The notes under the pieces are model-generated. The model was given only the letters and a program-made list of their open reading frames with translations. It was not told the DNA's origin and ran no database searches. A stretch of DNA of 64,000 nt from an uncultured Bacillota bacterium (GTDB lineage: Bacteria > Bacillota > Clostridia > Christensenellales > UBA1242). Positions 1 through 64,000 of this stretch are shown piece by piece (positions within the stretch are counted from its first letter, which is position 1; every line of letters starts with the position of its first letter). A program made the position numbers and the translations under genes. Location: positions 55,460 to 119,459 of the forward strand of contig CAMMTJ010000003.1 in the NCBI GenBank assembly GCA_946499835.1, given 5' to 3'.

Positions 1-1
1 T

Positions 2-1045
2 CCATCGCTTGGCAATGTTGATCTTTACAAAACATCTGGACACTGGGATCATTACAAAGACGATATGTTTCCTGCCATGGAACTTGATGAAGAGGCATAT
101 GTTCTTCGTCCTATGAACTGCCCACATCATATGGTTATGTTCAAAAACAGTATGCATTCTTATAGAGACTTGCCTATTCGTATCGCTGAAATTGCAAACG
201 ATTTTAGATTTGAAGACAGTGGAAACTTGTGCGGTCTTGAAAGAGCAAGGGCATTTACTCAAAATGATTCTCATATCTTTTGCACCGAAAGTCAAATTGC
301 ACAAGAAATAAAGGGCGTGATCACCTTAATTTATGATGTATATAAAGATTTCGGATTTGAAAAATACAAGTTTAGGCTTTCATTGAGAGATCCAAACAAT
401 ACCGAAAAGTATTTTGGAAATGACAAACTTTGGGAAGAAAGCGAAAATGCTTTGAGGGAAATTATCAAATCAACCGGCGTTGACTATTATGAAGCACCAG
501 GTGAGGCCGCATTCTATGGGCCAAAGATTGATGTTCAGGTAAGAAGTGCACTTGGGCATGATGTGACTCTTTCAACCGTTCAACTTGATTATCAACTTCC
601 TGAGAAGTTTGAACTTGAATATATTGGGGAAGATGGAGAAAGACATAGACCGGTTGTTATTCATAGAGCAATTTTGGGCTCACTTGACAGATTTATTGCT
701 TTCCTTTTGGAAGAGCGAAAAGGACTTCTTTCTCTCTGGCTTGCACCTGAGCAGGTGAGAGTTCTCCCTCTTACAGACAGAAACAATGACTATGCAAGAG
801 AAATTGTAAGCACTCTTAAAGGCGAGAATCTTCGCGTTGAAATAGATGACCGAAATGAAAAAATTGGTTACAAAATCAGAGAAGCATTGTCCATGAAAGT
901 GCCATATCTTATCATTGTTGGTGATGAGGAAGAAAAAGACAAAACCATTTCTATCCGCGGTCGTGGTTTTGAGAATAAGAGTGGGCTTAAATTGTCAGAT
1001 TTCATCGAAAGACTTGAAAGTGAAATAAAAAGCAAAAAAATTTAA
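2..1045 (+). CDS. thrS: threonyl-tRNA synthetase, C-terminal ~347 aa (5' end is off the window)
   Basis: Frame is open to the left edge (PSLGNVDLYKTSGHWDHYKDDMF...). Class II aaRS core motifs RPMNCPHH and FTQNDSHIF are present, followed by an anticodon-binding C-terminus. Confidence 0.95.
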   Translation, partial: PSLGNVDLYKTSGHWDHYKDDMFPAMELDEEAYVLRPMNCPHHMVMFKNSMHSYRDLPIRIAEIANDFRFEDSGNLCGLERARAFTQNDSHIFCTESQIAQEIKGVITLIYDVYKDFGFEKYKFRLSLRDPNNTEKYFGNDKLWEESENALREIIKSTGVDYYEAPGEAAFYGPKIDVQVRSALGHDVTLSTVQLDYQLPEKFELEYIGEDGERHRPVVIHRAILGSLDRFIAFLLEERKGLLSLWLAPEQVRVLPLTDRNNDYAREIVSTLKGENLRVEIDDRNEKIGYKIREALSMKVPYLIIVGDEEEKDKTISIRGRGFENKSGLKLSDFIERLESEIKSKKI

Positions 1046-1094
1046 GCATTTCGTTTGGAAAAAACAAAAGTATTATGTATAATGAGGAGGAGTA

Positions 1095-1172
1095 ATGACA
1101 AACACTATCATTCTTGCGATATTTGCAATATTTATCACATTTGTTATGATTTTCATTGTCATGAAAAAATAA
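1095..1172 (+). CDS. candidate 25-aa single-helix membrane micro-protein (MTNTIILAIFAIFITFVMIFIVMKK)
   Basis: ATG at 1095 follows GAGGAGG (1084-1090). The peptide is entirely hydrophobic with a KK tail. Its stop (1170-1172) abuts the yajC SD. It is below the 60-aa cutoff of the ORF track. Confidence 0.4.
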   Translation: MTNTIILAIFAIFITFVMIFIVMKK

Positions 1173-1181
1173 GGAGGAATT

Positions 1182-1673
1182 ATGGACGTAACCCAAATTA
1201 TCTTGATTGTTTTCATTGTTCTTCTTGTGATTGCTTATCCAATCTTGGTGTCACAAAGAAACAAAAAAGAGCAGCAAAAACTCACAGAGCAGACAAACTC
1301 TCTCAAACGTGGAGACAAAGTTTTGACTTCAAGTGGTGTCTATGGCACAATCGTTGATCTTCAACTCGAAGGAGATCGCAAAATTGTGACTATTGAAACT
1401 GGCACTGACAAGAAAAAAGGTTATATGTCTTTTGATGCCTATGCAATTTACACCGTTTTCAAAGAGGGTGAAGAGCCTAAGGCTGACGAGAAAAAGGAAG
1501 ACAAAAAATCTGACAAAAATGAAGAGAAGAAAGACTCAAAGAGTGCAGAGGTTGAGGCAGAAGTTTTGAAGGAAATAAATGGCGAAGAAAAGCCAGCAGA
1601 AACTCCTGCAACAGAAGAAAAACAACCTGCAAAGAAAAGAGGCAGAAAATCACAAAAAGAAAGTGCAAAATAA
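1182..1673 (+). CDS. yajC: preprotein translocase subunit YajC with a long K/E-rich C-terminal tail
   Basis: N-terminal TM helix followed by the YajC core (LKRGDKVLTSSGVYGTIVDL). SD AAGGAGG lies at 1171-1177. The gene sits upstream of secDF. Confidence 0.85.
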   Translation: MDVTQIILIVFIVLLVIAYPILVSQRNKKEQQKLTEQTNSLKRGDKVLTSSGVYGTIVDLQLEGDRKIVTIETGTDKKKGYMSFDAYAIYTVFKEGEEPKADEKKEDKKSDKNEEKKDSKSAEVEAEVLKEINGEEKPAETPATEEKQPAKKRGRKSQKESAK

Positions 1674-1688
1674 ATTGCACTTTTTTTG
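1663..1688 (+). terminator. rho-independent terminator after yajC
   Basis: Stem GTGCAA (1663-1668) pairs with TTGCAC (1675-1680) and is followed by a T7 run. The hairpin overlaps the stop codon. Confidence 0.7.
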
Positions 1689-1809
1689 TTTTTATAAGTG
1701 GCGGAAATTGAAATAAAATGCTTTTAAGCCTTTTTGACAAACTGTTCTTTTTTGGAATAAACAAACATATTGTATTTTTGAAAAAGATTTGTCAAGAAGG
1801 GGGCATTTT

Positions 1810-2223
1810 ATGAAAATCAAAGCAAAACATCTCAAAAAAGAGGGCTCACCATCCATTGCAATGGCGGTTGTTAAAGGAAGCCTTGTCAGTCTGTGTGTGT
1901 CACTGGTTGGGATTTTAATTTTTGCCTTTATTTTGAAATTTACAAATATTCCAGAAAGCACGATTGCGCCAGTAAATCAAGTTATAAAAGGACTCAGCGT
2001 CTTTATTGGAGTGTTCGTGGCACTCAAAAAGAGCAGAGAGATGGGACTTGTAAGCGGTCTTTTGATCGGGTTTGTTTACACAATTCTTGCCTTTGTTTGC
2101 TTTTCAATTCTTAGCGGAAGTTTCGCTTTTGACAGAACATTTGTGACAGATATTGTTTTTGGTGCAGTTATGGGTGCAATTTGCGGTATTATTTGCGTCA
2201 ACATCAAAAAAAGTTCAAACTAA
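1810..2223 (+). CDS. small polytopic membrane protein, TIGR04086/YrzE-like
   Basis: 137 aa with 4 predicted TM helices. ATG at 1810 follows AAGGGGG. The sequence pattern (VKGSLVSL...GLLIGFVY...FGAVMGAICG) resembles the TIGR04086 family as I recall it. Confidence 0.65.
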   Translation: MKIKAKHLKKEGSPSIAMAVVKGSLVSLCVSLVGILIFAFILKFTNIPESTIAPVNQVIKGLSVFIGVFVALKKSREMGLVSGLLIGFVYTILAFVCFSILSGSFAFDRTFVTDIVFGAVMGAICGIICVNIKKSSN

Positions 2224-2236
2224 TTTATTATTTTAA

Positions 2237-2265
2237 TTGACAGCGAGCCTTTAATTTTCTATAAT
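2237..2265 (+). promoter_or_regulatory. sigma-A type promoter for secDF
   Basis: TTGACA (2237-2242), a 17-bp spacer, then TATAAT (2260-2265). Both hexamers match consensus perfectly. Confidence 0.6.
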
Positions 2266-2369
2266 AACCAAGAAAGTTAAATTTTCTTTTAAGAAAAAAT
2301 TATAAAATCTTTCACCTTGTCAATAATTTGATAAGAAAAAGGTTATGCGAAAATTAAAGGGGACTTTTA

Positions 2370-3827
2370 ATGACTGCGAAGAAACGCTCAATTGTTAAAT
2401 TTGTTTTTGTAGCGATTTTGACAGTGCTTGGAATTGTGCTTTCTGTTTGCTCTTTTCCTGTGGTTGGCACTGATTATGTCTATAATGGATTTGCAAATTC
2501 AATCTCTCTCGGACTTGATTTGTCCGGAGGGCTTTCTGTTGTCTATGACTGCTCACTGAATTCGTCAAATGGCAATCTCAACGATTCGATTGATGCGACA
2601 GTGGCTCGTCTTCAACAAATTTTGTATGATGAAGATTATAGCGAGGCAACTGTCACAAGACAGGGCTCAACAAAAATAAGAATTGAAGTGCCTTCTGCAA
2701 GTGAAACTGATGATATCTTTACTTTCCTTGAAAATCCACAAACACTCTCAATGACTTTGGAGCAAGCAACAGATGGCAATGAGCCACAAGTTTATATCAC
2801 AGGCTCTGACATTGAAGATGTGTATGTAAACTACAACACCGAGACAAGTCAATATGGCGTTTCTCTTGATTTTACAGATGAGGGCAGTGACAAATTTTCA
2901 CAACTGACTCTTCTCGCTTCACAATCAGAAAGCCATGAAATATACATTTATCTTGGTGAGGTCAGCGGTTCTCCTTGGAACACTGTGACTTGTGAAGAGC
3001 AAATCACTGGTGGCACAACTTTTATCTCTGGCGACAGCCTCAACACATATGAAGGGGCGAGAGAATATGCTTACAACATTATGTCTGGCACTTTCGGTGT
3101 GACTCTTACACTTGTTGAAAACAGTGTCATTTCAGCAACTCTTGGCAAAGAGGCTCTCACTCTTGGCATTATTGCTGGCATTGTGGCATTTGTGCTTGTT
3201 ATGGCTATAATGTGGTGGAGATATGGCGATTTCGGTCTCCTTGCAAATTTTGCACTCATAATCTATGTCGTTTTGATGCTCTTCTTCTTGCAGGCGATTC
3301 CATTTATTCAACTGACATTGCCAGGTATTGCCGGAATAATTTTGTCGCTCGGTATGGCTGTTGACGGAAATGTCATCATCTTTGAAAGAATCAAAGAAGA
3401 ATATGCCTCTGGCAAGAAAATTCATATAGCAACAAAATCTGGGTTCAAGAGAGCGTTCTGGCCTATATTTGACTCAAACATCACAACGATTGTAACATCT
3501 ATCATCCTTTATATCTTGGGCAGTGCCTCAATCAAAGGTTTTGCAATCACACTTTTGCTTGGAATACTTCTTTCAATGTTCACATGTCTCGTGGTTACTC
3601 GTGGTTTTGTGAAGTGGTATCTTCCACTCAACAGCACAAAAGCAAAGAGACTTCGTCTTTACAGAGACAAATCTGTTGTCGAAGTGGCAGAAGTGCCAGC
3701 AGATGGCAGTGCAGTCATTGAAGCAAATGGAGATGTTTACTCAAACGGAAATGTTGAGAATGAAATCGTGGTGAGTGAGCAGGAGCAAGAAAAAACCTCT
3801 TTTGATGACAAAGGAGGGCAAGCATAA
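2370..3827 (+). CDS. secD: protein translocase subunit SecD
   Basis: N-terminal TM helix, a large periplasmic-type domain, and a C-terminal 5-TM block with the SecD/F signature (LTLPGIAGIILSLGMAVDGNVIIFERIKEE). Confidence 0.93.
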   Translation: MTAKKRSIVKFVFVAILTVLGIVLSVCSFPVVGTDYVYNGFANSISLGLDLSGGLSVVYDCSLNSSNGNLNDSIDATVARLQQILYDEDYSEATVTRQGSTKIRIEVPSASETDDIFTFLENPQTLSMTLEQATDGNEPQVYITGSDIEDVYVNYNTETSQYGVSLDFTDEGSDKFSQLTLLASQSESHEIYIYLGEVSGSPWNTVTCEEQITGGTTFISGDSLNTYEGAREYAYNIMSGTFGVTLTLVENSVISATLGKEALTLGIIAGIVAFVLVMAIMWWRYGDFGLLANFALIIYVVLMLFFLQAIPFIQLTLPGIAGIILSLGMAVDGNVIIFERIKEEYASGKKIHIATKSGFKRAFWPIFDSNITTIVTSIILYILGSASIKGFAITLLLGILLSMFTCLVVTRGFVKWYLPLNSTKAKRLRLYRDKSVVEVAEVPADGSAVIEANGDVYSNGNVENEIVVSEQEQEKTSFDDKGGQA

Positions 3828-4903
3828 TGAAAAAGAATAAAAATTTCACAAACAGATTTTCTATTGATAAGACTATTGCCTCTTCAAGATTTGATTATTG
3901 CAAAAACCTCAAATGGTTTATAATTGCACCTATCGTCTTGATTGTTGTTGGAATAATTCTTCTTTGCACAGTTGGGTTCAATCTTGGTATTGATTTCACG
4001 GGTGGTTCAGTCATCAACATTTATGCAAATGATGAGGGGCTTATCACAACTGAAAATGCAGAAGTTTATGATGTCAACAACTCTGATGACTACAATGCAA
4101 TGAGAGAAAAAATCGAAAATGTGCTTGCTGAGTTTGGACTTACGCTTGATGTTTATAGATCATCATCAATGGATATAAGTGAACTTGGCGTAAATGGTGG
4201 GCAAGCAGTGCAAGTGCAATATCAAAATGTTGCAGGTGCAAGCGGAACTGAAATTGCAGATCAAAATGCAGAAATTCGCGCTCGATTGCAAGAAGAGTTT
4301 GGCTATATCAACACAGGAATAGTCGGTGAAAACTTCACAGAAGCAGTTTCATCTCCTGAGGTTGTTACTGCAACTGCAAGTGATGAACTTCTTATGAACA
4401 CCTTCATAGCGATGGTTGTTGCTATGGTGCTGATTCTTATTTATGTTGCATTTAGGTTTGAAATTACTGCTGGTCTTGCTGCAATTTTGGCACTTTTCCA
4501 TGACCTTCTTATTATGACTGCCTGCGTGCTCATTTTCAGAATAACCATCAATGCTTCATTTGTTGCAGCACTCTTGACAATTCTTGGCTATTCAATCAAC
4601 AACACCATTGTCATCTTCGACAGAATACGTGAAAATATCAAGAGCGGACTCTTTGACAAAAAATCTAACTCTGAAATTGCAAACGCATCAGTTAAAGAGA
4701 CAATGACAAGATCAGTTTTCACAACACTTACAACGCTTATCACTATTGCAATGGTTGCAATAATCGGTGTGAGTGATATCAGGGCTTTTGCTTTGCCAAT
4801 TCTTATTGGGCTTCTTGCAGGGTTCTATTCTTCTGTTTTCCTTACACCAGGTCTTTGGGCAATCGCTTACAAACCAAAGAAAAAGAAGAAAAAAATTGCA
4901 TAA
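3827..4903 (+). CDS. secF: protein translocase subunit SecF
   Basis: Start overlaps the secD stop (ATAATG). SecF signature GIDFTGG and a C-terminal TM block (ILGYSINNTIVIFDRIREN). Confidence 0.93.
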   Translation: MKKNKNFTNRFSIDKTIASSRFDYCKNLKWFIIAPIVLIVVGIILLCTVGFNLGIDFTGGSVINIYANDEGLITTENAEVYDVNNSDDYNAMREKIENVLAEFGLTLDVYRSSSMDISELGVNGGQAVQVQYQNVAGASGTEIADQNAEIRARLQEEFGYINTGIVGENFTEAVSSPEVVTATASDELLMNTFIAMVVAMVLILIYVAFRFEITAGLAAILALFHDLLIMTACVLIFRITINASFVAALLTILGYSINNTIVIFDRIRENIKSGLFDKKSNSEIANASVKETMTRSVFTTLTTLITIAMVAIIGVSDIRAFALPILIGLLAGFYSSVFLTPGLWAIAYKPKKKKKKIA

Positions 4904-4928
4904 AACGGCGATTAAGCCGTTTTTTTTG
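4902..4928 (+). terminator. rho-independent terminator after secF
   Basis: Stem ACGGC (4905-4909) pairs with GCCGT (4916-4920), is flanked by A and T runs, and is followed by T8. Confidence 0.75.
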
Positions 4929-4999
4929 TTGTATAATTTATTTTTTAGGTCTAGACAACTGTCGAAATTTGTGTTATATTGAAAATAAGGAGAACTATT

Positions 5000-5377
5000 A
5001 TGCATCAAAACAAATTTGATTCAGACCAAATCTTTGTCGCAACTATTGTTCGTTGCAAAGAATTTGAAAATGGAATTTCACTTAAAAATGACAAGGTTGG
5101 CACAAAATTAGTTGTGGTCAGACGAGTGAAAGGTATGAGAACGCTGTATGCAACTTGTCTTAAAGATAAGGCATATTATGATACTTGCAGGGGAACAGAT
5201 GACCATTTTGTCAGTAGCGTTGAAAAGTTGGAAGATCGCATGGTTGATATTATGGGGAAAGAATACTGGGAAAAAAAGTATGGAAAAAAGGACCATTTCA
5301 ATCGTGAAACAGTGAGAGAAATTGAAAAATTGGTTGGTTATAACAATAATATAAAAACTTCTGGGTTTTTCTTGTAA
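5000..5377 (+). CDS. hypothetical soluble protein, 125 aa, no family recognised
   Basis: ATG at 5000 is preceded by AAGGAG. Terminator-like hairpins lie on both sides. No motif that I can name. Confidence 0.6.
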   Translation: MHQNKFDSDQIFVATIVRCKEFENGISLKNDKVGTKLVVVRRVKGMRTLYATCLKDKAYYDTCRGTDDHFVSSVEKLEDRMVDIMGKEYWEKKYGKKDHFNRETVREIEKLVGYNNNIKTSGFFL

Positions 5378-5416
5378 AAAGCATAAAGAAAATTTGTGCT
5401 TTTTTATTTTTTTTGC

Positions 5417-5445
5417 TTGCAAAATTTATTGTTTTATGATATACT
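5417..5445 (+). promoter_or_regulatory. candidate promoter for rpsB-tsf
   Basis: TTGCAA (5417-5422), a 17-bp spacer, then TGa-TATACT (5437-5445). This would leave a ~168-nt leader before rpsB. Confidence 0.5.
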
Positions 5446-5619
5446 CTCAAAGTCATTGAAGACAAATCTGCACTCGCAATCATATTCAATCACCGTTGCC
5501 AAAAATAAATGGGAGAAAAAACGATACCGCTCTCATTTTGAAGAAGATCACTTCTGTGGTTGTGGTTGGAGCATTAGACGATGCGGGGAAGAAGAAAAAC
5601 AAAAAGGAGGAAAAAGAAA

Positions 5620-6528
5620 ATGTCAGTTATTTCAATGAAACAACTTCTCGAGGCTGGCGTTCACTTCGGTCACCAAACAAGAAAGTGGAACCCTAAGATG
5701 AAGAAATACATTTTTACTGCTAGAAATGATATTCATATCATCAACCTTGAAGACACTTCTGCACAAATCGATAAAGCATACACTTTTGTTCGTGATATCG
5801 TTGCAGCAGGAAAAAATGTGCTTTTTGTGGGCACAAAAAAACAAGCACAAGAAGCAGTGAAGGAGGAGGCTGAACGTTGTGGAATGTTCTATGTCAACAC
5901 TCGTTGGCTCGGCGGTTGCCTTACAAACTTCAAAACAATCAAATCAAGAATTGAGAGACTCAACAAACTCAATCAAATGGAAAAGGTTGGTGAATTTGAC
6001 CTTCTTCCAAAGAAAGAAGTGACTCTTCTCAAAGCAGAGAGAGACAAACTTGAAAAGAACCTTGGCGGTATCAAAGAAATGAGAGAACTCCCTGGACTTG
6101 TTTTCGTTGTTGACCCTAACTGCGAACATATTTGCGTTCATGAATGCAAAGTTCTTGGAATCCCAATGGTTGGACTTGTTGACACAAACGGCAACCCAGA
6201 CGGAATTGATTATGTTATTCCAGGAAATGACGATGCCATCCGTTCAGTAAAACTCATTGCAAGCGCTATTGCTGATGCTGTTATCGAAGCAAAAGAGGGC
6301 GTGTCAATGAAGAAAGAAGAAAGTGCTGAGGAAGAAGATATCGATATCGAAAAAGCACTTGCTGAAACAAAACCTAGTCTTGAAATTGCAGAGGCTGGCG
6401 AAGAGAAAAAATCTAAAAAGCCAAGAAAGAAACCTGCTCCTAAGAAAAAGGTTGAAGAGAAAAAAGAAGTAGTGGCAGAAGAAAAAGCCCAAGTAAAGAC
6501 AGAAACTGAAAATAAATCTGAAAAATAA
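5620..6528 (+). CDS. rpsB: 30S ribosomal protein S2 with a ~70-aa K/E-rich C-terminal extension
   Basis: [27 protein letters not shown] is the canonical S2 N-terminus. SD AAAGGAGG lies just upstream. The upstream part of the track ORF (from 5581) is leader. Confidence 0.95.
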
Positions 6529-6551
6529 AAAAATAGAAGGAGATTAAGATT

Positions 6552-7208
6552 ATGAACTTTACTGCAAAAGACGTTGCTGAACTTAGAGCAAGAACAAATG
6601 CTGGAATGATGGACTGCAAAAAAGCATTGGTTGAATCTGATGGCGACTTTGAAAAGGCTGCTATCTGGCTTCGCGAAAAGGGTATCGCTGCCGCTGCAAA
6701 GAAACAATCAAGAATCGCTTCTGAGGGTATCGTAACATCATACATCCACATGGGTGGAAAAATTGGCGTTCTTGTTGAAATCAACTGCGAAACAGACTTC
6801 GTTGCAAAGACAGATGCTTTCCAACAACTTGGAAGAGATATTGCTATGCAAATCGCTGCTGCTGCTCCAAAATATGTTCGCATTGAAGAAGTGCCTGCTG
6901 AGGCTGTTGAGGCTGAAAAAGAAGTTCTCAGAGCACAAGCACTCAATGAAGGAAAACCTGCTCAAATCGTTGAAAAAATGGTTGAAGGAAGAGTTAAAAA
7001 ATTCTATCAAGACGTATGTCTTTTGGAACAACCATTTGTCAAAGATTCAAGCATGACCATTCAAGCATATATCAATGAGATGACACTTAAAATTGGTGAA
7101 AAAATCTCTGTTCGTCGTTTCACTCGTTATGAAATGGGCGAAGGTCTTGAAAAGAGACATGACAACTTGGCAGAAGAAGTTGAAAAACAAATGCAAAAGA
7201 AAAACTAA
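6552..7208 (+). CDS. tsf: elongation factor Ts (short form, 218 aa)
   Basis: N-terminal UBA-like motif ([19 protein letters not shown]) and [10 protein letters not shown]. The gene follows rpsB. Confidence 0.95.
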
Positions 7209-7221
7209 TTTTGGTTTTACG

Positions 7222-7253
7222 AAAAAACAAGCAAATTTGTGCTTGTTTTTTTT
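7222..7253 (+). terminator. rho-independent terminator after tsf
   Basis: Stem ACAAGCA (7227-7233) pairs with TGCTTGT (7240-7246) and is followed by a T run. Confidence 0.8.
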
Positions 7254-7262
7254 ATTTGCCTA

Positions 7263-7291
7263 TTGACTAAATAAAATATTTAATATAAAAT
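7263..7291 (+). promoter_or_regulatory. candidate promoter of the 946-aa orphan
   Basis: TTGACT (7263-7268), a 17-bp spacer, then TAAAAT (7286-7291). SD GGAGG lies at 7308-7312. Confidence 0.45.
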
Positions 7292-7316
7292 ATATATGTT
7301 TTTATTTGGAGGAAAT

Positions 7317-10157
7317 ATGGCAGGAAGACTAACATTGAAATTAGACAATTTAGAAAAACTCGGCATTTCACTTGCAGAGAAAGAGGAAATCAAAAAATTT
7401 ATCAAAGACAACCCTCAGATCAAAGAAAGAGTAGATAAAATTCAAAAAGTTTTGAAAGACAAATTTTATCTTTCTGAAACAGAAGTGGAAAATTATATTT
7501 TGAAAATTTGTGAAGATGAAAGTGAAAAAGATATTTTCTTTTTCCAAGACATTTTTGAAGAATTTGAAAAGAATGACGTTGGAAGTTTTGATGCTGACGA
7601 GCGAAAAAAGCAAGCAAGGAATATCATTTTTGACGTTTATGACCTCTACAAATCCCAAACCAGAAAGGTTGGAGAAGATTTCATTGATTGTATGCGTGAA
7701 GCAAAAAGACTGGGCATTGATCCATTCCGTTTTGCCATAAAAACAAACATTGAAAAGGCAAATGGCGATAAGTTTCAACAAACTCTTGATTCTTTGACAG
7801 CAGAATATGATGCAATGTATTTCAAGAAAAACTCAGCAAAAAATGAGACAGAGATTTTGTTTTCTCATGACGAAACAAAAGCAATTCTTGAACAATGCAT
7901 GACACTTGCCATGCGACTTAATTGCGACCTTGTGGAATATGTTTTACTTACTCTTAGTGATCTTGCTTATGACAAAAAGAAAGGTGTTTTTTATGCAGAC
8001 GTGAGAGAATTTATAAGAAAAGCACCTTCAATTTTGCTTGCAAATCCTTTGAGCATCGAATCGACAATTTCAAAATTGAAAAATTATTATGAAAAAATAG
8101 GAAAAACACAAGAAGACCTTGTGCAGAGAGTTCTTCAAAGTCCTTCTGTGCTTTGTGCAGATAGCAAAGATATTGACAGCACGATAGATCTTTTAGCCAA
8201 AAACTATCAATCACTTATAAGTCAATTGCCTGAAAAAATTAGACGTGGCAAAGATGCAAGGGTTATGGCTGAGGCTTTTGCTTATGATGTGACAAATCTA
8301 TCACAAATCAAATCACTCAAAACTGAAAGTTTTGGAAAAATGCAAGAAATCCTTATCAAATACCTTGGCGCTGAAAATGCACTTACTTGCTTCCAAAATA
8401 TGGAAATATTAAATAAGGCGCCAGAAATTGTTGAATATGCACTAGCAGTCATTTCAACAGCGCCTAACAGCAAAGACCTTCGCGAAAAATTCGTCAAAAG
8501 CCCAAACACTTTCATGGAAGAGAAAAAAGATTTTTCTCAAAACAATTCTGACATTGAAGGCGGAGTGGGCACAGAACGCAAGACATTCTTTGCAAACAAA
8601 GAGACTTTGCCAGATGTAAACCTTTCAAAAGAAGAAATAGAAAATCTTAAAAACAAACTTTCAAAGAAAGACCTCAAAACATTGCAAGAAAAAATTGATG
8701 CCGAAAAAGAGCGTTTGGCAGAATTGCAACGTAAATATGAAGAGGAAAAAAGAAAACGCAGAGAAGAGAAAAAAGCGCGTGAAAAAGCAGAAAAAGAAAA
8801 AAGAAGAGCAGATAGAAAAGCAAACAAAGATAAAAAACCTTCTCAAATTATTGTTAATGCTCAAAATCTAAGTGAGCAAGAAAACAAACCTCAACTTAGT
8901 TATGAGGAAAAAATGAGAAAAAGGCTCTCTTATTTATGGCCTCCGAAAAAAGGTAAATTAAAATCAGGAGAGGTGGCACACAAAGATTTTGAAAATATTT
9001 ATGAACCTATTTTCAACGTACTTGATAGATGTGGTATTGAATTAGATTTGCCAAAATATAAGGATGTAAAAGAGATCTTTAAGAAATATGATAGTTTGGC
9101 AGTCGATTCAATGGTGGCATCGCAACTTTCAATTCTCTATGGACAATTTTTCAAATCTTTATTATCAGAAGGCGTGGAAACCCCTATAATCAGTTTGTTG
9201 AGTTCAACTGAGGATAACGAAATTAGAAAAATGTTTACAATGGCTTCCAATATTAAAGATAGCACAGGAAACTCTGATAAATATCTGATGAAAGTGAAAG
9301 AAACTGATACTTTGGCTGATTTGTTTATCAAATATGCAGATGGTGCTTATCGAGCGACAAAAGATGTTCAAGACAGGTTGTTTGACCTTGTTGATAAAAC
9401 GAATGAAATAAGTCAGGAACCAAAAAATAGCGAAAATATAACAGTGAATTTTAGACTTGTTGAAAGGTTCTTGAAAAATTATATCGAAGAATGTGACAAG
9501 CAGTTGATAGACCTCATTGGGCAGGAAAGATATGATCAATATTTTGATGAAGATACAAAGAAGATTAAAGATATAATTGAAAAGAAAGTGCTTTCAGATA
9601 AAAATATAAAACCTATCAACTCACCAGTTATTGTTTGTAAGGGATATGTTGCTCCTGCATTAGACTTTATCAAACTAATGGCACGGGAACTTAAAAGGGG
9701 AGACTATATTAAACAATTTGACAGAGTTGAAGATGAATATGCCGTCAGATTGCAAAGTAAATATCTTGATGCCATCGCAGAAATGACGGATGAAATCAAA
9801 AATAAAATAACATCTTTGCCTGGCGAAGGCAATATGCTGGTGCTTAAAGCAGAAGATGAGAAAGGAAAACCATATCGAGTTATTGCAATAAATGATGGAG
9901 AAGTGATAAAACAAAAAGAAAATGGAGAGGATAAAAAGATAACTGCATTCACGATCGCTGCTGTATCTAATGACCCAAATTATTTTGGAGATCCGCTTTT
10001 CTATCAAATTTCGAAAAGACCATCCCTTGTTACCATGGATAAAAATGGTAGTTTTGGTATAAGGGACGTGCTTGGCTTGGTTGATGTTGAAAATACAGAA
10101 TTGAAAATTGATGGATTTGATGTTCAAGGCAAGAAAGGTGATATGGGCATAAAATAA
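7317..10157 (+). CDS. large orphan protein, 946 aa: N-terminal helical repeats (tentatively mTERF-like), a central K/E/R coiled-coil, and an unassigned C-terminal half
   Basis: A long uninterrupted ORF with ATG at 7317 behind GGAGG. It has its own promoter and terminator. It occupies the tsf-frr gap where pyrH normally lies. No family recognised. Confidence 0.8.
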   Translation: MAGRLTLKLDNLEKLGISLAEKEEIKKFIKDNPQIKERVDKIQKVLKDKFYLSETEVENYILKICEDESEKDIFFFQDIFEEFEKNDVGSFDADERKKQARNIIFDVYDLYKSQTRKVGEDFIDCMREAKRLGIDPFRFAIKTNIEKANGDKFQQTLDSLTAEYDAMYFKKNSAKNETEILFSHDETKAILEQCMTLAMRLNCDLVEYVLLTLSDLAYDKKKGVFYADVREFIRKAPSILLANPLSIESTISKLKNYYEKIGKTQEDLVQRVLQSPSVLCADSKDIDSTIDLLAKNYQSLISQLPEKIRRGKDARVMAEAFAYDVTNLSQIKSLKTESFGKMQEILIKYLGAENALTCFQNMEILNKAPEIVEYALAVISTAPNSKDLREKFVKSPNTFMEEKKDFSQNNSDIEGGVGTERKTFFANKETLPDVNLSKEEIENLKNKLSKKDLKTLQEKIDAEKERLAELQRKYEEEKRKRREEKKAREKAEKEKRRADRKANKDKKPSQIIVNAQNLSEQENKPQLSYEEKMRKRLSYLWPPKKGKLKSGEVAHKDFENIYEPIFNVLDRCGIELDLPKYKDVKEIFKKYDSLAVDSMVASQLSILYGQFFKSLLSEGVETPIISLLSSTEDNEIRKMFTMASNIKDSTGNSDKYLMKVKETDTLADLFIKYADGAYRATKDVQDRLFDLVDKTNEISQEPKNSENITVNFRLVERFLKNYIEECDKQLIDLIGQERYDQYFDEDTKKIKDIIEKKVLSDKNIKPINSPVIVCKGYVAPALDFIKLMARELKRGDYIKQFDRVEDEYAVRLQSKYLDAIAEMTDEIKNKITSLPGEGNMLVLKAEDEKGKPYRVIAINDGEVIKQKENGEDKKITAFTIAAVSNDPNYFGDPLFYQISKRPSLVTMDKNGSFGIRDVLGLVDVENTELKIDGFDVQGKKGDMGIK

Positions 10158-10172
10158 TTAAATCATATAATC

Positions 10173-10202
10173 AAAAGAAGGGGTTTCCCTTCTTTTTTTT
10201 GT
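10173..10202 (+). terminator. rho-independent terminator after the 946-aa gene
   Basis: 10-bp stem AAAAGAAGGG (10173-10182) pairs with CCCTTCTTTT (10187-10196), with a GTTT loop and a trailing T run. Confidence 0.8.
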
Positions 10203-10384
10203 TTACAAGAAAGAATTTTTGTCATAAAAGATATTGTGGCATGGGTTTCTTTGCAGTTAGAGTCAATTTAACATGAAAAATTTCTCTTTTCTAACATTTT
10301 TCTTACCTCAAAAAGCAGAAGAAGAGCAAAATCATTTGCCAAAGAGAGGTCAAGTATTGTAAAATATCTTGCAAGGAGAGTTTT

Positions 10385-10951
10385 ATGAACGAAATGACAG
10401 AAGAAATCTTTGCCTCATGCAAAGAAGAAATTGCAAAAGCACTTAATCACCAAAAAAATGAATATCAACTTTTGCGTGCAGGAAGAGCAAATCCGCATAT
10501 CTTAGACAAGGTCTTTATTGACTATTATGGAGTGCCAACTCCAATCAAAAATATGGCAAGCATAACTGTGCCAGAAGCACGCATACTTGCTGTTCAAGTT
10601 TGGGATCAATCACAAGTAAAAAACGTGTCAAAGGCCATTGCTATGGCTGATCTTGGAATCACTCCAAGTGATGACGGCAGAGTGATAAGACTTGTTTTTC
10701 CTATTCTTACAGAAGAGAGAAGAAAGGAAATTGTCAAAACTGTGAAAAAGATTGCAGAAGAGACAAAGATCGCCACACGCGCAGCAAGAAGAGATGCTCT
10801 TGAAATGCTTAAAAGCATGCAAAAAGATGGCGAACTTTCTGAAGATGAACTTGCAACTTGTGAAAAAGAAGTTCAAAAACTTATTGACAATGCAGGCGAA
10901 ACAATCGACGAAGTTTGCAAGACAAAAGAAAAAGAGATTATGGAAGTCTAA
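10385..10951 (+). CDS. frr: ribosome recycling factor
   Basis: 188 aa with typical RRF motifs (LLRAGRANPHILDKV, VIRLVFPILTEERRKE). Confidence 0.95.
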   Translation: MNEMTEEIFASCKEEIAKALNHQKNEYQLLRAGRANPHILDKVFIDYYGVPTPIKNMASITVPEARILAVQVWDQSQVKNVSKAIAMADLGITPSDDGRVIRLVFPILTEERRKEIVKTVKKIAEETKIATRAARRDALEMLKSMQKDGELSEDELATCEKEVQKLIDNAGETIDEVCKTKEKEIMEV

Positions 10952-10988
10952 GTTATCCATTTTCTTGGCGATGTGAAAAGGGAGCGTT

Positions 10989-11693
10989 ATGCAAAAAGAA
11001 ATTATTAGTGACAAATCGCCAAAACATATTGCCATAATTATGGATGGAAATGGCAGGTGGGCGACAAAGCGTGGCCTGCCACGCAATTTAGGACATAAAG
11101 CAGGGATCAAGGCTATTGAAAGAACAATTGATGCAATGATCAAGTTTCAAATTCCAGTTCTCTCACTTTTCGCCTTTTCAACCGAAAATTGGAAACGTGA
11201 TAAAGAAGAAATAGATGGAATTTTCTCACTTGTGAGAGATTATCTTTCAGAAAATAAAGACTCATTTTTGAAAAAAGGTGTCCGTGTTGTGTCAATGGGC
11301 GACATTAAAGCCTTTCCAGATGACCTTGTATCTTCACTTGAAAGTGTCCAAGAAGAAACAAAAAACAATGACAAACTGACTCTTAATTTAGCGCTTAATT
11401 ACGGCGGTAGAGCAGATATTATTCGGGCTGTCAATGAAGTTATAAAAGACAAAAAGACAAAAATTGATGAAAAAGACTTTGAAAAATATCTTTATTCATA
11501 TCCTTTGCCTGATCCAGACCTTGTGATAAGGACAAGTGGCGAGATGAGACTTTCAAATTTTATGATGTATCAACTTGCTTATTGTGAACTTTATTTCACG
11601 CCTGTGTTATGGCCTGATTTTGGTGAAAAAGACTTGAAAAAGGCGATAATCGATTTTCAAAAGAGAGAACGAAGATTTGGAGGAAACAAATGA
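10989..11693 (+). CDS. uppS: isoprenyl transferase (undecaprenyl-diphosphate synthase)
   Basis: HIAIIMDGNGRWA and RTSGEMRLSNF are cis-prenyltransferase signatures. Confidence 0.95.
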   Translation: MQKEIISDKSPKHIAIIMDGNGRWATKRGLPRNLGHKAGIKAIERTIDAMIKFQIPVLSLFAFSTENWKRDKEEIDGIFSLVRDYLSENKDSFLKKGVRVVSMGDIKAFPDDLVSSLESVQEETKNNDKLTLNLALNYGGRADIIRAVNEVIKDKKTKIDEKDFEKYLYSYPLPDPDLVIRTSGEMRLSNFMMYQLAYCELYFTPVLWPDFGEKDLKKAIIDFQKRERRFGGNK

Positions 11694-12655
11694 AAACAAG
11701 AATTTACACATCAATCGGCATTGTGCTTGTCCTAGTGCTTGCCTTTGTTTTGAAAATGCTTGTAAGCAGTTATTTCTTTGATGCACTTATTTTTGCAATG
11801 GCATTCGTAGGCGCTTACGAAATGTCGAAGATTTTGTCAGAAATGGGCAAATATAACAACAAATATGTGATTATAAGTTTTCCTGTTCTATTTTTGGCAA
11901 TAAACTTGATAGGTGTCAACTTTGACACTGTCATTGGTTACTGGTCACTGCTTATAGATTTAGGCGTTGTGGTTGTCGCATTTTTGCTTGTATTCCTCAT
12001 TGGTTTGATGAGAAGAAAATCAACTGCAAAAGAGATGAAAGTAAGACGTTTGGAAGGGGACAAGCCTGCAAAATTTTGTGCGAAAAAGGCTTTGCACACA
12101 ATTTATGGAGCGCTCTATCCAACCTTTCTTCTTATGACAATGGTTTTTCTCAACCACTTTGATGAAATGGGCGGAATTTACACAAATATAGCAGACTTTG
12201 GAGGTTATTTCTCATTCATAGCACTGCTTTTCGCTTTTCTTATACCTTCTATTACAGACACCTTTGCTTATCTTACAGGTGGGCTGATTGGAGGTAAGAA
12301 ACTTTCTCCAAAAATCAGCCCAAACAAGACTTGGTCAGGTGCTATCGGCGGTCTTGTTTGGTGCACAGCCGTTTGTGTTTGCATTTATTTGATCTTAAAT
12401 GCAATTCCTACTTTCTATCACATTTTCAATGAGACTGGCTTTGCTTTTTGGCAGGTTCTTATCATTGCCTTTCTTGCTTCAATTGTGGCGCAAGCAGGCG
12501 ATTTGTTTGAGTCATTTATCAAAAGACGTGCTTCCGTCAAAGACTCAGGACGCTTTCTTCCAGGACATGGAGGAATGCTTGACAGATGCGACTCATATAT
12601 ATTTGTAACGCCACTTCTTCTTGTCGCATTTTCTATTCTTGCATGTGTTTTATAA
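11690..12655 (+). CDS. cdsA: phosphatidate cytidylyltransferase
   Basis: Polytopic membrane protein with the C-terminal CDS signature (SFIKRRASVKDSGRFLPGHGGMLDRCDS). Its start overlaps the uppS stop. Confidence 0.9.
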   Translation: MKTRIYTSIGIVLVLVLAFVLKMLVSSYFFDALIFAMAFVGAYEMSKILSEMGKYNNKYVIISFPVLFLAINLIGVNFDTVIGYWSLLIDLGVVVVAFLLVFLIGLMRRKSTAKEMKVRRLEGDKPAKFCAKKALHTIYGALYPTFLLMTMVFLNHFDEMGGIYTNIADFGGYFSFIALLFAFLIPSITDTFAYLTGGLIGGKKLSPKISPNKTWSGAIGGLVWCTAVCVCIYLILNAIPTFYHIFNETGFAFWQVLIIAFLASIVAQAGDLFESFIKRRASVKDSGRFLPGHGGMLDRCDSYIFVTPLLLVAFSILACVL

Positions 12656-12671
12656 ATTTTGTGAGGTGTGA

Positions 12672-13832
12672 GTGTATATTTTATATATTCTTCTAGCCAT
12701 TGTCATCCTTTTGTTTATGGTGCTTATTCATGAATTTGGGCACTATTGCATAGGACGAATGTTGCATTTCAAGATAACTGAATTTTCAGTTGGCTTTGGC
12801 AAGGCAATTTTTCAAAAGACCAACAAACGAGGAGAAAAGATTTCTCTTCGTATTTTTCCGCTTGGTGGTTATTGTGCCTTCGCAGGTGAAGATGAAGAAA
12901 ATGTCGATGATAAAGAAGCCTTTTCAAATCAAGCACCTTGGAAAAGAATATTGGTCTTTTTGGCAGGGGTAACTTTCAATTTTGTCACCGCTGTTATATT
13001 TTCCCTTATTTTACTGTGCACACTTGGCTATGATATACCACAGGTGACAAACTATAACCCTCTTGAAACGCATATTGCAGAGGAGGAATATCACTATAAT
13101 CCATCTGCTTCTCTCGATGCTCTTCAAGAAGGAGATGTCATTTTTGCAATCGATGGACAAAAAATTGATTTTGCTTTTGGCAAAAATTTCAACACGATTA
13201 TTCAAGAAGAACAAGCTGAAATTATTTCTTGGGTGAGAGAAAACTCAAATGAGGACGGCGTGCTCAATAGTGATGCAAACTTTGAAGAATTTCCAACTAT
13301 GACCTTTACGATAAGACGTGACGGACAAATGCAGGATGTGGAAGTTGCTGTTTTTCAAATTCAACAATATGGCACAGATGAGGATGGCAATCAAATAGTT
13401 GAGACGGCCTATTCATTCGGCATTTCTGCCAAAGCGTATGTTCATACTTTCTGGGAAGCACTTGACAGATGTATTCCATTTGCTTTTGGTCTTGCATGGG
13501 TTGTTTTGAAAAGTCTGTGGCTTCTTCTCACATTCCAACTTGGCATCGATGCGATTGGAGGGCCAATAACCACCATTGCAACCATGGCAACTGTTACTCA
13601 AATGAATGCAGGAAATCTACTTCTTCTCATACCTCTTATTTCAGCCAACCTTGCAGTGTTCAACTTATTGCCGATACCAGCACTTGATGGCTCACATGTG
13701 CTGTTCACATTGATAGAATGGATAAGAGGCAAGCCAATCAATAGAAGAGTGGAGAATATAATTCACTTTGTGGGGCTGGCGATCATGTTTGGGCTTGTGA
13801 TATTGATTGACATATTGCATTTTGTGTTGTAA
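12672..13832 (+). CDS. rseP: RIP (site-2) zinc metalloprotease RseP/RasP family
   Basis: GTG start behind GAGG. Contains HEFGH in TM1, a PDZ-like segment (LQEGDVIFAIDGQKI) and the C-terminal NLLPIPALDG motif. Confidence 0.9.
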   Translation: MYILYILLAIVILLFMVLIHEFGHYCIGRMLHFKITEFSVGFGKAIFQKTNKRGEKISLRIFPLGGYCAFAGEDEENVDDKEAFSNQAPWKRILVFLAGVTFNFVTAVIFSLILLCTLGYDIPQVTNYNPLETHIAEEEYHYNPSASLDALQEGDVIFAIDGQKIDFAFGKNFNTIIQEEQAEIISWVRENSNEDGVLNSDANFEEFPTMTFTIRRDGQMQDVEVAVFQIQQYGTDEDGNQIVETAYSFGISAKAYVHTFWEALDRCIPFAFGLAWVVLKSLWLLLTFQLGIDAIGGPITTIATMATVTQMNAGNLLLLIPLISANLAVFNLLPIPALDGSHVLFTLIEWIRGKPINRRVENIIHFVGLAIMFGLVILIDILHFVL

Positions 13833-13841
13833 AATATTTGC

Positions 13842-15380
13842 ATGGACGAACTAATGAGGGCGCTAAACAAAAAGTTTGGCGACAAATATTCATATTTGAA
13901 ACTCTTTGAAGTGGTGTATGACAAGAGAAGTCAAGTCTGCACCTTTACTTTTTTGTATCCTCATACAATTTCAGATATGGAGAGTGAGGACAGAAAAGAG
14001 ATTGAAAACTTTGTCAAAGAATATTTTTCTTTGAACGGAGATGTGAGGGTAAAATTTAAGAAGAGTTTTCTTGATGAAAAACTTATCAGACATGAAGTCA
14101 AAAACTTTTTTGAAGAAAAACATAAGTCTCTTTTGCCATATTTCAAAGAAGAGAATTTGTCGTCCACATTTGAAGGACTGGATGTAAAAATAACCTTAGA
14201 GCTTAACAAAGACCTTTTTGCCATGATTGATAAAGAGGATATGATAAAAGAGATGGTCATCTTTTTAAGTAAGCGTTTCATTGCAAACTTTGATATTTCT
14301 TTTGTGAAAAATGAAGAGGTTTTGCCAGATGAAGTGGTTATTGAAGAGGATATGTTGCCAAGCGTCAAAAGGACAATGCGCTATGAGGTCAACATTGAAG
14401 CCGACCTCATTGGCTCTGGTATTGCGCCAAAACCTGAATACATAAAGGATATCCAAAAACCAAAGTCGGCAGTAATTTTGGCTGGCGTTATTTCAGGTTT
14501 TACTCAAAAAACCTTTGTGCGTAAAAAAGGTAAAAAAGCAGGAGAAGAGGGTATATATTATACTTTCACTCTTAACGACGGAGACAAAATTGAGTGCATC
14601 TATTTTTGTGGAAAAACCAATCTCAAAAAAATGGAAAGTTTGACAGATGGGCATATGATTGTCTGCGTGGGCGATGTCAACACTGGCATTAGTGGAAAAT
14701 TGACTTATTACATCAAAAAAATTGCACTTGCAAGTCCAAAGATCGTTGTCAGTGCAATTGAAGAGCAGACATTTGAGAAACCTAAGAAAAGGAAATGGGT
14801 GGCAAGTGTTGAGCCTATTGTTACTCAAAGTCAAAGCAATTTGTTTGAGAATAAAGTTGTTTACAATGACAATATTATGACACACACCTTTGTGGTGTTT
14901 GACATTGAAACCACAGGTCTTGACCCTGAAACTTGTGAGATAACTGAAATTGGCGCTGTCAAGATCGAAAACGGAGTGATAAAAGAAAGGTTTTCATCTT
15001 TTGTGAAACCAACTGTGCCTATTCCAATGGAAGTGCAACTTCTTACTCACATAACTGATGAAATGGTCAAGGATGCGCCATCAATTGAAAACGTTATCGC
15101 AGACTTTTATGATTGGACACGTGGCTGTGTGCTGAGCGGATATAACGTTATTGGCTTTGACATGAAATTCATCAAAAAAGCAGGACAAAAATATAACTAT
15201 CGCTTTGACAACGATGTTGTTGACACCATGATTGTTGTGAGGACTTCTGGGCTGAGGTGTTCAAACTATAAACTTGGCACAGTTGTGTCAGCATTGGGGC
15301 TGACGCTAGAAGGGGCACATAGGGCTTACAACGATGCTCATGCAACGGCTCAGGTGCTTTTAGCATTGTCAAAAATATAA
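13842..15380 (+). CDS. PolC-like N-terminal/OB-fold region fused to a DEDDh 3'-5' exonuclease, with no PHP or polymerase core
   Basis: Exo I FVVFDIETTGLD, Exo II GYNVIGFDMKFI and Exo III HRAYNDAHATAQ are present. The upstream segment (AVILAGVISGF...YYTFTLNDGDKIECIYFCGK) is laid out like the PolC OB domain. The gene lies in the rseP-rimP slot usually held by polC. Confidence 0.8.
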   Translation: MDELMRALNKKFGDKYSYLKLFEVVYDKRSQVCTFTFLYPHTISDMESEDRKEIENFVKEYFSLNGDVRVKFKKSFLDEKLIRHEVKNFFEEKHKSLLPYFKEENLSSTFEGLDVKITLELNKDLFAMIDKEDMIKEMVIFLSKRFIANFDISFVKNEEVLPDEVVIEEDMLPSVKRTMRYEVNIEADLIGSGIAPKPEYIKDIQKPKSAVILAGVISGFTQKTFVRKKGKKAGEEGIYYTFTLNDGDKIECIYFCGKTNLKKMESLTDGHMIVCVGDVNTGISGKLTYYIKKIALASPKIVVSAIEEQTFEKPKKRKWVASVEPIVTQSQSNLFENKVVYNDNIMTHTFVVFDIETTGLDPETCEITEIGAVKIENGVIKERFSSFVKPTVPIPMEVQLLTHITDEMVKDAPSIENVIADFYDWTRGCVLSGYNVIGFDMKFIKKAGQKYNYRFDNDVVDTMIVVRTSGLRCSNYKLGTVVSALGLTLEGAHRAYNDAHATAQVLLALSKI

Positions 15381-15480
15381 TTTTTAAGGGCTTTTTTGTT
15401 GGTTTTGGCAATATTTTCTGTAAATAACTTTTGAAAAAGGGAAAAAGTCTTTATTTTTGGGGAGTTTTTGAAAATTATTG

Positions 15481-15509
15481 TTGATTTTTATTTTTACATT
15501 TGATATAAT
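15481..15509 (+). promoter_or_regulatory. promoter of the rimP-nusA-infB operon
   Basis: TTGATT (15481-15486), a 17-bp spacer, then TGa-TATAAT (15501-15509). An 8-bp leader hairpin GGGAGTGA/TCACTCCC follows at 15530-15556. Confidence 0.55.
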
Positions 15510-15582
15510 AAGATTGACTAGATGTGGCGGGGAGTGAGCAGAAAATGTTCACTCCCTGCTTCATAAGTAAAGGAGGAAAACT

Positions 15583-16044
15583 TTGGCAGGAAAAGTTAAA
15601 ACAATTTGCGAAGAAAAAATTTGCCCTATCATTGAAGAAATGGGCTATGAGGTCGTAGAAGTGGAGTATGCCAAGAAAAGCGATGGCATGAACTTGACTT
15701 TCTATATTGACTGTGACAAAGGTGTTGAGATTGACGATTGTGAAAAGGTGTCAAAAGTGATTGATCCGATCATCGAAGAGTTGAACCCAACAGATGACCA
15801 GCCATATATTTTGAGCATAAGTTCGCCAGGCATCGACAGACCACTCAAAAGTGAGCGTGATTTCAAAAGAAACATTGGAAATGAAATTTCAATCACTTTG
15901 TTTTCAAAAATTGACGGAAAGAAAAAGTTTGACGGAACGCTTAAAAGTTTTTCACCAGAGGATGTGACAATCACATCAAATGGCAAAGATATCACTTTGC
16001 AAAGAGATAAAATCGCACACATCGTGCCAATAATCAAATTTTAA
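15583..16044 (+). CDS. rimP: ribosome maturation factor RimP
   Basis: TTG start 6 nt after GGAGG. Typical RimP pattern (LTFYIDCDKGVEIDDCEKVSK, SSPGIDRPLK). Confidence 0.9.
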   Translation: MAGKVKTICEEKICPIIEEMGYEVVEVEYAKKSDGMNLTFYIDCDKGVEIDDCEKVSKVIDPIIEELNPTDDQPYILSISSPGIDRPLKSERDFKRNIGNEISITLFSKIDGKKKFDGTLKSFSPEDVTITSNGKDITLQRDKIAHIVPIIKF

Positions 16045-16058
16045 GGAGAACAACAAAA

Positions 16059-17237
16059 ATGATAAACAAAGACTTTTTTCAAGCACTTGAAGATTTGCAA
16101 ACAGAAAAGAAAATAGACAAGCAGGTGTTTATTGAAACACTTGAACAAGCACTCACATCTGCATACAAAAAAATGTATGGAGAGGCAAAGTCGGCAATGG
16201 TTCGTCTTGTGCCTGAGAAGAACACAATCAAAGTATATTCTTACAAAACTGTTGTTGATGAAGTGACTGACCCAGACAAAGAGATTTCACTTGCTGAGGC
16301 AAAACTTATCAAGAAGTCTTACAAAGTGGGTGACCAAGTTTTGAGCGAGGAGTCAACAAAAGATTTTGGAAGAATTGCCGCTCAAACAGCAAAACAAGTT
16401 GTTATGCAAAAACTCAAAGAAATGGAAAGGGCTATCGCAGTCAGCGAACTTTCTGAAAAAGAAGATGAACTTATGACAACCATCGTCAAAAGAATTGACA
16501 ACGGCACTGTTTACGTTCAACTTTCATCTTCTCACACAGAAGGCGTTATGCTTCCAAGTGACCAGATCCCTGGTGAAAAATATACAGTTGGTCAAAGAAT
16601 AAAGGTTTATGTGAAGAAAATCAAAGATTCTTTCAAAGGTCCACAAATTCAAGTTACAAGAAGCAACATTGGCTTTGTGCGTAAACTCTTTGAACTTGAA
16701 ATTCCAGAAGTTGCAAGTGGTGATGTTGTGATCAAAAATATCGCCCGTGACCCAGGCAATAGAACAAAAGTTTCACTTATGCCAACAAAACCAAATATTG
16801 ATCCAATCGGCACTTGTGTAGGTTACAGAGGACAACGTATTGACACAATCGTTTCTGAAATGAATGGTGAAAAGATTGACCTTATTGAATATAGTGATGA
16901 CCCACTTGAATATATCGCAAGAGCGCTTAGCCCTGCAAAAGTGCTTTCTGTTGAAACAAATGAAAGTTTGATGGCATCAAGGGTTATTGTTCCAGATGAT
17001 AAATTATCTCTCGCTATTGGCAAAAATGGGCAAAATGTTCGTCTTGCTGCAAGACTTACAGGCTGGAAGATTGAAGTGAAGAGTGAAAGTTCAGTTGCAA
17101 ACACGACTGCAAAACAAGAACCTGAGTATGAACTTACCGAACTCAATGAAGATGATGCTTTCCAATCACTTGAAGACCTTGAAGAACTTGAACCTGTAAG
17201 CATGGATGAAGAAGAAACAAATCCTACTGATGAATAA
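16059..17237 (+). CDS. nusA: transcription termination/antitermination factor NusA
   Basis: NusA N-terminal domain, S1 domain and two KH domains (GTCVGYRGQRI, AIGKNGQNVRLAARLTGWKI). Confidence 0.95.
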   Translation: MINKDFFQALEDLQTEKKIDKQVFIETLEQALTSAYKKMYGEAKSAMVRLVPEKNTIKVYSYKTVVDEVTDPDKEISLAEAKLIKKSYKVGDQVLSEESTKDFGRIAAQTAKQVVMQKLKEMERAIAVSELSEKEDELMTTIVKRIDNGTVYVQLSSSHTEGVMLPSDQIPGEKYTVGQRIKVYVKKIKDSFKGPQIQVTRSNIGFVRKLFELEIPEVASGDVVIKNIARDPGNRTKVSLMPTKPNIDPIGTCVGYRGQRIDTIVSEMNGEKIDLIEYSDDPLEYIARALSPAKVLSVETNESLMASRVIVPDDKLSLAIGKNGQNVRLAARLTGWKIEVKSESSVANTTAKQEPEYELTELNEDDAFQSLEDLEELEPVSMDEEETNPTDE

Positions 17238-17246
17238 GGAGAATTT

Positions 17247-17504
17247 ATGGAAAGACTCAGGATGTGCGTTGCTTGTCGTCAAATGAAAGACAAACGCTCT
17301 CTTATAAGGGTGGTGAAAGATAAGGAAGGCAACATTTCGATTGATGAGACTGGCAAAAAAAATGGACGTGGTGCATATGTTTGCAAAGAGCCTGAATGTT
17401 TTGCCAAACTGAAAAAACAAAAGTCTTTGAACAAGGCTTTCAAATGCAATATTGATGATGAGATATTGAGTCAAATTGAGGAGGAAGTCTTTGGAAAGAG
17501 ATAA
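17247..17504 (+). CDS. ylxR: YlxR/RnpM family (DUF448) RNA-binding protein
   Basis: RMCVACRQMKDKRSLIRVV and GRGAYVC motifs, in the conserved position after nusA. Confidence 0.85.
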   Translation: MERLRMCVACRQMKDKRSLIRVVKDKEGNISIDETGKKNGRGAYVCKEPECFAKLKKQKSLNKAFKCNIDDEILSQIEEEVFGKR

Positions 17505-17775
17505 AGCAAAAGGTTATTTGAATATCGCACATAAAGGTGGATATTTGATAATTGGCAGTGACAAACTTGATGGTTATGACAAAAAGTTGTATCTCACACT
17601 GCTTGATAATACAGTGGGAAAAACTGGTGAAAAGATTGCGCAAAGATTACTTGAGAGAGGAGTGCGCATTGTGCGAGTTGACAACTTGGAAGAGTTGTCA
17701 AGCATAAAAAACTGCAAAATCTTGGCGGTAAAAAATAAGAATTTGGCTGATATAATTTATGAACTATTGAAATAG
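17491..17775 (+). CDS. ylxQ: L7Ae-family protein YlxQ
   Basis: YlxQ-like pattern (GGYLIIGSDKL...ILAVKNKNLA). TTG at 17491 lies 6 nt after GGAGG. The track's ATG at 17476 has no SD. Start is uncertain. Confidence 0.7.
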   Translation: MERDKAKGYLNIAHKGGYLIIGSDKLDGYDKKLYLTLLDNTVGKTGEKIAQRLLERGVRIVRVDNLEELSSIKNCKILAVKNKNLADIIYELLK

Positions 17776-17790
17776 AAAAGGAGAAAGAGT

Positions 17791-20286
17791 TTGGCTAATC
17801 AATTTTACAATCTTAAAAGAATACACGATTTGCAAAAGGAAGGACTGATCAACGAGACATTGCGCAGTGTGCGTAGTGCAAAAGGTGAAGTCGATGCTTT
17901 TGCAAAAAAATTGCTTGAAAGAAGACGCGTTTTGGAGGCACTGGCTGAGCAAGCGAAAAAAGAAGAGGTAAAACCAGAAGAAAAGGTGGAAGCCGTTGTG
18001 GTTCAAGAAGAAAAGAAGGTGACAGTGGAAGAGAAAAAGACACCTGCTTTTTCCAATGGACAAACTTCATCAAACAATTTCAAACGCTTTTCAGATCAAG
18101 ATAGACCACGCCAAACTCAAAAATTCGCAAACCAAAACAATCAAAATGCAGGTAAAAGCGGATTCAAAAACAACTTCTCTTCTCAAAGAGGAGGGCAAAC
18201 TCCTTTCAATAAAAATGCAAACCAAGGCAAAAAATTTGGTTCAAACAATTTTGTATCAACAAAAGTCAACAATTTCCGTTCATTTGCTCAAAGCGATGTG
18301 AGTGAACTGGAAGGTAAAAATGACCGCAATTATGCTCAAAAGGCAAAATATGCCCAAAAGCACAATACTTCAAATTTTGATGAGAAGAAAACAAACAGAA
18401 AAATGTCATCTGACAATAGACGCACAAGCATTATCATAGACGAAGATGGCGGATTTGAAGAGGTGAGTTATGGCTCACGCAAGAGCGTTGTGAAAAAGAA
18501 GAAAGAGTCACAAACAATTGTTGCTCCTGCTGTAAAACACGCAGTTCTCACATCTCGTGAAATTTCAGTGAAAGATTTCAGTGAAAAAATTGGAAAACCT
18601 GTCACCGAAATTGTCAAGAAACTTATGATGCTTGGTATAATGGCAACAATCAACTCAAATATTGATTTTGACACTGCTGAACTTATTGCAAGCGACTTTG
18701 ATATAACTCTCGAACTCAAAGCAGGAAAAACATTTGAAGAGCAAATGATTGAATCTGCAAACAACGAAGAAGACCCATCAAAACTTGTTAAGCGTCCAGC
18801 AGTTGTAACTGTTATGGGGCACGTCGATCATGGTAAAACTTCACTTCTTGACGCTTTCAGAAAGACAAATGTTGTTGCAGGTGAAGCGGGCGGAATTACT
18901 CAAAAAATCGGTGCGTATCAAATCAGTTTCAATGGCGAGAAAATCACATTTATTGACACTCCAGGACACGCAGCATTCACAGCAATGCGTGCAAGAGGAG
19001 CAAAGAGCACAGATATTGCAATTCTTGTTGTTGCGGCAGATGATGGAATCATGCCTCAAACAGTCGAAGCGATAAATCATATCAAAGCAGCAGGCGTGCC
19101 TATGATTGTTGCAATAAACAAAATGGATAAGCCAGAGGCAAATCCAGACAGGGTAAAACAACAACTCACCGAACACGGCGTTTTGCCAGAAGAATGGGGC
19201 GGTGATGCAATATGCGTGCCAATTTCAGCAAAAACAGGCATGGGACTTGACGATCTCAAACAAACAATTCTTCTTGTTGCTGAGATGCAAGAACTCAAAG
19301 CAAATCCAAACAGAATGGCAAGCGGTGTTGTTATTGAAGCCGAACTTGACAAACATAAAGGCCCAGTTGCAACCGTGCTTGTTCAAAACGGAACATTGAA
19401 AGTCGGCGACTCAATCATGAGTGGACTGACTTATGGCAAAGTAAGAGCAATGTTCAACGATGCAGGTAAACCAGTGAAAAGTGCACCTCCATCAACTCCT
19501 GTTGCAGTGCTTGGATTCAATGATGTGCCAACTTCTGGTGACCAAGTTTATGCAGTTGAAGAGAACTTGTCAAAACAAGTTATTCAAGAGCGTATTGACA
19601 GAATTAAGAAAGAGCGTGCAGAACAAAGTTCTGGCGTAACTCTTGACAATTTCATGAACAAAGTGCATGAAGGCACGCTTAAAAACCTCAACATTATTTT
19701 GAAAGCAGACACGATGGGTTCGGTTGAGGCTGTAAAAAATGCAATAATTGTTATCAAAAACGAAGAGGCAAAGGTCAATATAATTCACTCTGGCACAGGT
19801 GCTGTGACAGAATCAGATGTTATTCTTGCTCAAACAACTGGCTCAATCATTCTTTGCTTCAACCAAAAACCTTCAACAAAAGCAAAATCACTTGCTGAAA
19901 ACTTGAAAGTTGAAGTGAAAGAATACAAAATTATTTATGAACTCGTTGACGATGTCACAAATGCAATCAATGGTATGATGAGTATCAAGTATGAAGAGAA
20001 ATACATTGGAACAGCAGAAATTCGCATGGTATTCAAACTTTCAACGGCTGGAAAAGTTGCAGGAAGTTATGTGAAAGATGGAAAAATCACAAGAAACTGC
20101 ATCGCGAAAGTTATGCGTGGGGATGAACTGCTTGGAGAAACAGTCGTTGAGTCTTTGAAAATCGTCAAAGATGAAAAAGCAGAGGTTGCAAAAGGTTTCG
20201 AGTGCGGAATCAAACTGCGTGATAACATTGACTTCAAAGAAGGCGATATGATAGAATGTTATATCAAAGAGCCTATCAAAAGATAG
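17791..20286 (+). CDS. infB: translation initiation factor IF-2
   Basis: TTG start. Low-complexity N-terminus followed by the GTPase domain ([26 protein letters not shown]) and the IF2 C-terminal domains. Confidence 0.95.
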
Positions 20287-20341
20287 AAAGTAAGGGGAAT
20301 TTTACAACAAAAATTCCTCTTTTGATTATAAGGAGGGGGAT

Positions 20342-20698
20342 ATGTCAAACAGAATTGAAAGGGCAAACAGTGAACTTCAAAAATGTATTGCAGATATAAT
20401 TCAAAACAAGATGAGAGATCCACGAATAAGTCCAATGCTTTATGTGAGTGAGGTCAATGTTACGCCTGACTTTAAGTTTTGCAAGATCAAAATTGCCATT
20501 GATGACACTGAATATAACGTGAAAAAGACAATTGAAGTTTTGCAAAAATCAGAAGGGTTTATCAAAAGACAACTTGCCGAGGCAGTGCAAATGCCACAGG
20601 TGCCAAAACTCAAATTTGAAATTGACAAAGGCACAAGTGCCACAATTAGGATAAATGAAATACTGAAAAATCTTGACATTCCAAAGGAGGAAGAGTGA
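20342..20698 (+). CDS. rbfA: ribosome-binding factor A
   Basis: 118 aa with an RbfA pattern (RANSELQKCIADII, VSEVNVTPDFKFCKI). Confidence 0.9.
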   Translation: MSNRIERANSELQKCIADIIQNKMRDPRISPMLYVSEVNVTPDFKFCKIKIAIDDTEYNVKKTIEVLQKSEGFIKRQLAEAVQMPQVPKLKFEIDKGTSATIRINEILKNLDIPKEEE

Positions 20699-21693
20699 TG
20701 GACAAGCAGATGAAAAAACTCTACAAACTTGCAAAACGTGAAATAAAAGACGCAAAGAAAATCGCCATCTTTTCACACATAAGTCCTGACGTAGATTGCC
20801 TTGCATCTTCTTATGGACTGCGTCTCGCACTTATATCAATGGGGAAAGAGGTTGATATGTTCAACAAAGAAGATTTCACTCTTGACCAACGCTTGCTTCT
20901 TGATGAAAAATTGATGAATAAAGGCGATGTTGACCCAGAAAAGTATGACCTTTTCATTGCTCTTGACACTTCAACGGCTGACAGGTTGGGAGAATATAAA
21001 GATGTCTTTACTGCATTTCCTAACACAATCAAAATTGACCATCATAGAAACTCAGCACCATACGCACTCATCAATATCGTTGACTCAACTGCAAGTGCAA
21101 CTTGCCAAATGCTTTATGATTTTGTCAAATATCTGGGTGTGAAAATTACGCCAGCGATTGCTGATATGCTTTTTGCAGGACTTTCAACTGACACAAGTTC
21201 TTTTATGAACGGAATCACATCCTTGAAATCATTTGAAACGGCAACAGACCTTTTCCGCTTGGGTGCAAATGTCAACAAAATCAACGAAAAGTTATATTAC
21301 AATATGGCTCGTTCTACACTTGCAATCAAGAAAACCTTTATTGAAAAAATGCAAATAATTGATGATCAAATTGCAATTTGTTATATCTCTCTTGCTGATC
21401 TTAAAAAAGCAGGGGCAACGAAGAGTGACTGCGATGGTTTCAGCAGAGAACTTTCTATTATTGAAGGCGTAAATATGGCGTGCCAAATCACACAGAAAAC
21501 AAAAGATACATTCAATATGTCCTTCCGTTCAAAAGAAGGTTATGATGTCAACTTGATTGCTTCCATTTTTGGTGGTGGTGGTCATTTATGTGCTTCTGGT
21601 GCAGTCTGCAAGGCAAAAACAGCAGAAAGTCTTATTGACGCTCTTATAAAAGAATTTAGGGACTATCTTAAAAAGAGAGATAAAAATGCATAG
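20698..21693 (+). CDS. nrnA: DHH-family phosphoesterase (NrnA-like nanoRNase/pAp phosphatase)
   Basis: DVDCLASS, IKIDHHRNS and GGGGH motifs. The ATG overlaps the rbfA stop (TGATG). Confidence 0.85.
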   Translation: MDKQMKKLYKLAKREIKDAKKIAIFSHISPDVDCLASSYGLRLALISMGKEVDMFNKEDFTLDQRLLLDEKLMNKGDVDPEKYDLFIALDTSTADRLGEYKDVFTAFPNTIKIDHHRNSAPYALINIVDSTASATCQMLYDFVKYLGVKITPAIADMLFAGLSTDTSSFMNGITSLKSFETATDLFRLGANVNKINEKLYYNMARSTLAIKKTFIEKMQIIDDQIAICYISLADLKKAGATKSDCDGFSRELSIIEGVNMACQITQKTKDTFNMSFRSKEGYDVNLIASIFGGGGHLCASGAVCKAKTAESLIDALIKEFRDYLKKRDKNA

Positions 21694-22531
21694 TGCAATA
21701 ATACTCGTCAACAAACCAAGAGGTTTGTCTTCAAATACTGTTGTCAATATAGTCAAGAAAACAGTTGGTGCAAAAAAGGCAGGTCATCTTGGCACTCTTG
21801 ATGTGGAAGGTGAGGGACTTTTGCCAGTTACTCTTGAAAGGGCAACAAAACTTTTTGATTTGTATTTGCAAAAAGATAAGGTATACAAAACCACTTTTCG
21901 TTTTGGTGAAACCACAGACACTCTTGACCTTGAAGGAACTGTGACTGCAAAAAATGACAAAATTGTGTCTAGGCAAGAGGTTGAACGTGTTTTGCCATTA
22001 CTCGTTGGCAAAATAAATCAAATGCCTCCTGCCTATTCTGCAAAAAAGATAAAAGGGCGAAAGGCATATGACCTTGCACGCGAAGGAATAGAAGTGGAGT
22101 TGAAGCCAAAATTGGTGGAGATATATTCAATAAAACTTCTTTCTCACAAAAAAGAAAATGAATTTGAGTTTGAAGTGCATTGTTCAAGCGGGACATATAT
22201 TCGCTCTTTATGTCGAGATATGGCTGAAAAATTGTCAACATATGGTGTTATGCTTAACATAATACGCACAAAATGTGGTGATTTTGATTTGAAAGATGCT
22301 TATACTCTTGAAGAAATAAAGGCCGGCAAATATAAAGAGATAGCAATGGAAGAACTTTTTGATTTTGAAAAAAAGGTTCTCACCCAAGAAGAAAAAGATA
22401 AACTGCTTTCTGCGGGAGCGGTAAAAATGGATTTGCTTGGCAAGTTTAATGCCTTTTATGACGGACAATTTTTGGGAGTTATAGAAGGTGATGGAAAAAC
22501 AGTTATATTTCTTCACCGCTTTGTTTTGTAG
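21686..22531 (+). CDS. truB: tRNA pseudouridine(55) synthase
   Basis: GHLGTLD catalytic motif, MPPAYSAKKIKGRKAY and GTYIRSLCRD. Confidence 0.93.
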   Translation: MHSAIILVNKPRGLSSNTVVNIVKKTVGAKKAGHLGTLDVEGEGLLPVTLERATKLFDLYLQKDKVYKTTFRFGETTDTLDLEGTVTAKNDKIVSRQEVERVLPLLVGKINQMPPAYSAKKIKGRKAYDLAREGIEVELKPKLVEIYSIKLLSHKKENEFEFEVHCSSGTYIRSLCRDMAEKLSTYGVMLNIIRTKCGDFDLKDAYTLEEIKAGKYKEIAMEELFDFEKKVLTQEEKDKLLSAGAVKMDLLGKFNAFYDGQFLGVIEGDGKTVIFLHRFVL

Positions 22532-22593
22532 GCTTTCTTATAGCAATTTTATACTTAACAAAAGTTCTTATACAAACTTAAAAAGGAGAAAAT

Positions 22594-23466
22594 ATGGCAG
22601 TTCTATTTGGGCCATCTGGTTGTGGCGATGAATTTTATGCCCAAGGCAATAAAAGTATTATGCAAGTGCCTGAATGGGTCAAAAATTATGGGCTTGATGC
22701 TTATGAATATTCTTTTGGGCATGGCTTCAATATGTCCACTGAAACTGCAAGCAAAGCAGGACAACTTTTCAAGGAGAATAGCCTAGCAGTTTCTATTCAT
22801 GCGCCTTTTTATATCAACTTTGCAAATCCAAGTGAAGAGATGTATGCAAAGACAAGAGGATATATCTATACCAGCGTTCGTTTTATAAAGGCTTTTGGTG
22901 GTGATCGGGTGGTTTTTCACCCAGCCTCATGCGGAAAACTTTCAAGGGAAGAGGCTGTAAAACTCACCAGTGAAAGATTTAGAGAAACATTTGATAAAAT
23001 GGAAGAAGATGGTCTTTTGGATGGCATTTATATTTGCCCAGAAACTATGGGAAAGAGTATGCAGATCGGGAATTATAAAGAGGTCGTTGACTTATGCACT
23101 CTTAATTCTCATCTTATCCCAACCTTTGATTTTGGACATATAAATGCACTTGGACAAGGTTGTTTGAAAAACAAAGAAGACTTTGCAAGGGTTTATGATT
23201 ATTGCATAGAAAAACTCGGCTTTGAAAGGGCAAGCAAGGCACATGTTCATTTTTCAAAAATTCAATATGGTGACAAAGGGGAGATAAGACACCTCAATTT
23301 TGACGATCAAATCTATGGCCCTGATTTCTTGCCATTTGCAGAGGTAATCATAGAATACAAACTTTCACCACACGTAATATGTGAATCAATGACAGATATG
23401 CCAAAAGATGCACTGCAAATGAAAAAAATTTATAACAATTTACTAGACAAACAAAAGGATATATGA
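22594..23466 (+). CDS. AP endonuclease family 2 / endonuclease IV-like TIM-barrel protein
   Basis: The motif series HAPFYINF, VFHPAS, CPETMGK and FDFGHINA parallels the Endo IV metal-binding blocks. Confidence 0.7.
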   Translation: MAVLFGPSGCGDEFYAQGNKSIMQVPEWVKNYGLDAYEYSFGHGFNMSTETASKAGQLFKENSLAVSIHAPFYINFANPSEEMYAKTRGYIYTSVRFIKAFGGDRVVFHPASCGKLSREEAVKLTSERFRETFDKMEEDGLLDGIYICPETMGKSMQIGNYKEVVDLCTLNSHLIPTFDFGHINALGQGCLKNKEDFARVYDYCIEKLGFERASKAHVHFSKIQYGDKGEIRHLNFDDQIYGPDFLPFAEVIIEYKLSPHVICESMTDMPKDALQMKKIYNNLLDKQKDI

Positions 23467-23534
23467 TACAATAAACAAAGATTTAAGCCTATGGCAAAAA
23501 AATAGAAAAAAATAGATTTTAAGGAGAAATAATT

Positions 23535-24095
23535 ATGATTACAGCAGGCGATTTTAGAAAAGGCGTAACTTTTGAAATGGACGGAGCAGTTTATTCTGTC
23601 GTTGACTTCTTGCACGTTAAACCAGGAAAAGGATCTCCATTTGTTCGCGCAAAAATCAAAAACGTTATGACAGGGCAAGTCAAAGAAACAACTTTCAACC
23701 CATCAGACAAATTCCAAGTGGCAGTTATCGAGAAAAAAGAGATGACTTACCTTTACAATGATGGAGATATCTACTATTTCATGGACGTTGAGACTTATGA
23801 TCAAATTCCTCTCAACAAAGACTCTGTTGAAGAAGCCCTCAATTATGTGGTTGAAAACTCAAACTGCACAATGTATTTTTACAAAGGCAATCCATTCGCA
23901 GTTTACGCACCAACATTTGTTGAACTTGAAGTAATTGATTGTGAACCTGGTATTCAAGGGGACACTTCAAAATCAACCACAAAACCAGCAAAAGTTGAAA
24001 CAGGATATATTTTGAATGTTCCTCTTTTCGTAAACATTGGTGACAAAATCAGAATTGATACTCGTGATGGCTCTTACATGGAAAGAGTGAAATAA
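23535..24095 (+). CDS. efp: elongation factor P
   Basis: [17 protein letters not shown]...[17 protein letters not shown] is canonical EF-P. Confidence 0.95.
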
Positions 24096-24112
24096 AAACA
24101 GAACAACTTTCA

Positions 24113-24144
24113 AAGGCTTGATGTTTTGCATCAAGCCTTTTTTA
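24113..24144 (+). terminator. rho-independent terminator after efp
   Basis: Stem GGCTTGATG (24115-24123) pairs with CATCAAGCC (24129-24137) and is followed by T6. Confidence 0.8.
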
Positions 24145-24266
24145 TATTCTTCTATAATTTCAATTTTGTAAAATATCAATTTCGACAAAAACTTTTCCTT
24201 AAACTTTTTCTTTATCGTTCTTATCCTCATCAGTTTTCACATAAGTTATGGCAAGGAGAAAAATGT

Positions 24267-25175
24267 ATGCTTGAAAAAATCTTGCCATCAAATATTTATA
24301 CAATACTTTCTGAAAGAGTGTCCTTTAACTCACTCAACGAACTTCGCTTTCGTGCGGACAAGCCTATTGTTGTCGCTGTTGGTGCAAAGCGATATTTTCT
24401 TGGAGAAAAAGGTTTGACAGGCTCTCTTAAAGATGCAATAAAAGCAAGCAAGGTTATGATTGAAGATATGATTTTTCGAGCAAGTGAGTGCTCAATTTAT
24501 TCTGTCAACGAGCAAATCAAAAAAGGATTTATAGTCACAAAAGGAGGGATCAGACTTGGTCTTGCTGGCGACATGATTGAAGAGGCTGGGAAGATAAAAA
24601 CCATGACAAATTTTTCATCCTTAAACATACGTTTGCCACATCAAATCAAAAACTGCTCTTTGCCTGTGTTTGATATGCTTTTAAGTGGTGACCATGTGCT
24701 AAGCACTCTTGTTTTGTCGCCTCCCGGTGCAGGAAAAACAACTTTCTTGCGTGATTTTGTATGCCAATTATCAGAGAGAAATTATGCCTTTAACGTTCTT
24801 GTGCTTGATGAGAGAGGGGAACTTGACCTTGGAGAGAGCAGTGCGCTTGGAAATTTTGCAGACAAGATCTCTTTTGCACGAAAGAAAGTGGGCTTTGAAA
24901 ATGGAATACGTTCGCTCAGTCCAAACATAATTGTCACTGACGAACTTGGACAGGAAGAAGATCTGGATGCTGTGCGTTATGCAGTGAATTGTGGCGTCAC
25001 CATAATTGCATCAGCCCATGCAGACAGCATTGAAACATTGCTCAAAAAACCTGCCTTCAAAGAAGTGATTGATGAAAAAGTATTTTCCCGCTATGTGCTG
25101 TTGTCTTTGAGGAATGGCCCTGGAACGATTGAAGGAGTTTATAACGAAAACTTTTCAAGAGTGACAAAGTTGTGA
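24267..25175 (+). CDS. spoIIIAA: stage III sporulation protein AA (ATPase)
   Basis: Walker A SPPGAGKTTFLRD. ATG at 24267 lies behind AAGGAG; the track ORF's upstream extension is leader. First gene of an 8-gene spoIIIA cluster. Confidence 0.9.
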   Translation: MLEKILPSNIYTILSERVSFNSLNELRFRADKPIVVAVGAKRYFLGEKGLTGSLKDAIKASKVMIEDMIFRASECSIYSVNEQIKKGFIVTKGGIRLGLAGDMIEEAGKIKTMTNFSSLNIRLPHQIKNCSLPVFDMLLSGDHVLSTLVLSPPGAGKTTFLRDFVCQLSERNYAFNVLVLDERGELDLGESSALGNFADKISFARKKVGFENGIRSLSPNIIVTDELGQEEDLDAVRYAVNCGVTIIASAHADSIETLLKKPAFKEVIDEKVFSRYVLLSLRNGPGTIEGVYNENFSRVTKL

Positions 25176-25183
25176 GGTGAGAT

Positions 25184-25678
25184 ATGAAATATTTCTTGAT
25201 TGCAATTCTTTTTGGCATATGTTTGTTTGTTGGTTTCTTGGTGTCAAACAAATATAGGCAAAGGTCTGCATTTTTCAAAGCACTTGTGCTTGTATGTCAA
25301 AAACTTAACGTTGAGATTTCTTTTTCAAGAGAAAGGCTGAAAAATCTTGTTGGCAGTTTTGATCAGCAGACAAAGAAAAGTCTTTGTGGGCTAACAGACA
25401 ATTATCTTGCCTTTATTGAGCAAGAAAGTCCGCTTGATAAAGAGAGTTTGTTCAAAAATATAAAGTTTTTGAAAGAAGATGAAAAGGACATTATATTCCT
25501 CTTTTTCCGTTCACTTGGACGAAGTGATGTTGACAGTCAGTCAAAAGAACTTTCAAATTTTGAAAAAAGATTTGAAGGCCTTGTCACTTCCTCCGCCGAA
25601 GAAAACAAAAAGTATGGCAAACTTTCTTTCAAACTAGGAATTATGGCAGGACTCTTGATTGTGATTGTGCTTATTTAA
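25184..25678 (+). CDS. spoIIIAB: stage III sporulation protein AB
   Basis: Size, N- and C-terminal TM helices, and position in the operon. Confidence 0.85.
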   Translation: MKYFLIAILFGICLFVGFLVSNKYRQRSAFFKALVLVCQKLNVEISFSRERLKNLVGSFDQQTKKSLCGLTDNYLAFIEQESPLDKESLFKNIKFLKEDEKDIIFLFFRSLGRSDVDSQSKELSNFEKRFEGLVTSSAEENKKYGKLSFKLGIMAGLLIVIVLI

Positions 25679-25688
25679 GGAGGAGTTT

Positions 25689-25883
25689 ATGGGGATAGAT
25701 ATAATTTTCAAAATCGCCGGCATAGGTCTTGTCACAGCAATTGTTGGACAGATACTTAAACAAACAGGAAAAGATGAAATTGCCACTTTTGCCACCATTG
25801 CAGGCATTATTATAGTCGTTTTTATGGTGCTCAACCTCATAAGCGACTTGTTTGAAACTTTGCAAGGGCTTTTTCAGTTTTAG
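25689..25883 (+). CDS. spoIIIAC: stage III sporulation protein AC
   Basis: 64-aa two-TM protein (IFKIAGIGLVTAIVGQILKQTGKDE). ATG lies behind AAGGAGG. Confidence 0.88.
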   Translation: MGIDIIFKIAGIGLVTAIVGQILKQTGKDEIATFATIAGIIIVVFMVLNLISDLFETLQGLFQF

Positions 25884-25913
25884 CGGTTTTACTCTTGCCA
25901 AAAGGGAGGGAGA

Positions 25914-26306
25914 ATGGATGTCATTTTCAAAATACTTGCAATAGCATTTTTGACTGTCATTGCAACAGTTATCGTAAAACCTGTCCGCAGTGATTTTGCT
26001 CTTGTCATTGCTCTCACTGGCGGTATTCTTGTTTTGATGCTTGTCCTAGGATATGTTGGGCAGGTGTTTTCAGTTATCAGTGACATCGTTTCACTAAGCG
26101 GAGTATCTTCATCGCTTTACACTCTTCTTCTTAAAATCGTTGGTGTCGGTTATCTTGTTGAGTTTACGGCAGGCATTTGCTCTGACACTGGCAATTCTTC
26201 TCTTGGAGACAAAGTCTTGCTTGGTGGAAAGGTGATAATTCTTGTCATGGCTCTTCCAATCGTAACAAATATTCTTCAAATTATTATGGAGTTGTTGCCA
26301 ACATGA
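25914..26306 (+). CDS. spoIIIAD: stage III sporulation protein AD
   Basis: 130-aa polytopic protein, paralogous in style to AC, in the expected operon position. Confidence 0.88.
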   Translation: MDVIFKILAIAFLTVIATVIVKPVRSDFALVIALTGGILVLMLVLGYVGQVFSVISDIVSLSGVSSSLYTLLLKIVGVGYLVEFTAGICSDTGNSSLGDKVLLGGKVIILVMALPIVTNILQIIMELLPT

Positions 26307-27547
26307 GGTTGTTTTTGAAAAAGAAAATGGGGAGTTTGAGAAAAAAGCGTAGGCTGGTCACTTCGCTCATTTTTGCTTTTTTGTTTCTTACGATTTTTCC
26401 GCTTCTTATCTTTCCGTCAAATTATGCCATTGCCGATGACTTAACGCAAGAGGAAATTATTGAAAATATTGAAAATGAAGTGGGAGATCAACTTGACGAT
26501 ATTGACTTTTCAGATATCGAAGACATCCTTGCCTCTATGTCTGATTCGGCGAATGAGATATTTGGAGGGACAAGTTTCCTTGAAAAGATACAATCAATAA
26601 TTAACGGCGATTTTGCATCTTCATCTTCAAGCATATGGGGTGCGATCATAAACCTGTTCTTTGACAACGTCCTTTCGCTCTTGCCTATCCTTGCAACCAT
26701 AATTGCTGTCGCATTGCTTGGTGGAATGCTTCATGGATTAAGACCAAATAGCAATGGAAAGTCTATCTCAAACGTCATTCATTTTGTCACATATGGGGTG
26801 ATAGTCGTCCTTCTTCTCACTCTTGTTGCAAAAATGGTCACATTGACAAGCGGAACAATATCATCAATGCAAGCACAAATGAACGCAATCTTTCCAATAC
26901 TGCTCACCATGCTTACGGCAATTGGAGGCACCGTTTCTGTGTCAGTATATCAGCCTGCCATGGCACTTCTTACTGGCACAATCATCAATCTTTTCACAAT
27001 GGTGCTTTTGCCGATATTTATTTTCTCGACAGTGTTCAGTGTGGTTTCAAATCTTTCAAACACAATCAAACTTGACAAATTCACAAACTTTTTCAACAGC
27101 CTTTACAAATGGCTCAGCGGACTTATCTTCACAATATTCACCGCGTTTTTATCAGTGCAAGGCATAACTGCTGGCTCTGTCGATGGAATATCAATAAGGA
27201 CTGCCAAATACGCCATTCGCTCATATATTCCAATTCTTGGCTCTTATCTCTCTGACGGTATGAGCATAATTCTTGCATCATCAAACCTCATCAAAAATGC
27301 CGTTGGTGCAGGAGGACTTTTGCTTCTGTTTGCCACAATAATTTCACCACTTCTTGAACTTGTCATCTTTATGCTTATGCTCAAACTCATCGCAGGCATT
27401 GTTGAACCTCTTGGAAATAGTCAAATTGCAAACTTTGTTTCTTCTCTTTCAAAGAGCATGGTGCTTCTTATTGTGCTTATAATCGGCGTGGCTTTCATCT
27501 ATTTTATTATGCTTGGGCTTGTCATGTGCTCGGCCAATATAGTTTAG
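26303..27547 (+). CDS. spoIIIAE: stage III sporulation protein AE
   Basis: 414-aa polytopic membrane protein with a signal/TM N-terminus. ATGA overlap with spoIIIAD. Confidence 0.88.
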   Translation: MRLFLKKKMGSLRKKRRLVTSLIFAFLFLTIFPLLIFPSNYAIADDLTQEEIIENIENEVGDQLDDIDFSDIEDILASMSDSANEIFGGTSFLEKIQSIINGDFASSSSSIWGAIINLFFDNVLSLLPILATIIAVALLGGMLHGLRPNSNGKSISNVIHFVTYGVIVVLLLTLVAKMVTLTSGTISSMQAQMNAIFPILLTMLTAIGGTVSVSVYQPAMALLTGTIINLFTMVLLPIFIFSTVFSVVSNLSNTIKLDKFTNFFNSLYKWLSGLIFTIFTAFLSVQGITAGSVDGISIRTAKYAIRSYIPILGSYLSDGMSIILASSNLIKNAVGAGGLLLLFATIISPLLELVIFMLMLKLIAGIVEPLGNSQIANFVSSLSKSMVLLIVLIIGVAFIYFIMLGLVMCSANIV

Positions 27548-27557
27548 GAGGGCGGTT

Positions 27558-28055
27558 ATGATTTCATCAGTTTCAGCATGGGTGCTTTCCATCGCTTGCA
27601 TAATTTGCGTTTCCGTCCTCGTTGAACTTGTGTTGCCAAGTGGGCAGATGAACAAATATATCAAAGGCATTTTTTCATTTGTCGTTTTGTTTGTGATCAT
27701 CTCGCCAGTTCCAAAACTTCTCAATATGAATATAGACAGAGATGGCTTTTTGGACTATGGCAACGTTCAGGTGGATGAGGACTATATCGCACAAATAAAC
27801 ATGGACAAACTGACAGCACTCACAGAGAGCACAGAAAGTGCAATAGCACAGCGAGGGTATGAGAACAGCATAGTCTCGCTTGAAGCAGACATATTCTCAA
27901 CATTTTTCAAAGTGACGAGTGCGAGCATAGATTTGTCAGGGCTTGTCATAACTTCAAATGCTCAGCATAAAGATATAGTAGGCATCAGGGAAGAGATAAC
28001 TGTGCTTGTCAAAACGCTTTTGAATTTAAGCGAAGAGGAGGTTTATTTTGAATAA
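27558..28055 (+). CDS. spoIIIAF: stage III sporulation protein AF
   Basis: Two N-terminal TM helices (VELVLPSGQMNKYIKG motif) and operon position. Confidence 0.85.
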   Translation: MISSVSAWVLSIACIICVSVLVELVLPSGQMNKYIKGIFSFVVLFVIISPVPKLLNMNIDRDGFLDYGNVQVDEDYIAQINMDKLTALTESTESAIAQRGYENSIVSLEADIFSTFFKVTSASIDLSGLVITSNAQHKDIVGIREEITVLVKTLLNLSEEEVYFE

Positions 28056-28584
28056 GTGGACAGAAAAATTGATGCTGTTATGGGACAGGCTTAAAAAAAT
28101 CAAACATATTGGACTATATCTGGCTCTTCTCTTGGCGGTGATAGTGGTTGGGATATATTTCACAACACTGTCAAGTTCAAAAGAAGAAAACCCATCGACA
28201 AACCTCGACACAAACACCCAAACATTTTCTTCGTCTGGTGAATACATCACATGGCTTGAAAATAAACTTGAAAATGTCTTGGGCAAAGTGAAGGGGGCAG
28301 GAAATGTAGAAATAATCTTAACACTCGATAAAGGCTTTGAATATGTCTATGCAACAGAAGAGGAAATCAAAGAACTTGCAAGTGGAGGAAGCGTGACGAC
28401 GACAAAGGTTGTCTTGGTGAATGGACAACCAGTCCTTGAAGAAGAAATCTTCCCAAGCATAAAAGGTATCGTCGTTGTCAGCCAAGGTGCAGAAGATGTG
28501 GGAGTAAGACTGAACTTGCTTTCAGCATTACAGACAGTTGTCAGTGTTGACAGCTCAAAGATAACTATTTTGGAAGGAAATTAA
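28048..28584 (+). CDS. spoIIIAG: stage III sporulation protein AG
   Basis: TTG start 7 nt after GAGGAGG. Single TM helix plus a ring-building-motif-like C-terminus (PSIKGIVVVSQGAEDV). Confidence 0.85.
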   Translation: MNKWTEKLMLLWDRLKKIKHIGLYLALLLAVIVVGIYFTTLSSSKEENPSTNLDTNTQTFSSSGEYITWLENKLENVLGKVKGAGNVEIILTLDKGFEYVYATEEEIKELASGGSVTTTKVVLVNGQPVLEEEIFPSIKGIVVVSQGAEDVGVRLNLLSALQTVVSVDSSKITILEGN

Positions 28585-28610
28585 AAAAAGGTTATAAAAG
28601 GAGTAAGATT

Positions 28611-29084
28611 ATGAAAAAAAGGACAAAAATCATCATTCTTTCAGCAATGGTTCTTCTTCTCGGAGTGACAGGATATTTGAATGTGGCACTCAACAATTCT
28701 CTTTCAAGCAACAATGACGGAGACAGCACAACAACATCTTCTTATTTTGCAGCATACAGAAATGACCGAGAGTCAACAAGAGACCAAGAAATGCTTTATT
28801 ATGATGCAATCATAGCAAATGAAACATCAACAGAAGCAGCAATCGCAGCAGCAGAAGAGGCAAGACTTAGTCTTGTGACTCAAATGGAGAAAGAACTTGT
28901 CGTTGAAGGACTTATCAAAGCAAAAGGCTTTGAAGATTGTGTTGTGACAATTTCTTCTGACAATGTCAATGCAGTTGTTAAGGCTGACGCTCTCACAAGT
29001 GCAGAGGCAAACCAAATTCTTGCTATTATTCAAGAACAACTTGGCACAAACATTGAAAATGTTAAAATAATACCAGTAGAATAA
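28611..29084 (+). CDS. spoIIIAH: stage III sporulation protein AH (SpoIIIAH-like)
   Basis: N-terminal TM helix, a polar linker and a C-terminal YscJ/FliF-like domain. Last gene of the operon. Confidence 0.8.
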   Translation: MKKRTKIIILSAMVLLLGVTGYLNVALNNSLSSNNDGDSTTTSSYFAAYRNDRESTRDQEMLYYDAIIANETSTEAAIAAAEEARLSLVTQMEKELVVEGLIKAKGFEDCVVTISSDNVNAVVKADALTSAEANQILAIIQEQLGTNIENVKIIPVE

Positions 29085-29134
29085 TTGCATTCAGAGAAAA
29101 GTTTATGTTATAATACAAAAGAATAGGAGTTGTT

Positions 29135-29506
29135 ATGAAAGAAAAGAAAAACCCAGTTCCTCATAAGGGAAAAGTTGATATTGACAGAGATATCCTTCTT
29201 TCAATCATCAATTTGGCAACAAAGGAAATCAATGGTGTTGAGTCACTCACCAATCAGTATTTGCCTTGGTATAAAAAGATAGTTAAGCCAAAGTCAGAGG
29301 GTGTGACAATCAAGTTTGATGCAAACAGCACTCTTAAAGTTGATGTATATATCAAAGTATATATTGGTTACAGCGTGCCTGATGTGGCTTACAGAGTGCA
29401 AGAAAACATCAAAAACAGCCTTGGAACTATGGTTGGACTTAAACCAGGAAAAATCAATGTGCATGTTTACGGCGTTGTATGTGACAAGCCAGAGGAAGGT
29501 GAATAA
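29135..29506 (+). CDS. Asp23/Gls24-family envelope stress protein
   Basis: ILLSIINLATKEINGVESL is typical of the Asp23 family. Its position before nusB is as in many Clostridia. Confidence 0.8.
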   Translation: MKEKKNPVPHKGKVDIDRDILLSIINLATKEINGVESLTNQYLPWYKKIVKPKSEGVTIKFDANSTLKVDVYIKVYIGYSVPDVAYRVQENIKNSLGTMVGLKPGKINVHVYGVVCDKPEEGE

Positions 29507-29508
29507 GC

Positions 29509-29895
29509 ATGAGAAGAGATGCAAGGGTGGTTGCCTTTCAAATTATCTTTTCAAAAATGTTCGCATCTGACCAAATAGAAGAACCTTTCTTTGACAGTCT
29601 TAAAAAGGAAAGCGATATTTCTTTTGCAAAATCAGTGGTTGAAAACTTTTTGGAACATAAACAAGACCTTGATGAGCAAATAAAAGGCGGACTTGTCGGT
29701 TATCAGATAGATAGAGTTTACAAAGTTGATCTTGCACTTTTGTATTTGGTTTTGACAGAGGTTGAATTTCTTGACACACCAAAACAAGTGGCAATCAATG
29801 AGGCTCTTGAAATTGCGAAGAAGTTTTCAACTGACAAAAGCCCAAAATTTCTAAATGGTGTGCTTTCATCAGTACTTCGAGGAAAAGATAAATAA
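29509..29895 (+). CDS. nusB: transcription antitermination factor NusB
   Basis: RRDARVVAFQIIFS N-terminus and C-terminal FLNGVL motif. Confidence 0.9.
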   Translation: MRRDARVVAFQIIFSKMFASDQIEEPFFDSLKKESDISFAKSVVENFLEHKQDLDEQIKGGLVGYQIDRVYKVDLALLYLVLTEVEFLDTPKQVAINEALEIAKKFSTDKSPKFLNGVLSSVLRGKDK

Positions 29896-31070
29896 TGCAA
29901 GCGATAAGCGTTTCACAACTTGGAAACTACATCAAAAATATATTCGATGCGGAAGAACTTCTCCACAACATACCTGTTGTTGGAGAAGTTTTTGGTGTAT
30001 CTTTATCGCGAAATGTCATTTATTTCTCTCTTAAAGATGAAAATGCAACTTTGCAATGTGTTTGCTTTTATCCAGCACTTGCCGACTTGATTGAAGAAGG
30101 TGCAAAGATAATAGCAACTGGCTCTCCAAACTATTATGTCAAAGGTGGCAGACTCAACTTCAATGTTGTGAAAGTTGAAAAGGCAGGCATAGGCAAACTT
30201 TATGAAGAGTTTTTGAAGATGAAAGAAAAACTTGAAAAGGAAGGGCTTTTTGACATAGCACACAAAAAATCTATGCCAGAGAACATAAGACGAATTGGCG
30301 TGATAACCTCGCGTGAAGGTGCGGTGATTCAAGATATAAAAAATGTGGCATGGAGACGCAATCCTTCACTTGATATCGTTTTGTTCAATACCAAAGTTCA
30401 AGGAAAGGATGCAGAAAAAGAGATAGCCCGTGCAATAGACCTTATGTCTGATTATGATGGTATTGATGTCATTATGGTGGCAAGAGGCGGAGGCAGTTTG
30501 GAAGATCTTTCGGCATACAACACTGAGACTGTGGCAAGGGCGACATACAACTGTCAAAAACCAATCGTGTCAGCAGTTGGGCATGAGACTGACTTTACAA
30601 TAATAGACTTTGTCAGTGACCTTCGTGCTCCAACACCGTCAGCGGGTGCAGAACTCTTGTCCGTCAATATGGAAGAGAGAAAGAAATCGCTTCAAAGTCT
30701 TGTCCAAAACTTTTTGAGAACAAGTGACAACTTTGTTGAAAACAAAAGGGCGCAGGTGAAAGAACTCGGCAAGGACAGTATTGCAAGTTTTGATAAAAGA
30801 CTGGTATATCAAACAAACAATACAACCAAAAAAGCAGATCTCTTTATTCAAAGGTATAGCGATTTTATAAATCAAAACCTATACAATATTGGAATTATGG
30901 AAACAACATTAAAAAAACTTGATCCACGTTTGATTTTAGCGCAAGGATATGCTAGAATTGAACAAACGGAAAAACCTGTCTTGTCAGCAAAGAGCGTTGA
31001 CTTAGAGAAGAATATAAACATTATCTTTGCAGATGGCACGGTTAAGGCAAAACCTATAAAGGAGGAATGA
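29895..31070 (+). CDS. xseA: exodeoxyribonuclease VII large subunit
   Basis: OB-fold N-terminus (ISVSQLGNYIKNIFD), IGVITSREGAVIQD and ARGGGSLEDL motifs. Confidence 0.93.
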   Translation: MQAISVSQLGNYIKNIFDAEELLHNIPVVGEVFGVSLSRNVIYFSLKDENATLQCVCFYPALADLIEEGAKIIATGSPNYYVKGGRLNFNVVKVEKAGIGKLYEEFLKMKEKLEKEGLFDIAHKKSMPENIRRIGVITSREGAVIQDIKNVAWRRNPSLDIVLFNTKVQGKDAEKEIARAIDLMSDYDGIDVIMVARGGGSLEDLSAYNTETVARATYNCQKPIVSAVGHETDFTIIDFVSDLRAPTPSAGAELLSVNMEERKKSLQSLVQNFLRTSDNFVENKRAQVKELGKDSIASFDKRLVYQTNNTTKKADLFIQRYSDFINQNLYNIGIMETTLKKLDPRLILAQGYARIEQTEKPVLSAKSVDLEKNINIIFADGTVKAKPIKEE

Positions 31071-31071
31071 T

Positions 31072-32769
31072 ATGAGAATAAGTCATATGGTAGGAGAAAG
31101 AACAAAGGAGACACCAGCAGGGGCTTCTGTCAAAAGCCAAATATTTTTGATGCGTGCAGGCTACATCAAACAAGTCAGCAACGGCATTTACACTCTTTTG
31201 CCTCCTGCACAAAGGGTAAGCAAAAAAATTCAAGCAATTATCAGAGAAGAAATGGACAAAATTGATGGACAAGAAGTGCTTTTCCCTGTCGTTATGCCAA
31301 AAGAACTCTGGGAAAAGAGTGGCAGATATTATTCTATCGGCGAAGAAATGGTTAGATTTAAGGATAGATCAAACAGAGATATGCTTCTTGGAATGACACA
31401 TGAAGAGGCTGCCGTTCATGCTTGCCAGAATATAATCAAAAGTTATGACCAGTTGCCTCTTATGATTTATCAAATTCAAACCAAGTTTAGAGATGAGGCA
31501 AGACCAAGAGCAGGACTTATAAGAGTGAAAGAGTTTACCATGAAAGACGCTTACTCTTTCCACACATCAAATGAAGATTTGGAAGAATACTATTCTCGTG
31601 CCTTTGATGCTTACAACCGCATATTCCAAAGAGTGGGAATGAAAAACTTTATATCTGTTAAGTCTGACAACGGTATGATGGGCGGAAATTGTGCTCACGA
31701 ATTTATGCTTCTTACAGACATTGGTGAAGATAGTATCGTCATTTGCCCACATTGCGATTATAAATCAAACATGGAAGTGGCTGTTTCAAACTATGCAAAA
31801 CCAAAGTTTGAAGATAGTCCAATCAAGGAAGTGTTTACAGGCGAGGCAAAGAGTATTGAGGAAGTTTGCGCTTATCTCCATTTGCCAGCAGAGCAAACGA
31901 TGAAAGCAGTATGCTATGCTGTCGTTGGCGATGACAAGGAAACTGTTGTTGCTTTTGTTAGAGGTGATAAAGAGGTCAATGAGGCAAAACTGAAAAAGGT
32001 TGTTGGCAAAGAAATTGCAGTCAAGGATCTTGAAGGCTCAGGACTTGTTAAAGGAAATATCGGCATAGTTGGACTTGGACAAGAACATATGACTATCATT
32101 GTTGACAAGTCGCTTGAAGGTATGCAAGGATTATGCTGTGGAGCAAATAAAGAAGAATATCACCTTGTTGGAGTAAATCTTGCAAGAGATGCCAAGATTG
32201 ACAAATTCTATGACATTGCAAAAGTCAAAGAAGGGGAACTTTGCCCAATTTGCGGTCAACCTCTCAAAGTTGAAAGGGGAATTGAGATTGGAAATATCTT
32301 CCAACTTGGAACAAAATACACAAAGTCAATGGGCATGACTGTGACTATGCCAGACGGAAGTCAAATCAACCCAATTATGGGCTGTTATGGAATTGGTGTT
32401 GGCAGATGTCTTGCTTCGGTGGCGGAGGAACTGTCAGATGATAAAGGTCTTGTATGGCCAATGTCAATCGCACCATGGCAAGTATATCTTTGCCCACTTC
32501 GAAACGATGATGAGAAGGTTTCTGCGGTGGCAGAAGAACTTTATAAATCACTTTCAGAAAAATTTGAAGTGCTTTATGATGATCGTCATGTTTCAGCAGG
32601 AGTGAAACTCACTGACAGCGAACTTATGGGTATTCCAGTAAGAGTTGTTGTAAGTCCAAGATCTCTTGCTCAAAATCAGGCTGAAATCACTTTGCGTGCA
32701 AGCGGTGAAAAGATCATGGTTGACCTTAAAGATCTTGAAAGTGAACTTTCACGCCTTACAAAGATATAG
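31072..32769 (+). CDS. proS: prolyl-tRNA synthetase (bacterial type with INS editing domain)
   Basis: Class II motifs (FRDEARPRAGLIRVKEFTMKDAYSF, GCYGIGVGR). Starts 2 nt after xseA and ends 8 nt before xseB. Confidence 0.95.
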   Translation: MRISHMVGERTKETPAGASVKSQIFLMRAGYIKQVSNGIYTLLPPAQRVSKKIQAIIREEMDKIDGQEVLFPVVMPKELWEKSGRYYSIGEEMVRFKDRSNRDMLLGMTHEEAAVHACQNIIKSYDQLPLMIYQIQTKFRDEARPRAGLIRVKEFTMKDAYSFHTSNEDLEEYYSRAFDAYNRIFQRVGMKNFISVKSDNGMMGGNCAHEFMLLTDIGEDSIVICPHCDYKSNMEVAVSNYAKPKFEDSPIKEVFTGEAKSIEEVCAYLHLPAEQTMKAVCYAVVGDDKETVVAFVRGDKEVNEAKLKKVVGKEIAVKDLEGSGLVKGNIGIVGLGQEHMTIIVDKSLEGMQGLCCGANKEEYHLVGVNLARDAKIDKFYDIAKVKEGELCPICGQPLKVERGIEIGNIFQLGTKYTKSMGMTVTMPDGSQINPIMGCYGIGVGRCLASVAEELSDDKGLVWPMSIAPWQVYLCPLRNDDEKVSAVAEELYKSLSEKFEVLYDDRHVSAGVKLTDSELMGIPVRVVVSPRSLAQNQAEITLRASGEKIMVDLKDLESELSRLTKI

Positions 32770-32777
32770 GAGGGGTT

Positions 32778-32984
32778 ATGGAAGAGATGACTTATGAAGA
32801 GGCTTCAAGAAAACTTGAAGAAATTATCGAAAAACTGGAAAGTGGCACTCTTTCTATGAGCGAGGCAGTAAAACTTTTTGAAGAAGGGAAAAACCTCACA
32901 AAGATTTGCTATGAGCATATCGAAAAGGCAAAAGGAAAATTGACTGAGGTCAAAGAAGTGCTTGGCAAACTGGTTGAAGAATAG
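32778..32984 (+). CDS. xseB: exodeoxyribonuclease VII small subunit
   Basis: 68-aa helical protein (YEEASRKLEEIIEKLESGTLSMSEAVKLFEEG). Confidence 0.9.
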   Translation: MEEMTYEEASRKLEEIIEKLESGTLSMSEAVKLFEEGKNLTKICYEHIEKAKGKLTEVKEVLGKLVEE

Positions 32985-32992
32985 TTTTTAAG

Positions 32993-33025
32993 GCAGAAAT
33001 CAAGATAAAAGATTTCTGCTTTTGT
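32993..33025 (+). terminator. rho-independent terminator after xseB
   Basis: Stem GCAGAAATC (32993-33001) pairs with GATTTCTGC (33011-33019) and is followed by TTTTGTT. Confidence 0.8.
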
Positions 33026-33069
33026 TATCTCAAAGCATAAAGAGGGGGAAGGGCGCATTATAATTTAAG

Positions 33070-33645
33070 GTGAAACGCAAATTTTCTATCCTTGGCAAAA
33101 AGACCAGTTACCGCTGGGCATATCAAACACTGATTCTGGCAATTTGTATGTCTCTTTTCTTTGGGTTTCTTTCGCAAACCCTTCTTTCTTCAATGGGCAT
33201 ATTTTTTGCCATGATTGGTATTGCCTGTTTTGTTTTTATAAGCGTCATATTTGATATGATCGGCATTGCAGCAACCTCATGTGACAGAAAGGTTATTGAA
33301 AGGTGGACAAAAGAAAACATAAAGGGCTCAAAATCTGCGCTCAAACTTTCACAGAACTCCGAAAAGGTTTGCTCCTTTTGTGCCGATGTTGTTGGCGACA
33401 TCTGTTCCACTCTTTGTGGCGCTGGTGGCGCTTGCATTGTTGTGACTCTTTCAAAAGTGTGGCAGGGCGAAAACCTTATGATGGTGCTTTCCATTGTTGT
33501 GAGCGCTCTTATTGCAGGAGTAACCATATTTTGCAAAGCCCTTATGAAGGCAAAAGCCATCAACAATGCCAACGAAATTATCCTGAAAATCGGTGTTATA
33601 CTGGAAAAAATGAGCAGAAAGAGAAAAAAGAAAAAGAAATTGTAA
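33070..33645 (+). CDS. membrane protein, possibly a stand-alone CNNM/DUF21-like transmembrane domain
   Basis: About 4 TM helices. The loop IAATSCDRKVIERWTKENIKGSKSALKL resembles the DUF21 layout. GTG start with a poor SD, so the start is uncertain. Confidence 0.55.
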   Translation: MKRKFSILGKKTSYRWAYQTLILAICMSLFFGFLSQTLLSSMGIFFAMIGIACFVFISVIFDMIGIAATSCDRKVIERWTKENIKGSKSALKLSQNSEKVCSFCADVVGDICSTLCGAGGACIVVTLSKVWQGENLMMVLSIVVSALIAGVTIFCKALMKAKAINNANEIILKIGVILEKMSRKRKKKKKL

Positions 33646-33663
33646 AAAAATTATAAAAAATGA

Positions 33664-33692
33664 TTGACAAGAAAAAGGCGATATGATATTAT
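33664..33692 (+). promoter_or_regulatory. promoter of the infC-rpmI-rplT operon
   Basis: TTGACA (33664-33669), a 17-bp spacer, then TGa-TATTAT (33684-33692). Confidence 0.6.
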
Positions 33693-33698
33693 ACAAGC

Positions 33699-33833
33699 AT
33701 GAAAGTAGAAGTTTCCACTTCTCACCATTCGGCAATCGCGCTTGAATAGGTCAAAAAAAACTTAATTTTTGAAAAGGTTTTTTGGTGGAAATTTATGCTT
33801 CCACCAAATTTTTTTTGAAAGGGGATTACAGCA
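33699..33833 (+). promoter_or_regulatory. L20-leader-type attenuator upstream of infC
   Basis: Terminator hairpin TTTGGTGGAA (33781-33790) / TTCCACCAAA (33799-33808) followed by T8. The upstream hairpin AGAAGT/ACTTCT (33707-33722) contains TTCCAC, which can alternatively pair with GTGGAA. The position matches the Firmicute L20 leader. Confidence 0.65.
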
Positions 33834-34346
33834 ATTTTTAAGGAATTATTGATCAACGAACAAATCACATCACCAGAAGTAAGACTTATTGGTGAAAATG
33901 GCGAACAACTTGGCGTCATCTCTCGTGCTGAGGCACTTTCTATGGCAGAGGAAAAACAACTTGACCTCGTGCTTGTCTCTGGCGGAGCAAAGCCACCGGT
34001 ATGCAAACTTCTCGACTATGGCAAATACAAATTTGATGCCATAAAAAAAGAGAAGGAGATGAAAAAGGCTCAAAAAGTGGTTGAAACAAAAGAGGTTAGG
34101 CTTTCAATGACGATTGAAGAACATGATATTGCCTACCGTGTTTCAAGTGCAATAAAATTCCTCAAAGGCGGGGATAAAGTCAAAGTGACACTTCGCATGA
34201 AAGGAAGAGAGCAAGCATATGTGGCAAAAGCCATTGAAGTTGTCAAAGAATTTTGTGCGCGAGTGAGTGAATATGGCTCACTTGACAAAGCGCCAGAACA
34301 TGTTGGCCGAAATATATTTGCTGTTATCAGCCCAATAAAGAAATAA
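33834..34346 (+). CDS. infC: translation initiation factor IF-3, predicted AUU start
   Basis: In-frame ATT at 33834 lies 9 nt after AAGGGG. It gives (M)FKELLINEQITSPEVRLI, which aligns with the B. subtilis SKDFIINEQIRAREVRLI. The track's TTG at 33849 is internal. Confidence 0.9.
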   Translation: MFKELLINEQITSPEVRLIGENGEQLGVISRAEALSMAEEKQLDLVLVSGGAKPPVCKLLDYGKYKFDAIKKEKEMKKAQKVVETKEVRLSMTIEEHDIAYRVSSAIKFLKGGDKVKVTLRMKGREQAYVAKAIEVVKEFCARVSEYGSLDKAPEHVGRNIFAVISPIKK

Positions 34347-34359
34347 AAGGAGAAGAATT

Positions 34360-34554
34360 ATGCCAAAGCAAAAAACACACAGTGGCGTTAAAAAACGCTT
34401 CAAACTCACAGCAAGCGGTGAGGTTAAATTCGCAAGACCAAACAAAGGTCACTTCTTGACAAAGAAGAAACAAGACAGAAAAAGAAAACTCAGAAAGGGA
34501 TCTTACATTGCAGGAAAAAATGCACAAAACATCAAGACCCTTTTGGCTAAGTAA
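34360..34554 (+). CDS. rpmI: 50S ribosomal protein L35
   Basis: MPKQKTHSGVKKRFKLTASG is canonical L35. Confidence 0.95.
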   Translation: MPKQKTHSGVKKRFKLTASGEVKFARPNKGHFLTKKKQDRKRKLRKGSYIAGKNAQNIKTLLAK

Positions 34555-34568
34555 GGAGGTAAACTACT

Positions 34569-34910
34569 ATGAGAATTAAAAGAGCAGTCAACGCAGTGAA
34601 AAAACGCCGTTCAATCCTTAAAAGCGCAAAAGGATATCGTGGTGCAAAATCAAAACTTTACAGAACTGCAAGAGAACAAGTTATGAAGAGCGGACAATAT
34701 GCTTATATTGGACGCAAACAAAAGAAAAGAGATTTCAGAGCACTTTGGATCACAAGAATCAATGCTGCTTGCAGACTTAACGGAATTTCTTATTCAAAAT
34801 TCATCGCTGGCCTTAAAAGCAAGGGTATCGAACTCAACAGAAAAGTGCTTGCTGATATGGCAGTAAGACAACCTGAGGCTTTTGCTAACCTTGTAGGACA
34901 AGTTAAATAA
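34569..34910 (+). CDS. rplT: 50S ribosomal protein L20
   Basis: [25 protein letters not shown] is canonical L20. Confidence 0.95.
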
Positions 34911-35638
34911 TGCAAAGGCTTAGCGCAAACCAATTTAAGAACTTGAAAAAGCAAAAACGAGAAAACAGATTTTTGCTTTTTTTGGATAATGTCAAAATTA
35001 TCAAAGACGCCATTTCAAATGGTGTGAAGCCTCAACTTGTGTTGCTTGAAAGTGATTCTGCCTATCAAGATACCTTTTCTGGCTATCCAATTCTTATTGC
35101 ATCAAGAAAAGAAATAGAAGCACTTTCTGACAGTAAAACACCACAGGGAGTAGTATGCGTTGCAGAATACATACAAAATGTTGTGAAAAAGCCAAATTCA
35201 AATTTCCTTGTGCTTGATGGACTTCAAGATCCTGGCAATGTGGGAACGCTCATTCGCACAGCCACTGCTTGTGGGTTTGAAAACATATTTTTGCTTGAAT
35301 GTGCACATGTGACAAATTCCAAAGTGGTGAGAAGTTCTGTTGGAACAATCTTTCAAAGCAAAATCTATGAAATGAGCCGTGATGAGTTTGCTAAAAAAGC
35401 AAAAGAATGGGATTTGACTTTATATAAAGCGGACATGGATGGCGAAAATCTTTTTTCAGCCAAGTTTGAAAAGGTTTGTGGTGTGGTCATAGGCAACGAA
35501 GGGCAAGGAGTGTCAGACAAAATAAGTGCTTTATGCAAAAAGGCCTTGTCTTTGCCTATGAAAAAAGGTGTTGAAAGCCTGAACGCTTCAATTTCAGGAG
35601 CAATTATCATGTATCAAATCGCAAAAGATAACTTTTAA
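34910..35638 (+). CDS. TrmH/SpoU-family RNA 2'-O-methyltransferase
   Basis: LVLDGLQDPGNVGTLIRTA, VIGNEGQGV and ESLNASISGAI are the three SpoU motifs. Confidence 0.85.
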   Translation: MQRLSANQFKNLKKQKRENRFLLFLDNVKIIKDAISNGVKPQLVLLESDSAYQDTFSGYPILIASRKEIEALSDSKTPQGVVCVAEYIQNVVKKPNSNFLVLDGLQDPGNVGTLIRTATACGFENIFLLECAHVTNSKVVRSSVGTIFQSKIYEMSRDEFAKKAKEWDLTLYKADMDGENLFSAKFEKVCGVVIGNEGQGVSDKISALCKKALSLPMKKGVESLNASISGAIIMYQIAKDNF

Positions 35639-35655
35639 CAATTGCTCTTATAAGT

Positions 35656-35684
35656 TTGACTTGAAAAGCAAAAAGAAATATAAT
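35656..35684 (+). promoter_or_regulatory. promoter of yebC-family gene
   Basis: TTGACT (35656-35661), a 17-bp spacer, then TATAAT (35679-35684). Confidence 0.55.
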
Positions 35685-35710
35685 AAATTTGTTAGGTTAA
35701 GGAGAAAATT

Positions 35711-36445
35711 ATGTCAGGACATTCAAAATGGCACAACATACAAGCAAAAAAGGGCAAAACTGACGCTCAAAGAGGTAAAATTTTCACAAAGATTGGTCGT
35801 GAAATCGCTGTTATTGTAAAGCAAGGCGGTTCAGATCCTGTTTCAAATCCAAAACTTCGTGATGTTATCGCCAAAGCAAAACAAAACAATATGCCAAATG
35901 ACTCTATTGAAAGAAGCATAAAGAAAGCAGCAGGTGAACTTTCAGGCGTAAATTATGAAAGTCAAACATATGAAGGCTATGGTGTTGGTGGCTCAGCAGT
36001 TATTGTTGAGTGCTTGACTGACAACAAAAACAGAACAGCAGGTGATGTTCGCCATGCTTTTGACAAATTTGGCGGTTCTCTCGGCTCAACTGGTTGCGTA
36101 AGTTATCTTTTCCAAAGAAAAGGTATTGTCGAAGTTGAAAGAACAGACAAAACTGATGCTGACGAACTTATGCTTTGCGCTCTTGATGCAGGAGCAAAAG
36201 ATGTCATTGAATATGATGACAGTTTTGAAATCATCACAGAGGCAAATGCTCATTCAAGCGTTTCAGATGCTATGACAAATGCAGGATACAATGTTATTGA
36301 CGCAGAAACAAGACTTGTGCCAGACAATTATGTTGATTTGCCAGAAGATAAACTTGCATCTTTCAACCGCATGATTGATATGCTTGAAGACCTTGACGAT
36401 GTTCAAGAGGTTTATCACAATGTGAATATGCCAGAAGAAGAATAA
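35711..36445 (+). CDS. yebC: YebC/PmpR-family DNA-binding transcriptional regulator
   Basis: [27 protein letters not shown] is the canonical N-terminus. Confidence 0.93.
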
Positions 36446-36464
36446 CTTCTTTTGGCTTTTTTTT
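36430..36464 (+). terminator. rho-independent terminator after yebC
   Basis: 11-bp stem GCCAGAAGAAG (36430-36440) pairs with CTTCTTTTGGC (36446-36456) and is followed by T8. It overlaps the stop codon. Confidence 0.8.
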
Positions 36465-36497
36465 CTAAATGACAAGTTGCAAATTTTTGTTTTTCTA

Positions 36498-36526
36498 TTG
36501 CATTTTGTCGAAAGATATGATAAAAT
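36498..36526 (+). promoter_or_regulatory. promoter of the 90-aa charged-protein gene
   Basis: TTGCAT (36498-36503), a 17-bp spacer, then TGa-TAAAAT (36518-36526). Confidence 0.5.
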
Positions 36527-36550
36527 GAAAGAGAATTTTAGGAGGGAGAT

Positions 36551-36823
36551 ATGTGGGACTACTATAACGATTGGGACGATAAGAATGATGATAGAAGAGA
36601 AGAAATTGCAAGGGCAATAAGAGAGGCTAGGGAAGACAGAGCGGCGGCTGAGCGCAAAGCAAAAGAAGAAGCGGATCGTAAAGCAAAAGAAGAGGAAGAG
36701 CGAAGAGCAAAAATAGAAGAGCACACAAGAGAACATTTTCATTGGGAAAGACCTTACGGCTCGAAATATAAGCCAGGACCAGAGCAACTTGCTCTTAATA
36801 TAAATGATGAAGAAATGAATTAA
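36551..36823 (+). CDS. hypothetical 90-aa highly charged protein (acidic W/D-rich N-terminus, AERKAKEE repeats, basic/aromatic C-terminus)
   Basis: Strong SD AGGAGGG (36540-36546). Own promoter and terminator. No family recognised. Confidence 0.65.
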   Translation: MWDYYNDWDDKNDDRREEIARAIREAREDRAAAERKAKEEADRKAKEEEERRAKIEEHTREHFHWERPYGSKYKPGPEQLALNINDEEMN

Positions 36824-36827
36824 ACCT

Positions 36828-36857
36828 ATGACGCATACAACTTGCGTCATTTTTTTA
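36828..36857 (+). terminator. rho-independent terminator after the 90-aa gene
   Basis: Stem ATGACGCA (36828-36835) pairs with TGCGTCAT (36843-36850) and is followed by T7. Confidence 0.8.
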
Positions 36858-36891
36858 TCAAAATCTTATTTTTTGCAAATGTGTGTTTTGT

Positions 36892-36921
36892 TTGACTTGT
36901 TTTGCCAAATTTTGTTATTAT
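36892..36921 (+). promoter_or_regulatory. promoter of ruvCAB-queA with predicted leaderless start
   Basis: TTGACT (36892-36897), an 18-bp spacer, then TGt-TATTAT (36913-36921). The ruvC ATG at 36929 lies 8 nt after the hexamer and has no SD. Confidence 0.5.
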
Positions 36922-36928
36922 ATTTGTG

Positions 36929-37417
36929 ATGAAAATCCTTGGAATAGACCCTGGTTATGCAATCATTGGTTATGGCATCATTGATACCGAAAAACCAAAC
37001 ATGGTGATTGATTATGGGGCGATAACAACTCCAAAAGAACAATCTTTACCTCAAAGGCTTGATGCGATTGATGGCAGTTTGAAATTTCTGTTTGAAAAAT
37101 ACAAACCTGATGTCGTGGCTATTGAGGAACTTTTTTATTTCAAAAACCAAAAAACAGTTATTCAAGTGGCACAGGCAAGAGGGGTGATCATTCTCGCTTG
37201 TCAAAAGTATTGCGGAAACATTTATGAATACACGCCTCTGCAAATCAAACAAGCACTCACTGGTCACGGAAGGGCAGAAAAGGCACAGATTCAATATATG
37301 GTCAAAGCCATTTTGAATTTGCCTTGCATTCCAAAGCCTGATGATGCGGCAGATGCTCTTGCAGTTGCGATATGCCACAGTCAAACAAGCCCTCGTCTTA
37401 ACATGAATAGGGTATAA
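36929..37417 (+). CDS. ruvC: crossover junction endodeoxyribonuclease RuvC
   Basis: MKILGIDPGYAIIGYGII is the canonical N-terminus, and DAADALAVAICH is present near the C-terminus. Confidence 0.92.
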   Translation: MKILGIDPGYAIIGYGIIDTEKPNMVIDYGAITTPKEQSLPQRLDAIDGSLKFLFEKYKPDVVAIEELFYFKNQKTVIQVAQARGVIILACQKYCGNIYEYTPLQIKQALTGHGRAEKAQIQYMVKAILNLPCIPKPDDAADALAVAICHSQTSPRLNMNRV

Positions 37418-37433
37418 CTCAAAAGGAGAATAT

Positions 37434-38021
37434 ATGATTTCATTTTTGATAGGAACGATAGAAGATAAACAAGAAAACTCGTTGCTGCTCGATGTTGGTG
37501 GAGTAGGTTTTGAAATGTCAATTTCTTCAAACACATTTTCTGCTCTTCCAATGGTTGGAGAAAGTGTAAAAGTGCTTACATATATGTCAGTCAGAGAAGA
37601 TGATATTTCTCTCTATGGATTTTCTTCAAAAGAGGAAAAAGATCTCTTCATCAAACTTATATCAGTCAGTGGCATTGGCCCAAAAGTTGCCATTTCAATT
37701 CTGTCTGGACTCACATTAAACGCACTTTCAATCGCCATTGCAAACAAAGATGTCAAAATGCTTTCAAAAATAAAGGGGCTTGGTGCAAAGACGGCAGAGC
37801 GAATTTGTGTGGAACTTAAAGACAAAGTTTCTGCATTTCCACTTATTGATGGCAATCAGGCTGACGATTATGACGAAAGTGCTGTGCAAATGGCAACTGA
37901 CACACTTATTGCTCTTGGAATAAACAAATCAGAAGCATATATGCTTGCAAGAAGCAATGCAGGAGATAATGCCACTGCCGAAGAGATTATTGCAAAATCA
38001 TTGAGGGGGTATAGAGGATAA
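37434..38021 (+). CDS. ruvA: Holliday junction DNA helicase RuvA
   Basis: [11 protein letters not shown]-terminus and HhH motifs ([26 protein letters not shown]). Confidence 0.93.
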
Positions 38022-39025
38022 TGGATGACAGATTTATCACAAGCACAAAAAATTTGACGGATGCTGAAATTGAAAATTCTCTAAGACCTAATAGTTTTGA
38101 TGAATATATTGGACAAACAAAAGTTAAAGAGGCACTTACTGTCTATATCAAAGCAGCGAAATCAAGAAAAGAAAGCCTTGACCATGTTCTTCTCTATGGA
38201 CCACCTGGACTTGGAAAAACAACTCTTTCACATATCATTGCAAATGAACTTGGAGCACAATTCAAAGTTACCTCAGGGCCAGCCATCGAACATGCCGCCG
38301 ACCTTGCTGCAATCCTTACAAACTTAAATCAAAATGATGTGCTTTTCATTGATGAGATACATAGACTTAACAAATCAGTGGAAGAAATTCTCTATCCTGC
38401 TATGGAAGACTTTGCACTTGACTTTATTGTGGGCAAAGGTCCTTCTGCAAGAAATATGAGACTTAAAATAAAACCTTTTACTCTCATTGGTGCAACAACA
38501 AGGGCAGGTATGCTGACAAATCCATTGCGTGACCGTTTTGGCGTAATTTGCAGGCTTGAACTTTATTCCACCGATGACCTAAAAGTGATTGTAAAGCGTT
38601 CGGCTGGCATTCTTGGTTGTGAAATTGATGATGATGCAAGTGTGGAGATTGCAAAAAGGTCGAGAGGCACACCACGTATTGCAAACAGACTTCTCAAACG
38701 CATAAGAGATTATGCAGAAGTGCAGGGACAAGGTAAAATCACAAAGGATATTGCTGACAAAACTCTTGATATAATGGAAATTGACGACCTTGGTCTTGAC
38801 AATATCGACAGAAAGATTATGCTTTCAATAATAAATAAGTTTGGTGGTGGCCCAGTTGGACTTGAAACTTTGGCTGCCACAATCAGTGAAGATGCCACAA
38901 CAATAGAAGACGTATATGAGCCATATCTATTGCAACTTGGCTTTATTGCAAGGACGCCAAGGGGAAGAGTTGCAATGCCACCAGCATACGAACATTTGAA
39001 GATAACACCTCCGGAGAAAGACTGA
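38021..39025 (+). CDS. ruvB: Holliday junction DNA helicase RuvB
   Basis: [12 protein letters not shown], Walker [11 protein letters not shown], Walker B FIDEIHRL and the [10 protein letters not shown] motif. Confidence 0.95.
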
Positions 39026-40068
39026 TGGAACAAATAGATGAAAAACTTCTTCATAGATCAACATATTTTTATGACTTACCAGAAGAACTGATTGCACAAA
39101 CTCCGATTGAACCACGAGATATGTCACGCCTCTTGGTTTACAATCGCAAAACAGATAAAATTGAAGACAAAATTTTCCGTGATATAACAGACTATCTTCA
39201 CAAAGGTGATGTGCTTGTCGTCAACAACACACGAGTGCTTCCGGCAAGACTGTTTGGCTATAAAGATACAGGTGCAAAGATAGAGGTTTTGCTCCAAAAA
39301 CGAATAGATTTGAAAAATTGGGAAGTCATTGCAAGACCGTTCAAGAGACTTCAAGAAGGCACAAAAATCACTTTCAGTCAAAACTTGTCTGCAATCGTTG
39401 TTGAAAAAGGTGATTATGGCTCTTGCAAAATCAAATTTGACTTTGACGGAGTCTTTGAACATCGTTTGAGCGAAGTAGGGCAAGTGCCATTGCCACCATA
39501 TATTCATGAGAAACTTAAAAACAAAGAGCGATACCAAACAGTATACGCAAAGATTGAAGGCTCATCAGCAGCACCAACGGCAGGGCTTCATTTCACAAAA
39601 GAATTGCTTGCAAAAATCAAAGATATGGGCGTTGAAATAATAGAAGTGCTCCTGCACGTAGGTCTTGGCACTTTCAGACCTGTCAAAGAAGAAAATATAT
39701 TAGAGCACCAAATGCACAGCGAATATATCGAAATGAGCAAAGAAAATGCTGATATTTTGAACAAGGCAAAAAGAGATGGCAGACGCATAATTGCTGTCGG
39801 CACAACGTCTGTGCGTGTGCTTGAAAGTTGCGTAGATGAAGAGGGGAAGATAATACCACAAAAGAAGGAAACACAAATTTTCATTTATCCTTCTTATAAA
39901 TTCAAAGTGGTTGACGCTCTTATCACCAACTTCCACTTGCCAGAATCAACACTTATCATGCTTGTTTCTGCATTTGCTGGCTATGAAAACACAATGAAAA
40001 TTTATCATCATGCAGTTGAAAATCGATACCGATTTTTCAGTTTTGGTGATGCTATGTTTATTGAATAA
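39025..40068 (+). CDS. queA: S-adenosylmethionine:tRNA ribosyltransferase-isomerase
   Basis: [23 protein letters not shown] and [11 protein letters not shown] motifs. Confidence 0.95.
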
Positions 40069-40123
40069 ACTGCATACTAGCACAAATTGTTGTATGTATG
40101 CAAACATAAATGACACAATATAA

Positions 40124-41260
<1,137 letters not shown>

Positions 41261-41295
41261 GTGTTTTTTTCTTAAAAATCATCTTTTATAAACAT

Positions 41296-41335
41296 GGGAT
41301 ACTTAGGCAATTTTATGCGAGGTATCCCTTTTTTG
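41296..41335 (+). terminator. rho-independent terminator after tgt
   Basis: Stem GGGATAC (41296-41302) pairs with GTATCCC (41322-41328) and is followed by T6. Confidence 0.65.
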
Positions 41336-41437
41336 CAAATATTGTGTTTTGCTTTCGTTTTGTTTGACTTGTACTATAATTTTAATTTATAATTAAAGAG
41401 TAGAAATATTGTTTTCTACAATAAAAGGGGTAACATT

Positions 41438-43027
41438 ATGAGCAGTATAAGTATGTTATGCAATGCTGCTGTAACCGCTGGTGTTGTAACTGGAATTATA
41501 GCCCTAATTCTTGGCGCCGTTTTAGGTATTATTATTTTCAGACTTATAACAAACAAAAAAATCGATAAAAGCAAATCAAATGCTGTAAAGATTATTGAAG
41601 AGGCGTATGCAGAGGCAAAAAGCATAAAAAAAGAATCTATGCTTGAAGCCAAAGAAGAGGCTCAAAAAATTAGAGATGAGGCAAATTCAGAGGCAAAAGA
41701 GCGTAGAGGAGAAATTCAAAAACAAGAAGAACGACTTGACCAACGAGAAGATTATGTTTCAAAAAGAGAGCAAACAGTTGAAAACAAACTTGCTCAAATA
41801 GAATCTGACAGAGAAAAGTTGGAAGAGGAGAAAACAAAACTTACTTCACAAATTGAAGAACAGAAAAAAATAAAAGAAGACATGCTCACCGAACTTGAAA
41901 AAATTTCTGGCATGAGCAAAAAAGACGCAAAAGACCTTCTCATTCAAAATGTAACAGAGGAAGCAAAAAAAGACGCCGGCATCCTTGTGAAACGTATTGA
42001 AGATGAGGCAAGAGAAAACGCAGAAAAAACAGCACGAGAAATTGTGGTGGGCGCTATTCAAAAATGTGCAACCGAAATTTCAAGTGAAATGACAATCACT
42101 TCTGTTCCACTTCCAAACGATGATATGAAGGGGAGAATTATTGGAAGAGAAGGAAGAAACATTCGTTCTATCGAAAGCATGACTGGTGTTGAACTTATTG
42201 TCGATGACACTCCTGAGACCATCACAATTTCAAGTTTTGATCCTGTTCGAAGAGAAATCGCAAGACTTAGTCTTGAAAAACTTATTGTAGATGGAAGAAT
42301 TCACCCAGCAAGAATAGAAGAAGTTGTTGAAAAAGCAACAAAAGAAGTCGATAGAGCAACAAAAGAAGCAGGCGAGGATGCTTGCAACAAAGTTGGCATA
42401 TTCAATTTGCACCCAGAACTTGTCAAGATTATGGGCAGACTTAAATTTAGAACAAGTTATGGACAAAATTGTCTTACCCACAGCATAGAAACATCAATTA
42501 TTGCAGGGCTTTTGGCAACCGAACTTGGAGCCGATGTCAATATCGCAAAACGTGGCGGTTTCTTGCATGATATAGGCAAAGCACTTGATCATGAAGTTGA
42601 AGGAACTCATGTCAGCATCGGTGTTGATCTTGCAAAGAAATATAAAGAAAGCCCAGCAGTCATTCACTGCATTGAAGCACATCATGGAAATGTTCCTTTC
42701 CAAAGCATTGAAGCAATTATTGTCCAAGTGGCAGACGCAATTTCAAGCACAAGACCTGGTGCAAGAAGAGAGAGTTTTGAAAATTATATCAAACGCTTGC
42801 AACAACTTGAAGAGATTGCAAACTCATTCAAAGGCGTTGAAAAATCTTACGCAATTCAAGCGGGAAGAGAAGTGCGCATAATTGTTAAGCCAGAAGAGAT
42901 CAGCGACAACGATGCAATGTTTATGGCAAAAGATATCGCAAAGAGAATTGAAAATGAAATGCAATATCCAGGACAAATCAAAATCAATGTCATAAGAGAA
43001 TCTCGTTTCAGCGATGTGGCAAAATAA
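41438..43027 (+). CDS. rny: ribonuclease Y
   Basis: N-terminal TM helix, a coiled-coil, a KH domain (GRIIGREGRNIRSIE) and an HD domain (LHDIGKA). Confidence 0.95.
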   Translation: MSSISMLCNAAVTAGVVTGIIALILGAVLGIIIFRLITNKKIDKSKSNAVKIIEEAYAEAKSIKKESMLEAKEEAQKIRDEANSEAKERRGEIQKQEERLDQREDYVSKREQTVENKLAQIESDREKLEEEKTKLTSQIEEQKKIKEDMLTELEKISGMSKKDAKDLLIQNVTEEAKKDAGILVKRIEDEARENAEKTAREIVVGAIQKCATEISSEMTITSVPLPNDDMKGRIIGREGRNIRSIESMTGVELIVDDTPETITISSFDPVRREIARLSLEKLIVDGRIHPARIEEVVEKATKEVDRATKEAGEDACNKVGIFNLHPELVKIMGRLKFRTSYGQNCLTHSIETSIIAGLLATELGADVNIAKRGGFLHDIGKALDHEVEGTHVSIGVDLAKKYKESPAVIHCIEAHHGNVPFQSIEAIIVQVADAISSTRPGARRESFENYIKRLQQLEEIANSFKGVEKSYAIQAGREVRIIVKPEEISDNDAMFMAKDIAKRIENEMQYPGQIKINVIRESRFSDVAK

Positions 43028-43033
43028 ACAAAT

Positions 43034-43064
43034 AAAAAGAGGCAAAATTTGTCTCTTTTTTTTG
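43034..43064 (+). terminator. rho-independent terminator after rny
   Basis: Stem AGAGGC (43038-43043) pairs with GTCTCT (43051-43056), is flanked by A and T runs, and is followed by T8. Confidence 0.7.
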
Positions 43065-43109
43065 TTACAAAAAAGCATAAATAGGAAAGGGAGAGAATAT
43101 TATGTTTAC

Positions 43110-43712
43110 ATGGAAAGCATAATGAATTTTTTCAGTGATCATTTTTATGATTTAGTCTGGCTCGCAACAATAATTGTGGCAATGATTCCCACGCTCGAAA
43201 GCAAAATCGCCATTCCTTTCGCAATGAGTGTAAGCGTGTGGGGTGATCTTGCTCTTCCTGCATGGCAAGCCTGCATTTTCGCATTTATAGGCTCAATGTT
43301 GCCAAGTTATTTTGCCTTGTTTTGCGGAAGAAAAATCAAAAAACACACAACAGGTTTTATATCTGAAAAGATTATGACCAGATATAGCGTCAAAACATCT
43401 TTGCTCGACAAACAACAAAACAATTTCAAAAAATATCTTCTTCTCGCAGGTTTCGTAGCTGTTCCATTGCCTCTAACAGGCGTCTGGACGGGCAGTTTAA
43501 TTGCAGGACTGAGTTCTTTGAAAACTGGATACTCATTGCTCGCAATTATGATTGGCGCACTCATTTCTTGCATAGCCATAACTCTGCTTTGCACTCTGCT
43601 TGAAAATTCAATAGGTTATGTGCTTATAGTTTCAATTTTAATTGTTATCGCATTTTTGGTTGTTGATTTGCTAGGAATTATTTTCAAACAATTTAGAAAA
43701 AAACGTGCTTAA
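43110..43712 (+). CDS. small multidrug export protein family (COG2426-like) membrane protein
   Basis: Pattern PTLESKIAIPFA...VPLPLTGVWTGSLIA is typical of this family. The start is uncertain: 43110 or 43122 (see the uORF finding). Confidence 0.7.
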   Translation: MESIMNFFSDHFYDLVWLATIIVAMIPTLESKIAIPFAMSVSVWGDLALPAWQACIFAFIGSMLPSYFALFCGRKIKKHTTGFISEKIMTRYSVKTSLLDKQQNNFKKYLLLAGFVAVPLPLTGVWTGSLIAGLSSLKTGYSLLAIMIGALISCIAITLLCTLLENSIGYVLIVSILIVIAFLVVDLLGIIFKQFRKKRA

Positions 43713-43742
43713 AAAAAGTCCCTTTTGAAGGGGCTTCTTTTT
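43711..43742. terminator. bidirectional terminator between convergent genes
   Basis: 7-bp stem GTCCCTT (43718-43724) pairs with AAGGGGC (43728-43734), flanked by an A7 run on one side and a T-rich run on the other. Confidence 0.6.
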
Positions 43743-45342
43743 ATTTCCAATATTTTATCAAAATGTATCTCTTTATGTAATATCTCAAAGGAAGCAAAAT
43801 CAAAGTTACTCCAATAGGAAGAATAAGCGTTGTTGCGTAAAGAGAAAAGTTTTCACTGTTCATACCAAAGGCGAAATTAAGACCAATAACAACACCGCAA
43901 ACAAGGGCTGTCATAAGCCAAACAAGCCACTGACTTTTCATAGGTGCTGGCTCCCAACTTGTGTATTTTGCATTGTTGTATGCTTTGACTGCAACATCAA
44001 TTAAGTATAGCAAAGGCAACACAATATACAAGAAAGTTGTTGAGGTGTTCAAATTGTTTGTTGAATATAAAATTGCAAACAAGACTGCTGAGAAGACTGC
44101 AAGTCCCAAGAAGGTGAACAGGGTGGTGATAAGCATAAGTTTGTTTGTGTTGTGACTTATCTTTGACTTTTCTTTTGAATAAGATTTGAAAGAAAGGTTT
44201 TGTTTTTTGTAATATTGAGACAAATCTTCATAGTCTAGCATATAGTTTTCGCTTTGCTCATCTTCACTTGCTCGGCTCTTTGAATAAATCCTAGAAATAA
44301 TTTCCTTGTGAGATGGATCAATATTGATGTCACGCTTTGGAGCAGGGAGTTTTTGCTCTCTTTGTGAAATTGGCTCAATTTTAAGTCTAGGAGGCTCAAT
44401 CATTTTAGCTCTGCCAATACTGTTTGAAGAAACACGCTCAGTAATAAGCACACCGTCATCCGGCTTCTCTTCAATGTGGCTTTCTTCTTGTCTGTCTCTG
44501 TTCATTCTAAAAGCAAATTGTTCATCAGTGAGACGAGAAGAGTATTTTGCCTTGTTTTCAAGCAGTGAATTTTTGAACTCTTCCACCTTTGCTTTTGTTT
44601 TTTCATCAGAAACTTGAAGTGGATCTTCTGGCGCAGTCATAGCAATTTGATCTTCTGCAAAACTTCTCTTTTTGCGATAACGTGTCATATCTTTTGAAAT
44701 ATCATAAAGTCTCTTGTTGTATTGTTCTGCTTGCAGGCGATCTTCTTCGCCCAAAACAACTGCATCACTCTTTGCATTTGTTTCCTCTTTTTCAGGCAAT
44801 TCTGTATCCCTTTGTGATGCGGTGATAGGGGAAGGTTCGCTCTGTCTCACTTCTTCAATAGGTTCTTCCTTAATATTTTGCTCTGCAAATTGATCCTGAG
44901 AGGCACTTTCTTCTTGTTTCGCAGGAGATTCACTAAGTGATGAAAAATCAAAGAAATCACTATTCTCTTGCTCTGTCTCATCTTGCTCTTGGAGAGCAGT
45001 CTCATTATTTTGAGAAGGTTTTTCTTCTGCGTTAAAATCTCTAAAAACATTGAAATGATTGCGTTCAAACTCTTCTTTAAGTTCTTGATACACAGTGCGT
45101 CCTTTTTCAGTTATACTGTAATATCTTCTGTTTGGGCCAAGTTCACTGCTTTGCATATAAGAAGAAACCAGCCCTTGTTTTTCCATTCTGGTTAAGTTTG
45201 AATAAACACTTGGTTTTTTCAGGTCTATGTTGCCATTTGAACGTGTTTTAATCTCTGTGATTATGTCAAGACCGTAAAAATCACGTTCTAGCAGGCAATT
45301 TAATATTAAAAATGATAGTTGACCTTTTGCATAAATCTCCAT
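43741..45342 (-). CDS. membrane-anchored PadR-family regulator: N-terminal PadR winged helix, ~300-aa acidic disordered linker, C-terminal 4-TM domain
   Basis: The N-terminus LSFLILNCLLERDFYGLDIITEI...SVYSNLTRMEKQGLVSS...RRYYSITEKG is a PadR-type wHTH. Four hydrophobic helices fall in the last ~150 aa. SD GAGGGA is present. Confidence 0.8.
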   Translation of the reverse strand: MEIYAKGQLSFLILNCLLERDFYGLDIITEIKTRSNGNIDLKKPSVYSNLTRMEKQGLVSSYMQSSELGPNRRYYSITEKGRTVYQELKEEFERNHFNVFRDFNAEEKPSQNNETALQEQDETEQENSDFFDFSSLSESPAKQEESASQDQFAEQNIKEEPIEEVRQSEPSPITASQRDTELPEKEETNAKSDAVVLGEEDRLQAEQYNKRLYDISKDMTRYRKKRSFAEDQIAMTAPEDPLQVSDEKTKAKVEEFKNSLLENKAKYSSRLTDEQFAFRMNRDRQEESHIEEKPDDGVLITERVSSNSIGRAKMIEPPRLKIEPISQREQKLPAPKRDINIDPSHKEIISRIYSKSRASEDEQSENYMLDYEDLSQYYKKQNLSFKSYSKEKSKISHNTNKLMLITTLFTFLGLAVFSAVLFAILYSTNNLNTSTTFLYIVLPLLYLIDVAVKAYNNAKYTSWEPAPMKSQWLVWLMTALVCGVVIGLNFAFGMNSENFSLYATTLILPIGVTLILLPLRYYIKRYILIKYWK

Positions 45343-45360
45343 AGTTTTCCCTCATAATTG

Positions 45361-45390
45361 ATTATACGACATAAAAGAAAGGCAAGTCAA
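45361..45390 (-). promoter_or_regulatory. promoter of the PadR-fusion gene
   Basis: On the minus strand: TTGACT (45390-45385), an 18-bp spacer, then TATAAT (45366-45361). Confidence 0.5.
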
Positions 45391-45423
45391 ATGAAATAAC
45401 TTAATTTATAAATAAATTAAAAA

Positions 45424-45448
45424 CACTAGTATGCACGACATACTAGTG
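45424..45448. promoter_or_regulatory. perfect 10-bp inverted repeat, candidate operator in the divergent promoter region
   Basis: CACTAGTATG-cacga-CATACTAGTG. It lies 8 bp upstream of the -35 of the DUF45 gene and 34 bp upstream of the -35 of the PadR gene. Confidence 0.5.
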
Positions 45449-45455
45449 GAAAAAC

Positions 45456-45484
45456 TTGCAATAGTTTTCCAAAAATGATATAAT
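45456..45484 (+). promoter_or_regulatory. promoter with predicted leaderless start for the DUF45 peptidase gene
   Basis: TTGCAA (45456-45461), a 17-bp spacer, then TGa-TATAAT (45476-45484). The ATG at 45491 is exactly 7 nt after the hexamer and has no SD. Confidence 0.55.
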
Positions 45485-45490
45485 ATAGTT

Positions 45491-46102
45491 ATGAAAATTA
45501 TAAGATCAAAAAGGCGAACAGTGAGTTTGTCAGTTGGCAATGATGGGGAAATCATCGTTCGAGCACCAAAAACTTATCCAGACGAAAAAATTGCAAAGTT
45601 CGTAGAGGAAAAGAGTGGGTGGATAGAACGCCAAAGAAACAAACTCTCAAAAATGAAAGCCTTTGAACAACAATTTGACTTTGAAAACAAGATTTACATA
45701 TTGGGAGAGGAGTGCAGTCCTGCTCAATTTGATATGTCTATGCTCACATTAAATAAAGTTGAACTAAAAAAAGAGATTGAAAAAATATATGAAACCTATT
45801 CCAATGAAGTTCTGCCTGAGATTGCCAAAGAAGTGATAGACAAAACCGGTCTTAAATGCAACAGTATCAAACTCACCAAATCAAAAAGGGTGTGGGGGAG
45901 TTTTGATAGGCAATACAACATGAAACTCAATCACAAATTGATTGTTTTGCCAAGAGAAATTGTCGTCTATGTGGTGATTCATGAACTTTGCCATGGGCTT
46001 CAACTCAATCATTCGCCAAAATTCTGGGCAAATGTCAAATCGTTTTGTCCAAACTATAAAAAACTTAGAAATGCTCTCAAAATGTATGCTTTTCTTTTAT
46101 AA
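45491..46102 (+). CDS. YgjP-like zinc metallopeptidase/hydrolase (DUF45, M48 superfamily)
   Basis: N-terminus IIRSKRRTVSLSV...IIVRAP, and C-terminal HExxH block VVIHELCHGLQLNHSPKFW. Confidence 0.8.
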   Translation: MKIIRSKRRTVSLSVGNDGEIIVRAPKTYPDEKIAKFVEEKSGWIERQRNKLSKMKAFEQQFDFENKIYILGEECSPAQFDMSMLTLNKVELKKEIEKIYETYSNEVLPEIAKEVIDKTGLKCNSIKLTKSKRVWGSFDRQYNMKLNHKLIVLPREIVVYVVIHELCHGLQLNHSPKFWANVKSFCPNYKKLRNALKMYAFLL

Positions 46103-46111
46103 AAACAAAAT

Positions 46112-46138
46112 GGCCACAAAAATGTGGTCTTTTTTTTA
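46112..46138 (+). terminator. rho-independent terminator after the DUF45 gene
   Basis: Stem GGCCACA (46112-46118) pairs with TGTGGTC (46123-46129) and is followed by T8. Confidence 0.8.
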
Positions 46139-46509
46139 ATTAGTTTTTTTTAACCATTTTATCAAAGACGCCTTCATAATAGAGGGTGATACAAGAGGAT
46201 TTATGGCAAGATAAGAGGGTGGCGTCCTGCTATCCTTAGTCTCAAAATAAATTTTCCAACAAATCGTAGTAAAAAATAGGGGAGTTTTCAAGTAGGGAAA
46301 AGAGGAGTGAAGCATTTTAAGAGTTGTTTTATAGAGTTTTGTTAGAAGAGAGAGTTAAAAAAATGCTGTGAGGAGAAGAAATAAAATATAAAGAGGATGT
46401 CTCATTAAAAAAGAGGAAAAGGGGCTCCATTTGAGAGCAAATTGGGAATAGAAAAGATAAGAGGGAAGCCTTTTTTAATGAAAAATTCCACAAATTTCTA
46501 CGCTTATAT

Positions 46510-46539
46510 CTATGCGTAAAAGACAGGTTTTACGCATAG
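46510..46539. repeat. perfect 12-bp inverted repeat with a 6-nt spacer
   Basis: CTATGCGTAAAA (46510-46521) - gacagg - TTTTACGCATAG (46528-46539). The 5' arm overlaps the stop of a 13-codon mini-ORF (46478-46519). Confidence 0.8.
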
Positions 46540-46837
46540 AAAGGCGCATACTAGCGTTAAAATAGCGACTATTTTGTTATTTTTTTATAATTTATTTTTT
46601 ATTATGTTTTTTATATTTTATTTTAGATTCTGTATATAACTTATTTACTTATCTATCAAATTTGCATACTAGTTCTTTATAAAATTCAAACAATACCTTA
46701 TCATTTTTGCTGATTGTTTATCTTTCTTCATTTTGAAAGCAAACTGGAAAATTGTATTCTAAAAGAGATTGAAATTTACAAGTAATTATTCAAAGTCAAT
46801 ATTGAGAATCGATTTGAACGCGTTTTAGAGACGCTTT

Positions 46838-46868
46838 ATAAAAAAAATTTGGAAGAAATTCTCCCAAA
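46838..46868 (-). terminator. candidate terminator after the 321-aa gene
   Basis: On the minus strand: GGGAGA-att-TCTTCC hairpin (46865-46851) followed by AAATTTTTTTT. Confidence 0.45.
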
Positions 46869-47834
46869 TCATTTCATATTGGTCAAATGGTTCAAAAGTC
46901 TCGCAAAACCAGAAGCACTATTTCCGCACAATTTGTCTTTGAATATACTGTTTTCTGGATTTTCAACAGACTTAAATTCTCTCATTGAATGCATACTGAG
47001 ATAATTTATAATCTTCACAAACGTCTTGTAAGCCTCATTTTCTTCAAAAAGATCGTCTGGGCAATTATAAAGCACGCTTTCCATAAAAATCTGGTTTGGC
47101 ATATAGTTGTTTATATCATAATACAGCACATTTAAGATTTTGAGCACATCGACAAAGACTCCCCCAACACGCTCAATTTTTTCATTTAATGACTGTATTC
47201 GCGTGCTAAAATCAACTGAGATATAGCCTTGCTTTTTATTAACAAAATACTTGAATTTTTCACCATCATAAAGCACAAGAATAAGCACAATTTGTGTGTT
47301 GCTTCCAAAATCTTCTTTTCCAACTACTGTGATGCGATTGTCATTGAGATACAAAAGCGTGGTTGGAAGCATATATTTGGCAATCGCTGTTTGAAGATCT
47401 TCTGCCAAATTATATATATTATAATTTGCTGGGTCAAAATTGATTTTTACCTCTTGCAAACTCTCTTCTTCTTTTTTCTTTTTGCGTTTTGAAACTTTTT
47501 TCTTTACTTTGCGATTGTTCCAAGCATATACAATTCTGTTTTTGAAATTTTTCCAAAAACGTGAACTTCGAGAAGTGTTCAAATCAATTTGAGCGTTGTC
47601 AACTGCCAGAAAATAAACAAATTTTGAATTGTCCGTCATTGCGCCATTCAAAAGTTCGTTTGCTGGTTGCAAAATAACATTGTTCAAGTTGACATAAGAA
47701 ATCTGTTTCGAAAGATCTTCAACGGCATTCGAAACTATTGCTTTCATTTTCTCATCAACAGCATCAATATATTCAATATTATCATTTCGAACAATGCTTT
47801 CAATGAGCCCTCTTGTTATCGCACCTCTTCTCAT
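46869..47834 (-). CDS. hypothetical 321-aa protein, possibly a divergent nucleotidyltransferase-fold protein, translationally coupled to serS
   Basis: SD AAGGGG overlaps the serS stop, with an 11-nt gap. The C-terminal region LKILNVLYYDIN...IFMESVLYNCPDDLF resembles the helical signature of Pol-beta/CD-NTase-like proteins. There is no clean GS...DxD motif. An internal K-rich insert (KKKVSKRKKKKEEE) is present. Confidence 0.7.
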   Translation of the reverse strand: MRRGAITRGLIESIVRNDNIEYIDAVDEKMKAIVSNAVEDLSKQISYVNLNNVILQPANELLNGAMTDNSKFVYFLAVDNAQIDLNTSRSSRFWKNFKNRIVYAWNNRKVKKKVSKRKKKKEEESLQEVKINFDPANYNIYNLAEDLQTAIAKYMLPTTLLYLNDNRITVVGKEDFGSNTQIVLILVLYDGEKFKYFVNKKQGYISVDFSTRIQSLNEKIERVGGVFVDVLKILNVLYYDINNYMPNQIFMESVLYNCPDDLFEENEAYKTFVKIINYLSMHSMREFKSVENPENSIFKDKLCGNSASGFARLLNHLTNMK

Positions 47835-47845
47835 TCAATCCCCTT

Positions 47846-49132
47846 TTATTTTTTTGGAAAAATTTGAGTTTTTCCACCCATATATGGTTGCAAACATTTT
47901 GGAATAGAAATTGAGCCATCTTCTTGTATATTATTTTCCAAAAATGCAATAAGCGCCCTCGGTGTTGCCAAAACTGTGTTGTTGAGAGTGTGCAAATAAT
48001 ATGATTGTTTGTCATTTTTTGCTTTTATGCCAAGTCTTCTCGCTTGTGCATCACCAAGTGTTGAACAAGAACATACTTCAAAATATTTCTTTTGTCTTGG
48101 ACTCCATGCTTCAATGTCACAACTTTTCACTTTCAAATCAGCAAGGTCGCCACTGCAACATTCAAGTGCTCTGACTGGAATATTCAAATTTCTGAAAATT
48201 TCAACTGAGAAATGCCACATTTTGTCATACCAAGCCATGCTATCTTCTGGTTTGCAAAGGACGATCATTTCCTGTTTTTCAAATTGATGAACTCTATAAA
48301 GTCCACGTTCTTCAAGTCCATGTGCGCCAATTTCTTTTCTAAAACATGGAGAATAAGATGTCATAGTTATAGGCAAAGATTGTTCATTGATGATTTGTCC
48401 CTTAAATCTTCCAATCATGCTGTGTTCACTTGTGCCAATAAGATAGAGGTCTTCGCCTTCTATTTTATACATCATGGCTTCCATTTCAGCAAAACTCATG
48501 ACGCCATTGACCACATCGCTTCTTATCATAAATGGTGGTATTGCATAAGTGAAGCCTTTGTCAATCATAAAATCTCTGCCATAAGCAAGCATAGCCTCAT
48601 GAAGTCTTGCCGCATCACCTATGAGATAATAAAACCCCGTGCCACTTGTTCTTCCAGCGCTTTCTTTATCAAGTCCACCTATGCTGTCAAGAATATCGGC
48701 ATGATATGGCACTTCAAAACTTGGGACTTTGGCTTCACCATACCTTTCAATTTCCACATTTTCTCTGTCATCTTTGCCGATAGGAACGCTTTTGTCAATA
48801 ATATTTGGAATGACCATCATGTCTTTCTTTATTTTTTCGGCAAGTTCTTCTGTCTGCTTTTCAATCTCAACAATCTTTTGATTGTTTTGCACCACTTGTG
48901 CCTTGATTTTCTCAGCCTTGTCAACTTCTTTATTTTTCATAAGCATACCAATTTGTTGACTTAGGCTGTTTCTCTGTGCACGGAGATCATCTCCTTGCTT
49001 TTTTAATTCGCGGATTTGACTGTCAAGAGCCAAAACCTCATCAACATATCCAAGTTTTTCATCTTGAAATTTCTTCTTGATATTTTCTTTCACGAGGTCT
49101 GGATTTGTCCTAATCAAATTTATGTCAATCAT
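47846..49132 (-). CDS. serS: seryl-tRNA synthetase
   Basis: N-terminal coiled-coil arm (MIDINLIRTNPDLVKENI) and class II motifs (FRKEIGAHG, RVHQFEKQE, GDAQARR). Confidence 0.95.
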   Translation of the reverse strand: MIDINLIRTNPDLVKENIKKKFQDEKLGYVDEVLALDSQIRELKKQGDDLRAQRNSLSQQIGMLMKNKEVDKAEKIKAQVVQNNQKIVEIEKQTEELAEKIKKDMMVIPNIIDKSVPIGKDDRENVEIERYGEAKVPSFEVPYHADILDSIGGLDKESAGRTSGTGFYYLIGDAARLHEAMLAYGRDFMIDKGFTYAIPPFMIRSDVVNGVMSFAEMEAMMYKIEGEDLYLIGTSEHSMIGRFKGQIINEQSLPITMTSYSPCFRKEIGAHGLEERGLYRVHQFEKQEMIVLCKPEDSMAWYDKMWHFSVEIFRNLNIPVRALECCSGDLADLKVKSCDIEAWSPRQKKYFEVCSCSTLGDAQARRLGIKAKNDKQSYYLHTLNNTVLATPRALIAFLENNIQEDGSISIPKCLQPYMGGKTQIFPKK

Positions 49133-49155
49133 GATATTCTCCTTTATTTTCAGTT

Positions 49156-49185
49156 ATTATACAATTTTCTGACAATTTAAGTCAA
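49156..49185 (-). promoter_or_regulatory. serS promoter with a short leader and no T-box
   Basis: On the minus strand: TTGACT (49185-49180), an 18-bp spacer, then TATAAT (49161-49156). The ATG is about 24 nt downstream, behind AAGGAG. Confidence 0.55.
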
Positions 49186-49342
49186 CTAAACATCAAACAT
49201 ATCAAAACTTTCTTGCTATGCAAACAAGTCAAATTGTCGTTATATAATGCAAAAACAAAATTCGATAAAGTTATACCACAATATCTTGTGGCTTGTATGA
49301 GCATAATAGCACATATATGCTTTATTTATTGTCAATTTTTGT

Positions 49343-49371
49343 TAGACTTAAAAATAAAAAGATGATATAAT
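49343..49371 (+). promoter_or_regulatory. candidate promoter with leaderless start for the recombinase gene
   Basis: TAGACT (49343-49348), a 17-bp spacer, then TGa-TATAAT (49363-49371). The ATG at 49378 is 7 nt after the hexamer, with no SD before either 49372 or 49378. Confidence 0.45.
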
Positions 49372-49377
49372 ATGAAT

Positions 49378-50427
49378 ATGGCTCAAAGTTCTTTTTATCA
49401 AAAAAGAGATTTGCAAAATAGAATCAAGACTGGCAAATATATTGAAAACTTGCCTGAGTTTTGCTATGACTTTTTGATTGCGATTGAAAACAACACATCT
49501 TCACTTACAAGATATAATTATGCCATGGATCTTTCTATATTTTTTGACTATCTCGGCAAGTTTGTTTTCAATAAACCTCGCAAAGATATAACTCTTGACG
49601 ATATTGAAGATTTGAGAACAAAAAATATTGAGCAGTATTTATCATACCTCACCTATTATGAAGACGATGAAGGCAAAGTGATGAAGAATGGCGAAAACGG
49701 AAAGGCAAGAAAACTTGCTTCAATTCGTTCTTTATTCAAATATCTTTTCAATCACGATCTTATCTCAGCAAACATTGCAAGCAAGATTGAGACGCCAAAA
49801 CTGCATAATAAAGAGATCATCCGTCTTGAACAAACAGAAGTTGAACATATGCTTTCTTCTATTGAAAACCCTCAAACCTTTTCTGAAAGGCAAAAGAATT
49901 ACAACAAAAACACTTTTGAAAGAGACAATGCCATTGTCACTCTATTTCTTGGCACAGGCATTCGTATCAGTGAACTGGTTGGACTCAATGTAGAGAGTTT
50001 TGATTTCTCTCAAAACGCCTTTACAGTCACTCGTAAAGGTGGAAATCAAAGCACTCTTTACTTTTCAAATGAAGTTGCAAGAGCACTCAAAACTTGGCTT
50101 GAAAAGAGAGCCACACTCGGACTTGACAAAGATGAAAAGGCAATGTTTATTTCCTTGCAAGACAAACGCATCTCAATACGCGCAGTTGAGAATTTGGTTA
50201 AAAAATTTGCAAAGGAAGCCTCCCCTCTTAAAAAAATATCACCTCACAAACTGAGGAGCACTTTTGGCACAAACTTGTATCGCGAAACAAAGGACATCTA
50301 TATTGTTGCCGATGTGCTGGGGCATAAAGACGTCAACACAACCAAAAAGCACTACGCCGCAATAAGCGAAGATATGCGAAAATCTGTGGCAAGCGCGGTA
50401 ACTCTACGAAAAGATGAAAATAAATAA
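49378..50427 (+). CDS. tyrosine recombinase, XerC/XerD family
   Basis: Core-binding N-terminal domain (LPEFCYDFL...SSLTRYNYAMDLSIFFDYL) and catalytic residues in GIRISELVGL, HKLRSTFGT and LGHKDVNTTKKHY. An alternative start lies at 49372. Confidence 0.85.
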   Translation: MAQSSFYQKRDLQNRIKTGKYIENLPEFCYDFLIAIENNTSSLTRYNYAMDLSIFFDYLGKFVFNKPRKDITLDDIEDLRTKNIEQYLSYLTYYEDDEGKVMKNGENGKARKLASIRSLFKYLFNHDLISANIASKIETPKLHNKEIIRLEQTEVEHMLSSIENPQTFSERQKNYNKNTFERDNAIVTLFLGTGIRISELVGLNVESFDFSQNAFTVTRKGGNQSTLYFSNEVARALKTWLEKRATLGLDKDEKAMFISLQDKRISIRAVENLVKKFAKEASPLKKISPHKLRSTFGTNLYRETKDIYIVADVLGHKDVNTTKKHYAAISEDMRKSVASAVTLRKDENK

Positions 50428-50599
50428 AAATTTTTTATTTTGTTTGTATAATATTTTCGCCACTGCACACAATAGTTGCGTGAAGGAAATATGCTTCACA
50501 TTAACGGAAAGAAGTTTGGGATTTACTTTGCCTAGACTTCTTTTTGTTTTTTAACTTTTTATATAATCATTAAAAAACCACTCATTTTTTTTGAGCGGT

Positions 50600-51823
50600 C
50601 TAATTATTTTCACATTCTTCAATCATCCAATCAGTGTAAACGCCATATCCTTTTGTTGGATCAGACAAAAACACATGTGTCACTGCTCCCACAATCTTGC
50701 CATCTTGCAAGATAGGAGATCCACTCATACCTTGAACAATACCTCCCGTCAGGTCAATAAGACGTTTATCTTTCACCCTGAACACAAGGCTTTTGTCATC
50801 ACTTTTGGCTTGATAACTTGCTTTGATAATTTCTATATCATATTCTTCTCGCAAGCCACTGACTGATGAGATAATCTTCGCTTTCCCTGGTTTTACAGAC
50901 AATCTGCCACCTACTTTTGCGGTAAGATTGCTGTCAACAAGTTTGCTTATATCATTCAGTTTTCCGCTTATTCCAAACTTGTTGTTGACAGCAACTGTCC
51001 CACTTTCATCACTTTGCAAAAACAAACATTTCAGTTGACCTGGGGCATTTTTCTGTCCTTTATTGATTCCCACAAGAGAGCAATTGAAAACCTTTCCGTC
51101 CGTTATCGGCAATATGTTTTCCGTTTGTCCATCTGTTATGGCATGACCAAGTCCACAAAAATTGTGAGTGTCTTTATGTACAAAGGTTAGCGTTCCCACC
51201 CCTGACATATCATCTCGCCCCCAGATGCCAAGTTTATATCCTTCTTCGCTTTTGACAAGTGGCACCGAGCATTTTTGCAATTTGTTGCCACGGATAAATT
51301 CAATCTCCACTTGATCATCGCTGACATTTTGCAAAATCTCTTCCACATCATCGACATTACCAGCTTCTTTATTATTGATTTTGGTGATGATATCACCCGC
51401 TTTGAGTTTTTTGTTTTTGATTTCTTTTATTTGACCGCCATCGGCAGAATATGATGTGTCCGCCATCACAATAACACCATCTGAATTGACATTTATGCCG
51501 ATAGGCACACCGCCAACATAAACCTCTTCTTCTGGCAAAATGGAAACTTTGACTTTGCGAATAGGTATAAAGCCAAACAGTTTGAAAACCACAATGCCCT
51601 CTTTCTTCTTTTCGCTTCCGACTTCTGTTTCACTGCCTTCAAACTCTGTTTTTACAAAGCCACCAAAAGATGCAGATTTGTTGGCTTCATCAATTTCTGA
51701 ATAATTTGTTTTGAAATCCTCTGGCAGTGCAAAAATGTCCAAGAATTTTACGTTTGCAAACAAGGTGACAAAGACAAGTAAAAAAGAAAAAATGCACATG
51801 ATTATCTTATCTTTTTTTGTCAT
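50600..51823 (-). CDS. spoIVB: SpoIVB peptidase (S55), sporulation signalling protease
   Basis: N-terminal TM helix, a PDZ domain (LKAGDIITKINNKEAGNVDD), and the S55 catalytic region (GLGHAITD, GMSGSPIL). Confidence 0.92.
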   Translation of the reverse strand: MTKKDKIIMCIFSFLLVFVTLFANVKFLDIFALPEDFKTNYSEIDEANKSASFGGFVKTEFEGSETEVGSEKKKEGIVVFKLFGFIPIRKVKVSILPEEEVYVGGVPIGINVNSDGVIVMADTSYSADGGQIKEIKNKKLKAGDIITKINNKEAGNVDDVEEILQNVSDDQVEIEFIRGNKLQKCSVPLVKSEEGYKLGIWGRDDMSGVGTLTFVHKDTHNFCGLGHAITDGQTENILPITDGKVFNCSLVGINKGQKNAPGQLKCLFLQSDESGTVAVNNKFGISGKLNDISKLVDSNLTAKVGGRLSVKPGKAKIISSVSGLREEYDIEIIKASYQAKSDDKSLVFRVKDKRLIDLTGGIVQGMSGSPILQDGKIVGAVTHVFLSDPTKGYGVYTDWMIEECENN

Positions 51824-51832
51824 AACTCCTCC

Positions 51833-51866
51833 ATAAAAAAACTAAACTCGCTTTTGAGTTTAGTTT
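51833..51866 (-). terminator. rho-independent terminator between recN and spoIVB
   Basis: On the minus strand: 11-bp stem AAACTAAACTC/GAGTTTAGTTT (51866-51839) followed by T8. Confidence 0.8.
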
Positions 51867-51883
51867 GTGTAATTTTGGTGAAA

Positions 51884-53554
51884 TTATGCTCTGGTCTTTG
51901 TCTGGTCTATCATTTCTTGCGCGTGTTTTAACGCCACTTGTGAAATCTTGTCGCCACCAATCATTCTTGCAATTTCACTGACAACTTCATCACCTTGCAA
52001 ATGTTTAACTTCTGTGTAAGTGCTTCTCTCATCCTCTTTTTTGCTCACATAGAAGAAGTCGTCACCAAAAGAGGCAACTTGTGGCAAGTGAGTTATGCAG
52101 ATGATTTGACTGCTCTTTGTAAGGTTCTTGATCTTTTGCCCTACGATAACACCAGTCTCACCACTTATTCCGCTGTCAATCTCATCGAATATAAGCGTGC
52201 CTGTTTTGTCAATTTGAGAAAAGATGTTTTTGATTGCAAGCATAAATCTGCTCAATTCTCCACCTGACGCTGTTTTTGACAAAGATTTCACATCTTGACC
52301 CTTGTTCGCAGAAAAAGTGAACTCAACCTCGTCTTTTCCGTTTGCAGTTATCGGAGCCAAAGTAAACGCACTCTTAAACACAGTTGACTTCATGCCAAGT
52401 TCGCGAAGTTCTGCAACTATGCGATTTTCTATGTCAAGGGCAACCTTTTTGCGTTTTATAGACAACTGCTCAGCAAGTGAAGAAAGTTCTCCATCCTCTT
52501 TTTCCAGTTGTTTTTCATACTTTTCTATCAAGAAATCGGCATCTTCAAGAGCATTAACTTTTTCCTTAATTTGAGCCAAATATTCTAATGCCTTTTCACA
52601 TGATCCGCCATACTTTTTGACAAGTGACCTGATAAGGTCATAGCGTCTGTCAAGTCTCTCAAACTCACGCTCATCGAATGAAAGTTCATTTTTTATCTCT
52701 TTCAAGGTCTGTGAAATGTCCTCTATCTCATATCTCGCACTGGTAAGTCTTTCTCTGCAATTATTTATATTTTCAAAAGATGATAATGATGAAAGCATGG
52801 CTTCACATTGCTGAATTTGATCAATCACTGATGAAGATGAGTCCTCCAAAGATTCCTCACAACCAGAGAGTGCTTCATTTATTCTTTCAGCAGAAGAATA
52901 CATGTCAAGTTTATTTTTGAGTTCCTCTTCTTCTCCTGCTTGCAACTGAGCCTTTTCAAGTTCTTCTATTTGATATGAAAGAAGTTCTTTTGTGCGCTCT
53001 CTTTCAAACTTATCTCCACCAAGATCGGTAATCTGTTTTTTGATTGCTTGCACTTTGGAAAAACTTTCGCTCACTTTTTCTTTGATAGACAAAATTTCAT
53101 CTCCACCAAATTTATCGAGAAGCGCAAGATGGTTCTTCGCTTTAAGAAGTGAAATGCTCTCATGTTGTGAGTAACTGTCCACCAGCATCTGACCAACAGT
53201 TTTCAGCATGCCAAGGCTGACTGATTTGCCATTGATCTTGCACACGTTTTTCATGTCATCAAAAAGCGTCCTTGAAAGCATAACCTCGCCATCATCTTCC
53301 AAAAGATCATTTTCAACCAAAAAATCTTTGACGTTTTGACCAATAAAGGAAAAGATTGCATCGACCTTCATCAAGTTTTCGCCGTAGCGGACAAGCGTCT
53401 TGTCTGCTTTTGAGCCAAGCACGAAGTTGAGAGAATCAAAAATAATGCTCTTTCCAGCACCAGTTTCACCGACAAGAACATTAAAGCCTTTTCCAAAATC
53501 TATTTCAATCTCTTTGATGAGAGCAACGTTTTTTATAGATAACGATTGAAGCAC
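51884..53554 (-). CDS. recN: DNA repair protein RecN
   Basis: GTG start behind GGAGG. Walker A GETGAGKSII, a long coiled-coil, and the signature ASGGELSRFMLA plus LIFDEIDSGISG. Confidence 0.95.
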   Translation of the reverse strand: MLQSLSIKNVALIKEIEIDFGKGFNVLVGETGAGKSIIFDSLNFVLGSKADKTLVRYGENLMKVDAIFSFIGQNVKDFLVENDLLEDDGEVMLSRTLFDDMKNVCKINGKSVSLGMLKTVGQMLVDSYSQHESISLLKAKNHLALLDKFGGDEILSIKEKVSESFSKVQAIKKQITDLGGDKFERERTKELLSYQIEELEKAQLQAGEEEELKNKLDMYSSAERINEALSGCEESLEDSSSSVIDQIQQCEAMLSSLSSFENINNCRERLTSARYEIEDISQTLKEIKNELSFDEREFERLDRRYDLIRSLVKKYGGSCEKALEYLAQIKEKVNALEDADFLIEKYEKQLEKEDGELSSLAEQLSIKRKKVALDIENRIVAELRELGMKSTVFKSAFTLAPITANGKDEVEFTFSANKGQDVKSLSKTASGGELSRFMLAIKNIFSQIDKTGTLIFDEIDSGISGETGVIVGQKIKNLTKSSQIICITHLPQVASFGDDFFYVSKKEDERSTYTEVKHLQGDEVVSEIARMIGGDKISQVALKHAQEMIDQTKTRA

Positions 53555-53565
53555 TCTCTTGCCTC

Positions 53566-54018
53566 CTATTTCAAAATATCGTTCAGTGTCAAAACAACAT
53601 CATTTGCAACAATGCTTGTTGGAAAGATAAGCATAACCGTGTCATCACCACAGACAGCGCCCATAAGGTCAGTCAGGTTGAGTTTGTCAACAAAACCGCA
53701 AATGCCTGTGCCCATACCTTTCATAGTTTTGAGCACAACCAAATTCATTGCAGACTTGACTGAGATGACGCCTTCTTTGAAGATGGATATGTATTTGTTT
53801 GAGATAGCCTGATCATCAGAGCCGACAAAAGTATATTTATATTTCCCAGAACTAGACAAAATCTTGGTAAGACCAAGTTCTTTTATATCCCTAGAAATTG
53901 TCGCTTGCGTAATGTCAAAATCGGCATTTTTAAGTTCTCTTGCAAGTTCATCTTGCGTTTCAATCTCTTTTGTTGAGATAAGTTCCAGAATTTTGGACTG
54001 TCTTGCGCTCCTAGCCAT
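53566..54018 (-). CDS. argR: arginine repressor
   Basis: RQSKILELISTKEIETQDELARELK...ATISRDIKELGL and C-terminal GAVCGDDTVMLI. Confidence 0.93.
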   Translation of the reverse strand: MARSARQSKILELISTKEIETQDELARELKNADFDITQATISRDIKELGLTKILSSSGKYKYTFVGSDDQAISNKYISIFKEGVISVKSAMNLVVLKTMKGMGTGICGFVDKLNLTDLMGAVCGDDTVMLIFPTSIVANDVVLTLNDILK

Positions 54019-54111
54019 TTCTCTCTCCTTAAACGCTAATCTCCTTTGTTTTCAAGGGTTGTAGCGATTTTGCATAAATATAAATTTATCTTTATTCATG
54101 CTTTTTTGATT

Positions 54112-54140
54112 ATTATACAACAATTTTTATAAATATGCAA
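54112..54140 (-). promoter_or_regulatory. argR promoter
   Basis: On the minus strand: TTGCAT (54140-54135), a 17-bp spacer, then TATAAT (54117-54112). Confidence 0.5.
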
Positions 54141-54147
54141 CTGCTTT

Positions 54148-54163
54148 TTGCATATTTATTCAT
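54148..54163. promoter_or_regulatory. candidate ARG box (ArgR operator)
   Basis: TTGCATATTTATTCAT matches nTGAAT-WWWW-ATTCAn with one mismatch. Weaker half-site matches lie at 54071-54088, 54091-54101 and 54172-54188. Confidence 0.35.
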
Positions 54164-54299
54164 ATGATTTTTATGAATATATACATTTGTGCAAAAATAT
54201 AAAAATCAAATTTATAATTATAGATGCCTATACATTTGCATTTTAACTAAAAAAAACAGACTCCTCCCCTAAAAACAACTTCACATTACCAAACAAACC

Positions 54300-54328
54300 T
54301 TGACAAACTCCCCTTCCTTTGATATAAT
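54300..54328 (+). promoter_or_regulatory. promoter of the DUF4116-like gene
   Basis: TTGACA (54300-54305), a 17-bp spacer, then TGa-TATAAT (54320-54328). Both hexamers match consensus perfectly. Confidence 0.6.
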
Positions 54329-54357
54329 TATAATGATCAATATAAAGGGGGAAATTT

Positions 54358-55074
54358 ATGAGTATTATTGATAAAATCAAAAAGAAAAAATATATTAAAA
54401 AAATTCTTGCATTCAATGGGCCTGACTCTGAGGCTGACAAATACTTTGGGTCTTTTGATGATGAGGCATTGAAACTTTTTAGTGATGACAAAGATGTCAT
54501 GCTCGCTTTTGTAAGCAAAAATCCTTTCTATCTTGCATATGCTTCTGATAGACTTAAAAGCGATCCAGATTTGGCATTGACAACGCTTACTGCATGGCCT
54601 CAATTTGACAATAAAATTTTTGCAATGGTTTCAGATGAACTTCGTCAAAATCCAAAATTTGTTATTGAAGCGCTCAAACTCGCTGAGAGTCCTTATGACA
54701 TTGGACAATTGATCTATGATCAACTTGCAACAAATGAAGAGGTCGCACAAGCATATGAACAAATTTGTGAAGCAACACCTTTCACCGCAGTTTCAGCTGG
54801 AAGTATAACAAAATATGAAAGAAAAGAAGATGGAAAAGAAATAGAATCAATGAGAAGAAAGAATTTCCATTTGCGACTTCAAGTAATAGCAGATTTGGGA
54901 AATGGAAAGACAAGCGAGTGTATTTGGGTCACAGAAATGGCAGAAGCGCCATCCCCTTTTCAAAAAGGTAGCGACGAAGCACATTCAAGTCTTTTTGAAT
55001 TGATCTTTGATCAGGCTCAAAATGAATATCAAAGACGAGAATTGAAAAAAGCACAAGAAGACGGAATGCAATAA
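54358..55074 (+). CDS. DUF4116-repeat protein with an unassigned C-terminal half
   Basis: Repeats of the type DVMLAFVSKNPFYLAYASDRLKSDPDLAL and MVSDELRQNPKFVIEAL resemble DUF4116. Confidence 0.65.
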   Translation: MSIIDKIKKKKYIKKILAFNGPDSEADKYFGSFDDEALKLFSDDKDVMLAFVSKNPFYLAYASDRLKSDPDLALTTLTAWPQFDNKIFAMVSDELRQNPKFVIEALKLAESPYDIGQLIYDQLATNEEVAQAYEQICEATPFTAVSAGSITKYERKEDGKEIESMRRKNFHLRLQVIADLGNGKTSECIWVTEMAEAPSPFQKGSDEAHSSLFELIFDQAQNEYQRRELKKAQEDGMQ

Positions 55075-55107
55075 AAGAAAAGGCGAACTTATTGTTCGCT
55101 TTTTTTA
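55075..55107. terminator. bidirectional terminator between the DUF4116 gene and thiI
   Basis: Stem GCGAAC (55083-55088) pairs with GTTCGC (55094-55099), flanked by an A-rich run and T7. Confidence 0.7.
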
Positions 55108-55124
55108 TTTATGATTTTCATCTT

Positions 55125-56285
55125 TTATTTACCATTCAAAAACACAATCTCTTCGCTTTGGAGAGCCTCCTCTACCAAACTTTCTATATCCAGTTTTTTC
55201 TCTTCTTTCTCGGCACGCTCTATGGTAGGTTTAATGACAGGATTTTTTGGCAAAAAGACTGTGCAACAATCTTCATAAGGCAAGATTGAAGTTTCATAGG
55301 TGTCAATATTTTTTGCCACTTGCATTATTTCTTCTTTATCCATAGCAATACAAGGTCTGAGCACAGGTAATTCTTTTACAACAGAATTTGTCACAGTCAT
55401 GCTTTGAACAGTCTGACTTGCAACCTGTCCAAGACTTTCCCCTGTCACAATTGTCAAAAGCCCATCTCTTTTGCAAATTCGCTCGGCAATTCGCATCATA
55501 ATTCTACGCATAATAGTTATCATAAACTCTGGCGCACAATGCATATGAATTGCCTCTTGCACTTTTGTGAATGACACCACATGCAACTTTATTTCATCAC
55601 AATAATGACAAAGTCTTTTAGCGAGAGTGATCACCTTTTCTTTTGCACGCTCTGAGGTGTATGGATAAGAATGAAAATGAAGGGCTTCAATTTTCAAACC
55701 TCTTTTTGAAATAAGATAGCCAGCCACAGGACTGTCAATACCACCAGAAAGAAGCAACAACCCTTTTCCAGCACTACCCAAAGGAAGTCCACCTTGGCAA
55801 GATATAGATGAAGAAAAGATGTATGCTTTTTTGTTGAGCCTTATATCAACATTGATTTCTACTTCTGGATTATAAACATCAACAGACGCCTCTTTGTTCG
55901 CTTTCAAAACCACGCCACCCAAAGTTGAAGCAAGTTCCATTGAAGTCATTGGAAAAGTTTTGTCGGCTCGTTTGACAACAACTTTGAAAGTCTTTTTGCC
56001 AAGATTTATCTTCTTTACTGCATCTTCAATGCTTTTATAGTCTGCATCAACCTCTTCTGCCAGTGACAGACTGTGTAGTCCAAAAACCTTCAAAAGTTTT
56101 GAGACAATCTCACTTTCTCTTTGCTCATCATAATCGCTTATCACATATCGCCCAAAAGTTTTTGAAAACTTGAAAGTCTCTCCTTCCAACTTTTTCTTTA
56201 TATTCTCAATCAAGATGCTTTCAAAGATGTTTCTGTTGTTACCTTTGAGATAAAGTTCACCAAATCTAAGCAAAATTGTTCTCAT
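55125..56285 (-). CDS. thiI: tRNA 4-thiouridine(8) synthase ThiI
   Basis: THUMP N-terminal region plus PP-loop LLLSGGIDSPVAGY. Confidence 0.93.
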   Translation of the reverse strand: MRTILLRFGELYLKGNNRNIFESILIENIKKKLEGETFKFSKTFGRYVISDYDEQRESEIVSKLLKVFGLHSLSLAEEVDADYKSIEDAVKKINLGKKTFKVVVKRADKTFPMTSMELASTLGGVVLKANKEASVDVYNPEVEINVDIRLNKKAYIFSSSISCQGGLPLGSAGKGLLLLSGGIDSPVAGYLISKRGLKIEALHFHSYPYTSERAKEKVITLAKRLCHYCDEIKLHVVSFTKVQEAIHMHCAPEFMITIMRRIMMRIAERICKRDGLLTIVTGESLGQVASQTVQSMTVTNSVVKELPVLRPCIAMDKEEIMQVAKNIDTYETSILPYEDCCTVFLPKNPVIKPTIERAEKEEKKLDIESLVEEALQSEEIVFLNGK

Positions 56286-57397
56286 CTCACCCTCTCCCTC
56301 AAATCCAAATATTTTTTCACAAGCATTTCTCCTGCATATGCGACATCTTCTTCGTCAAGATAAGCATTGAAAGAGACGCGTATTGAAGATTTGATTTTCT
56401 CTGCCGAGTAACCCATACTTTGCAAAACGCGGTTGCCCGCTTTTTTTGCACTGCAAGCACTACCCATGCCCACAATAACCTCATCTTGCACATCTCTCAT
56501 CAGTGTTTCACCGTTCACACCTGCAAAAGACAGGCTGATGATATATGGACTACCAGCCTCTATATACTCAATACCGTCCACGCCAGAAATAGCATGCTTG
56601 AAAATGGAGTTAAGCCTTTTGACCTTTTCCAAATTCTTTTCAGTGTCAATCATTTCGCATGATTTTGCCATAGCCATGATGCCTGCCACATTTTCTGTGC
56701 CAGAACGATAACCGCCCTCTTGACCACCGCCAAAAATGATGTTTTTGAGCCCTTGTTTATTTTTTACATAAAGTGCCCCAACACCTTTGGGACCATGAAA
56801 TTTATGTGCCGAAATGGTATATAAATCAATACCAAGATCGTTGAGCGAAAATGGTATTTTGCAAAAAGCCTGCACGCCATCGACATGCAAAAGTGCTTTT
56901 GGTGAAAGTCTATCACGATGCGCCTTTATCCTTTTGATGTCATTTATGGCGCCTGTTTCATTGCTCACATGCATAACAGAGATAAGTCTTGTCTTGTCAT
57001 TCAAAACTTTCTCAATTTCATCGTAATCTACTTGACCATTTTTTCCAAGTGGAATTATATGCACGATATGGCCTTCCTGCTCCAAAGCCTTTGCAACGTT
57101 ATAAACGCTTGGATGCTCTCCCTCAGAAAAAACATACTCCCATTTGCCAGAACGCACACTGCCCCTAATTGCAAGATTGTTGCTCTCTGTCGCGCCACCA
57201 GTGAAGATAATGTCGCCTTTGTCAACAGAGAGACGTTTTTTCAAAAGTTCTCTCACCTCATCAAGTTTTTTTGAAATCTCAACTGCCTTGCCATAGCCAG
57301 CAGAAGGATTGAAAAAGTTTGTGCAAGCGTATTCTTTATAAACACTTGCACTTTCTTCAAACATTTTTGTTGTTGCCGCATTATCAAGATAAATCAT
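56282..57397 (-). CDS. iscS: cysteine desulfurase (NifS/IscS family), ThiI partner
   Basis: MIYLDNAATT N-terminus, PLP lysine motif SAHKFHGPKG and active-site GSACSA. Overlaps thiI by 4 nt. Confidence 0.9.
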   Translation of the reverse strand: MIYLDNAATTKMFEESASVYKEYACTNFFNPSAGYGKAVEISKKLDEVRELLKKRLSVDKGDIIFTGGATESNNLAIRGSVRSGKWEYVFSEGEHPSVYNVAKALEQEGHIVHIIPLGKNGQVDYDEIEKVLNDKTRLISVMHVSNETGAINDIKRIKAHRDRLSPKALLHVDGVQAFCKIPFSLNDLGIDLYTISAHKFHGPKGVGALYVKNKQGLKNIIFGGGQEGGYRSGTENVAGIMAMAKSCEMIDTEKNLEKVKRLNSIFKHAISGVDGIEYIEAGSPYIISLSFAGVNGETLMRDVQDEVIVGMGSACSAKKAGNRVLQSMGYSAEKIKSSIRVSFNAYLDEEDVAYAGEMLVKKYLDLRERVR

Positions 57398-59793
57398 CTT
57401 AAAACTGCCCCAAATCTAAATGACAAAGCCTTCAAAACTTTGTTTATAACGCCGGTCACATCTTCCTCAGTCAAAGTCTTGTTTTCGTCAGAAAGTCTTA
57501 TGTTGAAAGCCAAACTTTTCTTGCCTTCACCAAGCGCACTGCTTCGATAAATATCAAAAAGTTTGACGCCATAGAATAATTTGCCACAAGCAGACTTAAT
57601 TGCCTTTGAAAGTTCTTCGACTGTCTTATCCTCATCAACAACGATGGCTATATCTCTTTCAACAACAGGGAATTTTGGCACTGCCTTTACACTGTATCTC
57701 TTAGCCGGCAACTCAGCAAGGAAAGATGTGTCAAGTTCGGCATAATAGGTCTTTTCGCTCACCTCATAATTCTTGGCAACAAGTGGATGAATTTGACCGA
57801 AACGTCCAACAACCTTATCGTCAACAATTATATCAGCAGAAACGCCAGGATGAAGATATGGCTCAGTTGATCTTTGAAGAGCAAATGAAGAACAAACTGT
57901 GCTCATAAGACCTTCAATTACCCATTTCATGTTAAAGAAATCAAATCCATTTTCATGCACAACAAGAGCAAGTCTGTTTTTCTCAACAGGAAGTTCTTTG
58001 AGTGGCAGTTCTTTTGGTAAATAAATTCTTCCAGCCTCGAACAATCTTGCATCCTTGTTACCTACGCGTTGATTATATGACAACACGCTGAGAAGTGAAT
58101 GCGCCATAGAAGTGCGGAGACATGAAATTTCATCACTGATTGGGTTTGAAACTCTGATCATATTTTTTCGCTCATCTTCGAGAAGCAATTTTTCTGCCAT
58201 ATTTGATGGAACAAGTGAATAGTTGACAGTCTCATTGAAGCCATAATCAACAAGCACTCCTCTCATTTTGCGTTCCATTGCAAGTCTTGGATGATTTTGA
58301 CCTTCTGTCACTCTTGCATTTTCAAACAAGGCAATATCAACCTTGTCATAGACATCATAGCCATACATTCTTATCACTTCTTCTGCCAGATCATTGCAGT
58401 TTGAAATGTCTTCGCGGTATGGCGGAACTTTACATTCAAGCCTATCACCCACAACCTTTGTTTCTATACCAAGGTTGTCAAGAATATTTTTCATCTTGCT
58501 TGCAGGAATGGTTACGCCAAGAATTGAATTTATTTCACTCACAGAGCCAACAATATCTCTTGCCTCATTCTTCTTTGAAGAGATGTCTATCACTCCTCTA
58601 ACCACTTTGCCACAGCCAAGTTTGCTCACAAGATGCAACGCTCTGCAAAGTCCCATTTCAGCATTTGCAACATTGACACCTTTTTCATAACGAGCAGACG
58701 AATCAGTCCTAACGCCAATCTTTCTGCTGGTAAGCCTGATATTTTTAAGATCAAAAACAGCCGCTTCCAAAACCACAGTTTTTGTGTCTTGTTCAATGCA
58801 TGAATTTGTTCCGCCAATGACACCTGCAATAACCATTGGCTTTTCTTCATCTGCAATCACCATAACATCTTTGTCAAGAGTATATGTGTTGTGATTGAGA
58901 ACGGTTATTTTCTCTCCCTCACGCGCCTGTCTAACAACAATTTTTTGACCACCAATATGAGTTTGGTCAAAAGCGTGAAGAGGTTGTCCCATTTCTATAA
59001 GCACATAGTTTGTTATATCAACCATGGTTGAAATAGGTTTGATGTCAACAGCATTGAGTCTTGCTCTCATCCAGAGTGGTGAACGCTGAATTTTCACATC
59101 AGTTATGGCACCTGCCATATAGCGATAACAGTTTGCCGTTTCAACTGTGACATTGACATAATTTCTCACTGTATCTTTTGAATATATGTCAATTGGGAAG
59201 TTGAGATTAACCTTTTTCATAGGTCTTCCAAGAAGGGCACAAACTTCTCTTGCAAGCCCAATAACGCTCATGCAATCAGCACGATTTGGAGTAACTCCAA
59301 CATCAAAAATGACATCGTCAAGCATAAGAGCCTTATCGATAGGCGTCCCCACTTTGAAATCATTTGGCAAAATGAGGATACCGTTGACTCCAGCGCCTTC
59401 AAAATAATTTTCATCAATGCCAAGTTCTTCGCCCGAACAAAACATTCCCCTAGATTCAACTCCACGCAAGCGAGAAACTTCAATTTTGACACCATTGACA
59501 AGATCGGCACCAGGCAATGACACAGGAACAACTGCCCCTTCAAAGACGTTTGTGGCAGCAGTAATAATTTGTGTGGTTTCCTTGCCAATATCCACTTGAC
59601 AAACAACAAGTTTGTCAGCCTGAGGATGTCTTTCAATCTTCAAAATTTTGCCGACAACAACGTGATGAAGATGCTCATTTTGATAAATTATCTCTTCAAC
59701 TTCCATTCCAGCGTTTGTCAGTTTTTTTGCAAGTTCTTCTGGGCTTACATCAATATCAACGAAATCTTTAAGCCAGTTGTAAGTTATCTTCAT
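57394..59793 (-). CDS. pheT: phenylalanyl-tRNA synthetase beta subunit
   Basis: MKITYNWLKDFVDI N-terminus, and the tRNA-binding, B3/4, B5 and FDX-ACB regions are recognisable. Confidence 0.95.
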   Translation of the reverse strand: MKITYNWLKDFVDIDVSPEELAKKLTNAGMEVEEIIYQNEHLHHVVVGKILKIERHPQADKLVVCQVDIGKETTQIITAATNVFEGAVVPVSLPGADLVNGVKIEVSRLRGVESRGMFCSGEELGIDENYFEGAGVNGILILPNDFKVGTPIDKALMLDDVIFDVGVTPNRADCMSVIGLAREVCALLGRPMKKVNLNFPIDIYSKDTVRNYVNVTVETANCYRYMAGAITDVKIQRSPLWMRARLNAVDIKPISTMVDITNYVLIEMGQPLHAFDQTHIGGQKIVVRQAREGEKITVLNHNTYTLDKDVMVIADEEKPMVIAGVIGGTNSCIEQDTKTVVLEAAVFDLKNIRLTSRKIGVRTDSSARYEKGVNVANAEMGLCRALHLVSKLGCGKVVRGVIDISSKKNEARDIVGSVSEINSILGVTIPASKMKNILDNLGIETKVVGDRLECKVPPYREDISNCNDLAEEVIRMYGYDVYDKVDIALFENARVTEGQNHPRLAMERKMRGVLVDYGFNETVNYSLVPSNMAEKLLLEDERKNMIRVSNPISDEISCLRTSMAHSLLSVLSYNQRVGNKDARLFEAGRIYLPKELPLKELPVEKNRLALVVHENGFDFFNMKWVIEGLMSTVCSSFALQRSTEPYLHPGVSADIIVDDKVVGRFGQIHPLVAKNYEVSEKTYYAELDTSFLAELPAKRYSVKAVPKFPVVERDIAIVVDEDKTVEELSKAIKSACGKLFYGVKLFDIYRSSALGEGKKSLAFNIRLSDENKTLTEEDVTGVINKVLKALSFRFGAVLR

Positions 59794-59802
59794 TTCTTCC
59801 TC

Positions 59803-60822
59803 CTACTTCATTTGGTTTAAGAAACGCACATCGTTTCTATACATTGTCCTAAGGTCTGGCACGCTGTTGAGCACCATTGCACTTCTCTCAATACCAATTC
59901 CAAAAGCAAAGCCCTTGTATTTCTTGCTGTCAATGCCTGCAATCTCAAACACTTTTGGATTAACCACACCTGCGCCAAGGATTTCCAAGAACCCTGTTCC
60001 TTTGCAAGTTTTGCAGCCTTGTCCATGACAATTTGGACAACTTACATCAACCTCAACGCTAGGCTCTGTAAATGGGAAATATGAAGGCCTAAATCTTACC
60101 TTTGTTCCCTCGCCATAAAGACGCCTCATCATTTCGCTCAACATGATTTTGAGGTCTGCCATTGACACATTTTCATCAACAACAAGCCCTTCAAGTTGAT
60201 GAAAGACTGGTGAATGGGTTGAGTCGCTGTCATTTCTGTAAGTTTTTCCAGGAGCAATAATCTTGAATGGAGGTTTTCTTGTTTCAAGTTCTCTTGACTG
60301 AACGGCTGATGTTTGCGTGCGAAGAAGGATGTTTTCTGTGATATAGAAAGAATCTTGCATATCTCTTGCTGGGTGATTTTTTGGAGTGTTCATCGCCTCG
60401 AAGTTGTAATAATCACTTTCAACCTCTGGCCCCTCAACCACTGTAAATCCCATGTCAACACAAATATCAATCAGTTCGTCAAGCACTGACATAATAGGAT
60501 GAATTGATCCTTTTTCTTGTCCTTTTGAAGGCTCTGTAATATCAATTTTTTCTCCTTGCAACTTGGCAGAAAGTGCTTCCCTTTCAAAAGCCTTTTCTTT
60601 TTGTGACAAAGCCTCTTCAATGCAAGTTCTCACTTCATTGACAATAGATCCAATCTTAGGTCTATCCTCTGGTGCAACAGAGCGCATATTACGAAGAACA
60701 GCAGTAAGTTCACCTGCCTTGCCAAGATATTTGACTTTTACATCGCTCAGCGATTTTGCATCAAGTGCCCCTTTAATGTCTTTAAGCGCATTTTCTTTGA
60801 TTAACAAAAGTTCTTGTTCCAT
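59803..60822 (-). CDS. pheS: phenylalanyl-tRNA synthetase alpha subunit
   Basis: HPARDMQDSFY, FRPSYFPFTEPS and GFAFGIGIER are the class II motifs. Confidence 0.95.
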   Translation of the reverse strand: MEQELLLIKENALKDIKGALDAKSLSDVKVKYLGKAGELTAVLRNMRSVAPEDRPKIGSIVNEVRTCIEEALSQKEKAFEREALSAKLQGEKIDITEPSKGQEKGSIHPIMSVLDELIDICVDMGFTVVEGPEVESDYYNFEAMNTPKNHPARDMQDSFYITENILLRTQTSAVQSRELETRKPPFKIIAPGKTYRNDSDSTHSPVFHQLEGLVVDENVSMADLKIMLSEMMRRLYGEGTKVRFRPSYFPFTEPSVEVDVSCPNCHGQGCKTCKGTGFLEILGAGVVNPKVFEIAGIDSKKYKGFAFGIGIERSAMVLNSVPDLRTMYRNDVRFLNQMK

Positions 60823-60838
60823 TTCTTTCTCCTTTTAC

Positions 60839-61095
60839 AAAAAAAGTCTCTTCCCCTTGATTTTAGGGCGAAAGAGACCTCACGCGTTACCACCTAAATT
60901 TGTTGAAAACAACCTTCATTTGTCTTTCACGCAGACTCACGGCAATGACTACACACGTTTTTACGCTTCACCATGCGACTGGAAAGTGAATTCACTTTAT
61001 GGAAACTGCCTCGCTCTCAGCCTACGACTTGGCTCTCTGAAAATCTCCGACAAAAAGTTACTGCTCTTTCGTTTTCGCCTTTTTAAGTTGTATAC
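60839..61095 (-). promoter_or_regulatory. T-box riboswitch leader of pheST
   Basis: On the minus strand: T-box core AATTTAGGTGGTAACGCG (60900-60883). Terminator GTCTCTTTCGCCCT/AGGGGAAGAGAC followed by T7 (60878-60839). Stem I AGAGAG and GCTGAGAG elements. A GAA-UUC-A context (UUC at 60990-60988) is the candidate Phe specifier. Confidence 0.85.
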
Positions 61096-61101
61096 TTTGT
61101 C

Positions 61102-61131
61102 ATTATATCTCTTACAAAAGCAAATTGTCAA
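61102..61131 (-). promoter_or_regulatory. promoter of the pheST T-box leader
   Basis: On the minus strand: TTGACA (61131-61126), an 18-bp spacer, then TATAAT (61107-61102). Confidence 0.55.
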
Positions 61132-61166
61132 GCAAAAGAAGGCTTTTTGCAAACTTTTCAAAAAAG

Positions 61167-61195
61167 TTGATATTGAAAAGGAAAAATGATAAAAT
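61167..61195 (+). promoter_or_regulatory. promoter with predicted leaderless start for the RluA-family gene
   Basis: TTGATA (61167-61172), a 17-bp spacer, then TGa-TAAAAT (61187-61195). The ATG at 61202 is exactly 7 nt after the hexamer and has no SD. Confidence 0.55.
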
Positions 61196-61201
61196 GAGCA
61201 C

Positions 61202-62053
61202 ATGAAAATGACTTCATTTGTTATCGATAAGCCATACAAATCAATATTTTTCTTTCTTAAAAACAATGGCTTTTCTGAAAACTATATCTCCAACTTGCGA
61301 AAAACTTGGGGAAACTTTGTCTTAAACGGCATTGAAGTCAATATAAGAGCCCCTCTTAAAAAAGGAGATGTTCTCAAAATAAACAGCAGCCCAAACCAGA
61401 AAACCACTATTATGCGTTGCATACTACCACTAGATATTGTATATGAAGATGAATACTACTTACTAATCAACAAACCAGCGGGACTTTCAACCTCTCCATC
61501 ACGATCACATTATGCACAAAACCTCTCAGGAGCAATATGTGCATATATGGACAAGTTTGATCCCGAATTTGTTCTGCGTATTGCTGGCCGTTTGGACAAA
61601 GATACATCTGGAATTGTCATAGTTGCAAAAGACAGCATTTCAATGAAAGAACTTAAAATTCTTGACAAAACATATTATGCCATTTGTGAAGGTGTTATTG
61701 ATAAGGATGAGATTGTTGACAAAAAAATTTTAACCATTACTGAAAATGGCGTCAACAAACAAAAACGAGAGATATCCCCTCTTGGCAAGGAGGCAAAAAC
61801 ATTTGTCCATCCTATCAAAAATGATGGACAGCACACTTTGATTAGATTGAACCTTGAACATGGCAGAACCCATCAAATAAGAGTGCATTTGGCAAGCATT
61901 GGGCACCCTCTTGTTGGCGACACTCTTTATGGCAAACTTTCACTTTTTATAAACAGATGTGCACTCCACTGCCGAGAAATAAAGTTTTATCATTATATAA
62001 AAAAGGAAGAGATTGTGATAACCACACCTCTTCCAAAAGATTTCTTTCTATAA
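61202..62053 (+). CDS. RluA-family pseudouridine synthase
   Basis: S4-like N-terminus, catalytic block RLDKDTSGIVIVAKD, and HQIRVHLASIGHPLVGDTLYG. Confidence 0.88.
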   Translation: MKMTSFVIDKPYKSIFFFLKNNGFSENYISNLRKTWGNFVLNGIEVNIRAPLKKGDVLKINSSPNQKTTIMRCILPLDIVYEDEYYLLINKPAGLSTSPSRSHYAQNLSGAICAYMDKFDPEFVLRIAGRLDKDTSGIVIVAKDSISMKELKILDKTYYAICEGVIDKDEIVDKKILTITENGVNKQKREISPLGKEAKTFVHPIKNDGQHTLIRLNLEHGRTHQIRVHLASIGHPLVGDTLYGKLSLFINRCALHCREIKFYHYIKKEEIVITTPLPKDFFL

Positions 62054-62389
62054 ATGACTATCTTTTTCGATTTTGCTTATTTTATCATTCAAAAAGTCCA
62101 TGTTTTCTTTATAAACTCTTTCTGTGTCTGGTGAAATAAAGGTATTTTCTCCTTTCATATCATTATATGACTTTTCAAGCCTTAACCTGTGATAATTAAG
62201 AGTTTTTAAGTCAGAAAATTTTGGCGAACGAATTTCTTTTAAGTATTCACTTGCAGGCAAAAAAGTCTTTTTCTTGTGCAAAGAAAGATATTGAAAACCA
62301 TCTGGGCCACCATAACCCAATCTTAATATTTTACCATTATACCTTATTCGTGTTGGCAAAAGATTGTCGCCTAGTCTAGAAAAAGCCAT
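62048..62389 (-). CDS. hypothetical 113-aa protein, no family recognised
   Basis: ATG lies behind AAGGAGG. Its 3' end overlaps the convergent RluA-family gene by 6 nt. Confidence 0.6.
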   Translation of the reverse strand: MAFSRLGDNLLPTRIRYNGKILRLGYGGPDGFQYLSLHKKKTFLPASEYLKEIRSPKFSDLKTLNYHRLRLEKSYNDMKGENTFISPDTERVYKENMDFLNDKISKIEKDSHL

Positions 62390-62491
62390 AACAGCCTCCT
62401 TTTTTCATAAGTATATCACGTCGACCACCATTTGACAATAAGGAAAATTGAGAATTTTAAGGAAAAAATTTATATTTTTATACAATTTTGC

Positions 62492-62520
62492 TTGACAAGT
62501 TTTGTTATATTATATATAAT
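62492..62520 (+). promoter_or_regulatory. promoter of the solitary tRNA-Leu gene
   Basis: TTGACA (62492-62497), a 17-bp spacer, then TATAAT (62515-62520). Both hexamers match consensus perfectly. Confidence 0.6.
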
Positions 62521-62545
62521 TGCCTAGTAACCTATAAAAAAGTAT

Positions 62546-62627
62546 GCAGGCGTGGCGGAATGGCAGACGCGCATGTTTAAGGGGCATGTTCGAAAGAGTG
62601 TGGGTTCAAGTCCCACCGCCTGCACCA
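62546..62627 (+). tRNA. tRNA-Leu, class II, anticodon read by eye as AAG, CCA encoded
   Basis: Acceptor GCAGGCG/CGCCTGC. D arm GCG-GAATGGCAGA-CGC. Anticodon stem CATGT/GCATG with loop TTAAGGG. An 11-nt variable arm. T arm GTGGG-TTCAAGT-CCCAC. Discriminator A73, then CCA. Confidence 0.85.
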
Positions 62628-62630
62628 AAC

Positions 62631-62670
62631 AAAAATAATCCGAACCATTTTGATTCGGATTATTTTTGTT
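62631..62670 (+). terminator. rho-independent terminator after tRNA-Leu
   Basis: Roughly 14-bp stem AAAAATAATCCGAA (62631-62644) pairs with TTCGGATTATTTTT (62654-62667) and is followed by a T-rich tract. Confidence 0.8.
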
Positions 62671-62721
62671 TATATTCTTATTTTTTCTCTTTTCACTTTT
62701 CTCTATTATTATTTATTCGAA

Positions 62722-63300
62722 TTATTTTCTACCAAAAAACTTGTCGTCAAATTCTTTAAGCCCTTCAAAATAGTTTTGAACAGACTTTGCCTTATATTGT
62801 TTTGCAGTTGAAATAATTTTATCCATGCTTACAATACCAACTGCCTTTTGCATCAAAAGATGATTGATTACCTTTTCAACATATTCCTTATTTTCGCTAT
62901 ATTTTTGAACCTCAATATTTCCAAGTTTGACATTTTTCATTATCTCATCGTAAAGATTTATTTTTTTCTTATGAACAATCTTTGCCTTGCTTTTTTTATA
63001 ATATTCAATTTGCCATTCTCCCTGCACAAAGTCGGCATCTTCAAGTTGATAAACAAATGCAATTTTATCCTTAAAGTCCAATTCAAAAATGTTTGGAAAA
63101 TGTTCCTCATATTTTATCCCCAATTTTCCATTCTTCAAAGGTAATGTGGAAATGAGAGACCCCAAATCTCGTAAACTATCATTATTTCTGCCAAAAATTA
63201 AGCACTGAAACTCCTCTTTTGTTCCATAAATTTTGCCATTTTTCTCGCTTGGCAACAAACAATCTCCTACATTTAGTTCAACGCTGGTGGCATGAAACAT
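62722..63300 (-). CDS. hypothetical 192-aa protein, no family recognised
   Basis: ATG at 63300 lies 5 nt after GAGGGA. The track's GTG at 63312 overlaps the SD. Confidence 0.6.
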   Translation of the reverse strand: MFHATSVELNVGDCLLPSEKNGKIYGTKEEFQCLIFGRNNDSLRDLGSLISTLPLKNGKLGIKYEEHFPNIFELDFKDKIAFVYQLEDADFVQGEWQIEYYKKSKAKIVHKKKINLYDEIMKNVKLGNIEVQKYSENKEYVEKVINHLLMQKAVGIVSMDKIISTAKQYKAKSVQNYFEGLKEFDDKFFGRK

Positions 63301-63410
63301 ACTTTCCCTCACTTTTTTTTCATTATATAATAATCATCAAACAAATTCAACTTTTTTTATAAATTTCAAACAAAACACTCCTCTACTTATAAGATAAATC
63401 ATGCCATCAC

Positions 63411-63439
63411 TTGCACAAAGTCAGTTTTTATGATAGAAT
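63411..63439 (+). promoter_or_regulatory. promoter with predicted leaderless start for the transglutaminase-like gene
   Basis: TTGCAC (63411-63416), a 17-bp spacer, then TGa-TAGAAT (63431-63439). The ATG at 63446 is exactly 7 nt after the hexamer and has no SD. Confidence 0.5.
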
Positions 63440-63445
63440 GTGATT

Positions 63446-64000
63446 ATGGATAAATTGACAAAACAAGATGCTGAAAAATTTTTGTCTTTTGGAGAAAATA
63501 ATAAGCCTTTTTTACCAACTGACTATATTAGAGAAAAAGTAATGATTGATTATGAGGCAAAAAAGAGGATAAATAAAAACGCATCTATTCTTGAAAGCCT
63601 TATGAATTGGATCTGTCATGAACTGCCTTACAGCGATGAACACGCACTTGCAATGCAGAAATTTTCTCGAACAGCAGAAGAAATTTGGAAAAGCGGGAAA
63701 GGGAACGGATGCACCGAATATGCACTGATTTTTCTAACTTTTGCAAGACAACTTGGCTTTCCAACCACCCTTTTGCAAACAGTAGAAGAAAATTGTCTAA
63801 AACAAATCAAACTCGGCAAGGTAAAAAAGTATGTTGGACATTCTTTCTGTGAATGTTTCATTGACAACAAATGGGTTCTTTGCGATCCAACAAACAGAAT
63901 AGTTATGGAAAATTATAACTTAGATAAGATTGAAACAAATTATCTAATTCACAACAAATCGACCTATATCCCCTATCTTCGCACAACCGAATTGCCAAAG
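63446..64000 (+). CDS. transglutaminase-like cysteine peptidase superfamily protein (3' end is off the window)
   Basis: Not in the ORF track because no stop is reached. My translation stays open for 185 codons. A Cys-His-Asp layout is present: GNGCTEYALIFLTFARQLGFP ... GHSFCECF ... WVLCDPT. Confidence 0.7.
   Translation, partial: MDKLTKQDAEKFLSFGENNKPFLPTDYIREKVMIDYEAKKRINKNASILESLMNWICHELPYSDEHALAMQKFSRTAEEIWKSGKGNGCTEYALIFLTFARQLGFPTTLLQTVEENCLKQIKLGKVKKYVGHSFCECFIDNKWVLCDPTNRIVMENYNLDKIETNYLIHNKSTYIPYLRTTELPK

Follow-up and report, generated by a model that had tools for sequence, protein, structure and literature searches.

Genes and sequence features of the spacer

The window, which is the whole 64-kb stretch of DNA analysed, carries genes of a spore-forming member of the Clostridia, including those for RNase Y, the spoIIIA operon, spoIVB, recN, argR, IF-2 and several tRNA synthetases. 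Its longest non-coding gap is the spacer between a YgjP-like gene on the plus strand and the gene for a 321-aa protein on the minus strand (Table 1). A preliminary description had presented this spacer as an ORF-free stretch of 730 bp between convergent genes. The convergence was confirmed; the length is 766 nt from stop to stop, and 730 nt when the count starts after the upstream terminator. ORFs are not wholly lacking: the left half contains two on the minus strand, 59 and 54 aa long. Frameshifting indels across both of these ORFs were found in contigs of the same species. For the 59-aa ORF, a search among 1.8 billion representatives gave a single real match, a 60-aa protein with 81% identity, and no homologue outside the species.

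Table 1. Features of the spacer and its surroundings, with positions in the window
Feature	Position	Strand	Description
YgjP-like metallopeptidase gene	45491-46102	+	Upstream neighbour of the spacer
Intrinsic terminator of the YgjP-like gene	46112-46137	+	Hairpin 46112-46129 with a 7-bp stem (4 G-C pairs), followed by T8
Left filler	46139-46508	+	Purine-rich, non-conserved, left replichore side; holds the direct repeat and the mini-ORF
Candidate dif-type site	46509-46540	.	Arms TCTATGCGTAAAA (46509-46521) and TTTTACGCATAGA (46528-46540); centre GACAGG (46522-46527)
Flank block	46541-46602	+	Conserved in the clade only; GCATACTAG (46546-46554), A/T hairpin (46559-46575), CTATTTTGTTAT and T-run
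Right filler	46603-46868	+	AT-rich/T-rich, non-conserved, right replichore side; lowest G+C
Terminator-like hairpin and T-run	46836-46870	-	Hairpin 46870-46846, at the end of the 321-aa gene
Gene for 321-aa protein	46869-47834	-	Function unknown, CD-NTase-like fold
serS	47846-49132	-	Together with the 321-aa gene (46869-49132) separates the palindrome from xer
Xer-family tyrosine recombinase gene	49372-50427	+	XerS-like, 351 aa, presumed enzyme for the site

The purine-rich left part and the AT-rich right part of the spacer had both been pointed out beforehand. Positions 46180-46475 indeed contain 66.2% purine and belong to the top 1.8% of windows, but this composition is not distinctive, as eight other regions left of the site match it. 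The right part (46560-46860) is as extreme as had been stated, with 20.9% G+C, the minimum of the whole window. Three smaller elements of the earlier account could also be recovered: a 12-nt direct repeat, AAGATAAGAGGG, exact at 46208-46219 and 46454-46465; a mini-ORF of 13 codons (46478-46519), encoding MKNSTNFYAYIYA; and the A/T hairpin AAAATAG-cga-CTATTTT with a T-run after it. The first copy of the direct repeat is variable within the species. The mini-ORF carries non-synonymous changes within the species (Ser to Phe, Tyr to Arg) and is absent from other species in the aligned related loci.

Within the species, column identity is about 92% over the full length of the spacer. Between species, conservation detected by blastn is confined to approximately 46504-46602, that is, the site described below and about 60 nt to its right. 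Neither blastn nor tblastx matched the purine-rich left half or the AT-rich right end in 80 related loci, and the spacer had no match in phage or plasmid collections. These two parts, like the mini-ORF and the 12-nt repeat, lack conservation across species. A decayed gene or a mobile-element scar, one of the explanations offered earlier, left no remnant in these searches.

The conserved block on the right flank was visible in an alignment of 11 clade members. The clade keeps GCATAMTAGC, followed by a variable 13-14 nt and by CTATTWTGTTAT with a T-run. The A/T hairpin is specific to the species of the window, and its pairing is lost in relatives. Another inverted repeat right of the site, GCATAATAG..CTATTATG, was considered and is not a conserved hairpin, because the pairing fails in the window and in two other loci (L011 and L024). 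The motif GCATAMTAS was considered as a possible -10 element of a sporulation sigma factor, but it occurs as close inverted pairs and in this arrangement looks more like an operator.

The conserved palindrome and the neighbouring recombinase

The site itself is an inverted repeat with a non-palindromic centre of 6 bp. It is perfect, as had been described, and its arms measure 13 bp and not 12. The palindrome is unique in the window even when three mismatches are allowed, and none of 100 shuffled sequences gave a match. Across contigs of the same species the 32 bp are invariant and the adjacent bases on both sides vary. In Xer/dif sites, inverted arms of about 11-14 bp flank a centre of 6-8 (up to 11) bp. 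The 13-6-13 palindrome has this generic layout of two inverted arms and a short centre.

A genome scan, with one genome per species, gave 80 loci with homologues of the recombinase encoded to the right of the site (53-83% identity). All belong to uncultured gut Clostridia, namely Christensenellales, Candidatus Caccovivens, Onthoplasma or Borkfalkia. The palindrome lies 0.1-4.7 kb upstream of xer in about 47 of the 80 loci, and likewise in four contigs of the same species. The linkage of site and xer is not universal, since one xer subclade has no site within 10 kb. At most one copy is present per related locus, always intergenic in the genome loci and without overlap with any ORF of at least 100 aa. 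It is mostly found between convergent genes, and to its right there is usually a minus-strand ORF of a size similar to the 321-aa gene; the order of this gene and serS is retained in contigs of the same species. The spacers of the relatives span 93 to about 2300 bp, so the large size of the spacer in the window is not a conserved property, and the weight given to its length in the earlier account was misplaced.

For 43 of the related genome loci the sites were aligned. The consensus is (A)TCTwTkCGyAAAA-N6-TTTTrCGmAwAGA(T), and conservation ends abruptly beyond it. The comparison with relatives that had been proposed thus separates the palindrome, which is conserved and symmetric in these 43 loci, from the rest of the spacer, which is not conserved apart from the approximately 60 nt to the right in the clade. 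The arms comprise 13 bp in the window and mostly 14 bp in the relatives. Of the 14 arm positions, seven are constant, and the others change in step on both arms: pairing holds in 97.2% of cells, with 60 double changes, a level reached in none of 500 shuffles. This signal is lost once the partner column is slid. G-T cells account for 3 of 602 in the paired arm columns. The centre always has 6 bp, is non-palindromic and varies between lineages, and its orientation relative to xer is inverted in some of them. Strict Watson-Crick dyad symmetry, invariant positions and a fixed central spacer are, judged from the aligned sites, what would be expected of one protein acting on both arms, and the symmetric change of the arms argues for a single recombinase.

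Metagenome contigs were scanned with a degenerate form of the palindrome, TCTNTNCGNAAAA-N6-TTTTNCGNANAGA (20 specified bases), which yielded at least 120 loci. Among the matches listed, the sources include termite, rumen, rodent and human gut, and each locus has one site. The arms are identical at the eight free positions in 70 of the listed loci and at all but one position in 30 more. In 44 listed loci the stretch that holds the site also contains an Xer homologue (39-69% identity), mostly at a distance of 18-700 bp. Some of the metagenome variants read TCTTTCCGAAAAA, which equals the left arm published for difSL, ATCTTTCCGAAAAA.

The recombinase gene of the window is situated 2.8 kb right of the palindrome. 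Its product contains the Pfam domain Phage_integrase and a SAM-like N-terminal domain. The top NCBIfam model is XerS (NF003462), with 183.2 bits over the entire model (8-353 of 360), below the equivalog cutoff of 267 bits; the XerC, XerA and XerD models score close behind. In the PDB the best matches are XerA and XerD (E values of 7e-19 and 4e-18), followed more weakly by XerH (7e-9). The motifs GIRISEL, RKGGN, HKLRSTF, LGHKD and KKHY could be located and aligned to the catalytic stretches of XerD (Arg, Lys, His-x-x-Arg, His and Tyr). Based on the presence of these motifs, the protein is predicted to be an Xer recombinase with an intact R-K-H-R-H-Y active site. No second tyrosine recombinase was found in the 64-kb window, and no FtsK gene among its scanned large ORFs.

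Replication polarity and alternative functions

The spacer is a replication terminus, at which G-C skew and gene orientation switch in non-coding DNA. The cumulative G-C skew of the window reaches its maximum at 46468, 41 nt from the palindrome, and the cumulative purine excess at 46568, so that both maxima together bracket the palindrome. The GC skew is positive across the left 46 kb and negative across the right 17 kb. Long ORFs are almost all on the plus strand left of the site and mostly on the minus strand right of it. Since skew and gene polarity together denote a replication terminus, the compositional split noticed within the spacer represents the junction of two replichores. Read towards the site, the strand on either side is enriched in G and in purines; at the site the plus strand consequently changes from purine-rich to T-rich. 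Nearly all relatives likewise have a purine- or A-rich strand leading to the site from both sides, in line with the expected bias between replication strands.

For 40 related genome loci with at least 3 kb on either side of the site, the GC skew is positive on the left and negative on the right in 33, and the left skew exceeds the right in 39; the flank skews keep the same sign in the other seven, and these counts are not independent observations, as related loci share ancestry and synteny. Among the metagenome matches listed, 24 have at least 2.5 kb per side: 16 of them show terminus polarity, none the opposite, and in eight the flank skew does not change sign. About a third of the usable loci are without a clean change of sign. 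When the genome and metagenome collections were combined (57 loci), 20 loci had their cumulative-skew maximum no more than 500 bp from the site, compared with 3.9 expected under a uniform null and a highest null value of 11 in 2000 simulations. In 18 xer loci that lack the palindrome (L009-L033), no interior plus-to-minus skew switch occurs over 16-21 kb, and the cumulative extreme is at or near the end of the locus. It is thus the skew switch, and not merely the gene, that the palindrome accompanies. Of the explanations put forward in the preliminary description, it is the site of chromosome dynamics that agrees with the switch of skew and gene orientation, and the inverted repeat behaves as a site of the dif type.

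A structured RNA, either a small RNA or a leader/attenuator including the 13-codon ORF, had also been suggested and has become very improbable. On both strands the region folds better than its shuffles (z = -3.1 and -2.8), with the 13-bp hairpin dominating the fold and the A/T hairpin and T-run following on the plus strand, and the symmetric co-variation of the stem sides would also fit an RNA hairpin. However, half of the stem positions are invariant, the loop always has 6 nt, G-U cells are nearly absent and the 13-bp hairpin has no U-run on either strand, while the mini-ORF is not retained across species. The site follows the skew switch and the Xer gene instead of any flanking gene or orientation, and, seen from either convergent gene, it comes after the terminator. 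An Rfam scan at gathering and permissive thresholds gave no family in the spacer, and in the window only the tRNA at 62546 reached the threshold; sub-threshold matches to IS128, isrD and MicA covered the upstream terminator hairpin only. The mini-ORF/hairpin unit is not an attenuator, which would combine a G+C-rich hairpin and U-run with a conserved leader ORF and a downstream gene; that no plus-strand gene follows had been recognised correctly at the outset. Perfect dyad symmetry, sequence-specific invariant positions and the location at the terminus would equally suit an operator of a dimeric transcription factor, or a site that organises the terminus or arrests forks in the manner of matS/MatP or Ter/RTP. 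Either is most improbable. Convergent genes end on both sides of the palindrome, which leaves no promoter to be controlled, and one copy per locus stands against several for matS or Ter. Polar fork arrest is impossible from a symmetric site. Furthermore, the 13-6-13 layout with its AAAA-N6-TTTT core is that of the core sites of tyrosine recombinases, and the conserved neighbour is an Xer recombinase.

Tyrosine recombinases are often integrases, and six viral contigs contain a member of the same palindrome family as defined by the degenerate pattern; the exact site of the window type was not found in viral contigs. The gene could accordingly be imagined to encode a mobile-element integrase, with the palindrome as its attachment site or an integration scar, a reading with hardly any probability left given the housekeeping neighbours serS, spoIVB, recN and argR, whose order is conserved within the species, and a recombinase gene that tracks host divergence from 53 to 99% identity. 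There is neither a second copy of the site nor a mobile-element gene, the site is at the skew switch, and phage and plasmid collections held no counterpart of the spacer. A function of the purine-rich left and T-rich right halves themselves, as motifs orienting FtsK/SpoIIIE towards dif or as accessory sequences comparable to cer/psi, is unlikely, even though the purine- or A-rich strand points towards the site in nearly all relatives and the block of about 60 nt on the right is conserved in the clade. A/G-rich words such as AAAGAAGA are skewed 31:3 and resemble the A-rich motif of L. lactis (PMC5357621). The skewed 6-8-mers are, however, confounded with coding-strand bias and give no single clean motif, and GAAGAAG and GAGAAGGG are missing from the left half. 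The flanks are not conserved between species, and in some relatives the entire spacer has only about 100 bp.

Proposed dif module and its relation to known systems

The preferred reading, to which a probability of about 0.85 is given, is that the spacer represents the chromosome terminus of an uncultured member of the gut Clostridia (near Candidatus Caccovivens/Christensenellales) and that the inverted repeat is its putative dif site. It builds on the architecture, conservation and symmetric co-variation of the palindrome, on its location where the skew switches, on the linkage with xer and on the catalytic-residue motifs of the recombinase. Two copies of a single Xer-family recombinase would bind the two identical arms of 13-14 bp, with no second Xer partner, and the two dif sites of a dimeric chromosome would meet at the septum. 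The tyrosine of KKHY would then cut at the borders of the 6-bp centre, and two successive pairs of strand exchanges via a Holliday junction would convert the dimer into monomers. Recombination at dif is normally activated by FtsK/SpoIIIE, and a similar dependence may be presumed for this site. The rest of the spacer would be poorly constrained terminus DNA, probably shielded from transcription by the terminators of both convergent genes.

As far as its sequence features allow it to be classified, the locus most likely holds an XerS-like dif module of uncultured gut Clostridia, symmetric in the style of loxP, with an ordinary function and a form that is new for this group. Roughly even odds are given to a wider proposal, in which a large and mostly uncultured clade of these bacteria would use one XerS-related recombinase and a fully symmetric loxP-like dif with asymmetry confined to the 6-bp centre, and in which tailed phages would exploit the host Xer for integration or for resolution of their own multimers. 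In tailed phages of these bacteria the same site is found just upstream of the terminase gene. If the proposal is true, the symmetry of the arms implies that order and direction of strand exchange are set otherwise than by unequal arms as in difSL and difH. A search of open-access full texts gave no account of a system of this kind in Clostridia or Christensenellales. The survey of Kono et al. covered genomes with XerCD only and explicitly left open the systems with a single recombinase.

The candidate dif site could flag the replication terminus in genomes that are available only as bins, which would aid the orienting and closing of assemblies and coverage-based estimates of growth rate. If true, it would add a fourth bacterial lineage of single-recombinase Xer systems, beside XerS, XerH and XerL, in an abundant gut clade, and its perfect symmetry would offer a natural test of how these enzymes order strand exchange. 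The short, defined site is a possible tool for marker excision ("Xer-cise") should the hosts become culturable, and the phage copies hint at Xer-exploiting mobile elements in Clostridia.

Among named systems, XerS/difSL of streptococci and lactococci (Le Bourgeois 2007; Nolivos 2010, PMC2965235) comes closest. It likewise has one recombinase of about 350 aa, whose gene is linked to the terminus site; here the distance is 2.8 kb, and in many relatives the two are adjacent. The arm ATCTwTkCGyAAAA is also close to the left arm of difSL. The differences concern the recombinase, whose 183 bits fall under the 267-bit equivalog cutoff, the host, a lineage of Clostridia instead of Lactobacillales, and the site: difSL is 31 bp long, its arms are unequal and imperfect and its centre is long (ATCTTTCCGAAAAACTGTAATTTTCTTGACA), in contrast to the symmetric 13-14-bp arms and 6-bp centre described here. 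XerH/difH of Campylobacterota (Debowski 2012, PMC3325230; Bebel 2016) shares the single recombinase, the 6-bp centre, the location at the terminus and a gene that is often nearby. The difH core TGAAAA-N6-TTTTCA has AAAA-N6-TTTT in common with the present site, and the outer arm sequence differs. The arms of difH are imperfect and their asymmetry orders binding and cleavage, whereas the arms here are perfect, and among PDB entries the recombinase is nearer to XerA/XerD than to XerH.

XerCD/dif of E. coli and CodV-RipX/dif of B. subtilis agree with the proposed module in role, position, the layout of two arms around a 6-bp centre and the Xer family of the enzymes. Both use two recombinases on two different arms, unlike the arms here, which co-vary as one sequence. 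A search for canonical dif, with the B. subtilis site and the E. coli-type/generic XerD-arm pattern, gave nothing near the skew switch and one weak match inside a gene 22 kb away. The perfect 13-bp arms, with all asymmetry in the spacer between them, recall Cre/loxP, although this is a system of phage P1 with an asymmetric spacer of 8 bp against 6 bp here, and no particular similarity of the recombinase to Cre was found at the protein level. XerL/dif of Legionellales (PMC9765430) belongs to a different phylum and is likened here at the level of the system; it provides a precedent for a lineage-specific dif served by a single recombinase, reportedly recognised through comparative genomics and the integration of mobile elements.

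The palindrome in viral contigs

The dif-like palindrome, a predicted Xer recombination site, was also found as a family in viral contigs, with the form ATCTATGCGyAAAA-caatgc-TTTTrCGCATAGAT. Phages of the types represented by L206 and L207 encode a terminase and a major head protein, the former type also encoding a portal protein. The palindrome precedes the large terminase gene by about 240-470 bp in two phage lineages that share just 36% identity between their terminases. Phages with a terminase of 62-68% identity do not carry the palindrome. No Xer-like gene was found in the stretches examined of the palindrome-bearing viral contigs, and these contigs show no skew switch (a change in the sign of GC skew). 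From their sequences, the phages carrying the palindrome may be exploiters of the host Xer system.

Recombinase loci and flanking words in related clades

One subclade, with recombinases 66-75% identical to the XerS-like recombinase of the window, lacks the palindrome within 10 kb of the xer gene, and no skew switch is seen in the interior of its loci. Apparently the xer gene has become detached from the terminus in the genomes of this subclade. In other clades the dif-like site is flanked on either side by repeated words particular to the clade, among them TGTGGAWA, which is arranged as direct repeats and is similar to the complement of the DnaA box, and GTTAACA. Judged by these words, the flanking motif pair that is kept seems to differ from one clade to the next.

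Coordinates and loci of the features described
Feature	Position or loci	Strand	Remark
953-aa ORF	window 7296-10157	+	leading strand
533-aa PadR-domain protein gene	window 43741-45342	-	
321-aa protein gene	window 46869-47834	-	adjoins dif site
GCATAMTAS	window 45412-45436, 46546-46554, 46664-46672, 49301-49309, 61404-61430		plus seven more
Palindrome, viral contig	L206 457-488		
Palindrome, viral contig	L212 9734-9765		
Palindrome, viral contig	L222 712-743		
Palindrome, viral contig	L207 2822-2853		
Palindrome, viral contig	L211 3936-3967		
Palindrome family, further loci	L110, L117, L136, L209		
Subclade xer loci without palindrome	L009, L012, L014-L020, L022, L023, L025, L027-L029, L031-L033		
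Flanking words	L049-L055, L060, L064, L070, L071		about 40 nt left and 58 nt right of site
Flanking words, further loci	L056, L059, L067, L068, L072, L074, L080		

A repeated 9-mer and proteins encoded in the window

The 9-mer GCATAMTAS occurs 12 times in the window against 0.8 expected (none of 100 shuffles reached this number), frequently as close inverted pairs. One such pair, CACTAGTATG-tcgt-GCATACTAGTG, lies in the promoter region that separates the divergent PadR-domain and YgjP-like genes, and pairs GTGTATTATGCAA / TTGCATAATACAC were found in related loci. Two single copies are found on the right side of the dif site, and one copy is upstream of xer. By its sequence, the 9-mer looks like a putative operator.

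The 321-aa protein, encoded between the dif site and serS in the window species, belongs to no family in Pfam or NCBIfam. Its predicted structure (pLDDT 87) resembles bacterial CD-NTases (CdnE, CdnC) and MiD51 with a TM of about 0.6. Because no obvious acidic DxD pair is present in the family consensus, this modelled protein may have a non-catalytic nucleotidyltransferase fold. No CBASS-type effector is encoded beside its gene in the window species. For the 953-aa ORF, no Pfam family was found at E <= 0.001.

The gene of the 533-aa PadR-domain protein is among the few minus-strand genes left of the terminus. The PadR domain is confined to the first 90 or so residues, and the protein is far longer than the usual PadR regulators.
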